Shown piece by piece: positions 1 through 64,000 of a stretch of 64,000 nt of DNA. How positions within the stretch are numbered: position 1 is the stretch's first letter; each line of letters starts with the position of its first letter. The notes below the pieces were generated by a model. That model was not told where the DNA came from and did not search any database. It worked only from the letters and a program-made list of their open reading frames with translations. This stretch comes from a virus. The stretch is from positions 23,528-87,527 of the IMG/VR virus record IMGVR_UViG_3300046454_000714; one strand, written 5' to 3'. A program made the translations under genes and the position numbers.

Positions 1-311
1 ACGGTAACGGCCGCGACGCGCAGACGCGGATCGTCGGCCGTCGGGTCCGAGTAGAGCTGCGCATACACCTCGAACGCCGAGTACAAGTCGTCGGTCATCG
101 TCGGCACCTGCACGCAGTCCGGGGTGCCGCGGTGACTGATGTCCTCGACCGCGGCGACACGCTCAGCGACGTGATCAAGGACGCAGAAGTTCGGGTCCGA
201 GATCTGGACCGTCTGGACGCGGCCCGGCCGGCCGATCGACGCCGGGACGAAACGCGGCGGGGGAGTGGCGGACGTCGCGGGGGCAGGGATGGCGCAGCTT
301 GCTACAGTCAT
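1..311 (-). CDS. Hypothetical phage protein, partial (DUF6907-like), runs off the left edge
   Basis: My translation: MTVASCAIPAP...NFCVLDHVAERVAAVEDISH...; GAGAGG RBS upstream; not in the ORF track because it is truncated. Confidence 0.65.
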   Translation of the reverse strand, partial: MTVASCAIPAPATSATPPPRFVPASIGRPGRVQTVQISDPNFCVLDHVAERVAAVEDISHRGTPDCVQVPTMTDDLYSAFEVYAQLYSDPTADDPRLRVAAVT

Positions 312-405
312 GTCAGACCTCTCAGGCGTGAGTGGGTTGCTGATCAGCGGCTGGTACCGCTGGTTGAACTGGCCGGGCGTTGGTAGCGCCCGGCCGTTCG
401 CGTTC

Positions 406-984
406 CTACTGCGGAAGCGATCGGGGCTTCGGTGTCTCGACCGCCTTGTTCGCGGCCCGGACGAGGGCGCCGAAGGCCTGATGGCTCATCTCCTCTCGAA
501 GGATCTGCACGATCACAGAGGGCTGGTCCAGCGGCACGAGGGCGGCCCTGGGGTCGGGGCTGAACAGCGCCTTGTTGTACTTCCGCCACCGACGTAGCTC
601 CTCGTGGAGCTGCTCGCGGTCGACGAGGATGTCGACCAGAGGATCCCGCTGATTTCGCATGAACCATGCACGGTGGAAGTAGCCCCTGAACCAGCCGCCA
701 GGACCGCTACCAAACGGCGGGTGGATGTCAGGGTTTTCCAGCTGCCCAAGAGCGGTGTTGCACCAGCGGCAGATCAGACCGCGCACGGCAGCATTGCCGT
801 AGTGGTGGTCATGGTCGATGACGAGTCCCCGACGTGCGCCCTCTTGCGGCGGTTGGCCGCACGCTTCGCAGTTCCCACCGCTCCGCTCCCAGAGGGCCTC
901 GAAGTCCTCGCACGTGAGCGCGTAAGTCTTGTGCGTATGGCAGTCGATGCCACTCTCGTGCTTCGACTTCCGTCGCAAATGCAT
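406..984 (-). CDS. Endonuclease VII-domain (His-Me finger) protein
   Basis: CEACG...LVIDHDH...VRGLICRWCNTALG; start placed at the ATG at 984 after GGAGG. Confidence 0.85.
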   Translation of the reverse strand: MHLRRKSKHESGIDCHTHKTYALTCEDFEALWERSGGNCEACGQPPQEGARRGLVIDHDHHYGNAAVRGLICRWCNTALGQLENPDIHPPFGSGPGGWFRGYFHRAWFMRNQRDPLVDILVDREQLHEELRRWRKYNKALFSPDPRAALVPLDQPSVIVQILREEMSHQAFGALVRAANKAVETPKPRSLPQ

Positions 985-1005
985 GCATCCTCCATGATCA
1001 CCCTC

Positions 1006-1021
1006 ACTTGGATATCCAAGT
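1006..1021. promoter_or_regulatory. Palindromic operator ACTTGGATATCCAAGT (left)
   Basis: Perfect 16-bp palindrome between divergent genes; identical copy at 2472-2487. Confidence 0.8.
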
Positions 1022-1098
1022 TGGCGCTCCGAAAGTAGCGCGGCTGTCGCGGAGCGTGCAAGTAGTGCGACGAACTGGATGGTGGGTACCGTCACGGC

Positions 1099-1518
1099 AT
1101 GGGGTTGACGGATCAGGAGTTGCGCTCACGGTTCGCGCAGGCCAAGGTGCTTCGCCTCGGGACCGTCGACGCGGCCGGCAAGCCACACCTTGTGCCCGCC
1201 ACCTTCGCCCTCGTCGGCGACGTCGTGGCCATTGCGGTCGACCACAAGCCGAAGCGGCACACCAACCTGAAGCGTCTTCGTAACGTCGAGGAGAACCCCG
1301 CCGTGACGCTCCTCGTTGACCACTTCGAAGAGGACTGGGACCGGCTCTGGTGGGTGCGCGCGGATGGCGATGCTCGTGTGATCCAAAATGAACTTGCATA
1401 CGAACTTGTAGATGCATTGGTAGACAAGTACGAGCAGTATCGCGAGCGTCGCCCCTCCGGACCGGTGATTGAAATTCACGTAAACCGCTGGTCAGGGTGG
1501 GTGGCCAAGCAGGAGTAG
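1099..1518 (+). CDS. PPOX-class, probably F420-dependent oxidoreductase (Rv0121/TIGR03668-like)
   Basis: RLGTVDAAGKPHLVP...AVDHKPK...LKRLRNVEENPAVTLLVDHFEEDWDRLWWVRADG. Confidence 0.88.
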   Translation: MGLTDQELRSRFAQAKVLRLGTVDAAGKPHLVPATFALVGDVVAIAVDHKPKRHTNLKRLRNVEENPAVTLLVDHFEEDWDRLWWVRADGDARVIQNELAYELVDALVDKYEQYRERRPSGPVIEIHVNRWSGWVAKQE

Positions 1519-1572
1519 ACGCATCGCGGTGACATCCGGTTACGCTCACTTGCGTAACCATCCGACAGGAGA

Positions 1573-2352
1573 GTGATGACACCGAACCCGGCACGAGAGC
1601 ACCCCTACGAGAGGGTCGCCAACGAATTGCGCGCGGAGATCCTCAGGGGAGACCTCGCGCCCGGCGCGAAGCTGCCGTCCGAAAATGACCTCAAGGACCG
1701 CTTCGGCGTCACGCGGGCCACGGCGCGGAAGGGCATCGCCCTTCTCCGCATGGAAGGCCTCGTCACCTCGTTCCAGGGGAAAGGCGCGTTCGTCCGCGAG
1801 CGCCCGCACGTGAGCATGCGTCAGACCGGCAGCATCTACCGTGCGCGCCGATCGACTGGCGAGGCGAACTACAACGCCGAGGCGAAGGCGCAGGGGCAGA
1901 GGCCCAAGCAGGTGATTCGCGAGGTCGTCGAGACGGACGCGCCGGAGAAGGTCGCGGACCGTTTCGGCGTCGAGCCCGGCGCTCCGGTGGTAGTCCGCCG
2001 CCTGCTGTTTACGGTCGACGACCAGCCCATGCAGCTCTGCGATAGCTACTACGAGCGCTCCCTTGCGGCTGGCACGCCGCTTGCCGAGGCCAGGCTCATC
2101 AAGGGTGGCGCCAACTCGTTCATCGAAAACCCGGACGGGCCGATCGGTCGACGCATCGTCCAGTTCATCGAAGACCTCGACATCCGGATGCCGTACCCGC
2201 ACGAGATCGAGCTACTCGACATCCCGGCTGGCGTGCCCGTGGCGAAGGTGATGCGCACCGCTTACGACTCGGCGGGCGACGTCCTGGAAGTGCTCGACTC
2301 GATTGTTCCGTGCGATCGGCACACCTTCCGATACGTGATCGATGTGCCGTAG
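1573..2352 (+). CDS. GntR (HutC/UTRA) transcriptional repressor, Kor-like
   Basis: N-terminal wHTH (PYERVANELR...LPSENDL...FGVTRATARK...GKGAFV) plus UTRA C-domain. Confidence 0.93.
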   Translation: MMTPNPAREHPYERVANELRAEILRGDLAPGAKLPSENDLKDRFGVTRATARKGIALLRMEGLVTSFQGKGAFVRERPHVSMRQTGSIYRARRSTGEANYNAEAKAQGQRPKQVIREVVETDAPEKVADRFGVEPGAPVVVRRLLFTVDDQPMQLCDSYYERSLAAGTPLAEARLIKGGANSFIENPDGPIGRRIVQFIEDLDIRMPYPHEIELLDIPAGVPVAKVMRTAYDSAGDVLEVLDSIVPCDRHTFRYVIDVP

Positions 2353-2372
2353 TTCCTGCTCACGCTGCTGAT

Positions 2373-2404
2373 GCCCTCAACCGCCTTGCGGTTGGGGGCT
2401 TTTT
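2373..2404 (+). terminator. Intrinsic terminator after gntR
   Basis: GCCCTCAACCGC-CTT-GCGGTTGGGGGC followed by TTTTT. Confidence 0.8.
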
Positions 2405-2428
2405 CGTTGCGCCCGGGCTTGTCGCAGC

Positions 2429-2500
2429 ACTTGCATACCCAAGCTGCACTGGCTACGGTTGCACCAGTCGAACTTGGATATCCAAGTTCGGAAACCAAGT
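2429..2500. promoter_or_regulatory. Operator cluster (right)
   Basis: ACTTGCATACCCAAGC at 2429, CGAACTTGGATATCCAAGTTCG at 2469-2490, AGTTCGGAAACCAAGT at 2485-2500. Confidence 0.8.
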
Positions 2501-2530
2501 CCTGACCTGCCCAAATGACCGGAGGCCTCT

Positions 2531-2788
2531 GTGCCCACGCCCAACGACGAACTCGCTGAAGAGCTCGCCCTGTTGCAGGGCGCGCTCAAGCCGGCAGAGG
2601 TCGCCAAGCTCCTGAAGGTCCACTCCGCGACCGTCTACCGCCTGATCGCCAGCGGTGAGTTGCCCTCCATCCGGATCGGCAGCGGCACCAAGCGCCGCAC
2701 CGGCCTGAAGGTCCCGCAGTCCGCCGTCATCAAGTACCTGCGCAGCTCCCGTACCGCCCCGGCCCTGCCCGCCACGGAGGTGGCCTGA
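2531..2788 (+). CDS. Excisionase-like HTH_17 DNA-binding protein
   Basis: LKPAEVAKLLKVHSATVYRLIASGELPSIRIG. Confidence 0.88.
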   Translation: MPTPNDELAEELALLQGALKPAEVAKLLKVHSATVYRLIASGELPSIRIGSGTKRRTGLKVPQSAVIKYLRSSRTAPALPATEVA

Positions 2789-2789
2789 C

Positions 2790-3107
2790 ATGCCGATCAC
2801 CACCGCAACCCCGCCCCGCACCCCGCAGTTCCACTACGCGTCGATGCGCAACGCCGAGCAGTCGGCCCGCAGCATCTCGACGCAGTTGTCGGTGCGCGGC
2901 TTCCTCACCGGTCTCGCCGATGAGACATCGGCCGCCGAGTTCGCCAAGCTGAAGGCGACCCGCACCAGCTACTACTTGCTCGCCCTGGCGCACCGGAACG
3001 CGGCCCGCCGCCTGGAGCGCGGCCAGCGCATCCGGTCCCGTGTCGAGCGGATCGTGCGGCCGGTTGTCCGTGGCGCGCTGCGAGTCGGCCGGGCGGTGAC
3101 GGCATGA
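2790..3107 (+). CDS. Hypothetical protein
   Basis: Coupled ORF with GGAGG RBS. Confidence 0.7.
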   Translation: MPITTATPPRTPQFHYASMRNAEQSARSISTQLSVRGFLTGLADETSAAEFAKLKATRTSYYLLALAHRNAARRLERGQRIRSRVERIVRPVVRGALRVGRAVTA

Positions 3108-3319
3108 GCACCGCAACCGCCGCCCCGGCCCTGACCCTCGCCGTGAACGTGTACCGGACTGCGTCGGCTCGTACCGCGGAACTGTCGGCGGTCACGGATT
3201 CCCGCGACCTGACGCCGGGCGAGTCCGACTACCTGGCCCACGCGCAGGACATGCTGGCCGCCGCCAAGGCGACCCTCGTCCGCGCCGGCCGCCTCGACCT
3301 CATCGGGGTGGTGGCATGA
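3104..3319 (+). CDS. Hypothetical protein
   Basis: ATGA overlap with the previous gene. Confidence 0.7.
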   Translation: MSTATAAPALTLAVNVYRTASARTAELSAVTDSRDLTPGESDYLAHAQDMLAAAKATLVRAGRLDLIGVVA

Positions 3320-3552
3320 GCCCCGCCGACGTTGCCGCGCACATCGCGGCCCAGGGCCCGGTTCGCACCCGCCCCGTCGCAACTCCGCAGCGCACGGTCC
3401 TGGAGCGTTTCCCGGCTGGCGCCCCGCGGGGCCAGTGGCCGGCGGAGTCCTTCGCCGCGGACCGTCGCCGCGAGGGTGTTCCGGCCCGCGTGGTCATGGA
3501 CCTCAACTCGGACGCGTTCCTCGTGATCGTCGAGGCCGGTGATCCCCGATGA
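3316..3552 (+). CDS. Hypothetical protein
   Basis: ATGA overlap; VLERFPAGAPRGQWPAE motif. Confidence 0.75.
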   Translation: MSPADVAAHIAAQGPVRTRPVATPQRTVLERFPAGAPRGQWPAESFAADRRREGVPARVVMDLNSDAFLVIVEAGDPR

Positions 3553-3725
3553 GCTTCCCGATCCCGGACCCGTCGCCGGAGGAGGAGTTGGCGGCCAGCG
3601 TGGACGACATCTTCCTCGGCTGGTGGCCCGACGACTTGATGGCCATCGTCCGCGCCCCGTACACGGGTGGCGCCCTCGCCGCCTATGCGCACATCGACGG
3701 CGGCAAGTACCTGCCGCCGGAGTAG
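3549..3725 (+). CDS. Hypothetical 58-aa protein
   Basis: My translation MSFPIPDPSPEEELAASVDDIFLGWW...; ATGA overlap. Confidence 0.6.
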   Translation: MSFPIPDPSPEEELAASVDDIFLGWWPDDLMAIVRAPYTGGALAAYAHIDGGKYLPPE

Positions 3726-3829
3726 CGCCCCCAAGACCGCCGCGGGTGGGTCGACAACCCCCCGTCCCCGCCCGCGGTGCCCAACCCCGCCCCACCCCAT
3801 CCGCTCCTGCTGACCAGAGAGGCTCCGTC

Positions 3830-4069
3830 ATGTCTTCCACCGCCCACCCCACCGCCCAGTCGGCCCCGGCGACGGCCACCGTCGAGCTCTTCTGGGTGAT
3901 GACCGTACAGACGGCCGACGGTCGCGTGAACACCCGGACCGCCGTGCTCACGGTCCCGGTCGGGTTCACCCGCGCCGAGGCGTTCGGGTACGTCTTCGCG
4001 CAGTTCAAGGAGGCCTACGGCAGCCCACTCACGGTCCTTTTCTTCGACCTCGCCGAGAACAAGATCTAG
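3830..4069 (+). CDS. Hypothetical protein
   Basis: AGAGAGG RBS; MSSTAHPT...FWVMTVQT. Confidence 0.7.
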   Translation: MSSTAHPTAQSAPATATVELFWVMTVQTADGRVNTRTAVLTVPVGFTRAEAFGYVFAQFKEAYGSPLTVLFFDLAENKI

Positions 4070-4114
4070 CTCCGCCCCACCCCCACTGCTCCTGCTGATC
4101 CGAAAGGGATCCCC

Positions 4115-4348
4115 ATGTCTCCGTTCGTCCTGTCCGACGCCGATCTGGCCGTCACGACCCAGCTGGCCGCGCGCCGTCGGGAGCGCACCACGGTCGCGGA
4201 TGCGTTCACCGAGTTGTTCGGCGACGACTTCACCCGCGCCCTGTACCGGGAGACCACGTATGCGGTGCCGGATTCGGAGCGGCAGACGTGCCCGGTGCAC
4301 CAGGACTGGCGGATGGACTGCCAGCACCTGCACCTGAAGGCCGCCTGA
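4115..4348 (+). CDS. Hypothetical protein with C-terminal CPVH...C..H motif
   Basis: GAAAGGGA RBS. Confidence 0.7.
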   Translation: MSPFVLSDADLAVTTQLAARRRERTTVADAFTELFGDDFTRALYRETTYAVPDSERQTCPVHQDWRMDCQHLHLKAA

Positions 4349-4500
4349 TGTCCGGCCGGAAGCGCGACGACGCGCCGCCGAAGCCCCCGCCGACGCCCGA
4401 CCCCGCCGCAGTCGCCCGCGCCAAGCGTGAAGCGGACGCCCTGCGCACGACAGCCCGGGAGCTGCCGGAGATCGACCCCGCCGACGCCAAGTACTGGTAG
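4348..4500 (+). CDS. Hypothetical 50-aa protein
   Basis: TGATG coupling. Confidence 0.55.
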   Translation: MSGRKRDDAPPKPPPTPDPAAVARAKREADALRTTARELPEIDPADAKYW

Positions 4501-4526
4501 CCAACCCCGCCCCGAGAGAGGACGCC

Positions 4527-4724
4527 ATGTCTCGCTTCACAGTCACCCGCCGCGGCGCATCCGGCCCCGGCGAGGGCGGCCAGTACACGTACAGCACCCG
4601 CGCCGACAGCCCCGCCGAGGCGGTCGCCAAGACCGCCGCCAAGGCGGAGCGGCTGCATCACCGCATCAACCGGGGCGGCACCGTCCTCGACCCGGAACCC
4701 ACCGACATCACCCGCATCGACTAG
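4527..4724 (+). CDS. Hypothetical protein
   Basis: GAGAGAGGA RBS. Confidence 0.65.
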   Translation: MSRFTVTRRGASGPGEGGQYTYSTRADSPAEAVAKTAAKAERLHHRINRGGTVLDPEPTDITRID

Positions 4725-4734
4725 GGAGCCCGCC

Positions 4735-5001
4735 ATGTCCAAGCCTTCCTGGCTACCGAGCCAGCTCGCCGACCGCGCCAGCGCCGCCGACGCCCTTGGT
4801 GCCGCAGCCGACCAGTCCAACCTGTGCCGCAGCATCGCCGACGGCCTGCACGCCCAAGGTCGCGACCACTACGGCGACCCGACCCACACGGCGGCCGTCG
4901 TCGAAAGCCACCGGCTCGGCGAGATCGCGGAGGCGCACGGCTTCAACGGCCAGGACGTCATGGACGAAGCCGCCCGGCGCCGCGGCCTGACCACCACCTA
5001 G
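4735..5001 (+). CDS. Hypothetical protein
   Basis: GGGAG RBS, GC3-rich codons. Confidence 0.65.
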   Translation: MSKPSWLPSQLADRASAADALGAAADQSNLCRSIADGLHAQGRDHYGDPTHTAAVVESHRLGEIAEAHGFNGQDVMDEAARRRGLTTT

Positions 5002-5116
5002 ACGCCGTGGTGCGGGTCACCATCCCCCGGCCCGCGCCACGGCCTGCACGCCCATCCACCCCACCCGCGGGTGGGGGCGCGCACCGCACCAACCCTTCAA
5101 TCCGAGGAGATACCGC

Positions 5117-5284
5117 ATGACAAGCACTGAGTGGGACGCGATGGAACTCGGCGGACAAAACCGGTCCGCGTCGGGCGTGACCGAAGGCCCCGACGGCGAC
5201 TTCACGGCCGTCGCCGACTCGGCCGAAGCCGAGCTGAGCGCCCAGTTCGGCGGGCGCTGGGCGGTGCTGGGCGACGAGCGCTGA
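5117..5284 (+). CDS. Hypothetical 55-aa protein
   Basis: GAGGAG RBS; MTSTEWDAMELGGQ... Confidence 0.55.
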   Translation: MTSTEWDAMELGGQNRSASGVTEGPDGDFTAVADSAEAELSAQFGGRWAVLGDER

Positions 5285-5468
5285 ACCCCTGATCGCCGGG
5301 CGCGGGTCTCCCCCGTCTCGTGTCCGGCTCGCCGCGCTGGCGGGCGTCAACGGCTCCCCGCCGTTCCGCCAGCGCGGCCCAAGCCCCGGCCTGGCCGAAC
5401 GCGGGCCACGCATCAACCGCAGACCGGGGCGCGCACCACCACCGACCGCCAAACCGAGAGGACCCCGC

Positions 5469-5621
5469 ATGACACGCAAGAACGAGGACGTCGACTTGAC
5501 CACCCCGGAGAACGTCGCCAAGGGCCAGAAAGTCTACGACCGCATCGTCGCAGGCGAAATCCCCGCCGGGAAGGTCGGCCCGACGCTCGACGCCACCTAC
5601 GGCCGCAAGCGCAAGGCCTGA
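5469..5621 (+). CDS. Hypothetical 50-aa protein
   Basis: GAGAGGA RBS; MTRKNEDVDLTTPENVAKG... Confidence 0.6.
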   Translation: MTRKNEDVDLTTPENVAKGQKVYDRIVAGEIPAGKVGPTLDATYGRKRKA

Positions 5622-5625
5622 GCCG

Positions 5626-5772
5626 ATGGCCCGCAAGGAGTGCGCGCAGTGCGTGGAGCACGCCCGCCTGCACTCCGGCAACTGGCTCGGCATCGGGCGT
5701 GACAACGATCCGTGCCCGCCCTGTGAAGACCACGCCCGCAATGGGTGCGGCCTGGACCGCAAGGAGAAGTAG
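5626..5772 (+). CDS. Small Cys/His protein (CxxCxxH...CxxCxxH), resembling Streptomyces plasmid small proteins
   Basis: MARKECAQCVEHARLH...PCPPCEDHARNG. Confidence 0.6.
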   Translation: MARKECAQCVEHARLHSGNWLGIGRDNDPCPPCEDHARNGCGLDRKEK

Positions 5773-6398
5773 TGCCAGGCAAGGCGAAGGACATTACAGG
5801 CGTGAAGTTCGGGCGCTTCCTGGTCGTCAAGCGAGACGGAAGCAACAGGGACGGTTCTGCGCGCTGGGAATGCGTCTGTGACTGCGGCACCCGCAAGACG
5901 GTCGGCGGCCGGGAGCTTTGGCGAGGAAGGACCATCTCTTGCGGATGCCTCAACGCGGAGATACTCGCCAACCGCGCCAGGACGCACGGAATGAGCGGCC
6001 ATCCGGCGTACCAGTCGTGGGTGGAGATGCGCACCCGGTGCCACAACTCCAGCAGAGACAGCTACCAGGACTACGGCGGTCGCGGCATTCGAGTCTGTGA
6101 CCGCTGGCGCGATTCGTTCGAGAGCTTCTGGGCCGACATGGGGTCCACCTATGAGCCCGGCCTGACGATCGACCGGATCGACGTGAACAAGGGCTACGAG
6201 CCCGGCAACTGTCAGTGGGCGACCCGTAAGCAGCAGAACCGAAACACCCGCCGCAACATGATGATCCAGTTTCGCGGTGAAACGCGCTGTCTTGGCGAGT
6301 GGTGCGAGCTGCTTGACCTTCCCTACCACTCGATCTACACGCGCCTCAGTCGCGGCTGGCCAGTCGAACGAGCCCTGACCGAACCGATCCACCGCTGA
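5772..6398 (+). CDS. Phage HNH-like homing endonuclease
   Basis: DITGVKFGRF...WECVCDCG...SCGC...YGGRGIRVCDRW...TIDRIDVNKGYEPGNCQWAT. Confidence 0.88.
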   Translation: MPGKAKDITGVKFGRFLVVKRDGSNRDGSARWECVCDCGTRKTVGGRELWRGRTISCGCLNAEILANRARTHGMSGHPAYQSWVEMRTRCHNSSRDSYQDYGGRGIRVCDRWRDSFESFWADMGSTYEPGLTIDRIDVNKGYEPGNCQWATRKQQNRNTRRNMMIQFRGETRCLGEWCELLDLPYHSIYTRLSRGWPVERALTEPIHR

Positions 6399-6480
6399 CC
6401 AGCTGCCCGATCCGCCCGTCTCGCACGGGCGGTGAGGGGAACCGCGCCAGCGCTTCCCACCCCAACCCGAGAGGAATCCC

Positions 6481-6651
6481 ATGGCATTCGGACGCAAGGC
6501 CGCCGAGAAGCTCGACTCCGCCGCCGCCGCACTCCACAAGGTCGGCGGGAAGGCCGGAGACGCCGTCGCCAACACCATCCTTGCCCCCGCCCGCTCCCGC
6601 ATCAACGAGTCCTGCACCAACTGCGACAAGGGCAAGTGCAAGACCCACTGA
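6481..6651 (+). CDS. Hypothetical 56-aa protein
   Basis: GAGAGGA RBS; C-terminal CxxCxxxxCxxH. Confidence 0.6.
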   Translation: MAFGRKAAEKLDSAAAALHKVGGKAGDAVANTILAPARSRINESCTNCDKGKCKTH

Positions 6652-6680
6652 CCGAACCAACCCCCGAGAGGAGCCCCCCC

Positions 6681-7193
6681 ATGCAGGTCAACACCTACGC
6701 CATCGGCCCGGCCCGACGCCCCGTCCTGGACCGGGTGTGCGCCATCGCCGACCAGGCCGCCGCGCTCGTCGAGAACGAGATGGGCGTGCGCCTGCACGGG
6801 GTGGAACTCCTCGTCACCGACACCTACTTCACCCGCCGCCTCGCCGGTGACGACGACGGCCTGTACGGCTGCACCTTGTACGGCCTCGACCGGGTCCTCG
6901 CCGTCGTCAACGCCCAAGCCCACCTCACCGATCCGGCCGAGGTCGACAAGACCGTCATTCACGAACTCGTGCACGCCGCGCAAATGCTGCGACCGGGCGT
7001 GCGGCGGGTCGAAAAGTTCCGCACCGACGAAGCCCTGTCCCGGCTCCCGGCCCCAGCCCTGGAGCAGTACGACGCGTGGTGGGACGACAGCGAAGCCCAG
7101 GCCTGCGAGCTGGAGCGCCTCGCCGCCCACCTCGACCCCACCGCTGGGCCCGTTCGTATGGCCCGGCGCACACCCATCCACACCATCGCCTGA
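6681..7193 (+). CDS. Putative zinc metallopeptidase-like protein (HExxH)
   Basis: TVIHELVHAAQ and a downstream EAQA. Confidence 0.7.
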   Translation: MQVNTYAIGPARRPVLDRVCAIADQAAALVENEMGVRLHGVELLVTDTYFTRRLAGDDDGLYGCTLYGLDRVLAVVNAQAHLTDPAEVDKTVIHELVHAAQMLRPGVRRVEKFRTDEALSRLPAPALEQYDAWWDDSEAQACELERLAAHLDPTAGPVRMARRTPIHTIA

Positions 7194-7210
7194 CCCGAGA
7201 GGAGCCCGTC

Positions 7211-7507
7211 ATGCACGCCTATCTGATCACCGCGAAGCCCGGCCGGCTGCACCTCGCTGCCCGGTTCGCGGGCCGGTGGGCGCTGCGGGCCCTCGCCCTG
7301 ACCGTCATGTGCGCGCTGGGGGCGGTCGTGTTCGCGGTCCGCTTCGCACGCCCGGTCATCAACTACGCGGCCACCCGCATGGCGTGGCTGGAGCTGTGGG
7401 CCGCCTCGGTGACCGGGATCGGGCCGCTCGGGGCCGCTTTCGGCGCTGGGTTCACCGACGAACTCATCAAGGAATTCCACCGCGCCCGCACCGGCGCGCC
7501 CGCCTGA
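7211..7507 (+). CDS. Hypothetical membrane protein
   Basis: GAGAGGAG RBS; hydrophobic segments. Confidence 0.65.
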   Translation: MHAYLITAKPGRLHLAARFAGRWALRALALTVMCALGAVVFAVRFARPVINYAATRMAWLELWAASVTGIGPLGAAFGAGFTDELIKEFHRARTGAPA

Positions 7508-7519
7508 GAGGAGCACCGC

Positions 7520-7975
7520 ATGAAGAAGTACAGCGTGACCTGGCCGGTACGCCCGTCCGGCACCTACAGCGTCTATGCCCACGCCATCGACCCTACCGAC
7601 GCGGTCCGTGCCGCCGCCGAACGGGACATGCCGACCGCGCCCGGCTACACCCTCGCCTTCGACTATGAGCCGGAGGTGTGGCGCCTCAAGTGGCCGTACC
7701 GGATGCGCTCGCAGCACGTTGCAGGCCCCGAGTTCCAGGACGAGGTGGACGGCGAGGTCGGCTTCACGCCGGAGCCGCTCGATCTGAACGCGATCGCCGC
7801 CGACGTCGTGTCCGTGATCCGCGTCTGCGACGCCCACGACCACTGCAAGGACGTGACCCGAACTGCAGTCGGCCAGATCGTCGGCAACCTGATCCCGGCC
7901 GAGGCTGAGCGAGTCCTGGCCATCGTCGCCGCCGAGACCAGCGAGATCAACGCGTACACGGGCGGGTGGGCCTGA
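7520..7975 (+). CDS. Hypothetical protein
   Basis: GAGAGGAG RBS. Confidence 0.7.
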   Translation: MKKYSVTWPVRPSGTYSVYAHAIDPTDAVRAAAERDMPTAPGYTLAFDYEPEVWRLKWPYRMRSQHVAGPEFQDEVDGEVGFTPEPLDLNAIAADVVSVIRVCDAHDHCKDVTRTAVGQIVGNLIPAEAERVLAIVAAETSEINAYTGGWA

Positions 7976-8181
7976 TGCCGATCACGTTCCGTAAGAGCTT
8001 CCGGATCCTGCCCGGCGTCCGCGTCAACGTCAGCCGGAACAGCCGGTCGATCACGTTCGGCGGCAAGAACACGCCGCACTACACGCGCAGCAGCACCGGC
8101 CGCCGCACCACGTCGTGGAACCTCCCCGGCGGATTCGGCTGGCGCAAGACCACGACCCGACGCAGCCGAGGAGGCCGCTGA
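7975..8181 (+). CDS. DUF4236-like protein
   Basis: MPITFRKSFRILPGVRVNVSRNSRSITFG. Confidence 0.8.
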   Translation: MPITFRKSFRILPGVRVNVSRNSRSITFGGKNTPHYTRSSTGRRTTSWNLPGGFGWRKTTTRRSRGGR

Positions 8182-8182
8182 C

Positions 8183-8392
8183 ATGCGTTTTCTCGCCGCC
8201 CTGAACGGCCGGTACACGCTCCGCCAGTCGGCTCTGATCCTGCTGCCGACCATCGCCATGCTGCTCGTCGCGCAGTCCATCGCGATGGCGGCCGGTGCCG
8301 GTCACTTGCCCGCAGAGGTGATCGCCCTGACTGCCACCTTCGGCACCTTCTTCGCGATGACGACCGTCATCAACCGCCGCACCCGCACCTGA
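8183..8392 (+). CDS. Small two-TM membrane protein
   Basis: Two hydrophobic helices; GAGGAGG RBS. Confidence 0.7.
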   Translation: MRFLAALNGRYTLRQSALILLPTIAMLLVAQSIAMAAGAGHLPAEVIALTATFGTFFAMTTVINRRTRT

Positions 8393-8414
8393 ACCGAGAG
8401 GACACCGAACCGTC

Positions 8415-9764
8415 ATGACCGTCAGCCCGCCCCAGACGAACGGCCACAAGCGGCCGGCCCTGCCCGTAATCGGGGACTGGCGGCCGGTCACACCCCAGCC
8501 CGAGCCCGTCGAGGAACAGCGCAGCCCGGAGCCGGCCCCCGTTGAGACGCCGGAACTGGTCGCCAAGGCGCAGGCCGAGGCAATCCGCGCCCAAGCGTGG
8601 GCCGACGCCGAAGCCAGGCGGATCGCCGCCGAGGCTGAAGCGGACGCGGTGCGCGTCAAGGCGGAGGAGGAGGCGCGCAAGCTGCGGCTCGTCAACGACC
8701 GCGCCGAGCGCCGGGCTCGCGAGGAAGAAGCTGCGTCCGAGGAGCGCATCGCCGAGTCCAACCGGCGCCGCGACGAGGCCGAGCGGGCCCGCATCGCCGC
8801 CGCCCACCAGGCCCGGATCGACGAGCAGGTTGAGGCCCAGAAGGCGAAGGTCGTCGCCAAGGCGGACAAGAAGTGGCGCGGCTGGGCCATCGCCTTCTAC
8901 ACCCTGTGCGCCGCCGTCGCCCTACCGGTCCAGATCTCCGCGTTCTGGGACGAGCGCAAGCCGTGGATGGCCGGCGCCCCTGTCCTTCTGGAGATCGCCG
9001 CTCTCGTTGTCGCGTTCGGTACCGCCGCCGCGGTGGCGAACAAGCGCCCGCACTGGCACTTCCGTCTGATCACCTGGGTGCTCGCGTTCATCGCGGCCAG
9101 CGTCAACCTGTGGCACGGCATGCAGGAGTTCGACCCGGCAACCGCCGTCGGTACCGCGCTCGCCTCCGTGTTCGGGCCCGGCGTGTGGGACCTGCATGAG
9201 CACGGGCGGATCCGTAAGCGCGACGGCGTGCCGACCCGGCGGGAGCGGAAGGCGCAGGAGAGGGCGGCGAAGGACGAGGTCAAGCGGGCAGCTGCCGAAG
9301 AGGCACAGCGCGCCGCCGAGAAGGAGGCTGCAGCCAAGGCCGCCGAGGAGGCTGCGAGGAAGCTCGCCGATCGTCGCGCGAAGCTCTTCTCGAAGGTGTG
9401 GGAGCACGCCGAGAAGCTCGCCACGGATCTTGGCGAGACAGCCGTGACCGAGGCCATCTGGGAGCGCGCCAAGCTCGACGTCGAGGGCGCGCGGCCGGGC
9501 GAGTCGGCGGAGGTTTTCCGCATGCGTAACGCCGCCGAAGCGAGGGTCTCGGCGGCCCGCGAGAAGCGCTCCGTGAGCGGATCAACACAGCAGGTCGCTT
9601 CGCAAGTGCTCGGCTCCAAGATGCCTCGCGTCTACAACCCGCCCGCACGCCCCGGACGGCGCACCAAGGGCGACGTGAAATACGCGCCTGGCGCCAGCCG
9701 TCAGGCATCCATCGCGGCCCGTGAAGCCGTCGCCAAGAAGACCGCCCAGAAGGACCCGTCATGA
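8415..9764 (+). CDS. Coiled-coil, four-TM membrane protein (SpdB2/DUF2637-like spreading protein)
   Basis: Coiled coil, four hydrophobic helices, coiled coil; translationally coupled to the traB-like gene. Confidence 0.7.
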   Translation: MTVSPPQTNGHKRPALPVIGDWRPVTPQPEPVEEQRSPEPAPVETPELVAKAQAEAIRAQAWADAEARRIAAEAEADAVRVKAEEEARKLRLVNDRAERRAREEEAASEERIAESNRRRDEAERARIAAAHQARIDEQVEAQKAKVVAKADKKWRGWAIAFYTLCAAVALPVQISAFWDERKPWMAGAPVLLEIAALVVAFGTAAAVANKRPHWHFRLITWVLAFIAASVNLWHGMQEFDPATAVGTALASVFGPGVWDLHEHGRIRKRDGVPTRRERKAQERAAKDEVKRAAAEEAQRAAEKEAAAKAAEEAARKLADRRAKLFSKVWEHAEKLATDLGETAVTEAIWERAKLDVEGARPGESAEVFRMRNAAEARVSAAREKRSVSGSTQQVASQVLGSKMPRVYNPPARPGRRTKGDVKYAPGASRQASIAAREAVAKKTAQKDPS

Positions 9765-11860
9765 GCCTCGACATGAACCCGGAACTCCCGCCCGGCTGGG
9801 ACCTGACGAAGGTCATTCCCGGTGAGCTCGAAGTCCCCGACGACCTGTCCGGGGAACTCGACGACGACATCGCGCCCGGCATGCTCCTGCCCTACGAGCC
9901 GCGGCTGCCCGTCCTGCGGAAGACCGGGTCGGCGGCCATGGTCGTCGCCGCCACGACCGGGCGCGCGGTCGGACTGTCGGCGCGCGGCGGCTGGACGGCG
10001 ACCCGCTGGTTCGTCGCCGGCGCCCGCGCCGTCTCCTACCTCGGTTGGCGCTATGTCCGCACGCACGACTACCAGGAGGAGATCGGCGGCGTCACCTCGT
10101 CGGCCGACCACCGGCGCAACGTCGACCTCCGACACCGGCGGTGGAAATTCCTCGGGTGGGCGGCCGGCGCGACGGCGGCGCTCAATCTGGCCGGCTGGTG
10201 GGCGCTCGTTGCCCAGGCCGGGATGGCCGCTTCGGACTCGTGGTGGATCACGCCGGGCGTGCTCGCCCTGTCCGTGGCCGCCGCCGTCAGCTGGTACGGG
10301 CGCTACCGGCTCGGCAACCCAGGCCTCGCGCCCGAGCAGGCGATGGCGGACCAGGACGACCCGGAGTCGGATGAGCCGTTCCCGCTCGGCGTATGCCAGT
10401 CGCCGAGCCAAGTCGAAGAGTGCGTGTCCCGCGCACTCGCCTGGGAAGGCATCGGCACCCGCGCGGTTCGCGTGCTCGGCTACCGCGGCTGGGGCTGGGA
10501 GATCGACGTCATCCTCAAGGGCGCGGCGCCGGAGCAGGTCAACGCCGTGATGAGCAAGCTGGACTCCCACTTCGGCATCGGCAAGGGGCAGACCCTCTGC
10601 GAGCCGGACCCGGAGGACAACTCGCACCTCACGCTGCGTCTCGTGCAGTCGGATCCGTTCGCCGACATGCCCCGCCCGGCCGTGCACTCGCCGAACAGTC
10701 TGTCCGTGAAGGATGCGGTGGTGTACGGCCGCTGCATGGACGGCACTCTCTTCGAGGCGCGCCTGCGCGGAATGTTCATGATGATCATCGGTTCGTCCGG
10801 GTCGGCGAAGACCAAGGGCGCACTGCGCTGCCTCGCCGAGGTCATCACCGCATGCCGGGACGCCATCGCCATCGAGATGGACCCGGTCAAGGACGGAATC
10901 CGCGAGTTCTCCGAGGTCATGGCGCTGCCGCCGATCCGCGGGCCGAAGGAGTGCACGGAGAAGCTGCGCTGGCTGCGCGATATCGCGTCGGCCCGCAACC
11001 AGGTGAAGTCGGCCAAGGAGATGGGGGACCTGTGGGAGCCCACCCCCGAAGAGCCCGCCATCTTCGGCATCGTTGACGAGTTCATCTTCCTGCCGCGCGA
11101 GGCGAAGGAGCTCGCCATTGAGATCCTCCGCATCGGGCGCGAGACCGGCGTCTACCTCCTCTTCGCCGCCCAGGAAGCCACGCAGGACTCCCTCGGCGAC
11201 GCCATCGCCAGCGCCGTCACCTACCGGGTGATGCTCGCCGCGCGCAGCGAGGACATCCCCCTCGTCCTGGGCAAGGGGGCTTCCGCGATGGGCTACCGCC
11301 CGGACCGGTTGCGCCCGGCCGTCGATGACGAGCGGGTGTACGACGCCGGCAAGTTCTACGTCGCCGGCCCCGGCTTCGACCGGCCGGTGTTGTGGCGGTG
11401 GAACCGGTTCGAGCGCGACCAGATCCGGCAGGCGGTCAAGGACCGCAAGGACGCCGGCCGCCCTTGGTTCGACCATGCCAGCCTTGCCGCCGCCAACCTG
11501 CTGCACGTGATCCGTCGGGACGGGGTGGCGGGTGGGGCCTCTCTGGCTGACCGCCTCGTTGCCCTCGATGAGCAGGGCGGCGTGGAGGACGCGGCGGTGG
11601 TCGCCGTCCTGCTTCGGGCCTTCGGCGGCAAGACGTTCCTGCCGACGACCGAGGAACTGCTTCCCGCGCTTGCCGACGCAGGCGTCCAGATGGATGCGAA
11701 TGGTCTTGCCCAGCTCTTCCGGAAGCATGCCCCGTCGGTGACTGCGAGCCGTCAGGAGTGGGATGGCCGGCCGCAGGTCCGCGGCTGGTCCCGGGAGTCC
11801 GTCGAGCAGGCCGCAGCAGGGCTGTTGGACCCGGCTATGGCCCGTCTACGGGCCGCCTAA
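9761..11860 (+). CDS. traB: TraB-like FtsK/SpoIIIE DNA translocase (Streptomyces plasmid/AICE transfer protein)
   Basis: N-terminal TM helices; Walker A GSSGSAKT; EMDPVK; Walker B IFGIVDEF; RIGRETGV..L.AAQ; C-terminal wHTH-like region ending VRGW. Confidence 0.85.
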   Translation: MSLDMNPELPPGWDLTKVIPGELEVPDDLSGELDDDIAPGMLLPYEPRLPVLRKTGSAAMVVAATTGRAVGLSARGGWTATRWFVAGARAVSYLGWRYVRTHDYQEEIGGVTSSADHRRNVDLRHRRWKFLGWAAGATAALNLAGWWALVAQAGMAASDSWWITPGVLALSVAAAVSWYGRYRLGNPGLAPEQAMADQDDPESDEPFPLGVCQSPSQVEECVSRALAWEGIGTRAVRVLGYRGWGWEIDVILKGAAPEQVNAVMSKLDSHFGIGKGQTLCEPDPEDNSHLTLRLVQSDPFADMPRPAVHSPNSLSVKDAVVYGRCMDGTLFEARLRGMFMMIIGSSGSAKTKGALRCLAEVITACRDAIAIEMDPVKDGIREFSEVMALPPIRGPKECTEKLRWLRDIASARNQVKSAKEMGDLWEPTPEEPAIFGIVDEFIFLPREAKELAIEILRIGRETGVYLLFAAQEATQDSLGDAIASAVTYRVMLAARSEDIPLVLGKGASAMGYRPDRLRPAVDDERVYDAGKFYVAGPGFDRPVLWRWNRFERDQIRQAVKDRKDAGRPWFDHASLAAANLLHVIRRDGVAGGASLADRLVALDEQGGVEDAAVVAVLLRAFGGKTFLPTTEELLPALADAGVQMDANGLAQLFRKHAPSVTASRQEWDGRPQVRGWSRESVEQAAAGLLDPAMARLRAA

Positions 11861-11966
11861 CCCCCGTCTTTGCCCCGTCTATGGCCCGACTAGGCGATCA
11901 AGAGAAGCCGCAGGTAGCCGGGCCATAGACGGGTCTTAGTCGGGCCAAAGACGGCCCATAGACACC
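11830..11966. repeat. clt-like locus: two opposed arrays of 8-bp repeats, 11-bp period
   Basis: CCCGTCTA-like units at 11830, 11841, 11852, 11863, 11874, 11885; reverse-complement TAGACGGG-like units at 11915, 11926, 11937, 11948, 11959. Confidence 0.88.
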
Positions 11967-12010
11967 CTATTGATCCACATATGCGAAGTTCTTGAGAGGG
12001 AGTCCCGATC

Positions 12011-12646
12011 ATGGCAGCGAAGCGTCCCGCAAGGCGGCAGCCGGCCCGCCGCAAAGCCCCGGCGCGCCGCCGCACCACCGCGACCGCCACCCGACGGAAA
12101 CACCCCGCCCGACGCGTCAAAATCCCCCGCAAAGGACCGCTCACCGCCCGCCTCGGCAACTGGCTCGTCCTGCGAGTCATCGCCCCCATGGTCGACACCC
12201 GGCGGGATGAGATCCGCTCCCGCAAGGACGCCGCGATCCTCCGCGCCACCCACGAGGGCTGCAAGGTCTGCCACGGCAACGGACAGATCTTCACCAAGGG
12301 CAAGGACGGCTCCTTCACCGGATCGAAGCCCTGCACGGCCAAGCCGACCAAGGAGAAGGTCTCCCGCTGGGAGGTCAACAAGGCCGCCCGCATGGGGGGC
12401 GACCGGCGGACCGGACTCATTGGCTACTCGTGCCCCTGCGGCAAGAAGGAGAAGCCCCGCTACCGCGACGCCAAGGAAGCCACCAAGGCCCTGCGCGGCC
12501 ACGAGAAGCAGAAGCACGGCGGCAAGAGCGTCGGCGGCACCTGGTACGCACAGCAGACCGCGGCGGCAGCCCTCGCCCCCTCGCAGCCCGCACCCGCACC
12601 CAAGACCAGCATGCGTAAGGCGCCGGCGAAGGCAGGCACCCCGTGA
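12011..12646 (+). CDS. Basic Zn-finger protein (CxxCxGxG, CPCG)
   Basis: K/R-rich N-terminus; CKVCHGNG. Confidence 0.75.
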   Translation: MAAKRPARRQPARRKAPARRRTTATATRRKHPARRVKIPRKGPLTARLGNWLVLRVIAPMVDTRRDEIRSRKDAAILRATHEGCKVCHGNGQIFTKGKDGSFTGSKPCTAKPTKEKVSRWEVNKAARMGGDRRTGLIGYSCPCGKKEKPRYRDAKEATKALRGHEKQKHGGKSVGGTWYAQQTAAAALAPSQPAPAPKTSMRKAPAKAGTP

Positions 12647-12846
12647 CCCCGACTCTTCTGTGCCCGCGCGGCTGCGGAACCGGCTTCGCCTCGATCACCA
12701 ACGAGTTCGAGCCGCTCCAAGGCCGCGGCAACAACGGCATGGCGATCATGACCGTCACCGGCGAATGCAACGGCTGCGGACTCCTCTGCGACAACGAGAT
12801 CGAAGGCCGACTCGAAGAACTCACCATCGTCACCCGAAACGGATAG
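12643..12846 (+). CDS. Small Zn-ribbon protein
   Basis: CPRGCG...CNGCG; GTGA overlap. Confidence 0.6.
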   Translation: MTPTLLCPRGCGTGFASITNEFEPLQGRGNNGMAIMTVTGECNGCGLLCDNEIEGRLEELTIVTRNG

Positions 12847-12869
12847 CCCACCCGAAGGAGACCCGCACC

Positions 12870-13358
12870 ATGCTCGACCTGCCCGAGCCGAAGCCCACCG
12901 CCACCGCGACCGGGCAGGACCGCAACGCCATCATCGACCAGCGCGCCGACCAGTTCCTCGCCGCCATCAACGACGCCGCAGCCACCTACTACCGCGACGA
13001 CAGCCCGACCCCCACCGTCGGCACCACCCCACCCGTACCCCAGCCCGGCCGGCCGCCGATGAGCCAGAGAGCCACCGACGCCAGCGCGTTGATGCTGTCC
13101 GGCGGCATCGCCTCCGTGTTCGTCAGCGGCGGCATCAGCCTCATCCTCTGGTCGTCCGGGCACGCCGATTCGACCGTCATCGCCTGGATGAGTGCTGGCC
13201 CGCCCATGGCCTTCCTGTCGCTGAAAGCCCTCATCAAGGGCGTCAAGCGCGCGACCGTACCCGACATCCACGTGCACAACTACAGCGGGCCCGTCACCCA
13301 GCACCACCGCACCTCGAACAACCGCAGCATCTGGAACAAGAACATCAACAGCCAGTGA
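12870..13358 (+). CDS. Membrane protein, Spd-like
   Basis: PVPQPGRPPMSQRATDAS followed by two TM helices and a H/T-rich tail. Confidence 0.7.
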   Translation: MLDLPEPKPTATATGQDRNAIIDQRADQFLAAINDAAATYYRDDSPTPTVGTTPPVPQPGRPPMSQRATDASALMLSGGIASVFVSGGISLILWSSGHADSTVIAWMSAGPPMAFLSLKALIKGVKRATVPDIHVHNYSGPVTQHHRTSNNRSIWNKNINSQ

Positions 13359-13370
13359 AGGAGCCCCGCC

Positions 13371-13616
13371 ATGTTCCATCCCGAGCTCGGCCCGATCGCC
13401 CGCCTGTTCATCGCCGTCGCCGTGTTCGCCCCGTCGCTGTCCGCCGGATACGCCGTGACCGTCGCCCTGATGGCGGTCGGCGTGCCGGAGATTGTCGCCG
13501 CGGTTCCGGCGGCGCTCACCGCCCTCGCCGGGATTCTCGCCCTCACCTACGGCGCCGAGTCCCTCGCCAACTGGCGGGCCGACGCGGTCGCCACGAAGGG
13601 AGCAGCGGGCGCCTGA
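13371..13616 (+). CDS. Small membrane protein
   Basis: AAGGAG RBS; hydrophobic. Confidence 0.7.
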   Translation: MFHPELGPIARLFIAVAVFAPSLSAGYAVTVALMAVGVPEIVAAVPAALTALAGILALTYGAESLANWRADAVATKGAAGA

Positions 13617-13808
13617 TCAGCCAGCGACAGAGCCCCAGCCTTCCTCGGCCGGGGCTTTCGTCGTATCGGGTACGGCGCGCGCCATCCACCGTCCGTCGGT
13701 GAGGCATTTCGGCGGCATGTGGGGTGCGAGGCCCAGCGACAGCAGCAGCTGGTAGCCCTCGGCGGTCTCCGCCTCGTCGTCGCCCTGCACGGTGAAACGT
13801 AAGGCCAT
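13617..13808 (-). CDS. Hypothetical protein
   Basis: MALRFTVQGDDEAE...RWMARAV. Confidence 0.55.
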   Translation of the reverse strand: MALRFTVQGDDEAETAEGYQLLLSLGLAPHMPPKCLTDGRWMARAVPDTTKAPAEEGWGSVAG

Positions 13809-13861
13809 GACGGCAGTGTGGCGCGGGCGGTGGGGGAGCGGGGCGGGAATCGGGAAGCGGG

Positions 13862-14137
13862 CTACTCGGCTGGCGGGTCGGCCCGTTTGCCCGTGGTGCG
13901 CCCCTTGGCGATCTGGTGGGCGCGGACGCGGTGGACTCCCAGCTCCTTGCCGATCTGGTCGTAGCTGAGCCCGGTCTCGTGCATCTCCTGAACGGCGCCC
14001 TGCCGGATCTCCTGGAGCCAGTGCTGTAGCTCAGGGATCGCTTGGAGCGCAGCCCCGACGCTCTTGGCGCGCTCGGTCGGATCTCCCTGCTCGGCAAGGT
14101 GCTTGAGGTTCTCGAAGGGGCTCGGCGGCGTCGTCAT
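13862..14137 (-). CDS. Small HTH DNA-binding protein
   Basis: GLSYDQIGKELGVHRVRAHQIAKG. Confidence 0.8.
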   Translation of the reverse strand: MTTPPSPFENLKHLAEQGDPTERAKSVGAALQAIPELQHWLQEIRQGAVQEMHETGLSYDQIGKELGVHRVRAHQIAKGRTTGKRADPPAE

Positions 14138-14141
14138 GGAT

Positions 14142-14190
14142 CGATTGTAAGGGGTGGCTTGACGATTGCAAGGGGACCCCTTACGATTGA
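14142..14190 (+). promoter_or_regulatory. Housekeeping-sigma promoter with overlapping operator repeats
   Basis: TTGACG (14159)-17 bp-TACGAT (14182); CGATTG(T/C)AAGGGG repeated; GTAAGGGG...CCCCTTAC inverted. Confidence 0.7.
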
Positions 14191-14223
14191 GGCATCGCCA
14201 AGGGAACCAGCAGGGGAGACGGC

Positions 14224-14544
14224 ATGAAGACCAAGGCCCGCATCGACTGGACGAATGTCGTCAACTTCGACAACTACGGCAGCTTCTGGGGATACGACAC
14301 CGTCGAAGACGCCGAGATCGGCATCGAGCAGGCCCAGATCATCGGTCAAGACATCGACGAGTGGCATGCCACCGACCGCAGCGGACTCCTCATGCGGATC
14401 GTCCGGATCGCCGACCCCGAGTTCCTCGACACCATCGCCATCTTCCCCGCCGAGTGCACCGACTGCGGCGCCCCCGTCACGTCGGTCAAGTGGGTCACCG
14501 ACGAGCACCACGCCAAGTGCCCCCGGCGGGACCCGAACTTCTGA
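14224..14544 (+). CDS. Hypothetical protein with C-terminal Zn ribbon
   Basis: GGGGAG RBS; CTDCG. Confidence 0.7.
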   Translation: MKTKARIDWTNVVNFDNYGSFWGYDTVEDAEIGIEQAQIIGQDIDEWHATDRSGLLMRIVRIADPEFLDTIAIFPAECTDCGAPVTSVKWVTDEHHAKCPRRDPNF

Positions 14545-14608
14545 CCCGCCCCGCCCGGCCTTTCGAGGCCGGGCCCCACCACCGAACCGCCGCGCTCAAG
14601 GAGTTCCG

Positions 14609-15019
14609 TTGACTGTCGCCGACCTGAAGTCGTTTCCCGAGTCCAGCGTCCCCGCCGCCTTCGATCGCGGTCACCTGCACAGCCCGGACATGGGCTACAT
14701 GCAGTACGCCCTGAAAGGGCGCTACGACTACCGGCCCGGCAACGATTTCGAGCCCATGGCGGAGGCCCCGCGCGGCGACGCTAAGGCGTGGGCCTGGTGG
14801 TGGCGCAACACCGCGCGGATCGACGTACCCGACTACCTCGGGCTGCACGTCGGCGACGAGATCACCATCCGCCACGTGATTTCCACGGGCCCTGGTGTCG
14901 TGATCGAGACCCACCGATGCGGCGCCGTAGTCCGCTACCCGATGCCCAAGGGCGCCAACAAGCCGCACGACGAGATGTACGTCCGCCGCCGCAACTGCTC
15001 CGGCCACTGGTACCCGTAG
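14609..15019 (+). CDS. Hypothetical protein
   Basis: AAGGAG RBS plus TTG start. Confidence 0.65.
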   Translation: MTVADLKSFPESSVPAAFDRGHLHSPDMGYMQYALKGRYDYRPGNDFEPMAEAPRGDAKAWAWWWRNTARIDVPDYLGLHVGDEITIRHVISTGPGVVIETHRCGAVVRYPMPKGANKPHDEMYVRRRNCSGHWYP

Positions 15020-15028
15020 GAGGTTGCC

Positions 15029-15304
15029 GTGATCGCCCGCCCGCCGTACACCATCCCGGTCCCGGATGCGGTCGCCGACCTCGCCGCCCGGCAACTCCCC
15101 GGCCGGGTGCTCGAAGCCGTCGACGAGGCCGGACTGTGCGGGCGACTGCTCACCGGACGGACGCTGGCCGCCTGCCCGGCTGTGGTCCGCGCCGAACCCG
15201 CGATACGGCTGCACGCCCGACTCGCGTGGGCCAACAAACGACTCGCCGCCCACAACCCGGGGCTCGTACACGGCTGGGGCGACCTGCCCGGCCTCAACCG
15301 ATAG
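15029..15304 (+). CDS. Hypothetical protein
   Basis: AGGAGG RBS. Confidence 0.65.
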   Translation: MIARPPYTIPVPDAVADLAARQLPGRVLEAVDEAGLCGRLLTGRTLAACPAVVRAEPAIRLHARLAWANKRLAAHNPGLVHGWGDLPGLNR

Positions 15305-15313
15305 GAACGCCTG

Positions 15314-15856
15314 ATGGCCGACGAGAAGACGCCCAAGCAGCTCAAAGCAGAACAACTCCAGCAGCAAGCCGACCGACTCTCAGCCGAAGCGCAACAGCGG
15401 AGTGAGCGCGCGCACGGCATGTACGGCCGGTTCGCTGGTGGCCAGCCGCTCCTCTCTGGCCATCACTCGTACCGCAGCGCCCGCCGCGCCAAGGATCGCG
15501 CTGACGCCGCCTCCGACCGTGCCATCGACGCTTACAAGGCGGCCGAGAGCGCCCAAGCGAAGGCGAAGTGGGCGAAGGCGGACGCCGACGCGCGAGCCGA
15601 GATAACCGACACCGTCGCCACCCGGTCCCGGCCTTGGGAGCCCACCGACTTCCAGGTCGGCGACATCGTCACCGTCCGCGTCTTCGAGACGAGCACCAGC
15701 ACCTACCGCGTCAAGCGGGTCAACAAGAAGACGCTCACCCTCGATGGCGGCGGAGGCGGATGGGACGACCCCAAGCGCGAATACGACCGCGTACTCTCCC
15801 GCACCCGCGACGGTGCCACCATCACCAACCCTGCCGAAACGGAGGACGTTCAGTGA
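15314..15856 (+). CDS. DUF3560-like protein
   Basis: GQPLLSGHHSYRSARR...VKRVNKKT. Confidence 0.75.
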   Translation: MADEKTPKQLKAEQLQQQADRLSAEAQQRSERAHGMYGRFAGGQPLLSGHHSYRSARRAKDRADAASDRAIDAYKAAESAQAKAKWAKADADARAEITDTVATRSRPWEPTDFQVGDIVTVRVFETSTSTYRVKRVNKKTLTLDGGGGGWDDPKREYDRVLSRTRDGATITNPAETEDVQ

Positions 15857-16269
15857 TCCGCGAAGACCGATTCCTGATCAGCCGCAAGCCGTTCGCTATC
15901 GACCTGTCCACCGTCACCGGCAGCCAGCACCCACGCGGTGATCTCTACGCCTTCAGCGGCACCGCGAACGCCGTCTGGTTCCGGCGGCAGGGCGGCGTCA
16001 CAAAGGCCTGCCTCGGCTTGCTGAAGTTGTGGAGCCACTACCTGCCGGCCCCGCTCAACCTCGACGACCCGCACGCGGTCCTGTCCGCCGACCTCGACGG
16101 CCGCTACGGCGGTGACTGCCACGGCCGGTGGGACGGCGAACGGTACTGGGGCGCGCAAGAACCCTTCGTGCAGTCGCTCCACCTGACCCTGCTCGAACCG
16201 ATGCTCGCCAACTATCCGGCAATCCCCGACGGCCACGACGGCTGGTGGACGTTCCAGGAACCCCGGTGA
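15853..16269 (+). CDS. Hypothetical protein
   Basis: GTGA overlap, GGAGG RBS. Confidence 0.7.
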   Translation: MIREDRFLISRKPFAIDLSTVTGSQHPRGDLYAFSGTANAVWFRRQGGVTKACLGLLKLWSHYLPAPLNLDDPHAVLSADLDGRYGGDCHGRWDGERYWGAQEPFVQSLHLTLLEPMLANYPAIPDGHDGWWTFQEPR

Positions 16270-16670
16270 CCGCCCCGACCGAGCCTGCCCCGGCGCCCAT
16301 ACCGGAGCCGCCCGCTTCGACCGCTGGTGGGGCGACCGCGACATCAACCGAGACGAGAACTGACGTGCAGACCATCCGCGACATCCAGGCCGCAGCCTGG
16401 GAAAACAAGCTCGCGAAAGGCTTCAACATCAGCGACGTGGCCTTGGAGTTCGGCCTCCTAACCGCCGAAATCGGCGAAGCCTTCACCGCCTGGCGCAAAG
16501 ACCTCCCCGACTACGGGGAAGAACTCGCCGACATCTTCCTCTACCTCGTCGCCGTAGCGGAAATGACCGGCATCGACCTCGCCGACGCCGTCACGCACAA
16601 GATGGCGATCAACGCCGCCCGCACCTACCGGGCCAACCACAACGGTGTACCCATCCGAGACGAGGACTGA
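16266..16670 (+). CDS. MazG-like nucleotide pyrophosphohydrolase (alternative start 16365)
   Basis: LLTAEIGEAFTAWRK...EELADIFLYL...KMAINAAR. Confidence 0.85.
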   Translation: MTAPTEPAPAPIPEPPASTAGGATATSTETRTDVQTIRDIQAAAWENKLAKGFNISDVALEFGLLTAEIGEAFTAWRKDLPDYGEELADIFLYLVAVAEMTGIDLADAVTHKMAINAARTYRANHNGVPIRDED

Positions 16671-16672
16671 GC

Positions 16673-16885
16673 ATGCCGATCCCCGAACACGATCTCTACG
16701 CCCCGTGTCCCCACGAGAAGCCGCGCACCGAGTGCAGGGAGCAGAGCTGCCGCGACTACCTGCGCGCCGTCGAGGCCGAGGAATACGTGCGCGCCGACAA
16801 CTCGGCCGAGGCGTGGGAAGAGGACTGGGACAGCTCGCCGCAACTCGGCGGCATGGGCGAAGAACTGCGACAGGGGGACCAATGA
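16673..16885 (+). CDS. Hypothetical protein
   Basis: Coupled small ORF. Confidence 0.6.
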   Translation: MPIPEHDLYAPCPHEKPRTECREQSCRDYLRAVEAEEYVRADNSAEAWEEDWDSSPQLGGMGEELRQGDQ

Positions 16886-17124
16886 CCGCCGACCCGTTCA
16901 ACATCCCGACGGGCCCGATCAACTTCGAGCCCCTCGACTACCGGCCGTCCGCCGAGCAAGAGGCCATCCTCCGCAGCATCCTCGCCGCTGCCGAAGTCGA
17001 GCTGGGCGCCTACGACGAACGGATCCTGCGATGGCTCGCGCAGTTCGCGGACTGGGGGACGTTCGCCGTCATCGCATCGTGGATCGCGCGGGCGGCAGAC
17101 CCGACCACGAAGGAGACCTCATGA
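16882..17124 (+). CDS. Hypothetical protein
   Basis: VELGAYDERILRWLA, a common actinophage motif. Confidence 0.7.
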   Translation: MTADPFNIPTGPINFEPLDYRPSAEQEAILRSILAAAEVELGAYDERILRWLAQFADWGTFAVIASWIARAADPTTKETS

Positions 17125-17615
17125 CCGCCGCCTGGCCGTTCGGCGACGACGCCGACGAACACGACCCGCTGACCAAGCTCCGCATCCCCGTCACCGGCGC
17201 CCACCCGATGTGGCGGTACATCGCCACCTTCGACCGCGACTCGGAGGCGCGGCCCACCGACCTCGAAGCGCAGCAACTCGCCTCCTACATCGAGCAGTAC
17301 AAGGTCTACTTCTTCGGTGCCGACGGCTGGTACAAGCGCAAGCTGGAAGAGAAGCCGTTGGACGTCGACGCGGTCACGAGGATCTTCCACAAGTGGGGCG
17401 ACGGCGACTGGTCCTACCGGATCGACACCTGGCAGTACGGGGCGTTCTGGATTCCGGTCGCGCCACGTCTGCGGCTCGGCCAGCACGACGACGCCAAGGT
17501 CGGACCGCTCACCCTCGTCCAGGTCATGGACCGCGACAAGCGCATGCACACCGAATACCCCAGCAAGGACTGGGCGGAATGGAAGGCCGCACACCCGGAG
17601 GTGTTCCCGACATGA
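17121..17615 (+). CDS. Hypothetical protein
   Basis: AAGGAG RBS, ATGA overlap. Confidence 0.7.
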   Translation: MTAAWPFGDDADEHDPLTKLRIPVTGAHPMWRYIATFDRDSEARPTDLEAQQLASYIEQYKVYFFGADGWYKRKLEEKPLDVDAVTRIFHKWGDGDWSYRIDTWQYGAFWIPVAPRLRLGQHDDAKVGPLTLVQVMDRDKRMHTEYPSKDWAEWKAAHPEVFPT

Positions 17616-17842
17616 GCAAGATGCTGCCGATCGGCGCGAGGGTCCGCGTCACCCCGATCACCATCACCCACCTCGACGGAACCTCCAGCACCGACGAGCC
17701 GTACAACGCCGTCATCGTCGGCTACGACATGGGCCGCACCAAGTACCGCCTCGACAGGGAAATCTGGGACGGCCTCTACGCCACCGGCGGCCACACCTGG
17801 GCATTCCGAAAGGAAGTCGCTGCAGCGGGAGACGCCCCGTGA
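17612..17842 (+). CDS. Hypothetical protein
   Basis: ATGA overlap. Confidence 0.65.
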   Translation: MSKMLPIGARVRVTPITITHLDGTSSTDEPYNAVIVGYDMGRTKYRLDREIWDGLYATGGHTWAFRKEVAAAGDAP

Positions 17843-17918
17843 ACCGCCCCCCGTCCGCGAAAGCCGCCGTTGCCGGGCTGCTCGCCTGGGAACAGCGGGC
17901 GACGAGGAAGCCGCGCAC

Positions 17919-18110
17919 ATGACCCTGATCCACACCCACGCCGACGACCTGCGCCTTGGCGATGTCATCGTCCACGCTGACGGCGAAACCACCGTCCGCG
18001 AACTCGACCGCAGCGCCCCACCCGCCATCGTCGTCAACCCCGGCAGCAGCGACCAGATGAGCGGCTACCTGTGGGAACGCGTGCAAGTCCGGCGCGAGGA
18101 GCAGCCGTGA
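17919..18110 (+). CDS. Hypothetical protein
   Basis: ADDLRLGDVI. Confidence 0.6.
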   Translation: MTLIHTHADDLRLGDVIVHADGETTVRELDRSAPPAIVVNPGSSDQMSGYLWERVQVRREEQP

Positions 18111-18328
18111 CTGCCCCCGCCCCGACGCTCGCCGACGAATACCCGATCCCGGGCGTCCGGTTCGAGAACGGCCGCACCGAACACCACGTCCGCCGGCCCG
18201 AGGAGCAGCGGTGGTGGGACCTGCTGCACGCCGCCTGCGGGAAGAGCGGATACCGGGCGACCGGGTACGTCGTCGGGGCGGTCCGGGACTGCCGGGGATG
18301 CGCGCTGGCTGTGGAGTGCGGCACCTGA
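18107..18328 (+). CDS. Hypothetical Zn-binding protein
   Basis: HAACG...CRGC. Confidence 0.6.
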   Translation: MTAPAPTLADEYPIPGVRFENGRTEHHVRRPEEQRWWDLLHAACGKSGYRATGYVVGAVRDCRGCALAVECGT

Positions 18329-18419
18329 CTGCGCCAATGGCCCACCGTGTCAACGGCGTGCAGCATCATTGGCTCAGTAGTGCCCCCGTTCCCCGCACCA
18401 CCGCCGGAGGAGCTGCACC

Positions 18420-19127
18420 ATGCACGACCACACCCCCGACGACGACGGCTACATCTGGCCGACATGCGTCACCCCTCGCTGCGGCCGACAGTTGTGGGCC
18501 GACGAGCTTGACCGGTGGGCGTGCCGGCCCTGCGGCGACATCACCTTGACCCGCATCGCTGAACTCCCCGCCCTGTTCCGGCAGCTCGACACGACGGCCG
18601 CCCTGATGCGCGGCGCCCGACGCCCGGGCGGTGGCGGCTCGGGCTCGAAGACGCCGCCGATCCCGCCCCGGCTCGAAGTCCTCTCCCTGGTCGGCCCTGG
18701 CGGTGTGGCGGCCCGCCTGTCGGCGATCGAGGACGCCTGGCGGAAGGTGCTCGACTGGACGGTCTCACCGTGGCGCGGCTCCCCGGCGCAGGCCGTGCCG
18801 CAGCTCGCCAAGTTCGTGGGCGACAACCTGTTGTGGGCGTGCGGTAGTTACGAGGAGGTCGGGCAGGACATCGACGACCTGCGCAGGCTGCACGGCGAGA
18901 TGAAGGCCATCGTCGACGACGAGCGGCGGCCCGGGCGGGTGCAGATCGGCAACTGCCCTGTGCGCCTCGACGACGGGCCGTGCTGGACGCCGCTCACCGC
19001 CCGCGCCGACAGTCACCGCGTCCACTGCCCGGGCTGCAAGACGAAGTGGGAGACGATCGGGGAGTGGCGGGAACTGCGGGCCGCGCAAGAAGCCGTGCTC
19101 GCCGAAGCGGCAGGAGTCGCGGCGTGA
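18420..19127 (+). CDS. Cys-rich phage regulatory protein (possible late activator)
   Basis: N- and C-terminal CxxC pairs; SGSKTPPIPPRLEVL; located at the end of the early region. Confidence 0.65.
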   Translation: MHDHTPDDDGYIWPTCVTPRCGRQLWADELDRWACRPCGDITLTRIAELPALFRQLDTTAALMRGARRPGGGGSGSKTPPIPPRLEVLSLVGPGGVAARLSAIEDAWRKVLDWTVSPWRGSPAQAVPQLAKFVGDNLLWACGSYEEVGQDIDDLRRLHGEMKAIVDDERRPGRVQIGNCPVRLDDGPCWTPLTARADSHRVHCPGCKTKWETIGEWRELRAAQEAVLAEAAGVAA

Positions 19128-19357
19128 CGGATCGCAATGAGGCTCGGCAGCGACTGATCGAGACTCTCAACGAAGAGCACAACCCCTCCTACTTCGGCGA
19201 CGATTCACGCGATGCCGAGCGGCTCGTCAACGACTTCGCCCACGAACTCGCCGAGCAGATCCGCAACGCACCCGAGCCCTCCCAGGCATGGGACGACCAC
19301 TACTTCAAGGGCGAGGAAAACGCAGCGAATCTGATCGACCCAGAGGTGCAGCCATGA
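19124..19357 (+). CDS. Hypothetical protein
   Basis: FAHELAEQIR...AANLIDPE. Confidence 0.7.
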   Translation: MTDRNEARQRLIETLNEEHNPSYFGDDSRDAERLVNDFAHELAEQIRNAPEPSQAWDDHYFKGEENAANLIDPEVQP

Positions 19358-19551
19358 GTGAGCGATCCGAGAACTTCATCTGGACCAGCGGCATCCTGGC
19401 CCTCGGCCTCGCTGGCTTGGGCACCGGGGCGTGGGTGACTACAGTCGGAGGCAGGTACATCGCCCCGGGCGCACTGGCCGTACTCTGTGGAATCTTCCTG
19501 GTCTTCATGGCCTTCGCGGGGCGGCGACACGAAGACGGTGTTGGATCGTGA
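19354..19551 (+). CDS. Small membrane protein
   Basis: Two hydrophobic helices. Confidence 0.6.
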   Translation: MSERSENFIWTSGILALGLAGLGTGAWVTTVGGRYIAPGALAVLCGIFLVFMAFAGRRHEDGVGS

Positions 19552-19775
19552 GCGACGACTTCGTAGCCCGCTACTACCAGTACCACCGGCTCCACGAAAT
19601 GCCCTGCGAGGACATCGAGGACGCGATCGGCTTCCTCGCCGCAGGAGTCGACAATGGGAAATGCGTTCCGGAGGACGTCACCCAGCCAGACGGGACCGTG
19701 GTCCTGGACCATGCGCAGACCCTCAGGCGCATCGAGGCGATGCTCGAAGAGTGGCATCAGGAGTCGACCGCATGA
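19548..19775 (+). CDS. Hypothetical protein
   Basis: GTGA overlap. Confidence 0.6.
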   Translation: MSDDFVARYYQYHRLHEMPCEDIEDAIGFLAAGVDNGKCVPEDVTQPDGTVVLDHAQTLRRIEAMLEEWHQESTA

Positions 19776-20155
19776 GCCAGATAGCCGATTTCCTCCGCGC
19801 CCGCTACGCCGAGGATGCGACTGCGGTCCGGGCGAACTGGAACGGCAAGGGCATCACCTCCGAGCGATACCACGGCACACCCATCGACCCGGTACGCCTC
19901 CTCGACGACATCGAGGCCAAGGTCGCGCTCGTCGACGACCTGCTTGCCGAGCGGCATGAAGTCGTGGACGGCGACTGCTGGTACACATGCGCCGCCGCAA
20001 CCGAGGAACGGGACGGCGGGACAACCTGCGACGACGATCGGCTCGGCAAGCCCTGCGACTGCGGACGCGACGACCGCGTCAACCGACGACTCGCCATCTT
20101 GGCCCGGCAGTTCGCCGGGCACCCGGATCACAAGGGGGAGGAGTGGGCGCCGTGA
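19772..20155 (+). CDS. DUF6221-like protein
   Basis: IADFLRARYAED...DPVRLLDDIEAK...LARQFAGHPDHKGEEWAP. Confidence 0.75.
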   Translation: MSQIADFLRARYAEDATAVRANWNGKGITSERYHGTPIDPVRLLDDIEAKVALVDDLLAERHEVVDGDCWYTCAAATEERDGGTTCDDDRLGKPCDCGRDDRVNRRLAILARQFAGHPDHKGEEWAP

Positions 20156-20427
20156 CAGCCCCGCCGTGGGGTCATAAGCCGCCGCCCGTCGACGACGTCA
20201 CCACCTACTGGAACAGCGCGCCGCCCAGCATGTCACCACGCTGCGGCTACTGGCTCACACGCCACCACGACGGCACCTGGCGGGCCAACCGGTGGATCCG
20301 GTGCGAGGGATATCACGCGGCAGCCGAACGGCTCGGGGTGTGGATCTGGGAGTACCTGCATGTGCTCCGGCCGCTCTTCGGCGAGGGCGATGCGGCGTCA
20401 CTGACCTGCGCAAAGGCCCGCGAATAG
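20152..20427 (+). CDS. Hypothetical protein
   Basis: GTGA overlap. Confidence 0.55.
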   Translation: MTAPPWGHKPPPVDDVTTYWNSAPPSMSPRCGYWLTRHHDGTWRANRWIRCEGYHAAAERLGVWIWEYLHVLRPLFGEGDAASLTCAKARE

Positions 20428-20516
20428 ATCCAAAAGCCGGTAGAATTGGGGCAGTTGAGACCCCGGCGACCGTGCGACCGGTCCCGGGGCGTGGCCGACC
20501 TTCAGAGGAGATCGAC

Positions 20517-21338
20517 ATGGGTCAGGGTAACGCCTTCACCCCGCAATCAATCAAAGATCAACACGCAGGGATTCGCCGCAGCGTCGCCCCGCTGCTAGCG
20601 ATGATCGACACAGAAGACCCAGCCTTCAAGCACATCGCTGCGGCGCTGGAATCCATGAAGACGGCAGGTGTCGAACTCGACGAGGCGGCCATCTCGATCG
20701 CCGTGAAGCTCGGCAAGCAGAAGTACACCGAGGCGCAGCCGGAGGCGTGGAAGAAGCGGCACAACGAGCCGGAGCGCAAGTCCATCGTCTACTACATCCG
20801 GCGAGGCGACCTCATAAAGATCGGCACAACAGTCGACCCGTTCCGCCGCTTCAGCGGTCTGCGCCCCGACGAAATCCTCGCCTTCGAGCCAGGAGGGCCA
20901 GAGCTGGAAGCATCGCGGCATCGCCAGTTCAGCGCATGCCGAGTCACCAAGAGGGGCGAGTACTTCCGCCCGAGCGCTGCCCTGAAAGGCCACATCGAGA
21001 GCCTGCGCGAACAGCACGGACCGCCGGACCCTGCGTGGCCCACCGTCGCAACCCTCGGCTCGGGAAGCATTCGCAAGAAGCAGCCAGTTGAGCTTCCGGA
21101 ACCCACGACAGGCGAGATGGCCACCGCCCCCCAAGCGGCCAAGCTGCTCAACATGAGCGTCAGCACCATCCACGGCTGGGCACATCGAGGCGTCATCAAG
21201 GCCGCCGGTAAGGACGTTCACGGCCGCCCCAAGTACTTCGTCGAGCAGATGAGGTTCCTGATCGACAAGAACCGATCCTGGATGAACCACCGACCCCGCC
21301 GGGCGGCCGGTGACCAGGAAGTTCAGTCAGTGGCTTGA
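20517..21338 (+). CDS. GIY-YIG (T5orf172/MUG113-like) domain fused to a C-terminal HTH
   Basis: VYYIRRGDLIKIGTT...LAFEPGG..LEASRHRQF...GEYF; AAKLLNMSVSTIHGWAHRG. Confidence 0.8.
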   Translation: MGQGNAFTPQSIKDQHAGIRRSVAPLLAMIDTEDPAFKHIAAALESMKTAGVELDEAAISIAVKLGKQKYTEAQPEAWKKRHNEPERKSIVYYIRRGDLIKIGTTVDPFRRFSGLRPDEILAFEPGGPELEASRHRQFSACRVTKRGEYFRPSAALKGHIESLREQHGPPDPAWPTVATLGSGSIRKKQPVELPEPTTGEMATAPQAAKLLNMSVSTIHGWAHRGVIKAAGKDVHGRPKYFVEQMRFLIDKNRSWMNHRPRRAAGDQEVQSVA

Positions 21339-21396
21339 CAAGCCGGACTGTAAGTCCAATTCTTGATCGTGGAACACGAGTCACATCACGCTTCTG

Positions 21397-21427
21397 GAGC
21401 CCCCGCCGAATCAATGGCGGGGGCTCT
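21397..21427 (+). terminator. Stem-loop, probable terminator or attenuator
   Basis: GAGCCCCCGCC...GGCGGGGGCTC. Confidence 0.6.
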
Positions 21428-21448
21428 CGCGTTGCCTGGGGAGGTGAC

Positions 21449-21730
21449 GTGGTCGCCTACCCGAACCCTGACCGGCTTGAGATTCACTTCGCTCAGCTCA
21501 CAGGCAGCCGCGAACTCGGAGACCTCTGGGAAGCGGCCCGCGTCGCCGAGGTGAAGCCGGGAACGATTCGCGTCTGGGTCACGCGCGGAAAGATCGCGCC
21601 AGTCCTCGACGGTGAGGCAGGACAGTACTTCCACCTCCCCACCGTGCGACAGGCAGCAGAAGGCGGAGCCAAGCACCGGCCCGCCGACCCCGCAGCCAAC
21701 AGTCGCGGCCCCCACGCCCACGCCGCCTGA
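21449..21730 (+). CDS. MerR-type HTH protein
   Basis: EAARVAEVKPGTIRVWVTRGKI; GGAGGTGA RBS. Confidence 0.75.
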   Translation: MVAYPNPDRLEIHFAQLTGSRELGDLWEAARVAEVKPGTIRVWVTRGKIAPVLDGEAGQYFHLPTVRQAAEGGAKHRPADPAANSRGPHAHAA

Positions 21731-21950
21731 CGGCCCCCAACTCCTGCGCGGCGGTGCGCAGGCCGGGCCTTGAAGCGCTCAGCGCTCGGCCCACACGTCC
21801 GCCCCGGCCCTCAGCGGGAAGCCGGGGCGGACGAAGACCACAGACCGGGGCTGGCCGCTCACTCCGAGCCCCGAACGTCCCGCCGTCCACCCCTACGCCG
21901 GGCGGCGGGACTTGACCACCACCACCAACACCACAACTGCAGGAGTCGGA

Positions 21951-22172
21951 ATGACCATCCAGACCAACACATACGAAGCCCGCATCGACGAGCCCGGTAA
22001 TGGCGTCAAGACCAAGAAGGTCGACGCCGCGTACTTCGCCCTCGAAGACCGGCTCATCGAGTTCAAGGACACCGACCACAAGACCGTGTACGCCGTCCGC
22101 TGGGACCTCTTGCTCTCCGTCGAACGTGTAGAACTCACAGGCGGCCCGGTTCTGGCCGACTCCACGAACTAG
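21951..22172 (+). CDS. Hypothetical protein
   Basis: AGGAG RBS. Confidence 0.65.
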   Translation: MTIQTNTYEARIDEPGNGVKTKKVDAAYFALEDRLIEFKDTDHKTVYAVRWDLLLSVERVELTGGPVLADSTN

Positions 22173-22375
22173 GCGCGGGGCGCCCGTCGCTCGGAACCCA
22201 TGCTCCGGGCGACGGGCCCCACCAGCCCTGAGGGACGCCATGCGCCGGACTGTCATCACCGCCCTGTTCGTCCTCGCCTGGATGGTCGGCCCCGTCGTCC
22301 ACATCGCCGACGGGCCCGTCGCGCCCCGGCCGGTACTCGACGCGCCACACGGCGCCCGCCCGTAAGGAGACCGCC

Positions 22376-22495
22376 GTGGCCGACGAACACGTCCTCACCG
22401 TCACCGTCGAAGCATCCGGCGAAGTCACCCCCGCACCCCAGAAGCCCGACGCCGTCGAGCCCACCACGGAAGACGAGGAACTGACCGATGGCTGA
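22376..22495 (+). CDS. 39-aa acidic peptide
   Basis: TAAGGAG RBS; VADEHVLTVTVEASGEVTPA...; overlaps the next start. Confidence 0.55.
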   Translation: MADEHVLTVTVEASGEVTPAPQKPDAVEPTTEDEELTDG

Positions 22496-22886
22496 AGGAC
22501 TCTCCACCACCCTGGTCTCCAACTGGCTCAACACCCTGCGCGCCGCAGGTGCGGCCTTCGGCCCGGTCGCCGCCGAGTACGCACAGCTCCACACCGCCAA
22601 CCCGGGGGCGGCCGGCACGACGGCGATCAGCGCTGGCTCCGCGACCCGCGTCATCTTCACGCACGCCGCGTCGTCCGCCGGCTCCGCGCTCGCGCTCACC
22701 GGCACCAACCCGGCGTGGACCAACGGCGGGACGAGCGAGACCCTCACGGACATCTCCGTGTGGACCGCGGTGACCGGCGGAACGTTCCTGTACTCGGTGG
22801 CGCTCACCGCGAGTAAAGCTTGGGCGTCTGCGGACACCTTCACTTTGCAATCTTTGGGCGTCAGCCTCGCCGCTCAAGCTTCATGA
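22488..22886 (+). CDS. Small virion fibre or structural subunit
   Basis: YAQLHTANPGAAGT...ISVWTAVTGGTFL, a beta-rich phage structural family. Confidence 0.7.
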   Translation: MAEGLSTTLVSNWLNTLRAAGAAFGPVAAEYAQLHTANPGAAGTTAISAGSATRVIFTHAASSAGSALALTGTNPAWTNGGTSETLTDISVWTAVTGGTFLYSVALTASKAWASADTFTLQSLGVSLAAQAS

Positions 22887-22924
22887 TCCTTAAGGTGGCA
22901 TAGCGGCGGATCGGAGACGTCGCC

Positions 22925-24424
22925 ATGACGACCTTCACCGACGACTTCAACAGGGCCGACGGAAGCCCAGGCGCCAACTGGACTGCCGTGTCCGGCACCT
23001 GGTCGATCGTCTCCAACCAGCTCTCCTCGGGGTCCGCAGGCGGCACCATCGTCATCCGCGCGACCGGCGCAATGGCCACCAACGACAACAGCACACAGAT
23101 CACGATCGCTGCGACCGCAGCGCTCAGTCACGGCGTGTTCTGCCGCGGTAACACGGGCTTCACGCAGGGCTATCTGTGGCGCAACGACGGCACGAGCTGG
23201 AACCTCTTCTCGAACGTGGGCGGCAGCTTCACCTCCATCGGCTCCTTCGCCGGAGCAGCCGTCGCAGGCGACATCGCCAAGGTCCAGGCGATCGGATCGA
23301 CGATCACCGGCTACGTCAACGGCGTCGCCCGCGTCACCGTCACCAACACGGCCGTCACCACCGGTACGACCGTCGGCATTCGCGCCGAGTCGAGCAACTC
23401 GCTGAGGTTCGACAACTTCACCGGCGCTGACGCCACCTCCGGAGTCTCCGGCGATGCGGCACTGGCTGCCACCGCCACGCTCTCCGCAACCGGCACCCGC
23501 TCCACCAGTGGTGACGCGGCCCTGGCCTCCACCGCAGCCTTCACCGCGGCGGGCGTGCGGTCCACCACTGCCGACGCAGCCCTCAACACGACGGCCACCC
23601 TGGCCGCTTCGGGAATCCGTACCACAGCAGGCGATGCGGCACTCACGGCCACAGCCAGCCTCACCGCATCCGGGGTGCGCACCACCAGTGGCGACAGCGG
23701 ACTGACCGCCACGGCCAGCCTCACCGCCAGCGGAACCCGCTCGACATCCACCGGCGCGGCCCTCGCCGCAACGGCAGCCCTGACTGCGAGCGGAGCCGTA
23801 ACCACCAACGGCGACGCCGCCCTTGCAGCGACGGCAACCCTGACCGCCGCCGGGCAGCGGACGACGGCCGGCGATACCGCCCTCACCGCCACCGCATCGT
23901 TCACGGCGGACGGGCAGCGCACCACTACCGCCGACGCGGGCCTCGCAGCCACCGCCTCCCTATCCGCGAGTGGCACCCGCAGCGCCGCGGCCGACGCCAG
24001 CCTCGCCGCAACGGCAGACCTGACCGCGCAGGGACAGGTCACCCACAATGCTGCCGCCGCCCTCGCAGCCACAGCCACCTTCACGGCCGACGGAAGCATC
24101 GGCGCGGCGCCAGTCGCCGGGGACGCCGCCCTGAACGCGGCGGCCACCTTCACTGCGGCCGGTATCCGGACGGCATCTGCGGCAGCCAGCCTCACCGTGA
24201 CCGCGGCACTCACCGCAGCAGGCACCACGACGCTCGCAGGCACGGCAGGCATTGCCGTCACGGCCACGCTCACAGCGAGCGGGACAGTGCAGTCCGCCCA
24301 CGACGACATCGACGTCACCGTTGGCGCTCCCTACAGCCCGTGGTCCGTCGGTGCTCCGCAGCGTGAGGCGTGGCCCGTGGCCGAACCGCAGCACGCACCC
24401 TGGCTCGTCGGCCAACCCCAGTGA
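22925..24424 (+). CDS. Fibre-like protein: N-terminal lectin-like beta domain plus 14 x 20-aa Ala/Thr repeats
   Basis: FTDDFNRADG...LRFDNFTG followed by GDAALAATATLTAxG repeats. Confidence 0.75.
   Translation: MTTFTDDFNRADGSPGANWTAVSGTWSIVSNQLSSGSAGGTIVIRATGAMATNDNSTQITIAATAALSHGVFCRGNTGFTQGYLWRNDGTSWNLFSNVGGSFTSIGSFAGAAVAGDIAKVQAIGSTITGYVNGVARVTVTNTAVTTGTTVGIRAESSNSLRFDNFTGADATSGVSGDAALAATATLSATGTRSTSGDAALASTAAFTAAGVRSTTADAALNTTATLAASGIRTTAGDAALTATASLTASGVRTTSGDSGLTATASLTASGTRSTSTGAALAATAALTASGAVTTNGDAALAATATLTAAGQRTTAGDTALTATASFTADGQRTTTADAGLAATASLSASGTRSAAADASLAATADLTAQGQVTHNAAAALAATATFTADGSIGAAPVAGDAALNAAATFTAAGIRTASAAASLTVTAALTAAGTTTLAGTAGIAVTATLTASGTVQSAHDDIDVTVGAPYSPWSVGAPQREAWPVAEPQHAPWLVGQPQ
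23447..24295 (+). repeat. Degenerate 60-bp tandem coding repeat, about 14 units
   Basis: SGDAALAATATLSATGTRST / SGDAALASTAAFTAAGVRST / ... Confidence 0.85.
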
Positions 24425-24435
24425 AGGCGGTGGAC

Positions 24436-24735
24436 ATGCAACTCCCCGCCACCACCACCGAGTTCATCCACGTCCCCGTCACCCCACCGGTCGGAGTCGA
24501 CGTCACCGGCACCCCGCCCAAGCTGGCAATCCTGCCCGTGTCCAATCGGGCCAACCCGGCGGCCGGCGACTGGATGACCGGGACGTGGGGCGCCGGACCG
24601 GAAGCGTTGCTCCTCGTCGGACCCGACGGTGGGGCGGTCGCGCTCACCGTCGGCGACTACCGGGTCTACGTGTCCTTCGATCCGCCCGGCAGCGAAAACA
24701 TCGTCCGCCAGTCCGGCTACCTCAGCATCACCTGA
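24436..24735 (+). CDS. Small Ig/BppU-like virion protein
   Basis: LLLVGPDGG..LTVGDYRVYVSF. Confidence 0.65.
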   Translation: MQLPATTTEFIHVPVTPPVGVDVTGTPPKLAILPVSNRANPAAGDWMTGTWGAGPEALLLVGPDGGAVALTVGDYRVYVSFDPPGSENIVRQSGYLSIT

Positions 24736-24827
24736 ACGCCCACCCCATCACGCCTGCGGCCAGCTACCGCAGGAAGGAAACCCCGGCGTTCCTGGCGCCG
24801 GGGTTTCCGCACACCCAGGAGACGAAC

Positions 24828-25430
24828 ATGGCCCGCATGCAGATCCTCCAACTCCCCGCAGGTGCCGGAGACGACCGGCCGCCCTTCGTGCTCGTCGTCG
24901 ACGAGTACCAGCCCCGGCGCTACGTTCTCGGCACCGGCCAGACCGAGCAGATCGTCGGCGAGTTCGACGGCATTGCCGAACGCATCGGCGCCCGCGCTGT
25001 GCTCACCTTCGTCGAAACCGTCGACATCCCTGCCAGCGAGAACGCCGTACAGGCCGAACCCCTGTCGCACGTCGACGACTTCACGGACCTCAGCGAAGCC
25101 AAGCAGCTGATCGTTGCGTGCGACGAGGCCCGCATGTGGGCGCGTCACGGCTACGAGATCGGCCAACGCCACTGCGGCTGGTCAGACCACGGCGTCGCAC
25201 CCGACTGGCTCACCGAAGGCTGGCCGTACAGCTTCGACTCCTGCGAACACCTCAAGCAGGCTGCGGAGTTGGATGAAGCCGTCACCCGCGTGCGTGCCGT
25301 GTCGACCGAGCCGGAGGCCATGAACGCCCATCAGGAGCGGGCCGACGTCTGGAGGAACGGCTACGAACTCGGTGTCCTCGCGGCGAAGTCCGCCCTTCGA
25401 CCGCGCAACGAGCCGACGGCGAAGCCGTGA
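24828..25430 (+). CDS. Hypothetical protein
   Basis: MARMQILQLP...PPFVLVVDE; AGGAG RBS. Confidence 0.7.
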   Translation: MARMQILQLPAGAGDDRPPFVLVVDEYQPRRYVLGTGQTEQIVGEFDGIAERIGARAVLTFVETVDIPASENAVQAEPLSHVDDFTDLSEAKQLIVACDEARMWARHGYEIGQRHCGWSDHGVAPDWLTEGWPYSFDSCEHLKQAAELDEAVTRVRAVSTEPEAMNAHQERADVWRNGYELGVLAAKSALRPRNEPTAKP

Positions 25431-25438
25431 GAAACGGC

Positions 25439-25876
25439 ATGATGCCGTCCACCGCAGCACTCGCAGCCACCTTCTGGGCGCTCGTCGGCTGGGCGCTCGT
25501 CGCCCTAGCGGTCGCCTCGCAGTTCAGCGGGAACCCAATCGCCGTCAGCGACACCGTCGGCGCAGGCGCAGGGGCGCTGGTCTTCAACTGTTTCGCATGG
25601 ATCGCATGGACCAGTCGAACGAGGCCTACTCCCGCGCTGCCGCCGCGCCCGAACTACACGACGATCGCCGTCCTCGAACACGACCTGCTCGGCATCCCGC
25701 CCGAGCCCGGAACGGTGGCAGCCGCCGTCATCGGGTTGCGCAAGGCGGTCGCGAACTGCACGGCACACCAGCCCGTCGACCTCACCACGCTCGGCCAGGT
25801 CGGACGGCGAGGCGTGTGCACGCGCTGCGGATGCGACATGGTGCAGAACGGCGACGGCGAATGGGCCAAGACGTGA
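25439..25876 (+). CDS. Membrane protein with C-terminal Zn ribbon
   Basis: Two TM helices; CTRCG. Confidence 0.6.
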   Translation: MMPSTAALAATFWALVGWALVALAVASQFSGNPIAVSDTVGAGAGALVFNCFAWIAWTSRTRPTPALPPRPNYTTIAVLEHDLLGIPPEPGTVAAAVIGLRKAVANCTAHQPVDLTTLGQVGRRGVCTRCGCDMVQNGDGEWAKT

Positions 25877-26124
25877 AGAAGCGCAAGGCGCCCAACCGGC
25901 AGCTCCGCGGACCGCGCGCCACACTGCCCCGCACCGAGACGCCCGAGCCACCGCCATGCGGACCCAACCCGTACCCCGAAGTCAGCAGCGACCCATGGTG
26001 GGCGCACAACAGCCACGCCTGCACCTGCTGGCACCAGCACGACGAATGCCCATGCAGCCTCGCAGCCCACGAAGCGAGCCACCTCGCAGCCGACTGCCCC
26101 TGCAAGTTCTACGGAGAACGATGA
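25873..26124 (+). CDS. Cys/His-rich hypothetical protein
   Basis: GTGA overlap. Confidence 0.5.
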   Translation: MKKRKAPNRQLRGPRATLPRTETPEPPPCGPNPYPEVSSDPWWAHNSHACTCWHQHDECPCSLAAHEASHLAADCPCKFYGER

Positions 26125-26426
26125 CCGCCAACCCGGCAGGCCTCACCTACACCCTCCACGTCGCCACGACAGACGGACGCCTCGCCATGGTCGACATCAC
26201 CGACGCCGTCACCCGCGCCCACTTCGTAGTCACCCAGCCCGACGGCACACTCGGCATCACCGGCATCCACGACGCACTACCCGGAGACGCCGACGCCAGC
26301 GCCGCCCACCGCATCATGCTCGTCACCTGCCAGAACCCGGCAGGCAACGGCCAAGTCCCCATCGCCGTCGACCCCGAAGCCGCGCGAGTGCTCGACGTCA
26401 TCGAGGCGCAGCGGGCCAACGCCTGA
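26121..26426 (+). CDS. Hypothetical protein
   Basis: ATGA overlap. Confidence 0.6.
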   Translation: MTANPAGLTYTLHVATTDGRLAMVDITDAVTRAHFVVTQPDGTLGITGIHDALPGDADASAAHRIMLVTCQNPAGNGQVPIAVDPEAARVLDVIEAQRANA

Positions 26427-26502
26427 CGCTGACCTGATCAGTCACCTCACGTCGGCCAACCACTAACCCCCAAGCCGGACAGACTGCGGACGGGGGAGCG
26501 CG

Positions 26503-26685
26503 ATGGATACCGAGACGCGAGTGTGCACGTTCCTCGCTGCCGCCTCCTGGCTTGTGGCCGTAGTCGCTCTCATCGATTGGGCTCTGGGCAACTCGACCGC
26601 TCCCGCAGGGATCGTCACCTTCGCTCTCGTGGGCGCAGTCCTGACCCTTGTAGCGGTGACGCTGCGGAAGCAGGACGGGCGCTGA
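26503..26685 (+). CDS. Small two-TM membrane protein
   Basis: GGGGAG RBS; hydrophobic. Confidence 0.55.
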   Translation: MDTETRVCTFLAAASWLVAVVALIDWALGNSTAPAGIVTFALVGAVLTLVAVTLRKQDGR

Positions 26686-27074
26686 TGCCCAGACGAACCG
26701 GATGGCGCGTCTGCTCAACACCCGACTGCCCCGAGTTCAGTGACAAGGGCGGACGCTGCGACGACCACCGTCGCGAAGCTGAACAACGGCGAGGCACCGC
26801 ACGACAGCGCGGCTACACCGGCGAACACGAGACCAGGTTCCGGCCCGCAGTCCTAGCCCGCGACCCCATCTGCGTCTGCCCCGGCTGCAACCAGTGCACC
26901 ATCCCCGGCGAATGCTGCGACCGCGCCAGCATCCACGCAGACCACTGGCCCATCGACCGACGCGACCTCGTCGCACAAGGCCTCGACGCCAACGACCCCA
27001 AGCACGGCCGCGGCCTCTGCCCCCACTGCCACGGCAGCGCCACCGCCCAACACCAAGGGCCCTGGTTCACCTAG
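26685..27074 (+). CDS. Packaging-associated HNH endonuclease
   Basis: CSTPDCPE...RGTARQRGY...VLARDPIC...HADHWP...RGLCPHCH. Confidence 0.85.
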   Translation: MPRRTGWRVCSTPDCPEFSDKGGRCDDHRREAEQRRGTARQRGYTGEHETRFRPAVLARDPICVCPGCNQCTIPGECCDRASIHADHWPIDRRDLVAQGLDANDPKHGRGLCPHCHGSATAQHQGPWFT

Positions 27075-27150
27075 CACCCTGCGGCCAGCTACCGCAGACA
27101 GGACGCCCCGAGCCTCCCGGCCCGGGGCGTCCGCCATTCCGGGAGACGGC

Positions 27151-27675
27151 ATGACCAGCACAACGCGTGCGCGCATCACCACCTGTACCAAGCCCGGATG
27201 CGGCCGACCTCATCGGGCCCGAGGCCTGTGCTCCACCTGCTACAACCGCACGTACCAACCCAACCGGCACGCTGCCGTGCCCACCACGTGCACCGCATGC
27301 GGCGCCTCGATGCGGCGGCCACGCAAGGCCGACCGCCGGCCCACCTGCTCCATAGCCTGCCGCCGCATCGTGCAGTTCGGACCAGCAGCCGCACGGACAG
27401 GCAGCTACGACTGGAGCACTGATGCGGCGAAGCGGGCAGAGCTTGCCGGCGCCGCGGTCATCGACCGGTTCGACCGACTCCAGGTCTTCGAGCGCGACGG
27501 CTGGGTCTGCTACCGGTGCGAGCGGTCGACCGACCCGGACGCCTCCCCGTTCGACGTGACGAGCCCGACCGTCGACCATGTCGTGCCGCTATCGAAGGGC
27601 GGCGAGCACACCCTGGCCAACGTCCGCTGCTGCTGCCTGGGCTGCAACAGCTCCAAGCAGGACCACGCAGCGTAG
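27151..27675 (+). CDS. HNH endonuclease with N-terminal Zn fingers
   Basis: VFERDGWVCYRC...TVDHVVPLSKGGEHTLANVRCCCLGCNSSK. Confidence 0.9.
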   Translation: MTSTTRARITTCTKPGCGRPHRARGLCSTCYNRTYQPNRHAAVPTTCTACGASMRRPRKADRRPTCSIACRRIVQFGPAAARTGSYDWSTDAAKRAELAGAAVIDRFDRLQVFERDGWVCYRCERSTDPDASPFDVTSPTVDHVVPLSKGGEHTLANVRCCCLGCNSSKQDHAA

Positions 27676-27876
27676 CCAAAGCCGTGGCTGAGGGTGGGGG
27701 GTTGGGGTATCGATCCGGACAAATCCGGACCTTCGGGGAGGGACCTCGGAATCCATACGGGTCGCCAAATTCAAACGATCTTCGACGTGATCTTCAAGTG
27801 TGACCCTCTGTGACATTCGCCGTGCCGCAACGGCAGGCGTGAGTGCGTGCCGCAACGGCACTGAGGAGTGATCGAT

Positions 27877-28332
27877 ATGCCCGCCAATGGACCACTGCCG
27901 AAGGACCCCGGTCAGCGACGCCGGCGCAACGCCGACTTCGTAGCACCGACGACCCTTCCGGCCGACGGGCCTGACGGACCGACCCCTGAACTGCCAGGCG
28001 GCCACGACTACGACAGTCGCACGCTCGCCTGGTACGAGACGTGGCGGAACAGCCCGCAGGCTGCAACGTTCCTGATGACGGACTGGCAGCGGCTGCACAT
28101 GCTGGCCGAGCTGGTTCAGCAGTACTGGGAGGAACCCAGGAAGGATCTGCTCTCGGAGATCCGGCTGAATGAGGCTTCCCTCGGAGGCACGGCCGCAGAC
28201 CGCATTCGGCTTCGCTGGACCGTTGCCGAGCCGGACATCGAGCCCGCTGTACGCCGTTCTGCCGGCGCCCGCGGTGGGGCTTCTCGCCGTGACCGGGTTC
28301 TGAAGGTCGTCGATGGCCAGGCGGATAGCTGA
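27877..28332 (+). CDS. Terminase small subunit
   Basis: GPLPKDPGQRRRRN...WYETWRNSPQA...TDWQRL...EIRLNEASLGGTAADRIRLRW. Confidence 0.88.
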   Translation: MPANGPLPKDPGQRRRRNADFVAPTTLPADGPDGPTPELPGGHDYDSRTLAWYETWRNSPQAATFLMTDWQRLHMLAELVQQYWEEPRKDLLSEIRLNEASLGGTAADRIRLRWTVAEPDIEPAVRRSAGARGGASRRDRVLKVVDGQADS

Positions 28333-29932
28333 CCCGGACCGCTTCACCTCGCTCGGCTTCGAGGCCATCGACTGGATCGAGCACTACCTCTGCCACGGGC
28401 CCGGCGACGTACAGGGCGAGCCGTTGCTCATCGACGACGAGATGGCCGCCTTCATCGCCAAGGCTTACCAGCTCGACCCGGTGACGGGCCGCCGCAAGGT
28501 CAACCGTGCGTTCCTGTCCCGACCGAAGGGCCGGGCCAAGAGCGAACTCGCCGGCGCGCTGGTGTGTTTTGAGGCCCTGGGGCCGTGCCGCTTCGACGGC
28601 TGGGATGCCGAGAGCGACCCGGTAGGCCGCGCACAGGTGTACCCGTTCATCCGCTGCCTCGCGACGGAAGAGAACCAGGCGGGCAACACCTACGACAACG
28701 TCACCGCGATGCTGGAGCACCTCGTCGAGAACTTCGGCGACGAGTTCCCAGGCATCGACTTGGGTCGTTCGGCGCAGACATCGAGCCGCATCTTCATCGA
28801 GGGCGGCGGCGAGATCGTGCCGTCGACATCGTCGGGCGCGGCCAAGGATGGTGGCAAGGAGACGTTCGCCGTCTTCGATGAGATCCACCTCTACGTCCAT
28901 CCCGAGTTGCGGGCGATGCACAAGACGGTGCGCCGCAACCTGGTGAAGCGGCGCAGGGCCGAGCCGTGGTCGCTGGAGACATCGACGATGTATGCGGTCG
29001 GCGAGAACTCGGTAGCTGAGGCGACGCACGAGTACCACAAGGCGGTCGTCTCGGGCCGGGTGCGCGACGGCGGCCTGCTCTTCGACCACCGCGAGGCCCC
29101 GCACGTCGAGGATCTGCACGACGACGACCAGCTCATGCCCGCGCTGGAGTTCGTGTACGGCGACGCGGCGAAGTGGATGGACCTGGAGCGGATCGCCAGC
29201 GACATGCGCGAGCCCGACACCGATCCGGCAGACGCCCGGCGCTACTTCCTCAACCAGCCCGGCACTGCCTCGGCGAAGGCCTTCGACCCGGGCCGCTGGC
29301 GGGAGTTGGCGGACTCGCGCTTCATCGTTCCGGCGAAGGAAGCGATCTCGATCGGCTTCGACGGCTCGAAGTGGAGCGACTCAACGGGCTTTGTGGCAAC
29401 CCAGCTGGATACGGGCCACCAATGGGTGCTCGGCGTCTGGGAGTCGCCGGCGAACAAGCAGGAAGCCGAGTCGTGGGAAGTCCCTGAGGTCGAGGTCAAC
29501 GCCGTCCTGGATGACGCGATGAACACGTGGCGGGTCGTGCGCCTGTACGCGGACCCGGCGTACTACGAGGAGACGATCGCGGGCTGGGCCGGCAAGTACG
29601 GCCCGAAGGTGGTCACCGAGTGGTGGACGCACCGGCGCCGGCAGATGGCGTTCGCCCTGCGCGCGTACAAGACGGCGATGACGGGCGGCGAGCTGTCGCA
29701 CGACGGCAGTGACGCCTTCGCACGGCACATCGCCCAGGCGGTGAAGCGGAACGCGGGTGTGAAGGACGACGAGGGCAAGCCGATGTGGGTGATCCAGAAG
29801 GATCGCCACGATTCGCCCCGAAAGATCGACCTCGCGATGGCGGGCTGCCTGTCCTGGGAGGCCAGGCGGGACGCGATCAAGGCGGGCGGCAACGAGCCGC
29901 CGCGCTCCCGGAAAACAACTGTGATGCGCTGA
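28313..29932 (+). CDS. Terminase large subunit
   Basis: SRPKGRAKSE Walker A; FAVFDEIH Walker B; IGFDGS nuclease motif; RKIDLAMA. Confidence 0.95.
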   Translation: MARRIADPDRFTSLGFEAIDWIEHYLCHGPGDVQGEPLLIDDEMAAFIAKAYQLDPVTGRRKVNRAFLSRPKGRAKSELAGALVCFEALGPCRFDGWDAESDPVGRAQVYPFIRCLATEENQAGNTYDNVTAMLEHLVENFGDEFPGIDLGRSAQTSSRIFIEGGGEIVPSTSSGAAKDGGKETFAVFDEIHLYVHPELRAMHKTVRRNLVKRRRAEPWSLETSTMYAVGENSVAEATHEYHKAVVSGRVRDGGLLFDHREAPHVEDLHDDDQLMPALEFVYGDAAKWMDLERIASDMREPDTDPADARRYFLNQPGTASAKAFDPGRWRELADSRFIVPAKEAISIGFDGSKWSDSTGFVATQLDTGHQWVLGVWESPANKQEAESWEVPEVEVNAVLDDAMNTWRVVRLYADPAYYEETIAGWAGKYGPKVVTEWWTHRRRQMAFALRAYKTAMTGGELSHDGSDAFARHIAQAVKRNAGVKDDEGKPMWVIQKDRHDSPRKIDLAMAGCLSWEARRDAIKAGGNEPPRSRKTTVMR

Positions 29933-29947
29933 CGACGGGGGTGACCT

Positions 29948-31333
29948 ATGGCCCTCGATCTGGAACCGGATGCCTGGTTGAAGCGGCTGATCCACTGCCA
30001 TGACGGTGACCTGCCGCAGTTGAGGCTGATGGACAGCTACTACGAGGGCACGCAGCCTCTGTCGTATTTGGCTCCGGAGATTCAGTCGGAACTCTCGGAC
30101 CGGATGCGCCAACTGGTCATCAACTGGCCGCAGTTGGTCGTGGATGCCTTGGATGAGCGTCTGGACGTCGAGGGCTTCCGGTACGCGGACTCCGAGACGA
30201 CCGCGGCGGATCTGTGGGACGTGTGGCAGGCCTCCGACATGGACGAGGGTTCGCAGCAGGCCCACGTGGATGCTCTGGCCCTGAAACGCTCCTACGTGAT
30301 CATCGGCGCGAATGAGGACGACGAGGCGAACCCGATCGTGACCGCGGAGTCGGCGCTGGAGGTGTTCGCGGAGAGGGATCCGCGGACTCGCCAGGTGGTG
30401 GCGGCGGTGAAGCGTTGGGATGAGCCGTCGGCGGCCGGGTCGGCGCCGGTGAAGTGGGCGACGCTGTATCTGCCGAATGCGCGGATGACGTTCGAGCAGC
30501 AGAAGGGCGCTTGGGTCGAGGTCGACCGGGATGAGCACAACCTCGGCGAGGTGCTGGTTGTTCCGTTGGCGAACCGGCCGCGACTGCGGCACCTGGATGG
30601 CACGTCCGAACTCCGCTCGGTCATCCCGATCTCGGACGCGGCCTGCAAGATCGCCTCGGACATGATGGTCAGCGCGGAGTATCACGCGATGCCGCGCCGG
30701 TGGGCGACGGGCATGTCGCGTGACGACTTCGCCGACGAGAACGGGCAACCGCTGGGCGCGATGTCGGCGCTGGCAGGCCGCATGTGGACGAACGAGAGCA
30801 ACGAGGTGAAGTTCGGGCAGTTCCAGGAGGCCCAGCTCTCCAACTTCCACGAAACGATCAACGTTCTCGCCCGCCTGGTGGCCGCGATCACGGGCCTGCC
30901 TCCCGCATTCCTCGGCCTGGCGACGGATCAGCCTCCGTCTGCGGATGCGATCCGCGCGTCGGAGGCCCGCCTGGTGAAGCGCGCGGAGCGCCGTCAGCGT
31001 GCGTTCGGCGAAGCCTGGGAGCGGGTCATGCGCCTCGTTCTCCTGGTGCGGGACGGCGAGTTGGACCCGCGGACCCGCAAGCTCGAAACCGTGTGGCGGG
31101 ATCCGTCGACGCCGACGTTCGCGCAGAAGGCCGACGCGGTCGTCAAGCTGCACGCCTCCGGCATTCTGCCGACGGAGCAGGCGTGGGAGGACTTGGGCTA
31201 CAGCGCAGTGCAGCGGGCCCGGATGCGGGGCATGCAGGACGATGCCCTGACCCGGATGACGGCCATGGACCTGCACCAGATGTCGACAGCCCAGGATCCG
31301 GCGCCCGTTGAGGCGCCTCCCGTCGGCGGCTGA
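29948..31333 (+). CDS. Portal protein (SPP1 gp6-like)
   Basis: YYEGTQPL...NWPQLVVDALDERL...SADAIRASEARLVKRAERRQRAFGEAWE. Confidence 0.95.
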   Translation: MALDLEPDAWLKRLIHCHDGDLPQLRLMDSYYEGTQPLSYLAPEIQSELSDRMRQLVINWPQLVVDALDERLDVEGFRYADSETTAADLWDVWQASDMDEGSQQAHVDALALKRSYVIIGANEDDEANPIVTAESALEVFAERDPRTRQVVAAVKRWDEPSAAGSAPVKWATLYLPNARMTFEQQKGAWVEVDRDEHNLGEVLVVPLANRPRLRHLDGTSELRSVIPISDAACKIASDMMVSAEYHAMPRRWATGMSRDDFADENGQPLGAMSALAGRMWTNESNEVKFGQFQEAQLSNFHETINVLARLVAAITGLPPAFLGLATDQPPSADAIRASEARLVKRAERRQRAFGEAWERVMRLVLLVRDGELDPRTRKLETVWRDPSTPTFAQKADAVVKLHASGILPTEQAWEDLGYSAVQRARMRGMQDDALTRMTAMDLHQMSTAQDPAPVEAPPVGG

Positions 31334-31335
31334 TC

Positions 31336-33327
31336 GTGGCCGTCGAGACGCAGGCGCACCAGGACATCATCGACGCCTATGGCCGGTCTCAGCAGCGGGC
31401 TGTCATCCAGACGACGGTGACGCTGCAGCGGCTGTGGAAGGAGCTTGCGGCCACGGATCTCTCACGGTCGTGGCTCGGGGGTCTGGGTGCGGCGATGGTG
31501 CGGGCCGTGTCGGCCGGCCAGTTGGTGGCGGCGTCGACGGGCCAGAAGTACATCGAGGCGATGGTCCGCGGGGATGGGCTGGGCAACAACTACATGGAGC
31601 AGGCGTCGCATGTCGACGCCCGCTCGTTCTCGGGTGCCGCGTCGGACGGCCGGGCGCTGGACAGCCTGCTGTATCTGCCGGTGATTCGCACGAAGACGCT
31701 GATCGGTAACGGGCTGACGTTGCAGGAGGCGATGCTCGGCGGCAGGGCCCAGCTCTTGCAGGTGGCCGCTTCGGAGGTCGCGGATGCGGGCCGTGGTGCG
31801 GCCAGTGTGTCGATGATCGCGAACCGGTCGGTGACGGGCTACGTGCGGACTGTCCGCTCGGGGGCCTGTGCGCGGTGCGCGATTCTCGCTGGCCGCTGGT
31901 ACCGGTGGAATGCCGACTTCGAACGGCACAAGAGGTGCTTCCCCGCCGGTGTCGTCGTGTCAGGCCCGCGCACGCTGGCGGCCACGCGGCGGCGGTATGA
32001 GGGGGAACTCGTCATCCTCACGACGGCGAGTGGCCAGGAGCTCCCCGCCACCGGCAATCACCCGATACTGACGCGACGCGGCTGGGTCGCTGCCAATCTC
32101 ATCCAGGAAGGCGACGAGGTAGTCCGCAGCCTCCGGCCGGAGGGCGCTGCGCCCCTCGTAGTCCCAGATCATCAGCAGATGCCATCCCGCATCGAGGATG
32201 TATGGGCTACGGAGAGCGTGGCGGGCGTGCTTCGCGGCGTGCCAACCACCGCCGAGGATTTCCACGGCGACGGAGGCCACGGCGAAGTCGACGTTGTAGG
32301 GCCCAACCGCTTTCTGTGGGGTGAAGTCGAGGCAGCGCTCGCGCAGCATCTGGGCGAAGAGGTCCTCACCGTCGGAGCGTTGGGCTCGATCGGCATTCCG
32401 CTCTCGGCTCAGCGCGGCCACTTTGAGCGTGTCACCGGAGATCGGTTTGCCGCGGACGGCGTCATGGGCGGCCTGCGTGATCCTGGCCCGCTCCTCGGGG
32501 CTGGCCTTGGACATGCGCAGGGCATTGGCTTCAGCGCGGTCGCGGAGATGCGTCCCGGCCTGCTTGAGGTGGCGCCGCACGACGCCTCGCATGACGCCAT
32601 AGCGGATGGATATGGACTGTTCGCTCTCTCCGCTCTCGTAGGCGGCAACGAGTTCAGCGGTGGGGAGATCTATGGCGCAGGGCCGCGGTGGGATGCCGCG
32701 GGCCTGGCGGGCTCGATGGAAGACGCTGAGCGAGATGCCCGAGTTGGCCGCGAGCTCCTTGAGCGGCTCGCCGGACAGGTAGAGCTCGATCGCGTGGTCG
32801 AGGCGCGCAGGGTCAGTTGGTCCGGGCATGTGTATGACCTCAATTCGACAGAGGGCTGGTTCAACGCGAACGGCCTAATCGTATCTAACTGTCAGTGCTA
32901 CGGGGTGCCAGCTACAGAGGCTCGCCCGGGCCGTCACACGAACCCGATGTCGTTCTTTCAGGGTCTGTCGCGCGCGGAGCAGGATCGCCGGTTCACGATC
33001 GGCGGCGCGGAGGCGATCCGGAACGGCGCCGACATCTACTCGGTGGTGAACGCGGGCCGTTCGACGATCACGCTGGACGCCTACGGCAAGAAGGTCGTGG
33101 CGACGCTCGAAGGCACGACGAAGCGCGGCGCGTTCTACCAGCAGATGCTGCGTGAGGCCGAGCAGCGCACCGGGCAGAGGTTCGCCCGGAACGGCTACGA
33201 CCTGGAGCGTGGCCTGCCCCGCTTTCACCTGCGGACGCCACGGCTCACGCCCGGCGAGATCCTGCGTCTCTCGGATGACCGTAACGAGCTGATCCGCCTG
33301 CTACGGCGTTTCGGCTACCTGTCGTAG
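31336..33327 (+). CDS. MuF-like minor capsid / head morphogenesis protein containing an intein
   Basis: GACARCAILAG...FERHKR|intein|CQCYGVP; located after the portal gene. Confidence 0.88.
   Translation: MAVETQAHQDIIDAYGRSQQRAVIQTTVTLQRLWKELAATDLSRSWLGGLGAAMVRAVSAGQLVAASTGQKYIEAMVRGDGLGNNYMEQASHVDARSFSGAASDGRALDSLLYLPVIRTKTLIGNGLTLQEAMLGGRAQLLQVAASEVADAGRGAASVSMIANRSVTGYVRTVRSGACARCAILAGRWYRWNADFERHKRCFPAGVVVSGPRTLAATRRRYEGELVILTTASGQELPATGNHPILTRRGWVAANLIQEGDEVVRSLRPEGAAPLVVPDHQQMPSRIEDVWATESVAGVLRGVPTTAEDFHGDGGHGEVDVVGPNRFLWGEVEAALAQHLGEEVLTVGALGSIGIPLSAQRGHFERVTGDRFAADGVMGGLRDPGPLLGAGLGHAQGIGFSAVAEMRPGLLEVAPHDASHDAIADGYGLFALSALVGGNEFSGGEIYGAGPRWDAAGLAGSMEDAERDARVGRELLERLAGQVELDRVVEARRVSWSGHVYDLNSTEGWFNANGLIVSNCQCYGVPATEARPGRHTNPMSFFQGLSRAEQDRRFTIGGAEAIRNGADIYSVVNAGRSTITLDAYGKKVVATLEGTTKRGAFYQQMLREAEQRTGQRFARNGYDLERGLPRFHLRTPRLTPGEILRLSDDRNELIRLLRRFGYLS
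31936..32889 (+). mobile_element. Intein (318 aa, C201 to N518; +1 residue Cys)
   Basis: Block A CFPAG; block B ATGNHPILT; block F VYDL; block G NGLIVSN/C. Confidence 0.9.
31960..32829 (-). CDS. Antisense HTH plus DUF559/Vsr-like PD-(D/E)xK endonuclease nested inside the intein
   Basis: AIELYLSGEPLKELAA, AYESGESEQSISIRYGV (HTH); SDGEDLFAQMLRER...FTPQKAVGPYNVDFAV..VAVEILGGGWH...AGWHLLMIW. Confidence 0.85.
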   Translation of the reverse strand: MPGPTDPARLDHAIELYLSGEPLKELAANSGISLSVFHRARQARGIPPRPCAIDLPTAELVAAYESGESEQSISIRYGVMRGVVRRHLKQAGTHLRDRAEANALRMSKASPEERARITQAAHDAVRGKPISGDTLKVAALSRERNADRAQRSDGEDLFAQMLRERCLDFTPQKAVGPYNVDFAVASVAVEILGGGWHAAKHARHALRSPYILDAGWHLLMIWDYEGRSALRPEAADYLVAFLDEIGSDPAASRQYRVIAGGGELLATRRREDDEFPLIPPPRGRQRARA

Positions 33328-33406
33328 CCCGCAGGCCGCCGCATCACGACCCAAGTTTGGCCGCGCGCAAGGCGCGGTCTCTGATCCCGCAATGGGAGTT
33401 CCATCC

Positions 33407-34147
33407 ATGAGTGCGACTCGTACCCGCTGGCTGCCCGCTGCTCAGAGCGTGGGCTGGTTCCGGCTCAACCGTCACGAAGACCCCGACCCCGCCGACCCGG
33501 AGCCTGCTCCGGACCCGGCAGCCGATCCGGCAGATCCGGATCCCGAGCCTGACCCGGCAGGCGACCCGGCGGACCCCGAGCCTGATCCGGAGCCTGAAGG
33601 CGCGGACAAACTCGGCGATGAGGGCAAGAAGGCTCTCGACCGGATGAAGGCCGAGCGTGCCGCGGCCAAGAAGACTGCCGCTGCCGAGAAGAAGCGCGCC
33701 GACGACCTTGCACGCAAGGTGCAGGAGTTCGAGGACGCGCAGAAGTCTGAGGCGGAAAAGCTCGCGGCGAAGGTCGAACGGTCTGCCCAGCGGGAGGCCA
33801 AGGCGACCGCGCGTGCCGTGGCGGCCGAAGTGCGGGCCGCGGCCGGCGAGTTCGCCGACCCGGGCGACGCCGTGGATGTGCTGATGCGCGACCCCAGCCA
33901 GTACGTCGACGCGGACGGCGAGATCGACATGGACGCCATCGAGACGGCCCTGACGGATCTGCTGGGCCGGAAGCCGCACTGGAAGAAGCCTGAGCCGGCC
34001 GCCCCGGTGGTTGAGCCGAAGCAGAAGCTGAAGCCGGATCCGGGCCAGGGCTCGCGTGGCGCTCCGGCTCCCGTGGACTACCGCACCGCCTCGAAGGAAG
34101 AGGTCGCTGCGGAGCTCGGCAAATTCGGCTACCGGCAGCGCGTGTGA
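33407..34147 (+). CDS. Head scaffolding protein
   Basis: D/P/E-rich N-terminus; LGDEGKKALDRMKAER coiled coil; PDPGQGSRG. Confidence 0.9.
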   Translation: MSATRTRWLPAAQSVGWFRLNRHEDPDPADPEPAPDPAADPADPDPEPDPAGDPADPEPDPEPEGADKLGDEGKKALDRMKAERAAAKKTAAAEKKRADDLARKVQEFEDAQKSEAEKLAAKVERSAQREAKATARAVAAEVRAAAGEFADPGDAVDVLMRDPSQYVDADGEIDMDAIETALTDLLGRKPHWKKPEPAAPVVEPKQKLKPDPGQGSRGAPAPVDYRTASKEEVAAELGKFGYRQRV

Positions 34148-34335
34148 TCACGGTCCGGGCCCGGTTGGGCGGCGGACGCACCTCGATTGAGGTGTCCGGT
34201 CACGACGAGCCTGCTGCTGGGGGTCGCGTCTGCGCCGCCGTGACGGCCATCACCCAAACCGCGCTGCTGGGCCTGGATCAGTACGCCCAGCAGTACCCGG
34301 ACCAAGTGTCCATAGAGATCATCACTGAGGAGTGA
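34144..34335 (+). CDS. Prp-family (DUF464-like) cysteine protease, minimal 63 aa
   Basis: IEVSGH...VCAAVTAITQT...QYP: His20/Cys30 dyad. Confidence 0.82.
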   Translation: MITVRARLGGGRTSIEVSGHDEPAAGGRVCAAVTAITQTALLGLDQYAQQYPDQVSIEIITEE

Positions 34336-34337
34336 GA

Positions 34338-35669
34338 ATGACCCCCACCATGTCCGCGGTTCGCCCGCGGCTCCACCGCGCCCCGCGGCCGTGGTTCAAG
34401 CTGGACCGGCACGCCGGTGTCCGGCCGTCCCTGCCCGCCGGCATCCAGGCGATGCTGCAGAACGGCATCCTCGACCGTGTCTTCCGCGACGCGCTGGTGC
34501 CGAACTTCCTGTTCCCTCAGATCGCAGACGCTGAGCCGTGGATGGGCGGGCTGGGCGACACGAAGACGTTCACCCGCAAGGGTCTGCTCGCCCCGGTGAC
34601 GACTCCGGTGACGGGTTCGGACCCGTCGGCGGCGACGTACAGCATCGAGCAGTGGTCCGTGACGATGGACCAGTACGCGAACTCGATGGACACCAACATG
34701 CTCGGCTCGGCGATGGCGCTGGCCAGCAAGTTCCTGGCGGACGTCGAGAACCTGGGCATCAACGCCGGGCAGACCATCAACCAGGTGGCCCGCAACAAGC
34801 TGTACAAGGCGTATGCGGGCGGCCGGACCTGGGTGACCACGGCCGGCTCCTCGGACACGTCGATGATCGTCAACTCGACGGACGGCTTCACCACCGTCAT
34901 GGTCAACGGCGTCCCGACCGCCGTGTCCGCGTCGAACCCGCTGACCGTGTCGGTCGCGGGTGTCGCGAACACGGTGACCGGCGTCAACACCGGCACCAGC
35001 ACGCTGACCCTGGGCACCGCCCGGGTGGATGTCGCCGGTGACTACGTGACCGCGGCGAACGCCCCGGTCTCGGTCCGGGCGACCGGTAACTCGCCCTACG
35101 ACCTGTCGTCGTCGAACGTCGTGACGTTCGCGAACTTCCGGGCCGCGGTGGCGCGTCTGCGGAAGATGGCGGTTCCGACGGTGGGCGGCTACTACGTCGC
35201 CCACATCGACCCGGACACGGAGGCGCAGCTTTTCGCGGACGCCGACTTCAAGCAGGCCCTTCAGGGCCGCGTGGACTCGCCGATCTACACGGAGCTGTCC
35301 ATTGGCCGGTTCGCGGGCATCGACTGGGTGCGCAACCTGGAGGCGCCGACCATCACCAACGGCGGCTCTGCGGGCACCCTGACGGTGCACCGGCCGATCG
35401 TGCTGGGTGCGAACGCGCTGATGTCGGCGCCGTTCGAGGGCACCAACACCCTTCTCGCCGGTACCGGCGTCGAGGACGTGCCGGAGATCCGCACCATCAA
35501 CGCCGCCCCCGGTGTGGACGTCACCCTGCTGGTGCGCCCGGCGCAGGACCGGCTGCAGCAGGTCATCGCCTCGACCTGGTCGTGGGTCGGCGACTACGGC
35601 GTTCCGTCGGACGCGGGCACGGGCGACGCGGCGCTGTACAAGCGCGGCGTCGTCATCGAGCACGCCTGA
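34338..35669 (+). CDS. Major capsid protein
   Basis: Position after the scaffold gene, size, LGINAGQTINQVARNKLY...YVAHIDP...YKRGVVIEHA. Confidence 0.9.
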   Translation: MTPTMSAVRPRLHRAPRPWFKLDRHAGVRPSLPAGIQAMLQNGILDRVFRDALVPNFLFPQIADAEPWMGGLGDTKTFTRKGLLAPVTTPVTGSDPSAATYSIEQWSVTMDQYANSMDTNMLGSAMALASKFLADVENLGINAGQTINQVARNKLYKAYAGGRTWVTTAGSSDTSMIVNSTDGFTTVMVNGVPTAVSASNPLTVSVAGVANTVTGVNTGTSTLTLGTARVDVAGDYVTAANAPVSVRATGNSPYDLSSSNVVTFANFRAAVARLRKMAVPTVGGYYVAHIDPDTEAQLFADADFKQALQGRVDSPIYTELSIGRFAGIDWVRNLEAPTITNGGSAGTLTVHRPIVLGANALMSAPFEGTNTLLAGTGVEDVPEIRTINAAPGVDVTLLVRPAQDRLQQVIASTWSWVGDYGVPSDAGTGDAALYKRGVVIEHA

Positions 35670-35741
35670 CCCCGTCTCCCTCCGGCGTGGACAACCCTGT
35701 CCGTCCGCGCCGGAGGGCCTTCAGGAAGGAAGGAGAGCAGC

Positions 35742-36110
35742 ATGCGCGTGCGCGTACTGCAGCCGACGCGGTCGTATTGGAACTACGAGGTCCGCGAGTT
35801 CGGCGAGGGCGACGAGCTGGAGGGCGACCTCGCCCGCCATCTCGCCGCGAATGCCCCGGAGGGGGCTGTGAAGGTTACCGAGGCAGATCCGGAGCCCGAG
35901 CCGGAGCCGGAGGCGCCCGCCGAACCGCCCGAGGTGTCGGACCCGGGCGGCGATGAGCCGCCGGTGGACGGCACCATCGACGACCTCATGGCCTGGGTGA
36001 ACGACGACCGTGAGCGTGCCGTGCAGGCGCTGGCGGCGGAGCAGGCGAAGGACAAGCCGCGCAGCACCGTGGTGAAGCGGTTGACGGCGATGGCCGGCAC
36101 CGAGGAGTAG
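35742..36110 (+). CDS. Head-associated hypothetical protein
   Basis: GTIDDLMAWV..D.ERA..AL.AE...KPRST. Confidence 0.75.
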   Translation: MRVRVLQPTRSYWNYEVREFGEGDELEGDLARHLAANAPEGAVKVTEADPEPEPEPEAPAEPPEVSDPGGDEPPVDGTIDDLMAWVNDDRERAVQALAAEQAKDKPRSTVVKRLTAMAGTEE

Positions 36111-36122
36111 AGGGGGCCCGTC

Positions 36123-36752
36123 ATGTCCCCGACTCCTCTCGCCACGCAGACGGACCTTGAGGCCGCACTGCAGCGGACGTTGGACCCGGCGCAGGCGGCG
36201 ATGGCTCTGCGTCGGGCGTCGGCGCGGGTGCGGAAGTACTGCCGCCAGGACTTCACGCTCGTCGAGAACCAGACCATCACCCTGCCGGGTGGCGGGCGGG
36301 TGCTGCGGATTCCCCAACGGCCTCTGGTCGTTGATGACACGCATCCGCTGACGGTGGTCGAGCTGTTCGGGATCTCCAATCAGGAGTACACGGCGCTGGA
36401 GGGCCGGGACTTCACGCGCATCGGCAGCGAGCTGACCCGCGGCGAAGCCTGGTGGGCGCCAACCAGACTGATGGGCTGGCCATTCATGCGACCCATGGGG
36501 ATCTGGGCGCAACGCGTCCGGGTCACCCACAGCCACGGCGACGGCGAGGTCCCGGACGACGTCCTCGATGTCGTGCTCGATCTGGCGCAGATGAACATGA
36601 CCAACCCGCAGGGCCTGCGCTCGGAGTCGATCGACGACTACCAGCGCACGTTCGCCTCCGAGACCATCGGCGGCGCACTGCTGACCGCGGACCACAAAGA
36701 GGCGCTGCGGCAGTACCGCGGCGGCTCGTTCTCCGTGGCGCCGGTGACCTGA
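36123..36752 (+). CDS. Head-to-tail adaptor
   Basis: LATQTDLEAAL...ASARVRKYC...NPQGLRSESIDDY. Confidence 0.85.
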   Translation: MSPTPLATQTDLEAALQRTLDPAQAAMALRRASARVRKYCRQDFTLVENQTITLPGGGRVLRIPQRPLVVDDTHPLTVVELFGISNQEYTALEGRDFTRIGSELTRGEAWWAPTRLMGWPFMRPMGIWAQRVRVTHSHGDGEVPDDVLDVVLDLAQMNMTNPQGLRSESIDDYQRTFASETIGGALLTADHKEALRQYRGGSFSVAPVT

Positions 36753-37159
36753 TGACGGCCATCGACATCCAGCCTCTGCTCGCTGCGGGCCGCAACGCCC
36801 ACAATCAGCTGCTGGTGGATACCTGCACCATCAGCCGGCCGGGGGCGCCGACGCTCAACCGCACCACAAGCGTTCTCACTCCGGGTTCGCCGACGGTCCT
36901 GTATTCGGGTGCCTGCCGGCTGAAGCCCCAGCGCGTCCCGAGGAACGAGGAGGCGGGGGAGCGGCTGACGGTGGTGGCCCGCTACGAGGTGGCTCTGCCG
37001 TTCGCGTCACTGGCCACCGACTCACTGCAGACCGGCGACACGGTGACGATCACGGCGTCCGGGGACACCAGGCTTGTCGGCGAGGTGTTCGCGGTGATGG
37101 CTGTCGACTTCAGCAGCACCGCGACGGCCTGGCGGATCACTGTCGAAGCGGCCACGTGA
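36752..37159 (+). CDS. Head-to-tail stopper (DUF6093-like)
   Basis: DTCTISRPG...LYSGACRL. Confidence 0.85.
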   Translation: MTAIDIQPLLAAGRNAHNQLLVDTCTISRPGAPTLNRTTSVLTPGSPTVLYSGACRLKPQRVPRNEEAGERLTVVARYEVALPFASLATDSLQTGDTVTITASGDTRLVGEVFAVMAVDFSSTATAWRITVEAAT

Positions 37160-37172
37160 CAGGGGGCGGCCG

Positions 37173-37583
37173 ATGACGACTCCTGCCGTCCTGCCGCACG
37201 TCGACGCGGTCACGGCCGCGCTCGAAACGGCTGGCCTGGTGGTCTACGTCGGCGGGGCACCCCCCGGCGTCTCCCCGACCGCCACCACCCCGTATGTCGT
37301 CCTCTACCCCGAGCCGGGCCGCGCGATGACTGCGTCGCTCGGCGACAACCGGACCGATTTCTCTGCTGTCGTCCAGCTGACGTGTGTGGGTCTGACGGCG
37401 GCGCAGGCCATGTCGGTGTCCGACCGGGCCATCGCCGCGCTGTCTGTCGTCCTGGCGGTCGCCGGGCGCGCGTCCTGGAAGCCGGAGTCCCTCGACGGGC
37501 AGCCGGTGCAGCGGGATGACGACGTAGTCCCGCCCAACTACTACGCACCCAGCCGGTACCGGCTGCGCTCAATCCCCCTGTAG
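37173..37583 (+). CDS. Tail terminator-like protein
   Basis: PYVVLYP...QLTCVG. Confidence 0.8.
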   Translation: MTTPAVLPHVDAVTAALETAGLVVYVGGAPPGVSPTATTPYVVLYPEPGRAMTASLGDNRTDFSAVVQLTCVGLTAAQAMSVSDRAIAALSVVLAVAGRASWKPESLDGQPVQRDDDVVPPNYYAPSRYRLRSIPL

Positions 37584-37595
37584 AGGAGTTCCTCC

Positions 37596-37925
37596 ATGGC
37601 AACCCTGACCACTCAGGTCATCAGCCTCGCGGGCCTCGGCGTGACTTACGGTGCCGCCGCCGCCTCGACGAAGGTCATCTGTGACGAGCGGACGTTCTTG
37701 CACGTCAAGAACGCCGCCGGTTCCAGCATGACCGTCACCCTGTCGTCGACCGCGAAGGTCCGCAGCCAGGCGGCGGCGGATGTCGTCGTCACCGTCCCGG
37801 CCACCACCGGCGACATGATGATCGGCCCCATCACGAAGGATCTGTTCGCCGGCGTCTCGGACGGCCTGGCCGCGGTCGCCTACTCGTCGACGACGTCGGT
37901 CACTGTCGCTGCCGTGCGCATCTGA
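37596..37925 (+). CDS. Small beta-rich virion protein
   Basis: FLHVKNAAGSSMTVT...VTVAAVRI. Confidence 0.7.
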   Translation: MATLTTQVISLAGLGVTYGAAAASTKVICDERTFLHVKNAAGSSMTVTLSSTAKVRSQAAADVVVTVPATTGDMMIGPITKDLFAGVSDGLAAVAYSSTTSVTVAAVRI

Positions 37926-37946
37926 CCCTCACCCGCCCCGTCTCGC

Positions 37947-37972
37947 CCGCCCCGCTGCCCGGGGCTTTTTTC
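37947..37972 (+). terminator. Intrinsic terminator
   Basis: GCCCCG...CGGGGC followed by TTTTTT. Confidence 0.65.
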
Positions 37973-37990
37973 ATGCCCTGAGGAGGGTTC

Positions 37991-38470
37991 ATGTCTGACC
38001 TGATCAGCGATGGCAACACGAAGGTTTCGTGGGTGGGGTCCATCGCGAACATCAACGCGCCCACGACCACGGAGTTGAACGGCGGCTCCGACTGGACGCT
38101 GCGGATCACCCCGGACGGCCTGAAGGCCGACCCGGCGACCGCGGACGTCGACACCAGCTCACTCGGCTCGACGTTCACGACCAACCAGCCCGGCCGCCGC
38201 TCCTACACGGTGGAGGTCACGTTCAAGCGCGGCTCGACCACGATCGAAGACCAGCCGTACACGACGCTGACGTACAACACCTCCGGCTACCTGGTGGTCC
38301 GCCGCGGTTCCGCGTTCGCGACCGCCTACGCTTCCGCGGACAAGGTCGAGGTGTACCCGGTGACCGCGGGTGAGGCGCAGAACATCGCCCCGGCCGCCAA
38401 CGAGGTCTCGAAGTTCATGAGTCCGCTCAAGGTCACCTCGGACCCGGCGACGAGGGCCATCGTCGCCTGA
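37991..38470 (+). CDS. Major tail protein
   Basis: DGNTKVSWV..IANINAPTTTELNGG...GYLVVRRG...KVEVYPV. Confidence 0.9.
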   Translation: MSDLISDGNTKVSWVGSIANINAPTTTELNGGSDWTLRITPDGLKADPATADVDTSSLGSTFTTNQPGRRSYTVEVTFKRGSTTIEDQPYTTLTYNTSGYLVVRRGSAFATAYASADKVEVYPVTAGEAQNIAPAANEVSKFMSPLKVTSDPATRAIVA

Positions 38471-38946
38471 TGCCTGACATCTCGGAGCTCTTGGCAGGGG
38501 CGTCGCCGCGCGAGGTCACCGTGCAGGTGTGTCTTGCGGGCGACGTGGGCGCCGAACTTCAGGCGCTGGAAGCAGAGTTGGGCGAGTTGGGGGAGTGGCA
38601 TTCGACGTCGCTGGGTGAAGTAAACCCGGCCTACGAGCTGCAGGAGCGCCTCACGGTGGCGCGCGAGCGGGCGCGGGAGGCTGCGGTCGAGTTCCGGTTC
38701 CGGGCGCTCGGGCATCGCGCCTACAGCAACCTACTGGCCGCCCATCCGGCGCCGGAGGGCTCGAAGGAGCCGTATGACGCGGGGACGTTTCTGCCCGCAG
38801 TCCTGGCAGTCTGCTGTGTGGAGCCGTCGCTGACTCCGGCGCAGGTGGACCGGTTGCTGGACGTCGTCAACGACGGCACCGCGCGGACCCTGTTCGCCGC
38901 GGCGCTCGCGGTGAACGAGGAGCCGAGCCCTGTCCCTTTCTCGTAG
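38470..38946 (+). CDS. Tail assembly chaperone (G-like)
   Basis: FRFRALGHRAYSNLLAAHP; follows the major tail gene. Confidence 0.85.
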   Translation: MPDISELLAGASPREVTVQVCLAGDVGAELQALEAELGELGEWHSTSLGEVNPAYELQERLTVARERAREAAVEFRFRALGHRAYSNLLAAHPAPEGSKEPYDAGTFLPAVLAVCCVEPSLTPAQVDRLLDVVNDGTARTLFAAALAVNEEPSPVPFS

Positions 38947-39299
38947 CCCGCCTGCGGGATCACCGGTTCCCGTACCGGCGGGAAGTCGAGGCGGCCCGGG
39001 CGTGGAGTATCCCGCGCAGCATCCTCCTCGGCCGCCCGCAGCCGAGTCCCGGTGAGCCGTTGTGGCTGCCGGAAGACCGCTGGTGGGCGATGGCTCTGAT
39101 GGAGGCCGAGTCGGGGCTGTGCGGGGACTGCGGGCATTCGCTCGCGGAGTCGACGCATGCCGACAACGAGTACGCCTACGACGCGTCGATCACGAAATGC
39201 CATGCCTGTCTGGCCGGTGCACGCCGGGTGGCGGCGCATCAGGAAGACGGCGGCAAGACCGAGGGCCTGAAGGTCTCCGTATTTCGAAGGGAGTCGTGA
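38934..39299 (+). CDS. -1 frameshift extension of the tail assembly chaperone (GT-like)
   Basis: Slippery C CCT TTC at 38934-38940; the -1 frame stays open to 39299. Confidence 0.8.
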   Translation, partial: PFLVARLRDHRFPYRREVEAARAWSIPRSILLGRPQPSPGEPLWLPEDRWWAMALMEAESGLCGDCGHSLAESTHADNEYAYDASITKCHACLAGARRVAAHQEDGGKTEGLKVSVFRRES

Positions 39300-39676
39300 T
39301 GGCGGGTATCGACGTGATCGGCCTCACCGTGGTCGTGGACGACCTGGGGACCTTCGCGGAGCGACTGAGGGTGAACGTGGGGAAGGCCGTCACGGTCACC
39401 AGCCGGAAGGTGCGGGATGACGCGCGCAGCCGGATCCGGGGCCGCAAGTACTTGCCCGCCTACCCGTATTCGATCACCTACGACGTCAAGGTCACGCCTG
39501 TGGGTGTCGAGGGCGAGATCGGCCCGGACAAGGGCCGGTCACAGGGCCCTCTCGGCAACATCATCGAGTACGGCACCAGCAAGAACGCACCCATTCCACA
39601 CCTCGGCCCCGCACTGGATGCGAACGCCGAAGACCTGGTCACCGGCATCGAAATCGCCGTGCACCAGGCCATGTAA
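39299..39676 (+). CDS. HK97 gp10-like tail completion protein
   Basis: GPDKGRSQGPLGNIIEYGTSKNAP.PHLGPAL. Confidence 0.85.
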   Translation: MAGIDVIGLTVVVDDLGTFAERLRVNVGKAVTVTSRKVRDDARSRIRGRKYLPAYPYSITYDVKVTPVGVEGEIGPDKGRSQGPLGNIIEYGTSKNAPIPHLGPALDANAEDLVTGIEIAVHQAM

Positions 39677-39700
39677 CAGCACGTGAAGGACAGGGAACCC

Positions 39701-40303
39701 ATGACCACTTCGAGCAGGAAGCCGCCCGCGCGTCGGGCTGCGAAGCCCGCGCTGACGTTTGCCGACGTCCGCGCCAAGATTCAGCGGCCCCGGCGGGTCG
39801 TCGAACTCATCATGGACTCGACGGCCTCCGCAGAGCTCGACGCGTTCGATGCTCTGCTGGAGCGGGCGCAGCGCCACGACGAGACTCACGGCACGGAGAC
39901 GGTGCGCGACGTCGCGAAGCAGTTGCAGGAGGTGGAGGCGCGGGCCGAGGAGTCCCGGGTGCGCTTCACCCTCGAAGCGATCACGCACCGGGCATATCAG
40001 GCCCTGCGGGCGGAGCATCCGCCGACGAAGGAGCAGATCGAAAGGGCTGCTGCGGCTGGCGGTGGCGAGGAACCGGCATTCGATGGGGACACCTTCGCCC
40101 CGGCGCTCGTCGAAGCTCAACTGGTCGAGCCCAAGCCTGCCGACCAGGCGGAGTTCGCCGAGTTCTGGGACCACCTGTCTGACGGCCAGCTCCTGCGGCT
40201 GTGGAACGCGGCGTTGCAACTCCAGTTCCAGTCCGGTGAGCTCGGGCCGCCGTCGCAGGCCGCCGCCGACATCCTGCGCTCCTTCGGGATGGCCACCGGC
40301 TGA
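39701..40303 (+). CDS. Second tail-assembly-chaperone paralogue
   Basis: FTLEAITHRAYQALRAEHPP...FDGDTFAPALV. Confidence 0.75.
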   Translation: MTTSSRKPPARRAAKPALTFADVRAKIQRPRRVVELIMDSTASAELDAFDALLERAQRHDETHGTETVRDVAKQLQEVEARAEESRVRFTLEAITHRAYQALRAEHPPTKEQIERAAAAGGGEEPAFDGDTFAPALVEAQLVEPKPADQAEFAEFWDHLSDGQLLRLWNAALQLQFQSGELGPPSQAAADILRSFGMATG

Positions 40304-40333
40304 CAGGACCATGTTCGGCCGGGGTGGGTGTCG

Positions 40334-40774
40334 TTACGGGCGCCACTCCTCGTGGTATCCCGGCCGGTCGGCGTAGGGCATGGCGAGTAGGCGCACCGTT
40401 GCGCAGGGGTACTGCGCTGGGAAGTGGTTGCAGATGTGGCAGTCCATGACGGTGCCGCCGCCGCTACCGGTTGATCGCTGCTGCACAGGTCGGTGAAGGG
40501 CAAGAATCTGCCGCTTCGCCTCGATCTCCCGCAGTGCCCGAGCCGGGTCATGCACGGTTGCATGGCGCACGACCGCCTCACTCCCGTTGAGGATCTCCGA
40601 GTTCGAGTGCGAAATGCGCGCCTCGGTTGAGGCGCCCACGTAGTGCCGAGGCTTCCGGCGACCGCTTTGCAAGGACTGCGCCGACCAGTGGCCGCCAAGC
40701 ACCGCCGCCGCTTCCTGGGCGTGCCCTGTATCGATGTCGAGCTGCTCGCCGAGCCACTGCACCAGATCGTCCAT
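40334..40774 (-). CDS. DUF6221-like protein, opposite strand
   Basis: MDDLVQWLGEQLD...HDPARALREIEAKR...LLAMPYADRPGYHEEWRP. Confidence 0.85.
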   Translation of the reverse strand: MDDLVQWLGEQLDIDTGHAQEAAAVLGGHWSAQSLQSGRRKPRHYVGASTEARISHSNSEILNGSEAVVRHATVHDPARALREIEAKRQILALHRPVQQRSTGSGGGTVMDCHICNHFPAQYPCATVRLLAMPYADRPGYHEEWRP

Positions 40775-40839
40775 GCCGTCATCCTCCCGCACCACGCTCA
40801 GCGCGTGCACGCCTCCACAACTGAAGATCGGGGGCTGCC

Positions 40840-43800
40840 GTGGCCGACCGTACCGTGCGGGTTCGTGTCATCGCCGAGATGCCCGGTTTCGGAACCATCG
40901 TTCGCACCGGAACCGGCGAACTCCTCGCCCTCGGCGAAGCCTCCCTGGTCGCCGGGCGTGGCATCCGGGCCCTCGGCGCGGACGGCGCGGCGGCCCGTAC
41001 CGGTCTGATGGCGATGGGCGCAGGCGCACGCGGCGGCGCGGCAGGCGTCCGGGAGGGCGAGGCCGCAGCACTGGCTGCCAGCCGCGGCACGCGAGCGATG
41101 CGAGACGAGACCGCGCTCGCGCCCGCAGCCTTCGGACGGATGGGCTCGGCGGCCCGCAACGGCATGGGATCGGTGCGCTCCGGCGTCGAATCTGTTCTCG
41201 GCCCCGTCAAGCATCTCGGCGCCCTCCTGGCGGGCGGGGCGATCCTGTTCGGACTGCACGACATCGTCCACGCGGGCAACGAATACACCGACGCGATGAA
41301 CAAGTTCCTTGAGGTCACCCGGGCCTCAGGGGCACAGATGTCGTCAGCAGGCCGTGAAGCGCAGGCCCTCGGTGCCGACATGAAACTCCCCAGCGCGAAC
41401 GCGGCCGAGGCCGCCGACGCGATGGTCGAGTTGGCGAAGGCTGGCCTGTCGGCGCAGGATGCCATCCGCGCCGCCCGGGGCACCATCCAGCTCTCTGCCG
41501 CCGCTCGAACTGACGTCGCAACCGCGGCGAAGATCGAGGGCGACATCATGGACCAATTCGCCCTCAAGTCCACCGAGGCGACCCACGTAGCGGATGTCCT
41601 CGCCAACACGTCGAACTCGGCGTCCGGCGAACTCATGGACATCTACTACGCGATGAAGTACGTGGGCCCGATCGCCCACACCATGGGCATCTCCATCAAG
41701 GACACGGCGACCGCGGTCGGCCTCCTCGGCAAGTCCGGCATCATCGGCGAAACCGCCGGTACGGCCCTGCGGTCGGCGCTGGTCAACATGGCGAAACCCA
41801 CCAAGCTGGCTTCGAAGGGCCTGCACGAACTCGGCATCGAAGCGTTCGACAGCCAGGGCAACTTCAAGGGCCTCCAGTACGTCATCACGAAGCTGGGCGA
41901 CGCCTCCCACCACCTGACCACCCAGCAGTTCACGGCTGCGGCAGCGATGGCGTTCGGCAAGCCTGCCCTGGCCGGCATGGTGGCGCTCGCCCACCAGGGC
42001 GGGACCGCGTTCCAGCAATTCGGCGTCCAGGTCGGCCGCGTCGGCGGTGCCGCAGCCCTGGCGGCAGCAGAGTCGAAGGGCCTGGGCGGCGCCATGCGCG
42101 GCCTCGGCAAGCAGCTCCAAAGCGCCTTCCTCCAGGTGTACTTGGGCGTCGCTCCCGGCCTGGAGAAAATCACCCGGTCGATGTCGAAGGGCGTCTCGGA
42201 CGCCATCCCGTACATCAAGTCCGGGATCCGTATCGCCGGGGACCTGTGGGACATCTACGGGCCATCGGTCGAAGCCAAGCTGCACTCCGCGTCGAGCGGT
42301 ATCGGCCGGGCCGCGGCGAGCCTGGCGAACCCGGTGAAGGCGGCGCTCAGCGGGGCGCTCGTCGCCGCGGTACCGCTGGCCATCACCTCCGTACAGTCGC
42401 TGGAGAAGGTACTCAGCAACGCCGGCGCGGCAGCCGCCCCGCTCGTCGGCGGCATGCACGACCTGCTCACATCCGTCTCCTCGGGGGCGGGCGCCCTCGG
42501 CGTGGCCACAGGACGACTGCAAGTCGGCGTCGGCCTGATCGGCGACATGTCCGGCATCCTGCGGCCCATCGGTGCGCTGGTGGGCGGCATCGCTCACGCC
42601 TTCGCCGGGCTGCCCGGCCCGATGCAGTTGGCCGTGCTGTCGATGCTCGCAATGCGTCCGTTCCGCAGTCAGATCCAAGGTATGCAGCAGGCCGTCGTCG
42701 GCTACGGCCGTTCCGCAGTCGGCTCCTTCAACGGCGTGCGCGGCGCCATGCAGACACAGACGATTCTCGCCGCCCGGGCCGGGGTGTCGCTGGGGCACTG
42801 GGGTGCCGGGCTCGCCTCGCTGGAAGCACGCTCCCCGACGATCGCCGCAATGGGCAACAGCTTCCGCAGCGCCTCCACCGGTATCCAGGAAGCCGGTGGG
42901 CGCCTCGTAGGCTTCCGGTCCGCCGCGGGCGGCGCAATGGCCGCCATCGGTACGGGTGTCGGGCGCGGGCTCATGGGCGGCATGCGCGGACTGTACGGAT
43001 TCCTCGGCGGCCCGTGGGGTATCGCCATCGCAGGCGCCATGATCGGCTTGGACATGCTGGCCCGCAAGCAGCAGGAGGCCGCTGCCGCCGCCGCCGCTCA
43101 CCAGCAGCGGATCTCCAGCCTCACCCAGGCGTTGGCAGCGTCCGCCGGCCTGGCGGACGGCTCGGTTCGTGCTGCCGCCGTACAGACGCTGGCTGACGCG
43201 AAGCTGAAGGACGGCAAAACCCAGCTCCTCAACGTGATGCATGAGGCAGGCGTGGGCACCAGCCAGCTCACAGACGCATATCTGGGGCAGGGCACGAGCA
43301 TCGACACGCTTCAGAAGAAGCTCCTTGCCGCAGCCAACGCGAACCGGGAGTGGGTTGCGTCCGGCAAGAGCGGCCGCAAGGTGGCGTTCACCGAGCAGGG
43401 GCAGGCCTACAAGGACGCGGCGGATGCTCTCGGGAGTCTGTCCGGCGAGTTCGGCACGGCCAAGAAGAAGCAGGCCGACCTGGCTGCCGCAGTGAAGGGC
43501 TCGGGCGCCGCAGCGCTGGACGCCACGGACCCCACCGGCCGCCTGCAGACCGCCATCAAGACCCTCGGTGACTCCGCATCGGATGCGGACACGAAGGCGC
43601 GGGCCCTGCACACCGCCCTCGACCTGCTCTCGGGCGGCGAACTCGACGTGCAGGCCGCAGTCGCCAACATGAACCAGACGATCCTCGACCTGAACGGCAG
43701 CTACAAGGACGGCGTCGACAAGTCCCACGGCTACGGGAAGGCCCTGCTGCAGGTCGACGGGTCACTCAACACGACGTCGGAGAACGGCCAGAGCCTGTGG

Positions 43801-46128
43801 ACCAAGCTCCAGGCCCTGAATGAGCAGACGGCTGGAGCGGCCCAGTCGACCTACGACTTCGCGCGCGCCAACAGTGCAGGTGTGGTCCCGGCCTTGAAGC
43901 AGGCCGAGGCGCACATGGAGACGTCCTGGAAGGCCGCGGTCACGGCCGGCGAGAAGTTCGGGCTCACCGCGGACCAGGCCAAGGTGCTGGCGGCACAGAT
44001 GGGGTTCATCCCGTCGTCGCTGGCCATCACCATGTCTACCCCGGGTTTGTCGGCCACACAGAAGCAACTGCTGTACGTCCAGGGGCTGGCCGGTCACATG
44101 CCGAAGGGGTCCACGATCCGGGTGTCGGCGCTCACCGCCGAGGCGAAGAAGGACATCGAGGACGTCGGCTTCAAGGTGAAGACCTTGCCCGGTGGCCGTC
44201 AGATGGAGATCACTGCCCCGACGGGGAAGGCCGCTGCCGCTCTGGATGCTCTGATCGCCAAGAAGCTGCCTTCCAAGGCGGTGGGCGTCGACGCCAAAAC
44301 CGCGAGCGCCATGGCGGCTTTGGAGGCCGTCAGGCAGAAGGTGGCAGGGACCAAGGGGAAGTCGATCACCATTGGTGCGCTGACCGGCGCGGCTCAGGGA
44401 GCCCTGACGAGTCTGGGCTTCAAGGTGCAGAGGCTCCCGAACCGCCAGATCAGGGTGACCCTGCCAACCGGTGGCCCGGCAGCGGCAGCCGCCGCAATCC
44501 AGCGCTACATCAACAACCTGCACGGCAAAACGGTCACCAACTACGTCAACTCGATCGTGACGACGACGAAGAAGTCCGTCCACGAGGTCGTCGGCAAAGC
44601 GGACGGCGGCATCGTCAGCTTCTACGCCGACGGCGGCATGCGCGAGAACCATGTCGCACAGATCGCCCGCAAGGGCACCTACCGGGTATGGGCGGAGGAT
44701 GAGGCGGGGGACGAGGCCTACATTCCCCTCAACCCGGCGAAGCGTGGCCGCTCCCGGCAGATCGCCGCACAGACCGTCAGCCGTCTCGGCGGGGCTGTCG
44801 CCTGGTACGCCAACGGCGGTCTGAGCGGCTTCACCTACACCCCGAGCGGCCAGCCGGTGCTCGGTGGCCCCTCGGATGCGAAGTCGCGCTACGACCAGGA
44901 CGTCCAGCGCCTGAAGGACGCCTGGGGTGTCCTCAACACGGCCCTGAAAGAGCAGAAGAAGGCCGCCGACAGCCTCACCGCAGCCGAGAAGAACCTGGCG
45001 AGGGTGCGGCGCGAGCACCACACGGCCGCACAACTGCGGGCTGCCGAGGATCGCGTCGACAAGGCGCGGTCGGCGAAGAAGGCCAGAGACAAGACGGTCA
45101 GCGCAGACCGGCAGAAGGTGTACGCCGCGGATTCGGCCCTCGGCGTGAAGAGGGGCGCGAAGGCCCCGACCGGCTTCGACCTGAAGGCCTACGAGAAGCA
45201 GCTCAACGCGTCCGTCGCCGCGACGGACAAGTGGCGCACGAACCTGTCGAAGATCTCCAAGCGGGGTGGCGCCGAGGTCGAATCCCTCCTGGAGAACATG
45301 GGCCAGGACGGCTACGCCCTCGTCAACTCGCTGGCCGGGGCATCGACGAAGCAGTTCAACGACATCGTCAAAAAACTGCAGAAGACCGGCGACGTCGCGA
45401 AAGCGACCCTCGCCGACTTCGAGAAGCAGCTCGGCGGCGCCACCCAGCAGAACCAGCAGTTCGCTGCCGACCTGCAGAAGCTGGCTGCCGAGGGCTTCGG
45501 GGATCTCGCCCAGGCCCTCGCCGCGCAGGGCGACTCCAATGCGCAGGCACTCGCGCATGAGGCGGCAGGCAACAGCAAGTCGGCCTCGGCTGCCAACAAG
45601 AGCGTGGACAAGGCGCAGGCAACGCTCAGCGGCGACGACCTGACGAACTCGCTGATCCTGCTGTCCACACTGAGGGGCGGTACGGGCCGCGGCTACGCCG
45701 ACCTCATCGCGGCAGGCCTCGGGACCGACGTCATCAAAGCCCTCGTACCGAAGATGACCAAACAGATCGGGGCACTGCCCGACGCCAACAAGGCGACCTT
45801 CGTCCGCCAGTGGGTAGCCCAGGGCGGCACGGCGATGGCGGCCGGCGGAATCCTCACCAAGGCCACCCCGGTTCTTGCCGGTGAGGCTGGCATCCCGGAG
45901 GCGTTCATCCCGCTCGCTCAGACCGCCCGCAGCCGGGCCCTGCTCGCAGCCTCTGCGGCAGCGCTCGGATACCACCTGGTACCCGCCAGCAGGTGGGCGG
46001 CGGGATCGTCCGCCGCAGCCATGGCGCGGGAGGTCACGAAGAACATCGAGATCAACCTGTACGGCGCCAAGCAGACGTCGGCGGAGCAGGCGCAGGACAT
46101 CGCCCGCCACATGGCATTCGTCGGCTGA
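40840..46128 (+). CDS. Tape measure protein
   Basis: 1762 aa, Ala/Gly-rich; TP901-type core (ELAKAGLS...AGTALRSAL). Confidence 0.95.
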   Translation: MADRTVRVRVIAEMPGFGTIVRTGTGELLALGEASLVAGRGIRALGADGAAARTGLMAMGAGARGGAAGVREGEAAALAASRGTRAMRDETALAPAAFGRMGSAARNGMGSVRSGVESVLGPVKHLGALLAGGAILFGLHDIVHAGNEYTDAMNKFLEVTRASGAQMSSAGREAQALGADMKLPSANAAEAADAMVELAKAGLSAQDAIRAARGTIQLSAAARTDVATAAKIEGDIMDQFALKSTEATHVADVLANTSNSASGELMDIYYAMKYVGPIAHTMGISIKDTATAVGLLGKSGIIGETAGTALRSALVNMAKPTKLASKGLHELGIEAFDSQGNFKGLQYVITKLGDASHHLTTQQFTAAAAMAFGKPALAGMVALAHQGGTAFQQFGVQVGRVGGAAALAAAESKGLGGAMRGLGKQLQSAFLQVYLGVAPGLEKITRSMSKGVSDAIPYIKSGIRIAGDLWDIYGPSVEAKLHSASSGIGRAAASLANPVKAALSGALVAAVPLAITSVQSLEKVLSNAGAAAAPLVGGMHDLLTSVSSGAGALGVATGRLQVGVGLIGDMSGILRPIGALVGGIAHAFAGLPGPMQLAVLSMLAMRPFRSQIQGMQQAVVGYGRSAVGSFNGVRGAMQTQTILAARAGVSLGHWGAGLASLEARSPTIAAMGNSFRSASTGIQEAGGRLVGFRSAAGGAMAAIGTGVGRGLMGGMRGLYGFLGGPWGIAIAGAMIGLDMLARKQQEAAAAAAAHQQRISSLTQALAASAGLADGSVRAAAVQTLADAKLKDGKTQLLNVMHEAGVGTSQLTDAYLGQGTSIDTLQKKLLAAANANREWVASGKSGRKVAFTEQGQAYKDAADALGSLSGEFGTAKKKQADLAAAVKGSGAAALDATDPTGRLQTAIKTLGDSASDADTKARALHTALDLLSGGELDVQAAVANMNQTILDLNGSYKDGVDKSHGYGKALLQVDGSLNTTSENGQSLWTKLQALNEQTAGAAQSTYDFARANSAGVVPALKQAEAHMETSWKAAVTAGEKFGLTADQAKVLAAQMGFIPSSLAITMSTPGLSATQKQLLYVQGLAGHMPKGSTIRVSALTAEAKKDIEDVGFKVKTLPGGRQMEITAPTGKAAAALDALIAKKLPSKAVGVDAKTASAMAALEAVRQKVAGTKGKSITIGALTGAAQGALTSLGFKVQRLPNRQIRVTLPTGGPAAAAAAIQRYINNLHGKTVTNYVNSIVTTTKKSVHEVVGKADGGIVSFYADGGMRENHVAQIARKGTYRVWAEDEAGDEAYIPLNPAKRGRSRQIAAQTVSRLGGAVAWYANGGLSGFTYTPSGQPVLGGPSDAKSRYDQDVQRLKDAWGVLNTALKEQKKAADSLTAAEKNLARVRREHHTAAQLRAAEDRVDKARSAKKARDKTVSADRQKVYAADSALGVKRGAKAPTGFDLKAYEKQLNASVAATDKWRTNLSKISKRGGAEVESLLENMGQDGYALVNSLAGASTKQFNDIVKKLQKTGDVAKATLADFEKQLGGATQQNQQFAADLQKLAAEGFGDLAQALAAQGDSNAQALAHEAAGNSKSASAANKSVDKAQATLSGDDLTNSLILLSTLRGGTGRGYADLIAAGLGTDVIKALVPKMTKQIGALPDANKATFVRQWVAQGGTAMAAGGILTKATPVLAGEAGIPEAFIPLAQTARSRALLAASAAALGYHLVPASRWAAGSSAAAMAREVTKNIEINLYGAKQTSAEQAQDIARHMAFVG

Positions 46129-46143
46129 CAGGGAGGGGGAGGG

Positions 46144-47016
46144 GTGCCGTTCACCGCAGGACAAGACCTCGGCGGCGTCTGGGCAGACCTCGGGACCATC
46201 CCGCTCGGGCGGGTCGATTCCAACGGGGTCGCCTGGGCGTTGCAGTCCATGGACGGCTGGGACGGCTCCGAGGTCCGGGCCGAATACACCGACCGGGAAT
46301 CCGATCACGGATCGTGGTCAAGCCCCGTCTACCTCGGTTCGCGACCCGTCACCCTGGCCGGCACGGTCACCGCACCGGACCGCACCAGCCTGGAGGGCGC
46401 GCTGGAGCAGCTGCGGTCCGCAGCTGCCCTGACCGACACCACACTGGTCGTGTACGAGCTGACATCGCCGAAACAGGCAGTGGTGCGCCGCTCCGGGAAG
46501 CCGCTGTTCGCCTACGTCACCGACCGGATCGCCACCTACAGCGTGCTCGTCACGGCGGGGGACCCGCGCCGCTACAGCACCACCCTGCAGTCCGGTACGA
46601 CAGGCCTGCCCAGCACGACGGGCGGCCTCACCTTCCCGATCACCTTCCCGATCACGTTCTCGGCGACGACCGTGTCCGGGCAGATCAACGCCGTCAACTC
46701 CGGCTCCATGGACACCCGGCCAGTACTGACCATCGCCGGACCCGTGGTCGCGCCCACCATCTCCGCCCTCTACCCAGACGGCACCGTGCGCCAGCTCATC
46801 TACTCCCTGACACTGGCCAGCGGCGACGTCCTCACCATCGACACCGACGCACACACCGTGATCCTCAACGGCTCGGTCTCCCGGCGCCGGTTCGTGACCG
46901 TGTCGGCCGGCTGGCCCACCATTCCGGCGAGCTCATCGGTCAACTACCAGTTCCAGTCCGGCACTTACAACTCAAGCGCGCTGCTGACCGCCACCTGGCG
47001 CTCGGCCTGGATGTGA
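46144..47016 (+). CDS. Distal tail protein
   Basis: GWDGSEVR...AGDPRRY...TWRSAWM. Confidence 0.85.
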   Translation: MPFTAGQDLGGVWADLGTIPLGRVDSNGVAWALQSMDGWDGSEVRAEYTDRESDHGSWSSPVYLGSRPVTLAGTVTAPDRTSLEGALEQLRSAAALTDTTLVVYELTSPKQAVVRRSGKPLFAYVTDRIATYSVLVTAGDPRRYSTTLQSGTTGLPSTTGGLTFPITFPITFSATTVSGQINAVNSGSMDTRPVLTIAGPVVAPTISALYPDGTVRQLIYSLTLASGDVLTIDTDAHTVILNGSVSRRRFVTVSAGWPTIPASSSVNYQFQSGTYNSSALLTATWRSAWM

Positions 47017-47026
47017 GGAGGCCCCC

Positions 47027-48058
47027 GTGCCCGTAGACGTGTGGGCCATCGACACACTGGCGTTCTCCGGCCTGGAAGTCCGCAACGCGGACTCCATGTT
47101 CGTCATGGCCAACGGCAGCGCCCTGGGCTCGACATCGGGTGTACGCCCCGGCGACCCGGGCCTCACCGTCACTCTGGCCGGCACCACCATCAACTGTTCG
47201 GCGGGCGTCGCCACGGTCGCCTATGCCGGCCAGGGCGTATACCGGGCAGCATTCCCGTCGTCCGTATCACCCGGCACCTATACGGCCGCGCACGCCACCC
47301 TCAACAGGATCGACCTCGTCTACCTGCGGGTGTGGGACAACAGCGTGGACGCCTCCGGCCTGAACAAGGCCGACATCGTCTACCTGGCCGGCACTCCGTC
47401 CGCCTCCCCGGTCGCCCCGACACCGGCGGGCACGCAGATCTACCTGCCGCTCGCCAACATCACCGTGCTGTCGGTGTCCAACGGCGGGACCGCCTCCGTG
47501 AGTACGGCGGTCCGGCCGTACACGGTGGCGCCGGGCGGCATCCTCCCGTCGGCGACCGCGCCGGCGAGCCCCTACACGGGCCAGTTCTACGACAACGGCA
47601 CCGACCTGCTCCGCTGGAACGGCTCCTCCTGGGACACCTACTTCAAGGTGTCGGGCGCCTGGACGTCATACACGCCGACATGGACAGCGGCGACGACGAA
47701 CCCGGCACTCGGCAACGGCACCCTGGTTGGCCGCTACAACAAAATCGGACGCCAGGTCACCTTCCACATCAACCTGATCCCCGGCAGCACGACAACGTTC
47801 GGCGCGGGCGGCTACTCCTTCGCCCTTCCCGCGACGGCGGCAAACGTCGGATGCAGCATGATCGGCGCCGTCCAGTTCCTCGGCACCGACCGGTGGCAGG
47901 GCGAAACAGTCATCTCACCGACCGCCACCACCACCTCGCCGTTCCTGAACATCTCCACCACGAACGTGCGCATCACCCAGATGAGCCCGACCGTGCCCGA
48001 AACGTTCGCCAACGGCTCCCAGCTGCGGATCACCGGCACCTACGAGTCGGCCACCTGA
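47027..48058 (+). CDS. Minor tail / fibre protein
   Basis: RIDLVYLRVWD; WTSYTPTW...GNGTLVGRY.KIG. Confidence 0.85.
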   Translation: MPVDVWAIDTLAFSGLEVRNADSMFVMANGSALGSTSGVRPGDPGLTVTLAGTTINCSAGVATVAYAGQGVYRAAFPSSVSPGTYTAAHATLNRIDLVYLRVWDNSVDASGLNKADIVYLAGTPSASPVAPTPAGTQIYLPLANITVLSVSNGGTASVSTAVRPYTVAPGGILPSATAPASPYTGQFYDNGTDLLRWNGSSWDTYFKVSGAWTSYTPTWTAATTNPALGNGTLVGRYNKIGRQVTFHINLIPGSTTTFGAGGYSFALPATAANVGCSMIGAVQFLGTDRWQGETVISPTATTTSPFLNISTTNVRITQMSPTVPETFANGSQLRITGTYESAT

Positions 48059-49140
48059 TGCCGCAGGCCTACGAACTCGCCTGGTACGGCTGCGACCTGG
48101 CCTCCGGCGGCATCGTTGAGGATCTCCGCTCGCTCAAGCCGGCAGGGGCGCTCACGCGGAAGCTCGGCGACTCGACCACGTTGCAGTTCGAACTCAACAT
48201 CCCCGGCGCCCCGGCCGGCTGGGATACGGCCACGACACCCGGCCAGTCCATGCTGGTGGCCGTCGACACGGCCACCGACACCCCGATCTGGGCGGGTGCG
48301 GTACTGCCTCGCGAAGGCGGCAGCTCGCAGACTGCATCACTCGGGGCCGCCACCCTGGAGAGCTACCTCGACTCCCGGTTTCCCGGCGACCAGTCTCTCA
48401 TCGGCGCCGACCAGGCCACTGTCGTCGCCGCGCTCGTCACGCCCGCACTCACGAACGGGCCGCCGTTCGTCATCGACGCGCCGAACACGGGCGTCACCAT
48501 GACCTACCTGACGCAGGACGGCGACGACAAAACGATCCTGGCCTGCCTCAAAGAGATCATGGCATTGGACGGCGGCCCCGAGTGGACGATCGACGTCATA
48601 TGGAATTCAGGGCACACAGGGTTCCAGTTCCCGCTGCGCGTCCGCGCGGCCGTCGGCACCCAGGCCAACCCACCAGAAGCCACCTTCGACTTCCCCGGCT
48701 GCGTCTCGTCCTACGCACTGTCGGAGTCCTACGAGCAGGGCAAAGGCGCCACCGCCGTCATCGCCCGCGGCGAGGGTGAGGGATCATCCCGGCTCACCTC
48801 CAGCCCGCACGTGGCGACCGCACTCATTGCCGCGGGATGGCCCCGCTGGGAATACCGCTACACCCCCGCAACGGGCATCGACGACCCCGACCAACTGGAC
48901 GCCCACGCCACGCAGTCCTTGGCGCTCATGCAACAAGGCGCCCGGGTGTGGTCCATCGAGGCCGTGGCATCCCGCGCCCCACGCCTGGGCCGGGACTGGT
49001 TCCTCGGCGACACCGTCCGCATGGCCGTCGAACGCTCACCGCGGCACCCGCAGGGCACAAACCTGGTCGCCCGCTGCTGGTCCTGGGAGCTCGACCCGAG
49101 CGCCGACAAGATCCGGCCCATCCTGGTAGAGGAGAGCTGA
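48058..49140 (+). CDS. Minor tail (baseplate hub-like) protein
   Basis: GGPEWTID...APRLGRDWFLGD; TGATG coupling. Confidence 0.85.
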   Translation: MPQAYELAWYGCDLASGGIVEDLRSLKPAGALTRKLGDSTTLQFELNIPGAPAGWDTATTPGQSMLVAVDTATDTPIWAGAVLPREGGSSQTASLGAATLESYLDSRFPGDQSLIGADQATVVAALVTPALTNGPPFVIDAPNTGVTMTYLTQDGDDKTILACLKEIMALDGGPEWTIDVIWNSGHTGFQFPLRVRAAVGTQANPPEATFDFPGCVSSYALSESYEQGKGATAVIARGEGEGSSRLTSSPHVATALIAAGWPRWEYRYTPATGIDDPDQLDAHATQSLALMQQGARVWSIEAVASRAPRLGRDWFLGDTVRMAVERSPRHPQGTNLVARCWSWELDPSADKIRPILVEES

Positions 49141-49902
49141 ATGCCCCGCCAGATCGACCAGCTCCCGCCCGACACCACCTCCCTGGCCCGGCGGATCCAG
49201 GCCCTGGAAGGGCAAGTACGCGAGATGCGGGCGGCCCGGCGCATGACGGCCGCATCCGTCGGCACCCTCCGCGTATACGCGGACGACGGCACGACCCTTC
49301 TCGCAGAACTGGGCCCGGAGACCGGCGGCGACGGCGGAGGCGGCCTGTGGACCCGCGGCCTTCAGGATCCGATCAACATGTCCGCCTACCTGTCCTCTGG
49401 GCAGCTGCAGTTCCGGCCGGTCGAGGACGGGCAGGTCGCCGTCCCGGCGGGCATCACCTATGACTCGGACGCCTTCCAGTACACCGACCTCATCCTGACC
49501 TCCGGAAATGTTGCCGCCACCGCCCACCGGGCCGTGCTCACGCTGGAGTCCACGTTCGAGGGCGGCAACCCCTACGTCTATGTGCAGGGCGAAAACAGCA
49601 CCCAGTGCAACATGGACATCCTCGGGGTCCTCACCGCGAGCAGCCTGGCCTGGGGCAGCGTGGCCATCACGCCGAGCGCCGCCAACACCCCGACCTCCGC
49701 CACCGTCACCGGGCTCAGTCTCAAGGGCAGCACGTTCATCGGATTCTCCGGCGCCCAGACCGCCGCGCCCGGCTCAACGGCCGGCACGAACGGCGTCACC
49801 GGCACGAGCGCCACCTCCGCCACCTCAACCGGCCTCACCGTGTGGCTGACCCGGCAAAACACGAGCGCGACAACAGTGAACTGGCTGGTGATCGGGATAT
49901 GA
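49141..49902 (+). CDS. Minor tail protein
   Basis: LARRIQALEGQVRE coiled coil followed by a beta-rich C-terminus. Confidence 0.8.
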   Translation: MPRQIDQLPPDTTSLARRIQALEGQVREMRAARRMTAASVGTLRVYADDGTTLLAELGPETGGDGGGGLWTRGLQDPINMSAYLSSGQLQFRPVEDGQVAVPAGITYDSDAFQYTDLILTSGNVAATAHRAVLTLESTFEGGNPYVYVQGENSTQCNMDILGVLTASSLAWGSVAITPSAANTPTSATVTGLSLKGSTFIGFSGAQTAAPGSTAGTNGVTGTSATSATSTGLTVWLTRQNTSATTVNWLVIGI

Positions 49903-50105
49903 GCGTCACGTTCCAACCCGGGCTGTACTACGAGGTCACAGCCCGCGACAACAACGAGGCCTGCACGAACTACGAGCAGACCTTCGACATCCCGCAGTTC
50001 TACTCCAATGCGGGCACCAACTGCTTCGTGCAGTGCGGACTCTGCGGACAACACATGGAGATCCTCACCGCGACCCTGCTCGACCCGCAGCCCGAAGTCA
50101 CCTGA
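49899..50105 (+). CDS. Small Cys-containing tail-associated protein
   Basis: ACTN...QCGLCG; ATGA overlap. Confidence 0.7.
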   Translation: MSVTFQPGLYYEVTARDNNEACTNYEQTFDIPQFYSNAGTNCFVQCGLCGQHMEILTATLLDPQPEVT

Positions 50106-50124
50106 CCCACCGCATCACCGGCCC

Positions 50125-50154
50125 GCGCCCCGCCCCCACCAGGGCGCATTTTTC
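50125..50154 (+). terminator. Intrinsic terminator
   Basis: GCGCCC...GGGCGC followed by ATTTTT. Confidence 0.55.
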
Positions 50155-50172
50155 ATGCCCTGGAGGGGCTCC

Positions 50173-51108
50173 TTGAGCACATCGATCCGCCAGTACGGCC
50201 GCCGCGCGCCGAAGCGCGCACGGGCCATCTCGCTCTCCCGCATCCTCTCCGGCACGCTGCCCGCGCACCCGACGGCGGCCGACTACCTGGCCACGCTCGG
50301 TGGCGGCTGGCAGATGCGCGGGAATGATGTCGCCGGGGACTGCGTGGCCGTCACCTGGGCCAACATCCGCCGTCTCCTCACGGCCATCGCCGGCGCCGAG
50401 TACTACCCGACGCAGGACGAGGTCTGGGCGGTCTACGAGACCCAGAACCCGGGCTTCGATCCGAACGGCACCGCGGCGACGAACGGGCCTGGCTCGTCGC
50501 ACGACAACGGTATGGACATCCAGACCCTGCTGGAGTATCTGGCCAAGCGCGGCGACATCCTCGCCTTCGCCAAGGTCAACCCGTCCAGCCCGGACGAGGT
50601 CAAGGCCGCCATCGCCATCTTCGGTTTCGTGTGGGCGGGTATCGACGTCCAGCAGGCCAACGAAACCGAGTTCGACCAGGGCAAGCCGTGGAACTACCAC
50701 CGCTCCAGCCCGGATGCGGGCGGCCACTCCGTCATCACCGGCGGCTACGGCAACCCCGGTACGGGCCCGCTGGGTGGGGATGAACGATTCATCACCTGGG
50801 CCGAGGAGACGTCGTTCACGGACTCCTACTGGAGCCACAAGGTTGAGGAAGCCTGGGCGGTCATCTTCCCCGAGCACCTCAAGCACCCCAACTTCCTGGC
50901 GGGCATCGACCTGACGGCGTTCGAGGCGGCCTGGACGGAGATCACTACCAAGCCGTTCCCGGTGGTCATGCCGCCGACCCCGGTGCCGACCCCTCCTCCC
51001 GCGCCCACTCCTGCTCCGAATCCTCGACTGGCTGAGGCGGCTGTTGCTGCCCAGGAGTTGGCGGATCTGATGCGGCCGTGGGCGCCTGGCAAGACGACGG
51101 GAGCCTGA
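50173..51108 (+). CDS. Papain-like (C1A-like) cysteine peptidase
   Basis: GNDVAGDCVAV...DNGMD...GGHSVITGGY...FITW; GGAGG plus TTG start. Confidence 0.75.
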   Translation: MSTSIRQYGRRAPKRARAISLSRILSGTLPAHPTAADYLATLGGGWQMRGNDVAGDCVAVTWANIRRLLTAIAGAEYYPTQDEVWAVYETQNPGFDPNGTAATNGPGSSHDNGMDIQTLLEYLAKRGDILAFAKVNPSSPDEVKAAIAIFGFVWAGIDVQQANETEFDQGKPWNYHRSSPDAGGHSVITGGYGNPGTGPLGGDERFITWAEETSFTDSYWSHKVEEAWAVIFPEHLKHPNFLAGIDLTAFEAAWTEITTKPFPVVMPPTPVPTPPPAPTPAPNPRLAEAAVAAQELADLMRPWAPGKTTGA

Positions 51109-51110
51109 CC

Positions 51111-52301
51111 ATGGCCACCTTCCATGCCGCGATCGTCCACCCCGACCAGACGGTCACCTACTGCGGCGAGGTCGACCAGGACCACGTCGACACGGTCCGC
51201 GCGGTCGCCGCCATCGAGGACGTGCCGCGGTTCGTCAAGGAAAACCCGCGAACCCCGGGTGCATTCTTCGTGCTGCGCCCGGACGATGAGGGCGGCGACC
51301 TCGACTGGTACGTGCCGACAGACGCCGCTGCGTACACGGTCCGCGCGCCCGACCCCGACCCTGCGGGCGCCGTCGCGACGCTCACGGCAACGGCCACGAC
51401 GGGCCCCGCCTACATCGACGGCGCCGAGCGGCTCGGCGGGCAGGTCATCGGCGGCGCCATGGACCATCCGGAGTCGGGGCCCCGGTTCACCTGGCACGTC
51501 ACGGTGTCGCCGCAGGGGTATTTCACCTCGATGGCTTCCTACCTGATCGCCGCCGGGTTCGAACCGCAGGTGCTGTACGACCCCAAGACGGACAGGCTCG
51601 GCCAGTTCGGGCCGCTCACCCAGTCGGCGCGGGCGCTGCAGAACGACGGCGCGAGGCGCACCAACCGCGAGGGCAAGGTCAACATTCAGGTCGAGGTCGT
51701 CGCGATGCCGTCCCCGCCCTGGACGAATGGTTTCGACCCGGCGGCCAAGCCCAACTTCCGCAAGCTGCTGGCCGCTGGCCGTGCGCACGGCATCCCCGGC
51801 GTCTGGCCTGCCGGACCGCCGGTCTCATCGTCGAGCCAGGCGATGCCGCGCACCCGCAGCATCTGGCAGTCGAAGGCTGGGCACTACGGGCACTGCCACG
51901 TGCCGGCAAACAGCCATTGGGACCCGGGCGGCATCGACGTCAGCAAGGTCCCCGGCAAGGCCGTCACCCCGAAGCCGGCGCCCACCCCGAAGCCCGCGGC
52001 CAAGCCGAAGGTCAGCGTCGCGCACGTCGCCACCGCGGCCAAGCACGACCCCTCTGCCGCGCAGGGCCACGCCACCTACCGGGCGGAGACCCTCCTCGTC
52101 GAGAAGGCCTTGCACGCCGAAGGCCTCCTCGACCAGCAGTACGTCGACGGCAGCTTCGGCAGCCTCACCGTCACCGCCTACGCCAAGTGGCAGCGCTCCA
52201 AGGCCGGCGGCTCGTACAGCGGCACCGCGGCCGACGGAATCCCCGGCCAGACCTCCCTCAGCAAGCTCGCCGCGAGACACGGCTTCACCGTCGTCGCCTG
52301 A
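51111..52301 (+). CDS. Endolysin: amidase_2-type domain plus peptidoglycan-binding domain
   Basis: WHVT...NREGKVNIQVEV...GHCHVPANSHWDPG; VDGSFG...ADGIPG..SL..L. Confidence 0.9.
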   Translation: MATFHAAIVHPDQTVTYCGEVDQDHVDTVRAVAAIEDVPRFVKENPRTPGAFFVLRPDDEGGDLDWYVPTDAAAYTVRAPDPDPAGAVATLTATATTGPAYIDGAERLGGQVIGGAMDHPESGPRFTWHVTVSPQGYFTSMASYLIAAGFEPQVLYDPKTDRLGQFGPLTQSARALQNDGARRTNREGKVNIQVEVVAMPSPPWTNGFDPAAKPNFRKLLAAGRAHGIPGVWPAGPPVSSSSQAMPRTRSIWQSKAGHYGHCHVPANSHWDPGGIDVSKVPGKAVTPKPAPTPKPAAKPKVSVAHVATAAKHDPSAAQGHATYRAETLLVEKALHAEGLLDQQYVDGSFGSLTVTAYAKWQRSKAGGSYSGTAADGIPGQTSLSKLAARHGFTVVA

Positions 52302-52322
52302 CTTGGAAGAAACGAGAACCTC

Positions 52323-52694
52323 ATGAAGATCAATCGTGAACCGGCGGCGCTGCTCGCGTTCGTCGCGGTCGGCATCAAGCTGCTGGCCGCGTTCGGCGTG
52401 GGCCTGAGCAGCGACCAGCAGGCCGTCCTCAACGCGGTCGCCGCAGCCGTCGTCGGCCTCGTCGTGGCCGTCCTCGCGCATGACGCGCTCGCCGCACCCC
52501 TGTACGGCTTCAGTCAGGCCGCACTCGCGCTCGCCGTCGGCTTCGGCCTGCACTGGTCCGCCGACCAGCAAGCCATCGTGCTGTCGTTCGTACAGGTCGC
52601 CATCGCCATGTTCCTACGCACCCAGATCACCGCGAAGACGCCGGGACCGGCCGCAGCGAAGCACGTGGCGTCTGCTTCCACGCAGGCCCTCTGA
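52323..52694 (+). CDS. Holin
   Basis: REPAALL; several TM helices; internal SSDQQA/SADQQA repeat. Confidence 0.85.
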   Translation: MKINREPAALLAFVAVGIKLLAAFGVGLSSDQQAVLNAVAAAVVGLVVAVLAHDALAAPLYGFSQAALALAVGFGLHWSADQQAIVLSFVQVAIAMFLRTQITAKTPGPAAAKHVASASTQAL

Positions 52695-52706
52695 TCGGAG
52701 CCCCAC

Positions 52707-52997
52707 GTGGCTGAGCCGACGGCTGGCGAAGTCAACCGAAGGCTTGACGACGTCCGGCAAGACCTGAAGGACGACGTGCGCGACCTCAGCGCCCGACTCG
52801 GGGAGAAGGTCAACCAGGAGGGCTACGACGTCCGGCACGCCGCACTCCTCGCCCGCGTCGTCGCCCTCGAAGCGCAGCGGGAGAAGGATGCCGAGAAGGT
52901 TGCGGCGATGCGCCGCTGGTGGGTCGCCACGATCATCGTGCCGATCGTCATCGTCCTTCTCCAGGCGTACCTCAGTTCCAAGGGGGCGGGCTCTTGA
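52707..52997 (+). CDS. Coiled-coil membrane protein of the lysis cassette
   Basis: EPTAGEVNRRL; C-terminal TM helix. Confidence 0.75.
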   Translation: MAEPTAGEVNRRLDDVRQDLKDDVRDLSARLGEKVNQEGYDVRHAALLARVVALEAQREKDAEKVAAMRRWWVATIIVPIVIVLLQAYLSSKGAGS

Positions 52998-53737
52998 GCG
53001 CGCGGCGTATCCCGGCGGCCACCAAGGAGCGGCGCCGGGACGGGGTCTTCGTGGTCGCCTTGGTGGCCGGGGTGTCGGTGCTGGCCTGGGTTGTCATCAC
53101 CATGCAGGGCCTCTCCCACGACCTGCGGGTCTCCAACCAGGCCCGAGATGCCTTGGCCCGCCAGGTGCAGTCCCTCGGACATAAGCCGGTCGCCGGACCG
53201 CCCGGGTCACGCGGCGAGGCAGGCGCATCAGTCGTCGGCCCGCGCGGACCCAAGGGCGACACGGGGGCGTCGGGTAAGCCGGCGCCCACCATCACGCCGA
53301 AGCCGGGCACATCTGGCGCGTCCGGGTCCCCGGGAAAGCCGGGCGCCGACTCGACAGTGGCTGGCCCGACCGGTCCGCCGGGGGCAGACTCGACGGTTGC
53401 CGGACCCCAAGGCGAGGCAGGCGTGGCCGGGCCCGTCGGCCCCCAAGGCGACCGCGGCGAGAAGGGCGACACCGGGGACACGGGCGCGACCGGCCCGGCA
53501 CCGTCCGGCTGGACGTACACGGACGGCGCGGGCGTCACCTACACGTGCACGCCCGACTCGGACGGCTCCACCCACTACACGTGCACAGCCGCCCCGGTGA
53601 GTCCCACACCCAGCCCGTCGAATCCCGAGTCCGCGGTGCTGGTGCTCAGTGCCGCGCTCGCCCGCAGGAGGATCGATGCCCCGAGCAGTACCCGCGGCCG
53701 TCACCGGGCGGTCCGCCACCGCGGTGCCCACCGCTGA
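52994..53737 (+). CDS. Membrane-anchored collagen-like protein
   Basis: TM helix, coiled coil, G-X-Y repeats, YTCTPD..YTC. Confidence 0.8.
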   Translation: MSARRIPAATKERRRDGVFVVALVAGVSVLAWVVITMQGLSHDLRVSNQARDALARQVQSLGHKPVAGPPGSRGEAGASVVGPRGPKGDTGASGKPAPTITPKPGTSGASGSPGKPGADSTVAGPTGPPGADSTVAGPQGEAGVAGPVGPQGDRGEKGDTGDTGATGPAPSGWTYTDGAGVTYTCTPDSDGSTHYTCTAAPVSPTPSPSNPESAVLVLSAALARRRIDAPSSTRGRHRAVRHRGAHR

Positions 53738-53888
53738 ACCGGCCCCGCGCCAGCCCCGCCGCGATACCGCCGCGGCCGACGCCGGTTCGCTGGAACACGC
53801 GGGCCGCCTCGACCCGCAGCCGGTCCCGGCGCCCAGCATCAGCCCGTTCCTGCCGCCCGACCTGCCGCCGTATGAGGAGGACGACTGA
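53676..53888 (+). CDS. Hypothetical protein
   Basis: AGGAGG RBS before the ATG at 53676. Confidence 0.55.
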   Translation: MPRAVPAAVTGRSATAVPTAEPAPRQPRRDTAAADAGSLEHAGRLDPQPVPAPSISPFLPPDLPPYEEDD

Positions 53889-54016
53889 CGGGCCCTCACG
53901 CCACCGGCTGCCCCTCCATGCCGGTTGCCCCGTCCGCCCCGGCTGGAAGGGGGTGACCCTGTGCTGCATCTGTTCCTGCACCTCGTCGTACTCGTCTGCC
54001 TCTGACCAGCACGACA

Positions 54017-54123
54017 ACGCCCCCGCCCTTCTCGCTGCCATCTGGCGGCGCGGAGGGCGGGGGCGTTTCGCTGTGCGGCTATCGTTCGGGAAGGTCCCCG
54101 CCTGTTAGAGGCAGGCGGGGACC
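54017..54123. terminator. Paired hairpins between convergent operons
   Basis: AACGCCCCCGCCCT...AGGGCGGGGGCGTT and GGTCCCCGCCTG...CAGGCGGGGACC. Confidence 0.7.
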
Positions 54124-54133
54124 GCTTGCCGAC

Positions 54134-54673
54134 TCATGCGACCTTCCGTGTCTCCGTCTTGTTGCACTTCGAGCAGCGGCGGATCTGGACCGGGCCTTTC
54201 CAGGTGCCGAGCTTCGGGAGCAGCGGGGAGTCGTAGGTGGCCTCCGCGTCCTGCCACGCTCCCCACTTGTGGATGTGAAGGCCGGGTGCCGCAGGCTCGC
54301 TGGTCCGCGTCACGTTCGGCGGCTCATCCGGGACATCCTCGACGCGCTCGTCGGGGACGGTCGCGGCGACGCTGGCCACGATCTCCGCATGCCCGGTACG
54401 GGCTTCGGCCTCGGTATGCCACCGCCACTGACTCTGGTCCTGCTCCTCGCCGCCACCGAACACCATGGTCTCGAACAGGATCGGCTGGCCTCCACCCCAG
54501 TTGTGGTCGACGCCGAGCCACACCGTGGAGACTCGGAAGCTGACCTCCGGGTCGCTGGTCGACGTGATCTCGGTGAGGGCCACGCGCTTGTACGCCATGT
54601 CGCCGAGCAGGGCGTTGGCCTGCTCAGAGTTGATGGGCTGACCTTGGCGGTCGTACCAGAGCTGCTGATTCAT
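54134..54673 (-). CDS. Hypothetical phage protein
   Basis: VSTVWLGVDHNW...PILFETMVFGG. Confidence 0.75.
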   Translation of the reverse strand: MNQQLWYDRQGQPINSEQANALLGDMAYKRVALTEITSTSDPEVSFRVSTVWLGVDHNWGGGQPILFETMVFGGGEEQDQSQWRWHTEAEARTGHAEIVASVAATVPDERVEDVPDEPPNVTRTSEPAAPGLHIHKWGAWQDAEATYDSPLLPKLGTWKGPVQIRRCSKCNKTETRKVA

Positions 54674-54675
54674 GG

Positions 54676-55116
54676 TCACGCTCCCTGCTTCTCGGCGCGC
54701 TGGGTGTCGTAGCTGATGAACCCGATGCGCGCGGCTTCGACGGCCAGCGTCTCCCGCCATCCGTCCGGCGCCGGGTAGTCCTCGCTCTCGCCGTCGCCCC
54801 GGTAGAAGAGGAACGGTGCGTCGGTGCCAGAGGTGGTGATGAACTCGATGCCGAGCCGTTTGGCGTCGGCGACGAGCGCGTCCACGGCGATGCTCAGTCC
54901 GCTGCGGGTCTTGGCGTCGCGCACCGGATACCGCGTGTGCAGGTGGCCCTCGGTGGAGACGAGCCCGGCGTCCGGGTCGTCGTCGTTGAACCCGTCGTCG
55001 CAGTAGTCGAGCGACGCAGCCCACCCCGGGTACGGGATGCCGTCGATGCGGGTAGCGAACTCCGAGTAGGTGACGGTGATGCCGGTGGACCAGTAACGGC
55101 CCGACTTGCTGATCAT
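54676..55116 (-). CDS. Hypothetical protein
   Basis: AAGGAG RBS. Confidence 0.7.
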   Translation of the reverse strand: MISKSGRYWSTGITVTYSEFATRIDGIPYPGWAASLDYCDDGFNDDDPDAGLVSTEGHLHTRYPVRDAKTRSGLSIAVDALVADAKRLGIEFITTSGTDAPFLFYRGDGESEDYPAPDGWRETLAVEAARIGFISYDTQRAEKQGA

Positions 55117-55514
55117 GCGGTCTCCTTCTTCGCGTCGATGATTTCGCGGATCCTGTCGAGCTTCTCCTCGGCGCTGAGCGCTCCGAGGTTGCCGTCGGCG
55201 AGGCCGTCGAGGATGCGGCGGACGTTGACGCGTTCGGGGTAGAGGACGGCGTCGAGGATGGCGGCGCGGGTGCTGCCGTCGCGGAGGTAGACCCAGACCT
55301 CGTTGTGCTGGCGCGGCTCGACGTTGCAGCGGGCGTCGAGGATCTCGCGCGGGAAGTAGCCGAGGTCGGAGCCTTCGAGTTCTTCGCCGATCTCGGTGAG
55401 GATGTACTTGCCGAGCTTGCGGTAGCCGAGTTCGGTGCGGAGGTCTCCGAGGTTGACTCTGGTGAGGCCGCCCTCTTCGACGCAGCGGGCATGGATCGCT
55501 TGCAGGTTGGACAT
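55113..55514 (-). CDS. Hypothetical protein
   Basis: LGDLRTELGYRKLGKYIL; GGAAGG RBS. Confidence 0.7.
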   Translation of the reverse strand: MSNLQAIHARCVEEGGLTRVNLGDLRTELGYRKLGKYILTEIGEELEGSDLGYFPREILDARCNVEPRQHNEVWVYLRDGSTRAAILDAVLYPERVNVRRILDGLADGNLGALSAEEKLDRIREIIDAKKETA

Positions 55515-55551
55515 GTGGTCGCCTTCCATGTTCTATCTCTAGCGTTGCCAC

Positions 55552-55580
55552 ACTATATTTGCGGCATGCGGATAAAACAA
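55552..55580 (-). promoter_or_regulatory. Promoter for the leftward accessory operon
   Basis: TTGTTT-17 bp-TATAGT on the minus strand. Confidence 0.55.
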
Positions 55581-55669
55581 GGGGCGACTCGAAACGTGAA
55601 CCGAGGGGAGTGGCGTCGAGGCGCAACGCCCCACGCGGCGCAGCGAGTTGGGGTGCCACGATGCGTGAC

Positions 55670-55805
55670 TGTCCAACTAACGATCGATAGTTGGTTAGTT
55701 GGACACGTGAGGGTCGAAACGGACATACCTGTACTCGCGGTTGTCCAAAAAGGCTGTACAGAAAGTCTCAATGTCCATGTACTAGGCATGACCCTTTGTT
55801 AGACA
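55670..55805. other. res-like recombination site
   Basis: TGTCCAACTAAC...GTTAGTTGGACA inverted repeat plus further TGTCCA/TGTACA/TAGACA half-sites directly upstream of the resolvase. Confidence 0.7.
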
Positions 55806-55812
55806 ATGAAGC

Positions 55813-56466
55813 ATGGAACTCAACTCCCCAGACCTCCTCGCGCCAGTCGGCGGGGGAGGGGCCCTCGTCGGCTACGCCCGCGTCAGCACCAAGGGCCAAC
55901 TCCTCGACCGACAGATCGCAGCCCTCGAAGCCGCCGGATGCCAACGGATCTTCAGCGACAAGAAGTCCGGCAAGAACACCGAGCGCGAGGAGCTCTGGAA
56001 GGCCCTCGACTACTCGCGCGGAGGCGACACCATCGTCGTTCCATCGCTCGACCGCCTCGGTCGCTCCATCCAAGACCTCATCACCATCGTCGCCAGCCTC
56101 CGCGAGCGCGCCATCGGCTTCCGCTCCCTGCACGAGTCCCTCGACACCACCACCCCCGGCGGCCGGCTCGTCTTCCATGTCTTCGCCGCCCTCGCCGAGT
56201 TCATCCGCGAACTCATCGTGCAGGGCACCCATGAGGGCCTCGCAGCTGCGCGCGCCCGCGGGCAGCGACTCGGTCGGCCGCCGGCGATGGCTGAGGAGCA
56301 GATCCGCCACGCGTACACGATGCTCACCGACCCCGAGGCGTCCATCACCTCGATCGCCAAGCTCCTCGGCGTCAGCCGCACCACGATCTACAAGTACGTG
56401 CCCGAACTCGCGGCCGGGCGAGCCTCCCTCGTGTCCGCCACCGGCCGCAAGGAAGTCACGTCATGA
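55813..56466 (+). CDS. Serine resolvase/invertase
   Basis: VGYARVST...SLDRLGRS...C-terminal HTH. Confidence 0.95.
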   Translation: MELNSPDLLAPVGGGGALVGYARVSTKGQLLDRQIAALEAAGCQRIFSDKKSGKNTEREELWKALDYSRGGDTIVVPSLDRLGRSIQDLITIVASLRERAIGFRSLHESLDTTTPGGRLVFHVFAALAEFIRELIVQGTHEGLAAARARGQRLGRPPAMAEEQIRHAYTMLTDPEASITSIAKLLGVSRTTIYKYVPELAAGRASLVSATGRKEVTS

Positions 56467-56942
56467 CGCCCGCACCTGTGTGTTGGGGCTGGCCCACTGA
56501 ACTGCCGACCACAGAGGGCGTCCGGCAGAAGTTCCTCGCGGACGCCGAACGCAAGGGGTGCACGCCGGGGCAAGCCGGAGTTCTGTGGGACCTTGAGCTT
56601 GCCGCAGACGCACTCATCGGTGGCGATGACGGCGTCCTGGCTCGCTGGCAGGACGGCCGGTGCGCGATCTGCGGGCGGGTGCGCGACCTCGTCCTCGATC
56701 ATGACCACGCGACGGGTCTCGTGCGCGGCTGGCTCTGCAACTCCTGCAACACCACAGAGGGAACGAACCAGGAGCCGGACACCATCTTCTCCCTATACCG
56801 AGAGCGCCACCCGGCGGTGATCCTCGGCCTCACGATCCGCTACCTCAACCCCATCACCGGCGAGTACGCCACGCCGCAGCTCGCGACTGAGGTCGACTGG
56901 GATGAGAAGTGGACCGACGCGGCCTCGGAGGGCATCCTGTGA
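56463..56942 (+). CDS. Endonuclease VII-domain protein
   Basis: WQDGRCAICG...LDHDHATGLVRGWLCNSCNTTEG. Confidence 0.88.
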   Translation: MTPAPVCWGWPTELPTTEGVRQKFLADAERKGCTPGQAGVLWDLELAADALIGGDDGVLARWQDGRCAICGRVRDLVLDHDHATGLVRGWLCNSCNTTEGTNQEPDTIFSLYRERHPAVILGLTIRYLNPITGEYATPQLATEVDWDEKWTDAASEGIL

Positions 56943-57202
56943 CCCGCAACGACACCTGGAACGGTGAACCCCTGGACCGCGTCAGCGAAGTCCATGACCA
57001 TGCCGCGATCCACTACCGCATCCATGACGTCGACGGCGGCAGGCTGCTGGCGTTCGGCACGGCACGGCCGGGGCCGCGCGGTTGGTTGGACATCGCCGCG
57101 CACTATCGTCAGGTACAGGCAGCGCATCCTGGTCTTTTTCTTGTGCTTCGTGAGTACGACGCCGAGGCGGGAGGCGACTTCGGTCGAGAGGTCGGACCGT
57201 AG
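56939..57202 (+). CDS. Hypothetical protein
   Basis: GTGA overlap. Confidence 0.55.
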   Translation: MTRNDTWNGEPLDRVSEVHDHAAIHYRIHDVDGGRLLAFGTARPGPRGWLDIAAHYRQVQAAHPGLFLVLREYDAEAGGDFGREVGP

Positions 57203-57268
57203 ACACGCCTCGTGCCACACTGAGCCTGCCCCTGCCGCGCATCCCCCGTCGCGACAGGGGCTCAGTCG

Positions 57269-57466
57269 TCACCGCCCCCACGGCCGCCGCTCATCGCCCT
57301 GCACCTGCCGCCCGGCGCCGACCCGCCGCCAGCACCCCACAGCCCCCACCCCGAGCGCGATGACAATGACCAGCTCAACCGGATCCCCGTGCGCGACGAC
57401 GCTCATGACGCCGCCGATGGTAAGCGCGGTCAGGAACAGGGCGAGCAGCAGCCAGACGAACTTCAC
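57269..57466 (-). CDS. Small two-TM membrane protein
   Basis: VKFVWLLLALFLTALTIGG... Confidence 0.6.
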   Translation of the reverse strand: MKFVWLLLALFLTALTIGGVMSVVAHGDPVELVIVIALGVGAVGCWRRVGAGRQVQGDERRPWGR

Positions 57467-57877
57467 GGGACCCCCAAGATGGTGAGGGTGGGAATCTAGC
57501 GGACAGGGCATGAGTTTTCCCGCCCGCGTTCTGCCAGACTGGGGGTGCGATCGTCGTCTGCTCGTGGGAAACCCGGGCGCCCGGTGTCCCTGGGTCTTAG
57601 CCGACGGCGCAGTCTGGTCGGCACGCCGGTAAGGGCCAGGTACAGGAGCGTGAGCACAATCCTGGCCACCAGCACTCATCTGCCGGGATCAGGTCGGAAC
57701 CAGGCAACTGGATCCCTCCCGCCTTGAGCGGGTTGTGGCCCCCGGAGACTGCGAGAGCCCGGCCGAGTTCCTACCGGCCGGGCTCTCGCGCGTTCAGGTT
57801 TAGTTGAAGTCGCCGGCCCGAAGTTCAAGGTTGCGGCCGTTTCCTTGAACTTGCGCCGCTCCCGCTTGCCCCACAAT

Positions 57878-57893
57878 TCGAACACATGCTCTA
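57878..57893. promoter_or_regulatory. Actinobacterial SOS (LexA) box
   Basis: TCGAACACATGCTCTA versus consensus TCGAAC-N4-GTTCGA. Confidence 0.7.
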
Positions 57894-57901
57894 GTCGTGT
57901 C

Positions 57902-58126
57902 ATGGCGAGACACCAGGCCGATGACCTCACGGAGCGGCAGGAGGATATCCTCCACTGCATCCGCGAAACCCTCGCAGCCTGCGGCGAAGCACCCACCGTC
58001 CGCGAGATCAGCCGCTACGTGGGCCTGCGCAGTATCAGCGCCGTCCACTACCAGCTGAGCCAGTTGGAGCGGAAGGGCGCCATCAAGCGGGACGTCTGCC
58101 TGCCGCGGCGGATCCGGCTCCTGTGA
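57902..58126 (+). CDS. Stand-alone LexA N-terminal DNA-binding domain
   Basis: LTERQEDILHCIRE...PTVREI...GLRSISAVHYQL..LERKG. Confidence 0.88.
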   Translation: MARHQADDLTERQEDILHCIRETLAACGEAPTVREISRYVGLRSISAVHYQLSQLERKGAIKRDVCLPRRIRLL

Positions 58127-58317
58127 CCGGCCGCTTCCACCTCACCCTGACCGTCGACGGCCGCCCAGCCATGCAGGGCTGGTGGTCGGTGAGGGCGACA
58201 GCCGACCGTAAGTATCGGGAGTGGATCGGGGAGCAGGGCTCCAAGCCGGGCGCGCGGATCGTGCTCGTCGACGAGGAGACGGGCGACGTGCTGGCGGAGT
58301 GGCCGGACGAGGACTGA
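58123..58317 (+). CDS. Hypothetical protein
   Basis: GRPAMQGWW...ADRKYREWIGE. Confidence 0.75.
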   Translation: MTGRFHLTLTVDGRPAMQGWWSVRATADRKYREWIGEQGSKPGARIVLVDEETGDVLAEWPDED

Positions 58318-58439
58318 GCCCGTGTTGTCAGTGCGGGATCGTAGAGTGGCCGTACTCATCCGCGCTCGCTGCTGCGCGGTGCTTGCCCCGCCCCTGATGG
58401 ACAGCGCCACGGGGGCGGGGCGCTCGACTTGGAGGGCCT

Positions 58440-58823
58440 GTGGGAATCACGCTCCGGTTCGTGGGCGGCCCCGCCGACGGCCGCTCCTTCTCGATCCCCA
58501 GCGACAGTCCTCCTCCACTCTTCCTGATCCCGACACCGCAGCCGCTCCCCATGCTGCTGGCCGCGCCTGAGCCTTCCCTCACGCAGGCGGCCGAGTACGA
58601 ACCGCTGCGCGAGGATGGTTGGGCGCGCCGGGCGGATGACGGCGCCTACCTGTACAGGCATCGCCCCGCGCCTGTCTCGCCGGAGGAGCGGCGCGCCCTG
58701 GAACAGGCCCGCGAGGAAGCACGGCTCGCGGAAGAGCGGCGGTCGGCGGAGCTGAGGGAGGCCTGGGAGGAGATCCGCAAGGAACGTCCCGGCTACCCGG
58801 GGGACTGGCGCGACCTCTTCTAG
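58440..58823 (+). CDS. Hypothetical protein
   Basis: RFVGGPADG motif. Confidence 0.7.
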   Translation: MGITLRFVGGPADGRSFSIPSDSPPPLFLIPTPQPLPMLLAAPEPSLTQAAEYEPLREDGWARRADDGAYLYRHRPAPVSPEERRALEQAREEARLAEERRSAELREAWEEIRKERPGYPGDWRDLF

Positions 58824-59038
58824 CCCTCGGCCTCCCCGTGCCGCACGACCTGCTTCAACCCCATCTCAACGTCGATCCGCGCCACCTCGCGGCCCGCCTC
58901 TTTCGCCTGCTGCACGAACTCGTCGATGCCCGCGTGTACGGCGTGCGCGGTGTCGACGGTGAGGGCGCCGGCCTGGATCTCCTCCCAGGCGCGGGCTTCG
59001 AGGGCGAGCAGGTCGGGAGGGAAGTCGATGGTGGCCAC
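58820..59038 (-). CDS. Hypothetical protein
   Basis: IDFPPDLLALE...EMGLKQVVRH. Confidence 0.7.
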   Translation of the reverse strand: MATIDFPPDLLALEARAWEEIQAGALTVDTAHAVHAGIDEFVQQAKEAGREVARIDVEMGLKQVVRHGEAEG

Positions 59039-59117
59039 CGGGGGATCCTATGCCGGACGATCTCGCCGGTATGACGTCAGAGGAAGTGAGGGCGTCACCG
59101 ATCAGGGAGGCAGCGCG

Positions 59118-59330
59118 ATGGCCAGCGACTACATGAGGTGCCTCAACGGCATGCTCGTCATGGACGGCGTCTACGGGGTCACCTACAACGTGGACACCGT
59201 CGAGTCGATCGACGGAAACCTCGACAGCATGCGGTCGCGGCCGGACCACCCTGACATCGACCGCCTCCTGGATGCGCGGCGCCATGTCAGCGTCCTCAAC
59301 TTCATCTGGCCGCCCGTCGAGGAGAGCTGA
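59118..59330 (+). CDS. Hypothetical protein
   Basis: GGGAGG RBS. Confidence 0.55.
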   Translation: MASDYMRCLNGMLVMDGVYGVTYNVDTVESIDGNLDSMRSRPDHPDIDRLLDARRHVSVLNFIWPPVEES

Positions 59331-59494
59331 GCCGCTTCCGTGACGTGCGCGCGCATAGCCCCCAGTACCCTCACCACAGGGGCGTCCCGTGTGCGACTGG
59401 CCGGGGGCTGGGGTTCGGCGGCGGCCGGACTTGAACGGGAGAGCTGTACTGCGCCCATCCCGTGTGGCCGTCCGACGGCGGGACCCGGACGGCA

Positions 59495-59683
59495 CTACGC
59501 CGCCTCAACCAGCCCGTCCCGTTCTGCCGCCACGGCCACCGTCCACTCGTCCCGCAGCACCTCATACCGCTGCCGCGTCTCCCCGTACAGCCAGCAGCCC
59601 GCCGCAGCGACGAGGGCGCGGATCTCCTCGTTCACCACAGCGGCAGGGCGTAGAGAGCCCGGGGTGGGGGGAGTGGTGGGCAT
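59495..59683 (-). CDS. Hypothetical protein
   Basis: RPAAVVNEEIRAL...RYEVLRDEW. Confidence 0.7.
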   Translation of the reverse strand: MPTTPPTPGSLRPAAVVNEEIRALVAAAGCWLYGETRQRYEVLRDEWTVAVAAERDGLVEAA

Positions 59684-59751
59684 GGTCAAAGTCTATCGGC
59701 GGGCACCGTCAGAGCGTTTACCGGTACGTGTCCGGATCCGGTCTAGCCACC

Positions 59752-59769
59752 TTGCAGGACGTCCTGCAA
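59752..59769. promoter_or_regulatory. Perfect 18-bp palindrome, probable operator
   Basis: TTGCAGGACGTCCTGCAA, 9 bp upstream of an HTH gene start. Confidence 0.7.
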
Positions 59770-59778
59770 ACTAGTCGT

Positions 59779-60021
59779 GTGGCAGATGAAAGACAGCCCG
59801 ACCTGTGGACCATCGACGACGTCGCACGCGAACTCGGCATCAAACCGACGAGCGCGAGCGGCGCCCTCTCACGCATGGGCATCCGAGCCCACAGCTTCCG
59901 CCCCCACCCCGCCAGCAACCGGGCGCAAGCCCTGTACGACCCCGAGCAGGTCAAGGCGGCGCACGCCGTCCGGCCCGGCCGGGGCACCCGGACCGACCTC
60001 AACGACAAGGATCAGGAATGA
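59779..60021 (+). CDS. HTH DNA-binding protein
   Basis: WTIDDVARELGIKP...RPGRGTRTDL. Confidence 0.8.
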   Translation: MADERQPDLWTIDDVARELGIKPTSASGALSRMGIRAHSFRPHPASNRAQALYDPEQVKAAHAVRPGRGTRTDLNDKDQE

Positions 60022-60329
60022 CCGCAACGACCGACTGGCCCGTGGGCGTCATCGCCCGCTACCTCACCGCGGGCGGCGCCACCGTCGACCTCACACCGGG
60101 GGAGTACTCCTACGACGCGGGCGATGGAATCGTCGGCAGCCGCAACCTGACGCGCGCAGCCTGCGCCGGATGCCTTGCTCTCGAAGAGTTCAAGCACTGG
60201 CGGCCCGTCCAGCGCCTGACCTTCGTGGACGATGTGCGCGACCCAGAGGCGGCCAAGCGCGAGGCCCGTGAGTGGGCGCAGGAGCACGCCGCGAAGTGCC
60301 GCGCCATGCCGAAGCCAGCGGGAGACTGA
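60018..60329 (+). CDS. Hypothetical protein
   Basis: WPVGVIARYLTAGGATVDL...WAQEHAAKCRAMP. Confidence 0.75.
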   Translation: MTATTDWPVGVIARYLTAGGATVDLTPGEYSYDAGDGIVGSRNLTRAACAGCLALEEFKHWRPVQRLTFVDDVRDPEAAKREAREWAQEHAAKCRAMPKPAGD

Positions 60330-60577
60330 TGGCCGCCTACGAAGTCGCCGCCTATCGTGGCAACCGCAACTGGTACCGGAAGATCGCCGACTATCGGCAG
60401 ACCGTGCGCGACGAGGACGGGAAGCCCCCGGCCCGGGAGCGGGCGGATTCACTCGCCAGAGAGTTGCTGGAACGGTCCCACCGCAACCGTTTCGGCTGGA
60501 CCCGCACCCGCATCGACATCCAGCCCAAAGAGGTACCCGATGAGCGAAGTTACCCGGCGATTGGAGGTCGACCGTGA
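60329..60577 (+). CDS. Hypothetical protein
   Basis: TGATG coupling. Confidence 0.55.
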   Translation: MAAYEVAAYRGNRNWYRKIADYRQTVRDEDGKPPARERADSLARELLERSHRNRFGWTRTRIDIQPKEVPDERSYPAIGGRP

Positions 60578-60920
60578 GGCCGTCCTGCGTGCAGCCGCCG
60601 AGAAAGTGCGAGCGAAGGGGCCAGCTGAAATCCGCGCGTGGTTCAACTACTACGCCCCGGATGGCGCGCAACCCAGCCATTCGGAGCGGATCGCGGGAGC
60701 AGTAGATGCGGTAGCAAGATTGATTGAGCCGGAGCTTTCGGACGGCGACTCTCCCTCCGCGCTGCCGTCGATCCATGGGACCGATATCGAAGGGTTCTGT
60801 CCCGCCTGCGGTCACCCGACGTTGCGCGTCGGCGACGGCGGCCACCTCGTCTGCACGCTGATGGACTGCCCGAAACCTGAAGCCGCCGATGAGCTGCTGA
60901 CCAACCCGGCGAGTGGATAG
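60540..60920 (+). CDS. Hypothetical protein with Zn ribbon
   Basis: CPACG..TL.VGDGGHLVC...DCP. Confidence 0.65.
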   Translation: MSEVTRRLEVDREAVLRAAAEKVRAKGPAEIRAWFNYYAPDGAQPSHSERIAGAVDAVARLIEPELSDGDSPSALPSIHGTDIEGFCPACGHPTLRVGDGGHLVCTLMDCPKPEAADELLTNPASG

Positions 60921-60935
60921 CCTGCCCAATCATCA

Positions 60936-60965
60936 CCGAAGCCCCGCCACCGCGCGGGGCTTCGG
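60936..60965. terminator. Bidirectional hairpin
   Basis: CCGAAGCCCCGC...GCGGGGCTTCGG. Confidence 0.65.
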
Positions 60966-60969
60966 CATG

Positions 60970-61379
60970 TCAGCCCTCGGCGGGCGGCTTGGTGGCGAGG
61001 GGCCGGTGCAGTTGACCGCCCAGCCGGAAGCCGTGAATGCCCACCCGGCCTCGCGCGCCTGCCGCATCACGGCATCCAGGGTCAGCGGTCGACCGGCGGC
61101 ATCGACGAACAAAGGCCCCTCGGTTCGACCTTCGATGAGCATCCGCAGCGCGACAGCAGACGTCGGCGAGAACGGGGCCGCCTTCGGGGCGCCCTGCTTC
61201 GGGAACTCCACAACAACGGTCCGGGCCCTCAGGTCGACGTCCCGCACATCCAGCGACAGCAGGTCGTCCCGCCGCAGGTTGCCCTCCCAGAGCAGCGCCC
61301 ACAGCACCCGGTGTGCGAACGGGATCGACTCGTCGGCGACCAACTGGAGGTAGCGGTCGCGGGTGATGGGTTCGGTCAT
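60970..61379 (-). pseudogene. Frameshifted mini tyrosine-recombinase catalytic domain
   Basis: LWALLWEGNLRRDDLLSLDVRDVD; the IHGFR motif is in another frame after about 61045. Confidence 0.7.
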
Positions 61380-61633
61380 TGGGACAGTGTGCCCGGCGCG
61401 GGCTGCTTCTGGGCGACGAACGATCCGAGCCCCGGCTCCGTGTAGATAAGCCCCTCATCCCGCAGCCCGCCATGCACTTTCTGTGCGGTCGCCTGGGCGA
61501 TGCCGAACTCGGCACTCAACTGGATGACCGAGGGCACGCGCGTGCGGGGCGGGTAGGTGCCATCGGCGATCCGCTGCCGGATCACTGCGGCTACCTGCTT
61601 CCACCTGGGCACATCCGCCTCGAATTCGATCAC
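61376..61633 (-). CDS. Small GntR wHTH regulator
   Basis: RWKQVAAVIRQRIADGTYPP..RVPS...EFGIA..TAQK...GLGSFV. Confidence 0.88.
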   Translation of the reverse strand: MIEFEADVPRWKQVAAVIRQRIADGTYPPRTRVPSVIQLSAEFGIAQATAQKVHGGLRDEGLIYTEPGLGSFVAQKQPAPGTLSQ

Positions 61634-61784
61634 ACCGTCAACGTGACACGCCATCCCATGCCACGCGAGATGTCGCATACGAGGCACGGCATAGCATGCT
61701 ATGTCTAAGCTGCTGAAACGAAGCCCTCGCGACCGCCCGTACAGCAGTCCGGGGGCGTGGACGACACCGACGTGGAGCGCCGCC

Positions 61785-62015
61785 ATGGAAGAGCGTAGAG
61801 ACGGACCACCCGAGCCGGTAACCCGGCCGCCCGTCATAACCTCCGGCGCCGGGACGCTCAGCCCACTCCAGCAGGCCTGGAGCGCCTACGTCACCCATGC
61901 CACCGGCTGCGACGACTGCCGGGACATCGACAGCGCCGCCTGCGAGACCGCGGGGGAGCTGTGGCGGGCCTATCAGGCGACAGGTGATGAGGCGTACCGG
62001 CAGATGCCCCGCTGA
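61785..62015 (+). CDS. Small Cys/His protein
   Basis: YVTHATGCDDC...C...LWRAY. Confidence 0.7.
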   Translation: MEERRDGPPEPVTRPPVITSGAGTLSPLQQAWSAYVTHATGCDDCRDIDSAACETAGELWRAYQATGDEAYRQMPR

Positions 62016-62226
62016 TCGCCCGGCCGCCGCCCAGACCCCGCGGCGGTACGGGTCACACGGGGCGCGAACGGGAACGCTCTGGCCAGAGGGTCGCGGTGGG
62101 CTAGATGTTCACATGGGGCACGCCGATTCCGCACAGGTATATGCAACGGGCACGGTTCCCTTACCGCAGGTTTACCTGTTGACTATTAGTCGATAGCCCG
62201 GCCCAGACCCCGCCGGAGCTGCCTAT

Positions 62227-62472
62227 TCAGCTGCCCCCGAGGAGGTCTGTCACGTGGACTCGCAGCGCGTGCGCGATGAGCAGGAGATCCGCGTACCTCG
62301 GGTCCGTGACCGCATTCTCATACCGCTGCACGGTCCTTCGCTCTACGCCGGCGAGGTTCCCTAACTGCTCCTGGGAGAGTTCCGCGGCGCGGCGGAGGTC
62401 GGCGATGCGCTTACCGAGGGCGATCTGGCGGGCGCGGACCCAGTCGGGTCTCGTGTTGCGGCGGGCTGGCAC
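62227..62472 (-). CDS. XRE-family HTH regulator
   Basis: LSQEQLGNLAGVERRTVQRYEN. Confidence 0.9.
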   Translation of the reverse strand: MPARRNTRPDWVRARQIALGKRIADLRRAAELSQEQLGNLAGVERRTVQRYENAVTDPRYADLLLIAHALRVHVTDLLGGS

Positions 62473-62621
62473 CCGGTAAACCGTTTCGGCCAGTCGATCT
62501 TGTGTCAGTACCTAAACTGTCGCGTTCGGTCTTTTGCATATATGCAGACCAGCGCGCGGCAGGCATGATCAGCCCTGCGAGCCCTGGCATATGCCGTAGG
62601 GCTCGATGTAGTGTCCTAGAT

Positions 62622-62637
62622 TCGAACAGGTGTTCAC
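62622..62637. promoter_or_regulatory. SOS box
   Basis: TCGAACAGGTGTTCAC. Confidence 0.65.
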
Positions 62638-62792
62638 TCGAAGGAGTGAACAACCGCATTGACCTGCAACCGTTAGGCAATACGGAAGGCCAGGCACCCA
62701 AGAACGTGCCGGTGAGCCACGGTGGGGCGCCCTCCGTTGTGGTGGCCGGCGCGAGCGCACCCTCAGTCGAGAGGCTGGGGGTGCGCGCTCGT

Positions 62793-63088
62793 TTTGGGAG
62801 ACGGTTTGGGAGACGGTCACCCAGGTCGGACCCAAGCGGGCACCCAACGAATCCAGCCGAACGCAAGCGGATTCCGATGCTGTACTGGCGAGACACTGAA
62901 TCGCCGCAGGTAAGGAGCACCCAACGAGGGGTCTGGGGCGACGCGGGGGATCGTCTCAGGCGGGCGGTACGGGGGTCTGCGCAAGGTCGCGCGGCCCCCT
63001 TTTCCATGCAGCAGGACACGCGTAGAGCGATGATCCTGAACCCGCCTGCGTGATCTTCATTCTTCGTCCTGGGAGATTTCTGGGAGAT
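62793..63088. other. Probable attP with integrase arm-type repeats
   Basis: TTTGGGAGACGG x2 (62793-62816) and CTGGGAGAT x2 (63069, 63080) flank about 250 bp next to the 3' end of int. Confidence 0.65.
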
Positions 63089-64000
63089 CCACTTTCGGTC
63101 CGCGCTCCGAACGCCGCGGGCGAGGCTCCTCCCACTCCCGGTGGTGGTCCTTCACTCCCGCCGAGGCCTCCCACAGCTTCTGCAGATCCGCCGCGATGTC
63201 CAACTCCATCGGCAGCGTCGTGTGGCTGTAGGTCCCCTCAACTCCAGGGATAACGTGCCGCATCCGCTCCTCGACCGCAACCCTCGGATGCTTCAGCTCA
63301 TCGAGCCACACCTTCATGCTGTGGCGCAGGCCGTGCGGCACCATGTCCTCGATCCCGGCGACCGCCTTCATGTCCGGCAGCCGCGCGGGCCGGCCGAGCT
63401 TGTCCGGCGTGGCCGTGTGGCCATCGACCCAGCGGCGCCAGATGTCCGAGTAGAAGTAGGCAGACGTCGACATCTTCTTGCCGTTGGCCGACGGGAACAC
63501 CCACGGCGACTTGTGCGAGGCCAGCACCTCGCGCAGCAGCTCCGCGAGGAACGGCGGCAGGACGATGCTGCCCGAACTCCCGTACTTCGGATCGACCTGG
63601 GCCGGCTTGCCGTCGACGTACTGGTGCTGCTCCTCCACCAGTAGCCGGAAGCCCTGCCCGTGGTCTTCGAGGACCAGATGTTCCCGGCGCAGGCCGGCCG
63701 CCTCGGATATGCGCAGCCCGCAGTAGGCGATTGTGAGGACGAGGCCGTAGCCGACGACGCCGCGCATCTCCCGGGCGTTGCGGGCCAGCAGCAGGGCCTG
63801 GCGCGGGGTCGCGAGGACAGTGTCGTCCTTCTTCGGCTTGCCCTTGTACTTGCCGCGGCGGCGCGCCTTCAGGGTGGGGACCGGGTTGTCGGCGCGGACC
63901 TTCGAGGCGACGGCGTCGTCGAACATGACCCGCATCACCGACATGACCGACTTGACATAGCGGGGCTTGTACCGCTTACGCAGCTGCTGCTCCCAGATCT
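63057..64000 (-). CDS. int: Tyrosine integrase, 5' part beyond the window
   Basis: AYCGLRISE...PHGLRH...RMRH...EGTYSH catalytic motifs. Confidence 0.93.
   Translation of the reverse strand, partial: IWEQQLRKRYKPRYVKSVMSVMRVMFDDAVASKVRADNPVPTLKARRRGKYKGKPKKDDTVLATPRQALLLARNAREMRGVVGYGLVLTIAYCGLRISEAAGLRREHLVLEDHGQGFRLLVEEQHQYVDGKPAQVDPKYGSSGSIVLPPFLAELLREVLASHKSPWVFPSANGKKMSTSAYFYSDIWRRWVDGHTATPDKLGRPARLPDMKAVAGIEDMVPHGLRHSMKVWLDELKHPRVAVEERMRHVIPGVEGTYSHTTLPMELDIAADLQKLWEASAGVKDHHREWEEPRPRRSERGPKVDLPEISQDEE

Follow-up and report, generated by a model that had tools for sequence, protein, structure and literature searches.

Background

The cysteine protease fold of Prp is being pursued as an antibiotic target, and to our knowledge proteases of this type have so far been studied almost only as host ribosomal enzymes of Firmicutes. 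The substrate groove of the full-length protein lies at a dimer interface. In Staphylococcus aureus, the host-encoded Prp (YsxB; PF04327; MEROPS C108; about 105 aa) acts on ribosomal protein L27 and also on phage proteins. From both the scaffold and the capsid protein of phage 80alpha it cuts off a short N-terminal leader, which in each case ends in the same motif; there the cleavage of capsid and scaffold is dispensable, but the scaffold leader itself is required (PMC5744158). The topology of full-length Prp is strand-strand-helix-strand-strand-helix-strand, and its site places Leu residues at P4 and P6 at the dimer interface and a P1 Phe that stacks on His22 (PMC9405229). Asp31 of the S. aureus enzyme contacts the P3 Gln of the site, and the D31A mutant is inactive (PMC9261936).

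Phages can also encode an enzyme for such a task. A cysteine protease of pneumococcal phage Cp-1, the other member of MEROPS clan CR, to which C108 belongs, is reported to trim an N-terminal extension of about 40 residues from the major capsid protein (PMC9405229). By this description it is a phage-encoded remover of a capsid leader, as is proposed below for a different phage, and the passage on Cp-1 in that source mentions neither a half-size form nor a tag shared with the scaffold (PMC9405229).

The gene described here has an orthologue in Streptomyces phage Kromp (MH744420). Kromp gp6 (AYD81607.1; 62 aa, 64.5% identical) lies between scaffold gene gp5 and capsid gene gp7, whose products carry the related motifs WFQLTRH and WFRLDRH, respectively. 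It is already annotated "protease" (an annotation label only). We found no publication that analyses gp6, and the one Kromp paper found uses Kromp as a control phage in the text available. S. coelicolor and S. lividans both support growth of Kromp, which has been purified on CsCl (10.1101/2025.09.03.674096). In the literature searched, no paper deals with short Prp forms encoded by phages, with the tag described below, or with Prp genes in the head modules of Firmicutes-type phages.

A small gene between scaffold and capsid genes

The window, meaning the whole 64-kb stretch of DNA that was analysed, is part of a virus record of 87.5 kb, from a Streptomyces-type phage, with a CheckV completeness of 93%. 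Its head module includes the following features.

31336..33327, + strand: MuF/VG15-like minor head protein gene, intein-interrupted (context of the protease locus)
33392..34147, + strand: head scaffolding protein gene (phrog_4708 head scaffolding protein, E 5e-24)
33455..33475, + strand: scaffold leader tag W-F-R-L-N-R-H, proposed P7-P1, with the proposed cut before Glu at 33476
34144..34335, + strand: putative half-size Prp-family cysteine protease gene, 63 aa (PF04327 match)
34201..34203, + strand: codon of His20 in the G-H motif, proposed catalytic histidine (invariant; lines up with GH in Prp from S. mutans and from S. pneumoniae)
34231..34233, + strand: codon of Cys30 in the C-A-A-V-T/S motif, proposed nucleophile (invariant; aligns with the VCAAVS of solved Prp chains)
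34332..35669, + strand: major capsid protein gene (phrog_1357 major head protein, E 1.1e-24)
34392..34412, + strand: capsid leader tag W-F-K-L-D-R-H, proposed P7-P1, with the proposed mature N-terminus AGVRPSLPAG... from 34413

The sequence-only reading had placed a 63-aa SGH...VCAAV protein between the scaffold and capsid genes, and ORF 34144-34335 is as it described, with SGH as its residues 18-20 and VCAAV as 29-33. The GTG start of this ORF overlaps the scaffold stop codon (GTGTGA) and its own stop falls just ahead of the capsid start. The scaffold gene, which the ORF tool opens at ATG 33392, probably begins at ATG 33407, with GGGAG ahead of it; after a leader of about 23-28 aa comes an acidic, Pro-rich tract. 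The capsid gene, which the tool opens at GTG 34332, probably begins at ATG 34338, 5 nt after GAGGAG, and has a leader about 25 aa long. The scaffold and capsid genes are syntenic with Kromp gp5 ("scaffolding protein") and gp7. The capsid protein scores 50.8 bits against the N4-gp56 family model TIGR04387, under its cut-off of 60.

Against the Pfam model PF04327 (Peptidase_Prp), whose cut-off is 27 bits, the 63-aa protein scores 30.0 bits, with positions 1-56 of the 90 in the profile aligned, and Kromp gp6 scores 29.6 bits; in a six-frame genome search the score is 26.6 bits, slightly below the cut-off. The model phrog_4478, "peptidase," also matches. His20 and Cys30 align with the GH and VCAAVS of solved chains 2g0i and 2idl. 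Both are invariant in 27 close homologues, which retain the Cys-Ala-x-Val-Ser/Thr turn, and a profile built from these 27 matches S. mutans Prp (2g0i) at E 0.0054 in two pieces, the first pairing query 14-45 with chain 49-82 and containing GH..VCAAVS, the second pairing query 39-61 with chain 122-144. None of the NCBIfam Prp equivalog models NF011128, NF011129 and NF011131 is reached (23, 18.5 and 13.2 bits vs cut-offs of 133-225). By profile, motif and alignment, the product belongs to the same family as S. aureus Prp, with which it shares the G-H ... C-A-A-V-S motif.

The small-gene group has members on 128 contigs from viruses and 42 from actinobacterial genomes, and 70 homologues of the 63-aa protein are 56-64 aa long. 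We compared the window and Kromp with 80 viral contigs and 42 contigs of actinobacterial genomes, and in all 124 loci the gene encodes 62-65 aa, one copy being clipped by the locus edge, at identities down to 56%; six of these loci were checked individually and hold intact 62-aa forms. A truncation or frameshift artefact was rejected on this conservation of length. The median dN/dS is 0.27 (4508 pairs), and His20 and Cys30 are the sole invariant columns among 52 diverse short forms. By these comparisons the 63-aa ORF is a real gene under purifying selection. With PF04327 above its cut-off and the His/Cys pair invariant, this bears out the proposal that the phage carries a Prp-family gene of its own. 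A tblastn search of the 63-aa ORF against 50,697 phage records matches Kromp alone, and a low-GC short form used as the query matches only Kromp and one unannotated Listeria phage fragment.

The leader tag

WFRLNRH at 33455-33475 and WFKLDRH at 34392-34412 stand where the sequence-only reading had located them, and they are the sole matches to WF.L.RH in the six frames of the 64-kb window, both in head-protein leaders. No match arose in 200 residue shuffles. The two copies have 16 of 21 nt in common and differ at synonymous third positions (judged by eye), so that conservation acts at the peptide level; a nucleotide-level repeat was rejected on these grounds. The motif had been given as WF(R/K)L(N/D)RH. 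It holds as a shared tag, but its restriction at P5 and P3 does not, since both positions vary among relatives (P3 is D, N, T, G, A or S), and we write it W-F-x-L-x-R-H.

Among the relatives, the tag is present in 107 of the 108 capsid leaders in view (the exception, L088, reads WFQADRH) and was scored by script in 106 of 116 scaffolds; both proteins carry it in 95 of 106 loci. Ten scaffolds failed to score: in the script's output, six open within the gene, where the locus is cut off (L013, L030, L037, L079, L085, L108), and in the other four a long alternative frame was chosen instead (L025, L095, L109, L121). A second set of 80 loci was ascertained through the capsid protein, all at least 69% identical and many on the same contigs as L003-L082, hence not independent of the first set. 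It gives the tag in 74 of 74 and the protease gene upstream in 69 of 70, the exception (L303) being frameshifted. Six of these loci were checked individually; five have both tag and gene, and in L302 the N-terminus is out of view. Co-occurrence of motif and protease across phages, suggested earlier as a check, is therefore seen in the relatives; every capsid relative retrieved (at least 69% identity) has the protease gene, so the comparison contains no negative control.

Register with the canonical Prp site

The tag, written F-x-L-x-R-H|D, aligns in register with the canonical Prp site L-x-L-Q-x-F|A. What scaffold and capsid have in common stops at P1; at P1', Asp and Glu are frequent. In the 124 distinct 14-mers, P7 is W, P6 is F (124/124), P4 is L (117/124), P2 is R (124/124) and P1 is H (120/124). 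The remaining four, all scaffolds, have F at P1, the canonical Prp residue at that position. The canonical P3 Gln is absent from the tag in all of these 14-mers. The tag resembles the S. aureus site in having hydrophobic residues at P6 and P4 and a ring residue at P1, in the same register (PMC9405229); unlike that site, K-L-N-L-Q-F-F|A, it has His at P1, Arg at P2, a residue other than Gln at P3, and often an acidic P1'. These features agree with the cut after His that had been suggested, the exact bond being inferred. They also mark the tag as diverged from the canonical Prp site, not unrelated to it. Of the earlier idea that the phage brings its own protease with a private site, the phage-borne gene stands, but "private" overstates the case for what looks like a divergent Prp site.

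The loop Asp that precedes the catalytic Cys by three residues (Asp31 in S. aureus Prp) is absent from the 63-aa protein; actinophage forms read G-G-R-V-C, with a two-residue gap in the alignment where full-length Prp has x-D. On this alignment, a change in specificity accompanies the loss of the loop Asp, P1 going from Phe to His, P2 being Arg and P3 no longer Gln. The pairing of loop Asp with P3 Gln is based on two clades only, in one of which, the Firmicutes-type set, the Asp was fixed by the search pattern.

That Firmicutes-type set (IMG/VR loci L147-L226) offers a parallel arrangement, in which a Prp-family gene sits in the head module and the two head genes that follow it share one motif. 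Long Prp forms occur in 57 of the loci and short forms of 62-70 aa in about 19. Among 76 Prp-bearing viral contigs with the downstream region in view, a canonical hydrophobic-x-hydrophobic-Q-x-F-(A/N/S/T/G) site occurs there in 65, and two occur in 54; such a site lies downstream in 15 of the 19 short-form loci (e.g. FNIQRF|S). In contrast to the actinophage locus, these loci keep the loop Asp (by construction, since it is part of the search pattern) together with a near-canonical site with P3 Gln and P1 Phe, and the gene order differs, with the protease upstream of the scaffold instead of between scaffold and capsid. By shared gene content and motif placement, the actinophage arrangement is a diverged variant of a wider phage head module that has its own putative Prp-type leader peptidase.

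Short length and fold

Aligned with full-length Prp, the small protein shows one internal gap of about 45 residues, which spans two strands and a helix, and its C-terminal ...YPDxVS(I/V)E... corresponds to the C-terminus of the full-length form. In S. mutans Prp, the profile of the close homologues matches both helix 1 and the helix 2/last-strand region, and the query residues of the two matches overlap. The sequence-only reading had suggested that the two helices are collapsed into one, and both the overlap and the single gap support it: the short length comes from an internal deletion, about 45 residues long, by which the two helices of Prp are fused.

An AF2 model (pLDDT 93.7) has two strands and one long helix. 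The full Prp topology, which takes about 90-115 residues, is absent from the models, which comprise strands 3-9 and 12-18, a helix at 28-50 and a C-terminal tail. A VIA-align search of 48161 chains with the first model ranks the Prp chains 1s12, 2idl, 4peo and 2g0i at 1-4 with Z of 4.5, 4.5, 4.1 and 3.8, tied with unrelated rows. With the better model the solved Prp chains take ranks 1-3 and 6 (Z 4.7, 4.5, 4.3 and 3.9, again tied with unrelated rows; rmsd 2.2-2.7 over 51-59 residues). The superposition falls on the C-terminal half of Prp and not on the catalytic half. Foldseek returns no match at E of 0.001 or below for either model; 1s12 and 2g0i/2g0j appear only at E 3.8-9.2 for the first model, and no Prp chain is among the matches listed for the better one.

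Against reading the small protein as a Prp-type leader protease stand the missing loop Asp, the missing stretch of about 45 fold residues, the weak structural scores, the lack of a Foldseek match and the missed NCBIfam cut-offs.

Host genomes and other candidate proteases

The sequence-only reading had stated that actinobacterial L27 is not known to need Prp, and the host genomes agree. PF04327 occurs only at the prophage in five of five host genomes, and L27 is an 86-codon frame in three of three; in the one read, L27 starts MAHKKG 45 nt after rplU, with no gene between rplU and rpmA. The small gene is located in the phage head module and not between those two genes. The setting is thus unlike that of S. 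aureus: the hosts here are without Prp of their own and L27 is short, and the protein is phage-encoded, 62-65 aa long and lacking the loop Asp.

A classical prohead protease elsewhere in the record was rejected as a candidate, the profiles PF04586, PF00574, PF01343 and PF03420 (S78/HK97, S14/ClpP, S49 and S77/T4 gp21) giving no match at E of 1 or below in the 87.5-kb record.

Proposed role and alternatives

We propose, at a probability of roughly two in three, that the 63-aa ORF encodes a minimal phage Prp-family cysteine endopeptidase that removes W-F-x-L-x-R-H leaders from scaffold and capsid. As with the 80alpha substrates of S. aureus Prp, the shared motif would mark the leaders of both head proteins. 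The small protease would be translated together with scaffold and capsid, from genes whose start and stop codons overlap or abut, would recognise the tag on both proteins and would remove the leader. By the register with the S. aureus site, the scissile bond most likely follows the His (P1), leaving a scaffold that starts EDPDP... and a capsid protein that starts AGVRPS.... Since about 45 residues of the fold are missing, a monomer of the small protein cannot form the known Prp groove, and the half-size chains may assemble into dimers or larger oligomers that rebuild it.

Should the enzyme prove active, a large group of phages and prophages of Streptomyces, Kitasatospora, Nonomuraea and related hosts would depend for head maturation on a phage-borne Prp-type protease. 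The small protein would then be a natural minimal version of the Prp cysteine protease fold, and the altered P1-P3 site would give a direct handle on how Prp reads its substrates.

A more specific version of this proposal is conceivable, though we consider it doubtful. The small protein would be a single strand-strand-helix(-strand) Prp unit that works only as an oligomer, two chains making one Prp-like body and four making a groove-forming dimer, and its specificity and its substrates would have changed in concert (Phe to His at P1, Arg at P2, and loss of the contact of Asp31 with P3 Gln). Short and long forms might interconvert by unequal recombination between their alike "LGLxxIA" helices, in which case Prp itself may stem from duplication of such a half. 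An enzyme of this kind would be among the smallest endopeptidase chains known to us.

The leaders could instead be cut by some other enzyme, such as the MuF/VG15-like protein or a host protease, or stay uncut, in which case the tag would serve as a signal for targeting or assembly and the small ORF would have some other role. We regard this as unlikely. The MuF/VG15-like gene does match phrog_1522, "head maturation protease," at E 1e-69, and Kromp gp4, its homologue, bears the label "capsid maturation protease," but Pfam finds only Intein_splicing and a weak VG15 match in the MuF/VG15-like protein, and Kromp gp4 shows no protease domain by Pfam and no match in NCBIfam or in a sequence search of the PDB. 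In L206, a distant intein-bearing counterpart of this gene is recognised as Phage_Mu_F (39.4 bits). The maturation-protease label is therefore backed by no detectable protease domain. The lack of S78, ClpP, S49 and S77 matches in the record also speaks against another enzyme, as do the register of the tag with the known Prp site, the canonical P1 Phe in four scaffolds, and the placement of a Prp-family gene, wedged between the two tagged genes in every locus.

It is likewise improbable that the half-size protein no longer cuts and acts as a pseudo-protease chaperone, gripping the N-termini of scaffold and capsid during procapsid assembly. The absent loop Asp, whose loss inactivates S. aureus Prp (PMC9261936), would fit a protein of this kind, as would the absence of about 45 residues of the fold. 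Assembly of 80alpha needs the scaffold leader and not its cleavage (PMC5744158), so the tag could serve assembly and not cutting. A pure binder, however, would not need the catalytic pair, and it is exactly His20 and Cys30 that never vary in the 52 diverse short forms; the Cys-Ala-x-Val-Ser/Thr turn is kept with them. Moreover, short forms of other phages that keep the Asp adjoin canonical cleavage sites.

That the ORF is a truncated or frameshifted Prp remnant or a chance GC-rich frame, and the motif pair a coincidence, is hardly credible: the partial profile match (positions 1-56 of 90) and the frameshift in L303 would suit it, but not the constant length in 124 of 124 loci at identities down to 56%, the retained full-length C-terminus, the dN/dS of 0.27 or the absence of the motif from 200 shuffles.

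In actinobacterial genomes NCBI calls prophage copies of the small gene "ribosomal-processing cysteine protease Prp," a misnomer as far as their role goes.

A half-size Prp gene between scaffold and capsid

The virus record that holds the window (87.5 kb; CheckV completeness 93%) carries a phage head module on the + strand, at 29.9 to 35.7 kb of the window:

29948-31333, +, portal (SPP1_portal, E 3e-49)
31336-33327, +, MuF/VG15-like minor head gene with an intein inside
33392-34147, +, scaffold (phrog_4708, E 5e-24)
34144-34335, +, small ORF, 63 aa (Pfam Peptidase_Prp)
34332-35669, +, major capsid protein (phrog_1357, E 1e-24)

The most likely reading, to which we give about two chances in three, is that the small ORF is a half-size, phage-made Prp that removes the scaffold and capsid leaders; it would cut both directly after the His of a shared tag, W-F-x-L-x-R-H (P7 to P1). 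The ORF matches positions 1-56 of the 90 in the Peptidase_Prp profile at 30.0 bits, above the cut-off of 27. The sequence-only reading had described a 63-aa protein with SGH and VCAAV motifs, and both are in place (residues 18-20 and 29-33). The scaffold stop is overlapped by the GTG start of the small ORF (GTGTGA), and the stop of the small ORF sits between GAGGAG and the capsid ATG at 34338, a layout that suggests coupled translation. Streptomyces phage Kromp, the closest cultured phage (70% nucleotide identity across 98% of the three genes), is annotated with a scaffolding protein (gp5), a 62-aa "protease" (gp6) and a major capsid protein (gp7).

Searched against 5.8 billion clustered proteins, the ORF has 70 homologues, every one of 56-64 aa; the named sources are Streptomyces and Kitasatospora, and the proteins carry the label Prp/YsxB in NCBI and JGI. 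Pattern scans find 128 relatives in IMG/VR, 80 of which were retained for analysis, and 61 in one-genome-per-species contigs, of which 42 are actinobacterial (Streptomyces, Kitasatospora, Nonomuraea, Microbispora, Actinoallomurus, Kribbella, Glycomyces, Phytomonospora and others) and 19 are full-length Prp from Firmicutes-type genomes. The small ORF is found in all 124 loci examined (the window, Kromp, 80 viral contigs and 42 genomic contigs). Its length is 62 aa in 92 loci (86 counted by script, plus six missed by the regular expression and confirmed by eye), 63 aa in 17, 64 aa in 11 and 65 aa in three, with one copy cut by the locus edge. Median dN/dS is 0.27 (Nei-Gojobori, 4508 sequence pairs).

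A shared tag on both leaders

The two leader motifs of the sequence-only reading, WFRLNRH at 33455-33475 (scaffold) and WFKLDRH at 34392-34412 (capsid), prove to be the only two matches to WF.L.RH when the window is read in all six frames, and the pattern is absent from 200 residue shuffles. As scored by script, the capsid tag is present in 107 of the 108 leaders in view (the exception, in prophage locus L088, reads WFQADRH) and the scaffold tag in 106 of 116, the ten untagged scaffolds looking like genes cut at the locus edge or read in a wrong frame chosen by the script. Both tags occur in 95 of the 106 loci with both genes in view. Co-occurrence of motif and protease, proposed earlier as a check, holds among loci found via the capsid protein, with the tag in 74/74 and the protease gene just upstream in 69/70; this set largely repeats the first, with identity of 69% or more throughout, and so is no negative control. 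In the exception, L303, a frameshift splits the protease gene (2046-2413) exactly at the G-H codons and the capsid tag is intact, the result of either a sequencing error or recent pseudogene formation.

Among 124 distinct 14-mers (53 capsid, 71 scaffold), P6 is always Phe and P2 always Arg, P7 is Trp and P4 Leu in 117 each, P1 is His in 120 and Phe in four, P5 and P3 vary, and P1' is Asp, Ala, Glu or one of a few others; the search pattern partly preset these positions, permitting F/L at P6, six residues at P4 and H/F/Y at P1. Beyond P1 the proteins part ways, the scaffold into an acidic, Pro-rich tract and the capsid through (A)GVR/DVRS into a conserved N-arm. Four Nonomuraea and Microbispora prophages (L112, L115, L116, L117) have a scaffold tag W-L-F-D-L-x-R-F, with Phe at P1, and a capsid tag W-A-F-x-L-D-R-H, with His kept. 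A Streptomyces prophage (L109, ~4190-4360) bears tandem tags on its capsid leader, WFRLDRH and, 29 residues on, WFDLGRH.

An internal deletion in the Prp fold

The family profile aligns to S. mutans Prp (2g0i) twice: query 14-45 pairs with chain residues 49-82 (GH, loop, Cys and helix 1), and query 39-61 with 122-144, which covers the last strand and the end of helix 2. Both matches include the query stretch "tALLGLe". When seven short forms are aligned with nine full-length ones, the short forms show a single gap of ~45 residues; it separates the helix 1 motif "LLGLxxxA" from "xQYPxxV", immediately before which the full-length forms carry a second "LGLxxIA". By these alignments, the short form is a Prp minus strand-strand-helix, with two alike helices merged, which agrees with the earlier suggestion that two helices had collapsed into one.

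AlphaFold2 models the protein as strands 3-9 and 12-18, helix 28-50 and an unstructured tail, with pLDDT of 78 from a close alignment and 93.7 from a diverse one. In a structural search of representatives, solved Prp chains take ranks 1-4 with the first model and ranks 1-3 and 6 with the second, at Z of only 3.8-4.7, tied with unrelated rows; Foldseek finds no significant match with either model. The structural aligner placed the model on the C-terminal half of the Prp chains, a hint that the two halves of Prp may be alike. Among 1.84 billion representatives, an exhaustive profile search gives 725 matches at E <= 1e-3; of the best 150, 43 are <= 85 aa, a few of them fragments, and most of the others have 100-120 aa and align as two segments.

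Comparison with the canonical site, and rival readings

S. aureus Prp is described as cutting L27 at the Phe/Ala bond of K-L-N-L-Q-F-F↓A, and a like site in the capsid and scaffold of phage 80alpha, with removal of 13 and 14 residues (PMC5744158). In Prp substrates, the dimer interface accommodates Leu at P4 and P6, Phe at P1 stacks on His22, and a small residue occupies P1' (PMC9405229); Gly29 and Asp31 of the S. aureus enzyme bond P3 Gln, and D31A is inactive (PMC9261936). Laid over L-N-L-Q-F-F↓A, the actinophage F-x-L-x-R-H↓D has P6 Phe, P4 Leu and a ring residue at P1 in register, and the canonical P1 Phe itself recurs in the scaffolds of L112, L115, L116 and L117. The actinophage enzyme differs from S. 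aureus Prp in lacking the x-Asp dipeptide before Cys, and its substrates differ from canonical ones in lacking P3 Gln; as far as sequence tells, the two losses are a coherent pair, found in one clade only.

The missing Asp, the missing half of the fold and the weak structural scores are the main doubts about leader cleavage, and the 80alpha precedent also counts against it, the leader being reported there to matter more than its removal (PMC5744158). The two absences and the same precedent would suit a non-cutting, leader-binding remnant; this rival has to contend with His20 and Cys30, the proposed catalytic pair, which are invariant in 27 close homologues and are the sole invariant columns across 52 diverse short forms. 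Cleavage by something else could appeal to the label "capsid maturation protease" on Kromp gp4 (L001 3866-4882), but in Pfam that protein matches VG15 alone, and weakly, and it has no match in NCBIfam or PDB sequences, and S78, ClpP, S49 and S77 profiles find no match in the virus record.

The family of the 31336-33327 gene is labelled "head maturation protease" in phrog_1522. Searches of Pfam, NCBIfam and PDB sequences detect no protease domain in this family, which includes Kromp gp4 and looks, from its matches, like a MuF/VG15-type minor head protein; a distant intein-bearing counterpart of gp4 is Phage_Mu_F. In the window the intein lies at 31936-32889, with its endonuclease on the opposite strand (minus-strand ORF 31960-32829, 289 aa), where HTH_58 and DUF559 exceed Pfam cut-offs and GC by codon position better fits the minus frame. 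The region is open in both frames in seven related loci and in L206, a GC-0.47 contig whose plus ORF is Phage_Mu_F plus intein; the intein is absent from the closest relatives, L004-L009. The same layout is described as an "anti-sense VSR-like HEN" in minor capsid proteins (bioRxiv 10.1101/2025.01.02.630785).

Hosts and existing names

The sole PF04327 match lies inside the prophage locus in 5/5 host genomes, by comparison of coordinates. The L27 open frame has 86 codons in 3/3 genomes, and in one it starts MAHKKGASS, 45 nt past rplU with no intervening gene. NCBI names the 62-64 aa proteins of the actinobacterial prophage loci (L083-L124) "ribosomal-processing cysteine protease Prp". Because these score at most 23 bits against NCBIfam Prp equivalog cut-offs of at least 133, and their hosts have short L27, the role in that name is probably wrong.

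Earlier work already covers Prp, the use that 80alpha makes of it and the clan-CR capsid protease encoded by phage Cp-1 (PMC5744158, PMC9405229), and labels exist in Kromp ("protease") and for prophage copies (Prp, by PGAP). Our literature search found no publication on phage-encoded short Prp forms or the W-F-x-L-x-R-H tag.

A wider phage arrangement

Scanned with a pattern built on low-GC short forms, IMG/VR yields at least 429 viral stretches that encode a Prp; the 80 retained comprise 57 long (~95-111 aa), 20 short (one of them short only because the locus edge cuts it) and three scaffold-fused forms. Downstream sequence of 900 nt or more is in view for 76 of these, and a hydrophobic-x-hydrophobic-Q-x-F-(A/N/S/T/G) site follows in 65 (15/19 short, 47/54 long, 3/3 fused), and two such sites, at the spacing expected of scaffold and capsid starts, in 54. 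Sites beside short forms, such as W-M-F-N-I-Q-R-F↓S-E-G-G and W-T-F-R-M-Q-R-F↓N-D-G-G, resemble the actinophage tag in already having the upstream Trp and P2 Arg. Since Prp genes with canonical downstream sites occur in these other viral contigs, the actinophage system is a diverged branch of an arrangement that is common in phages and apparently undescribed.

Four viral contigs of GC 0.33-0.37 (L162, L163, L168, L171) place a 62-73 aa Prp between ORFs of 530-740 aa and 150-170 aa, with no visible head module around it and no downstream leader site. In L173 and L174 (3501-4712) and L197 (7-1290), the Prp domain and the scaffold protein are fused in one frame of 403-428 aa; a canonical site (FDLQLF↓G, MELQLF↓A) separates the two parts, and the next gene carries another; the arrangement looks like a self-releasing protease-scaffold polyprotein.
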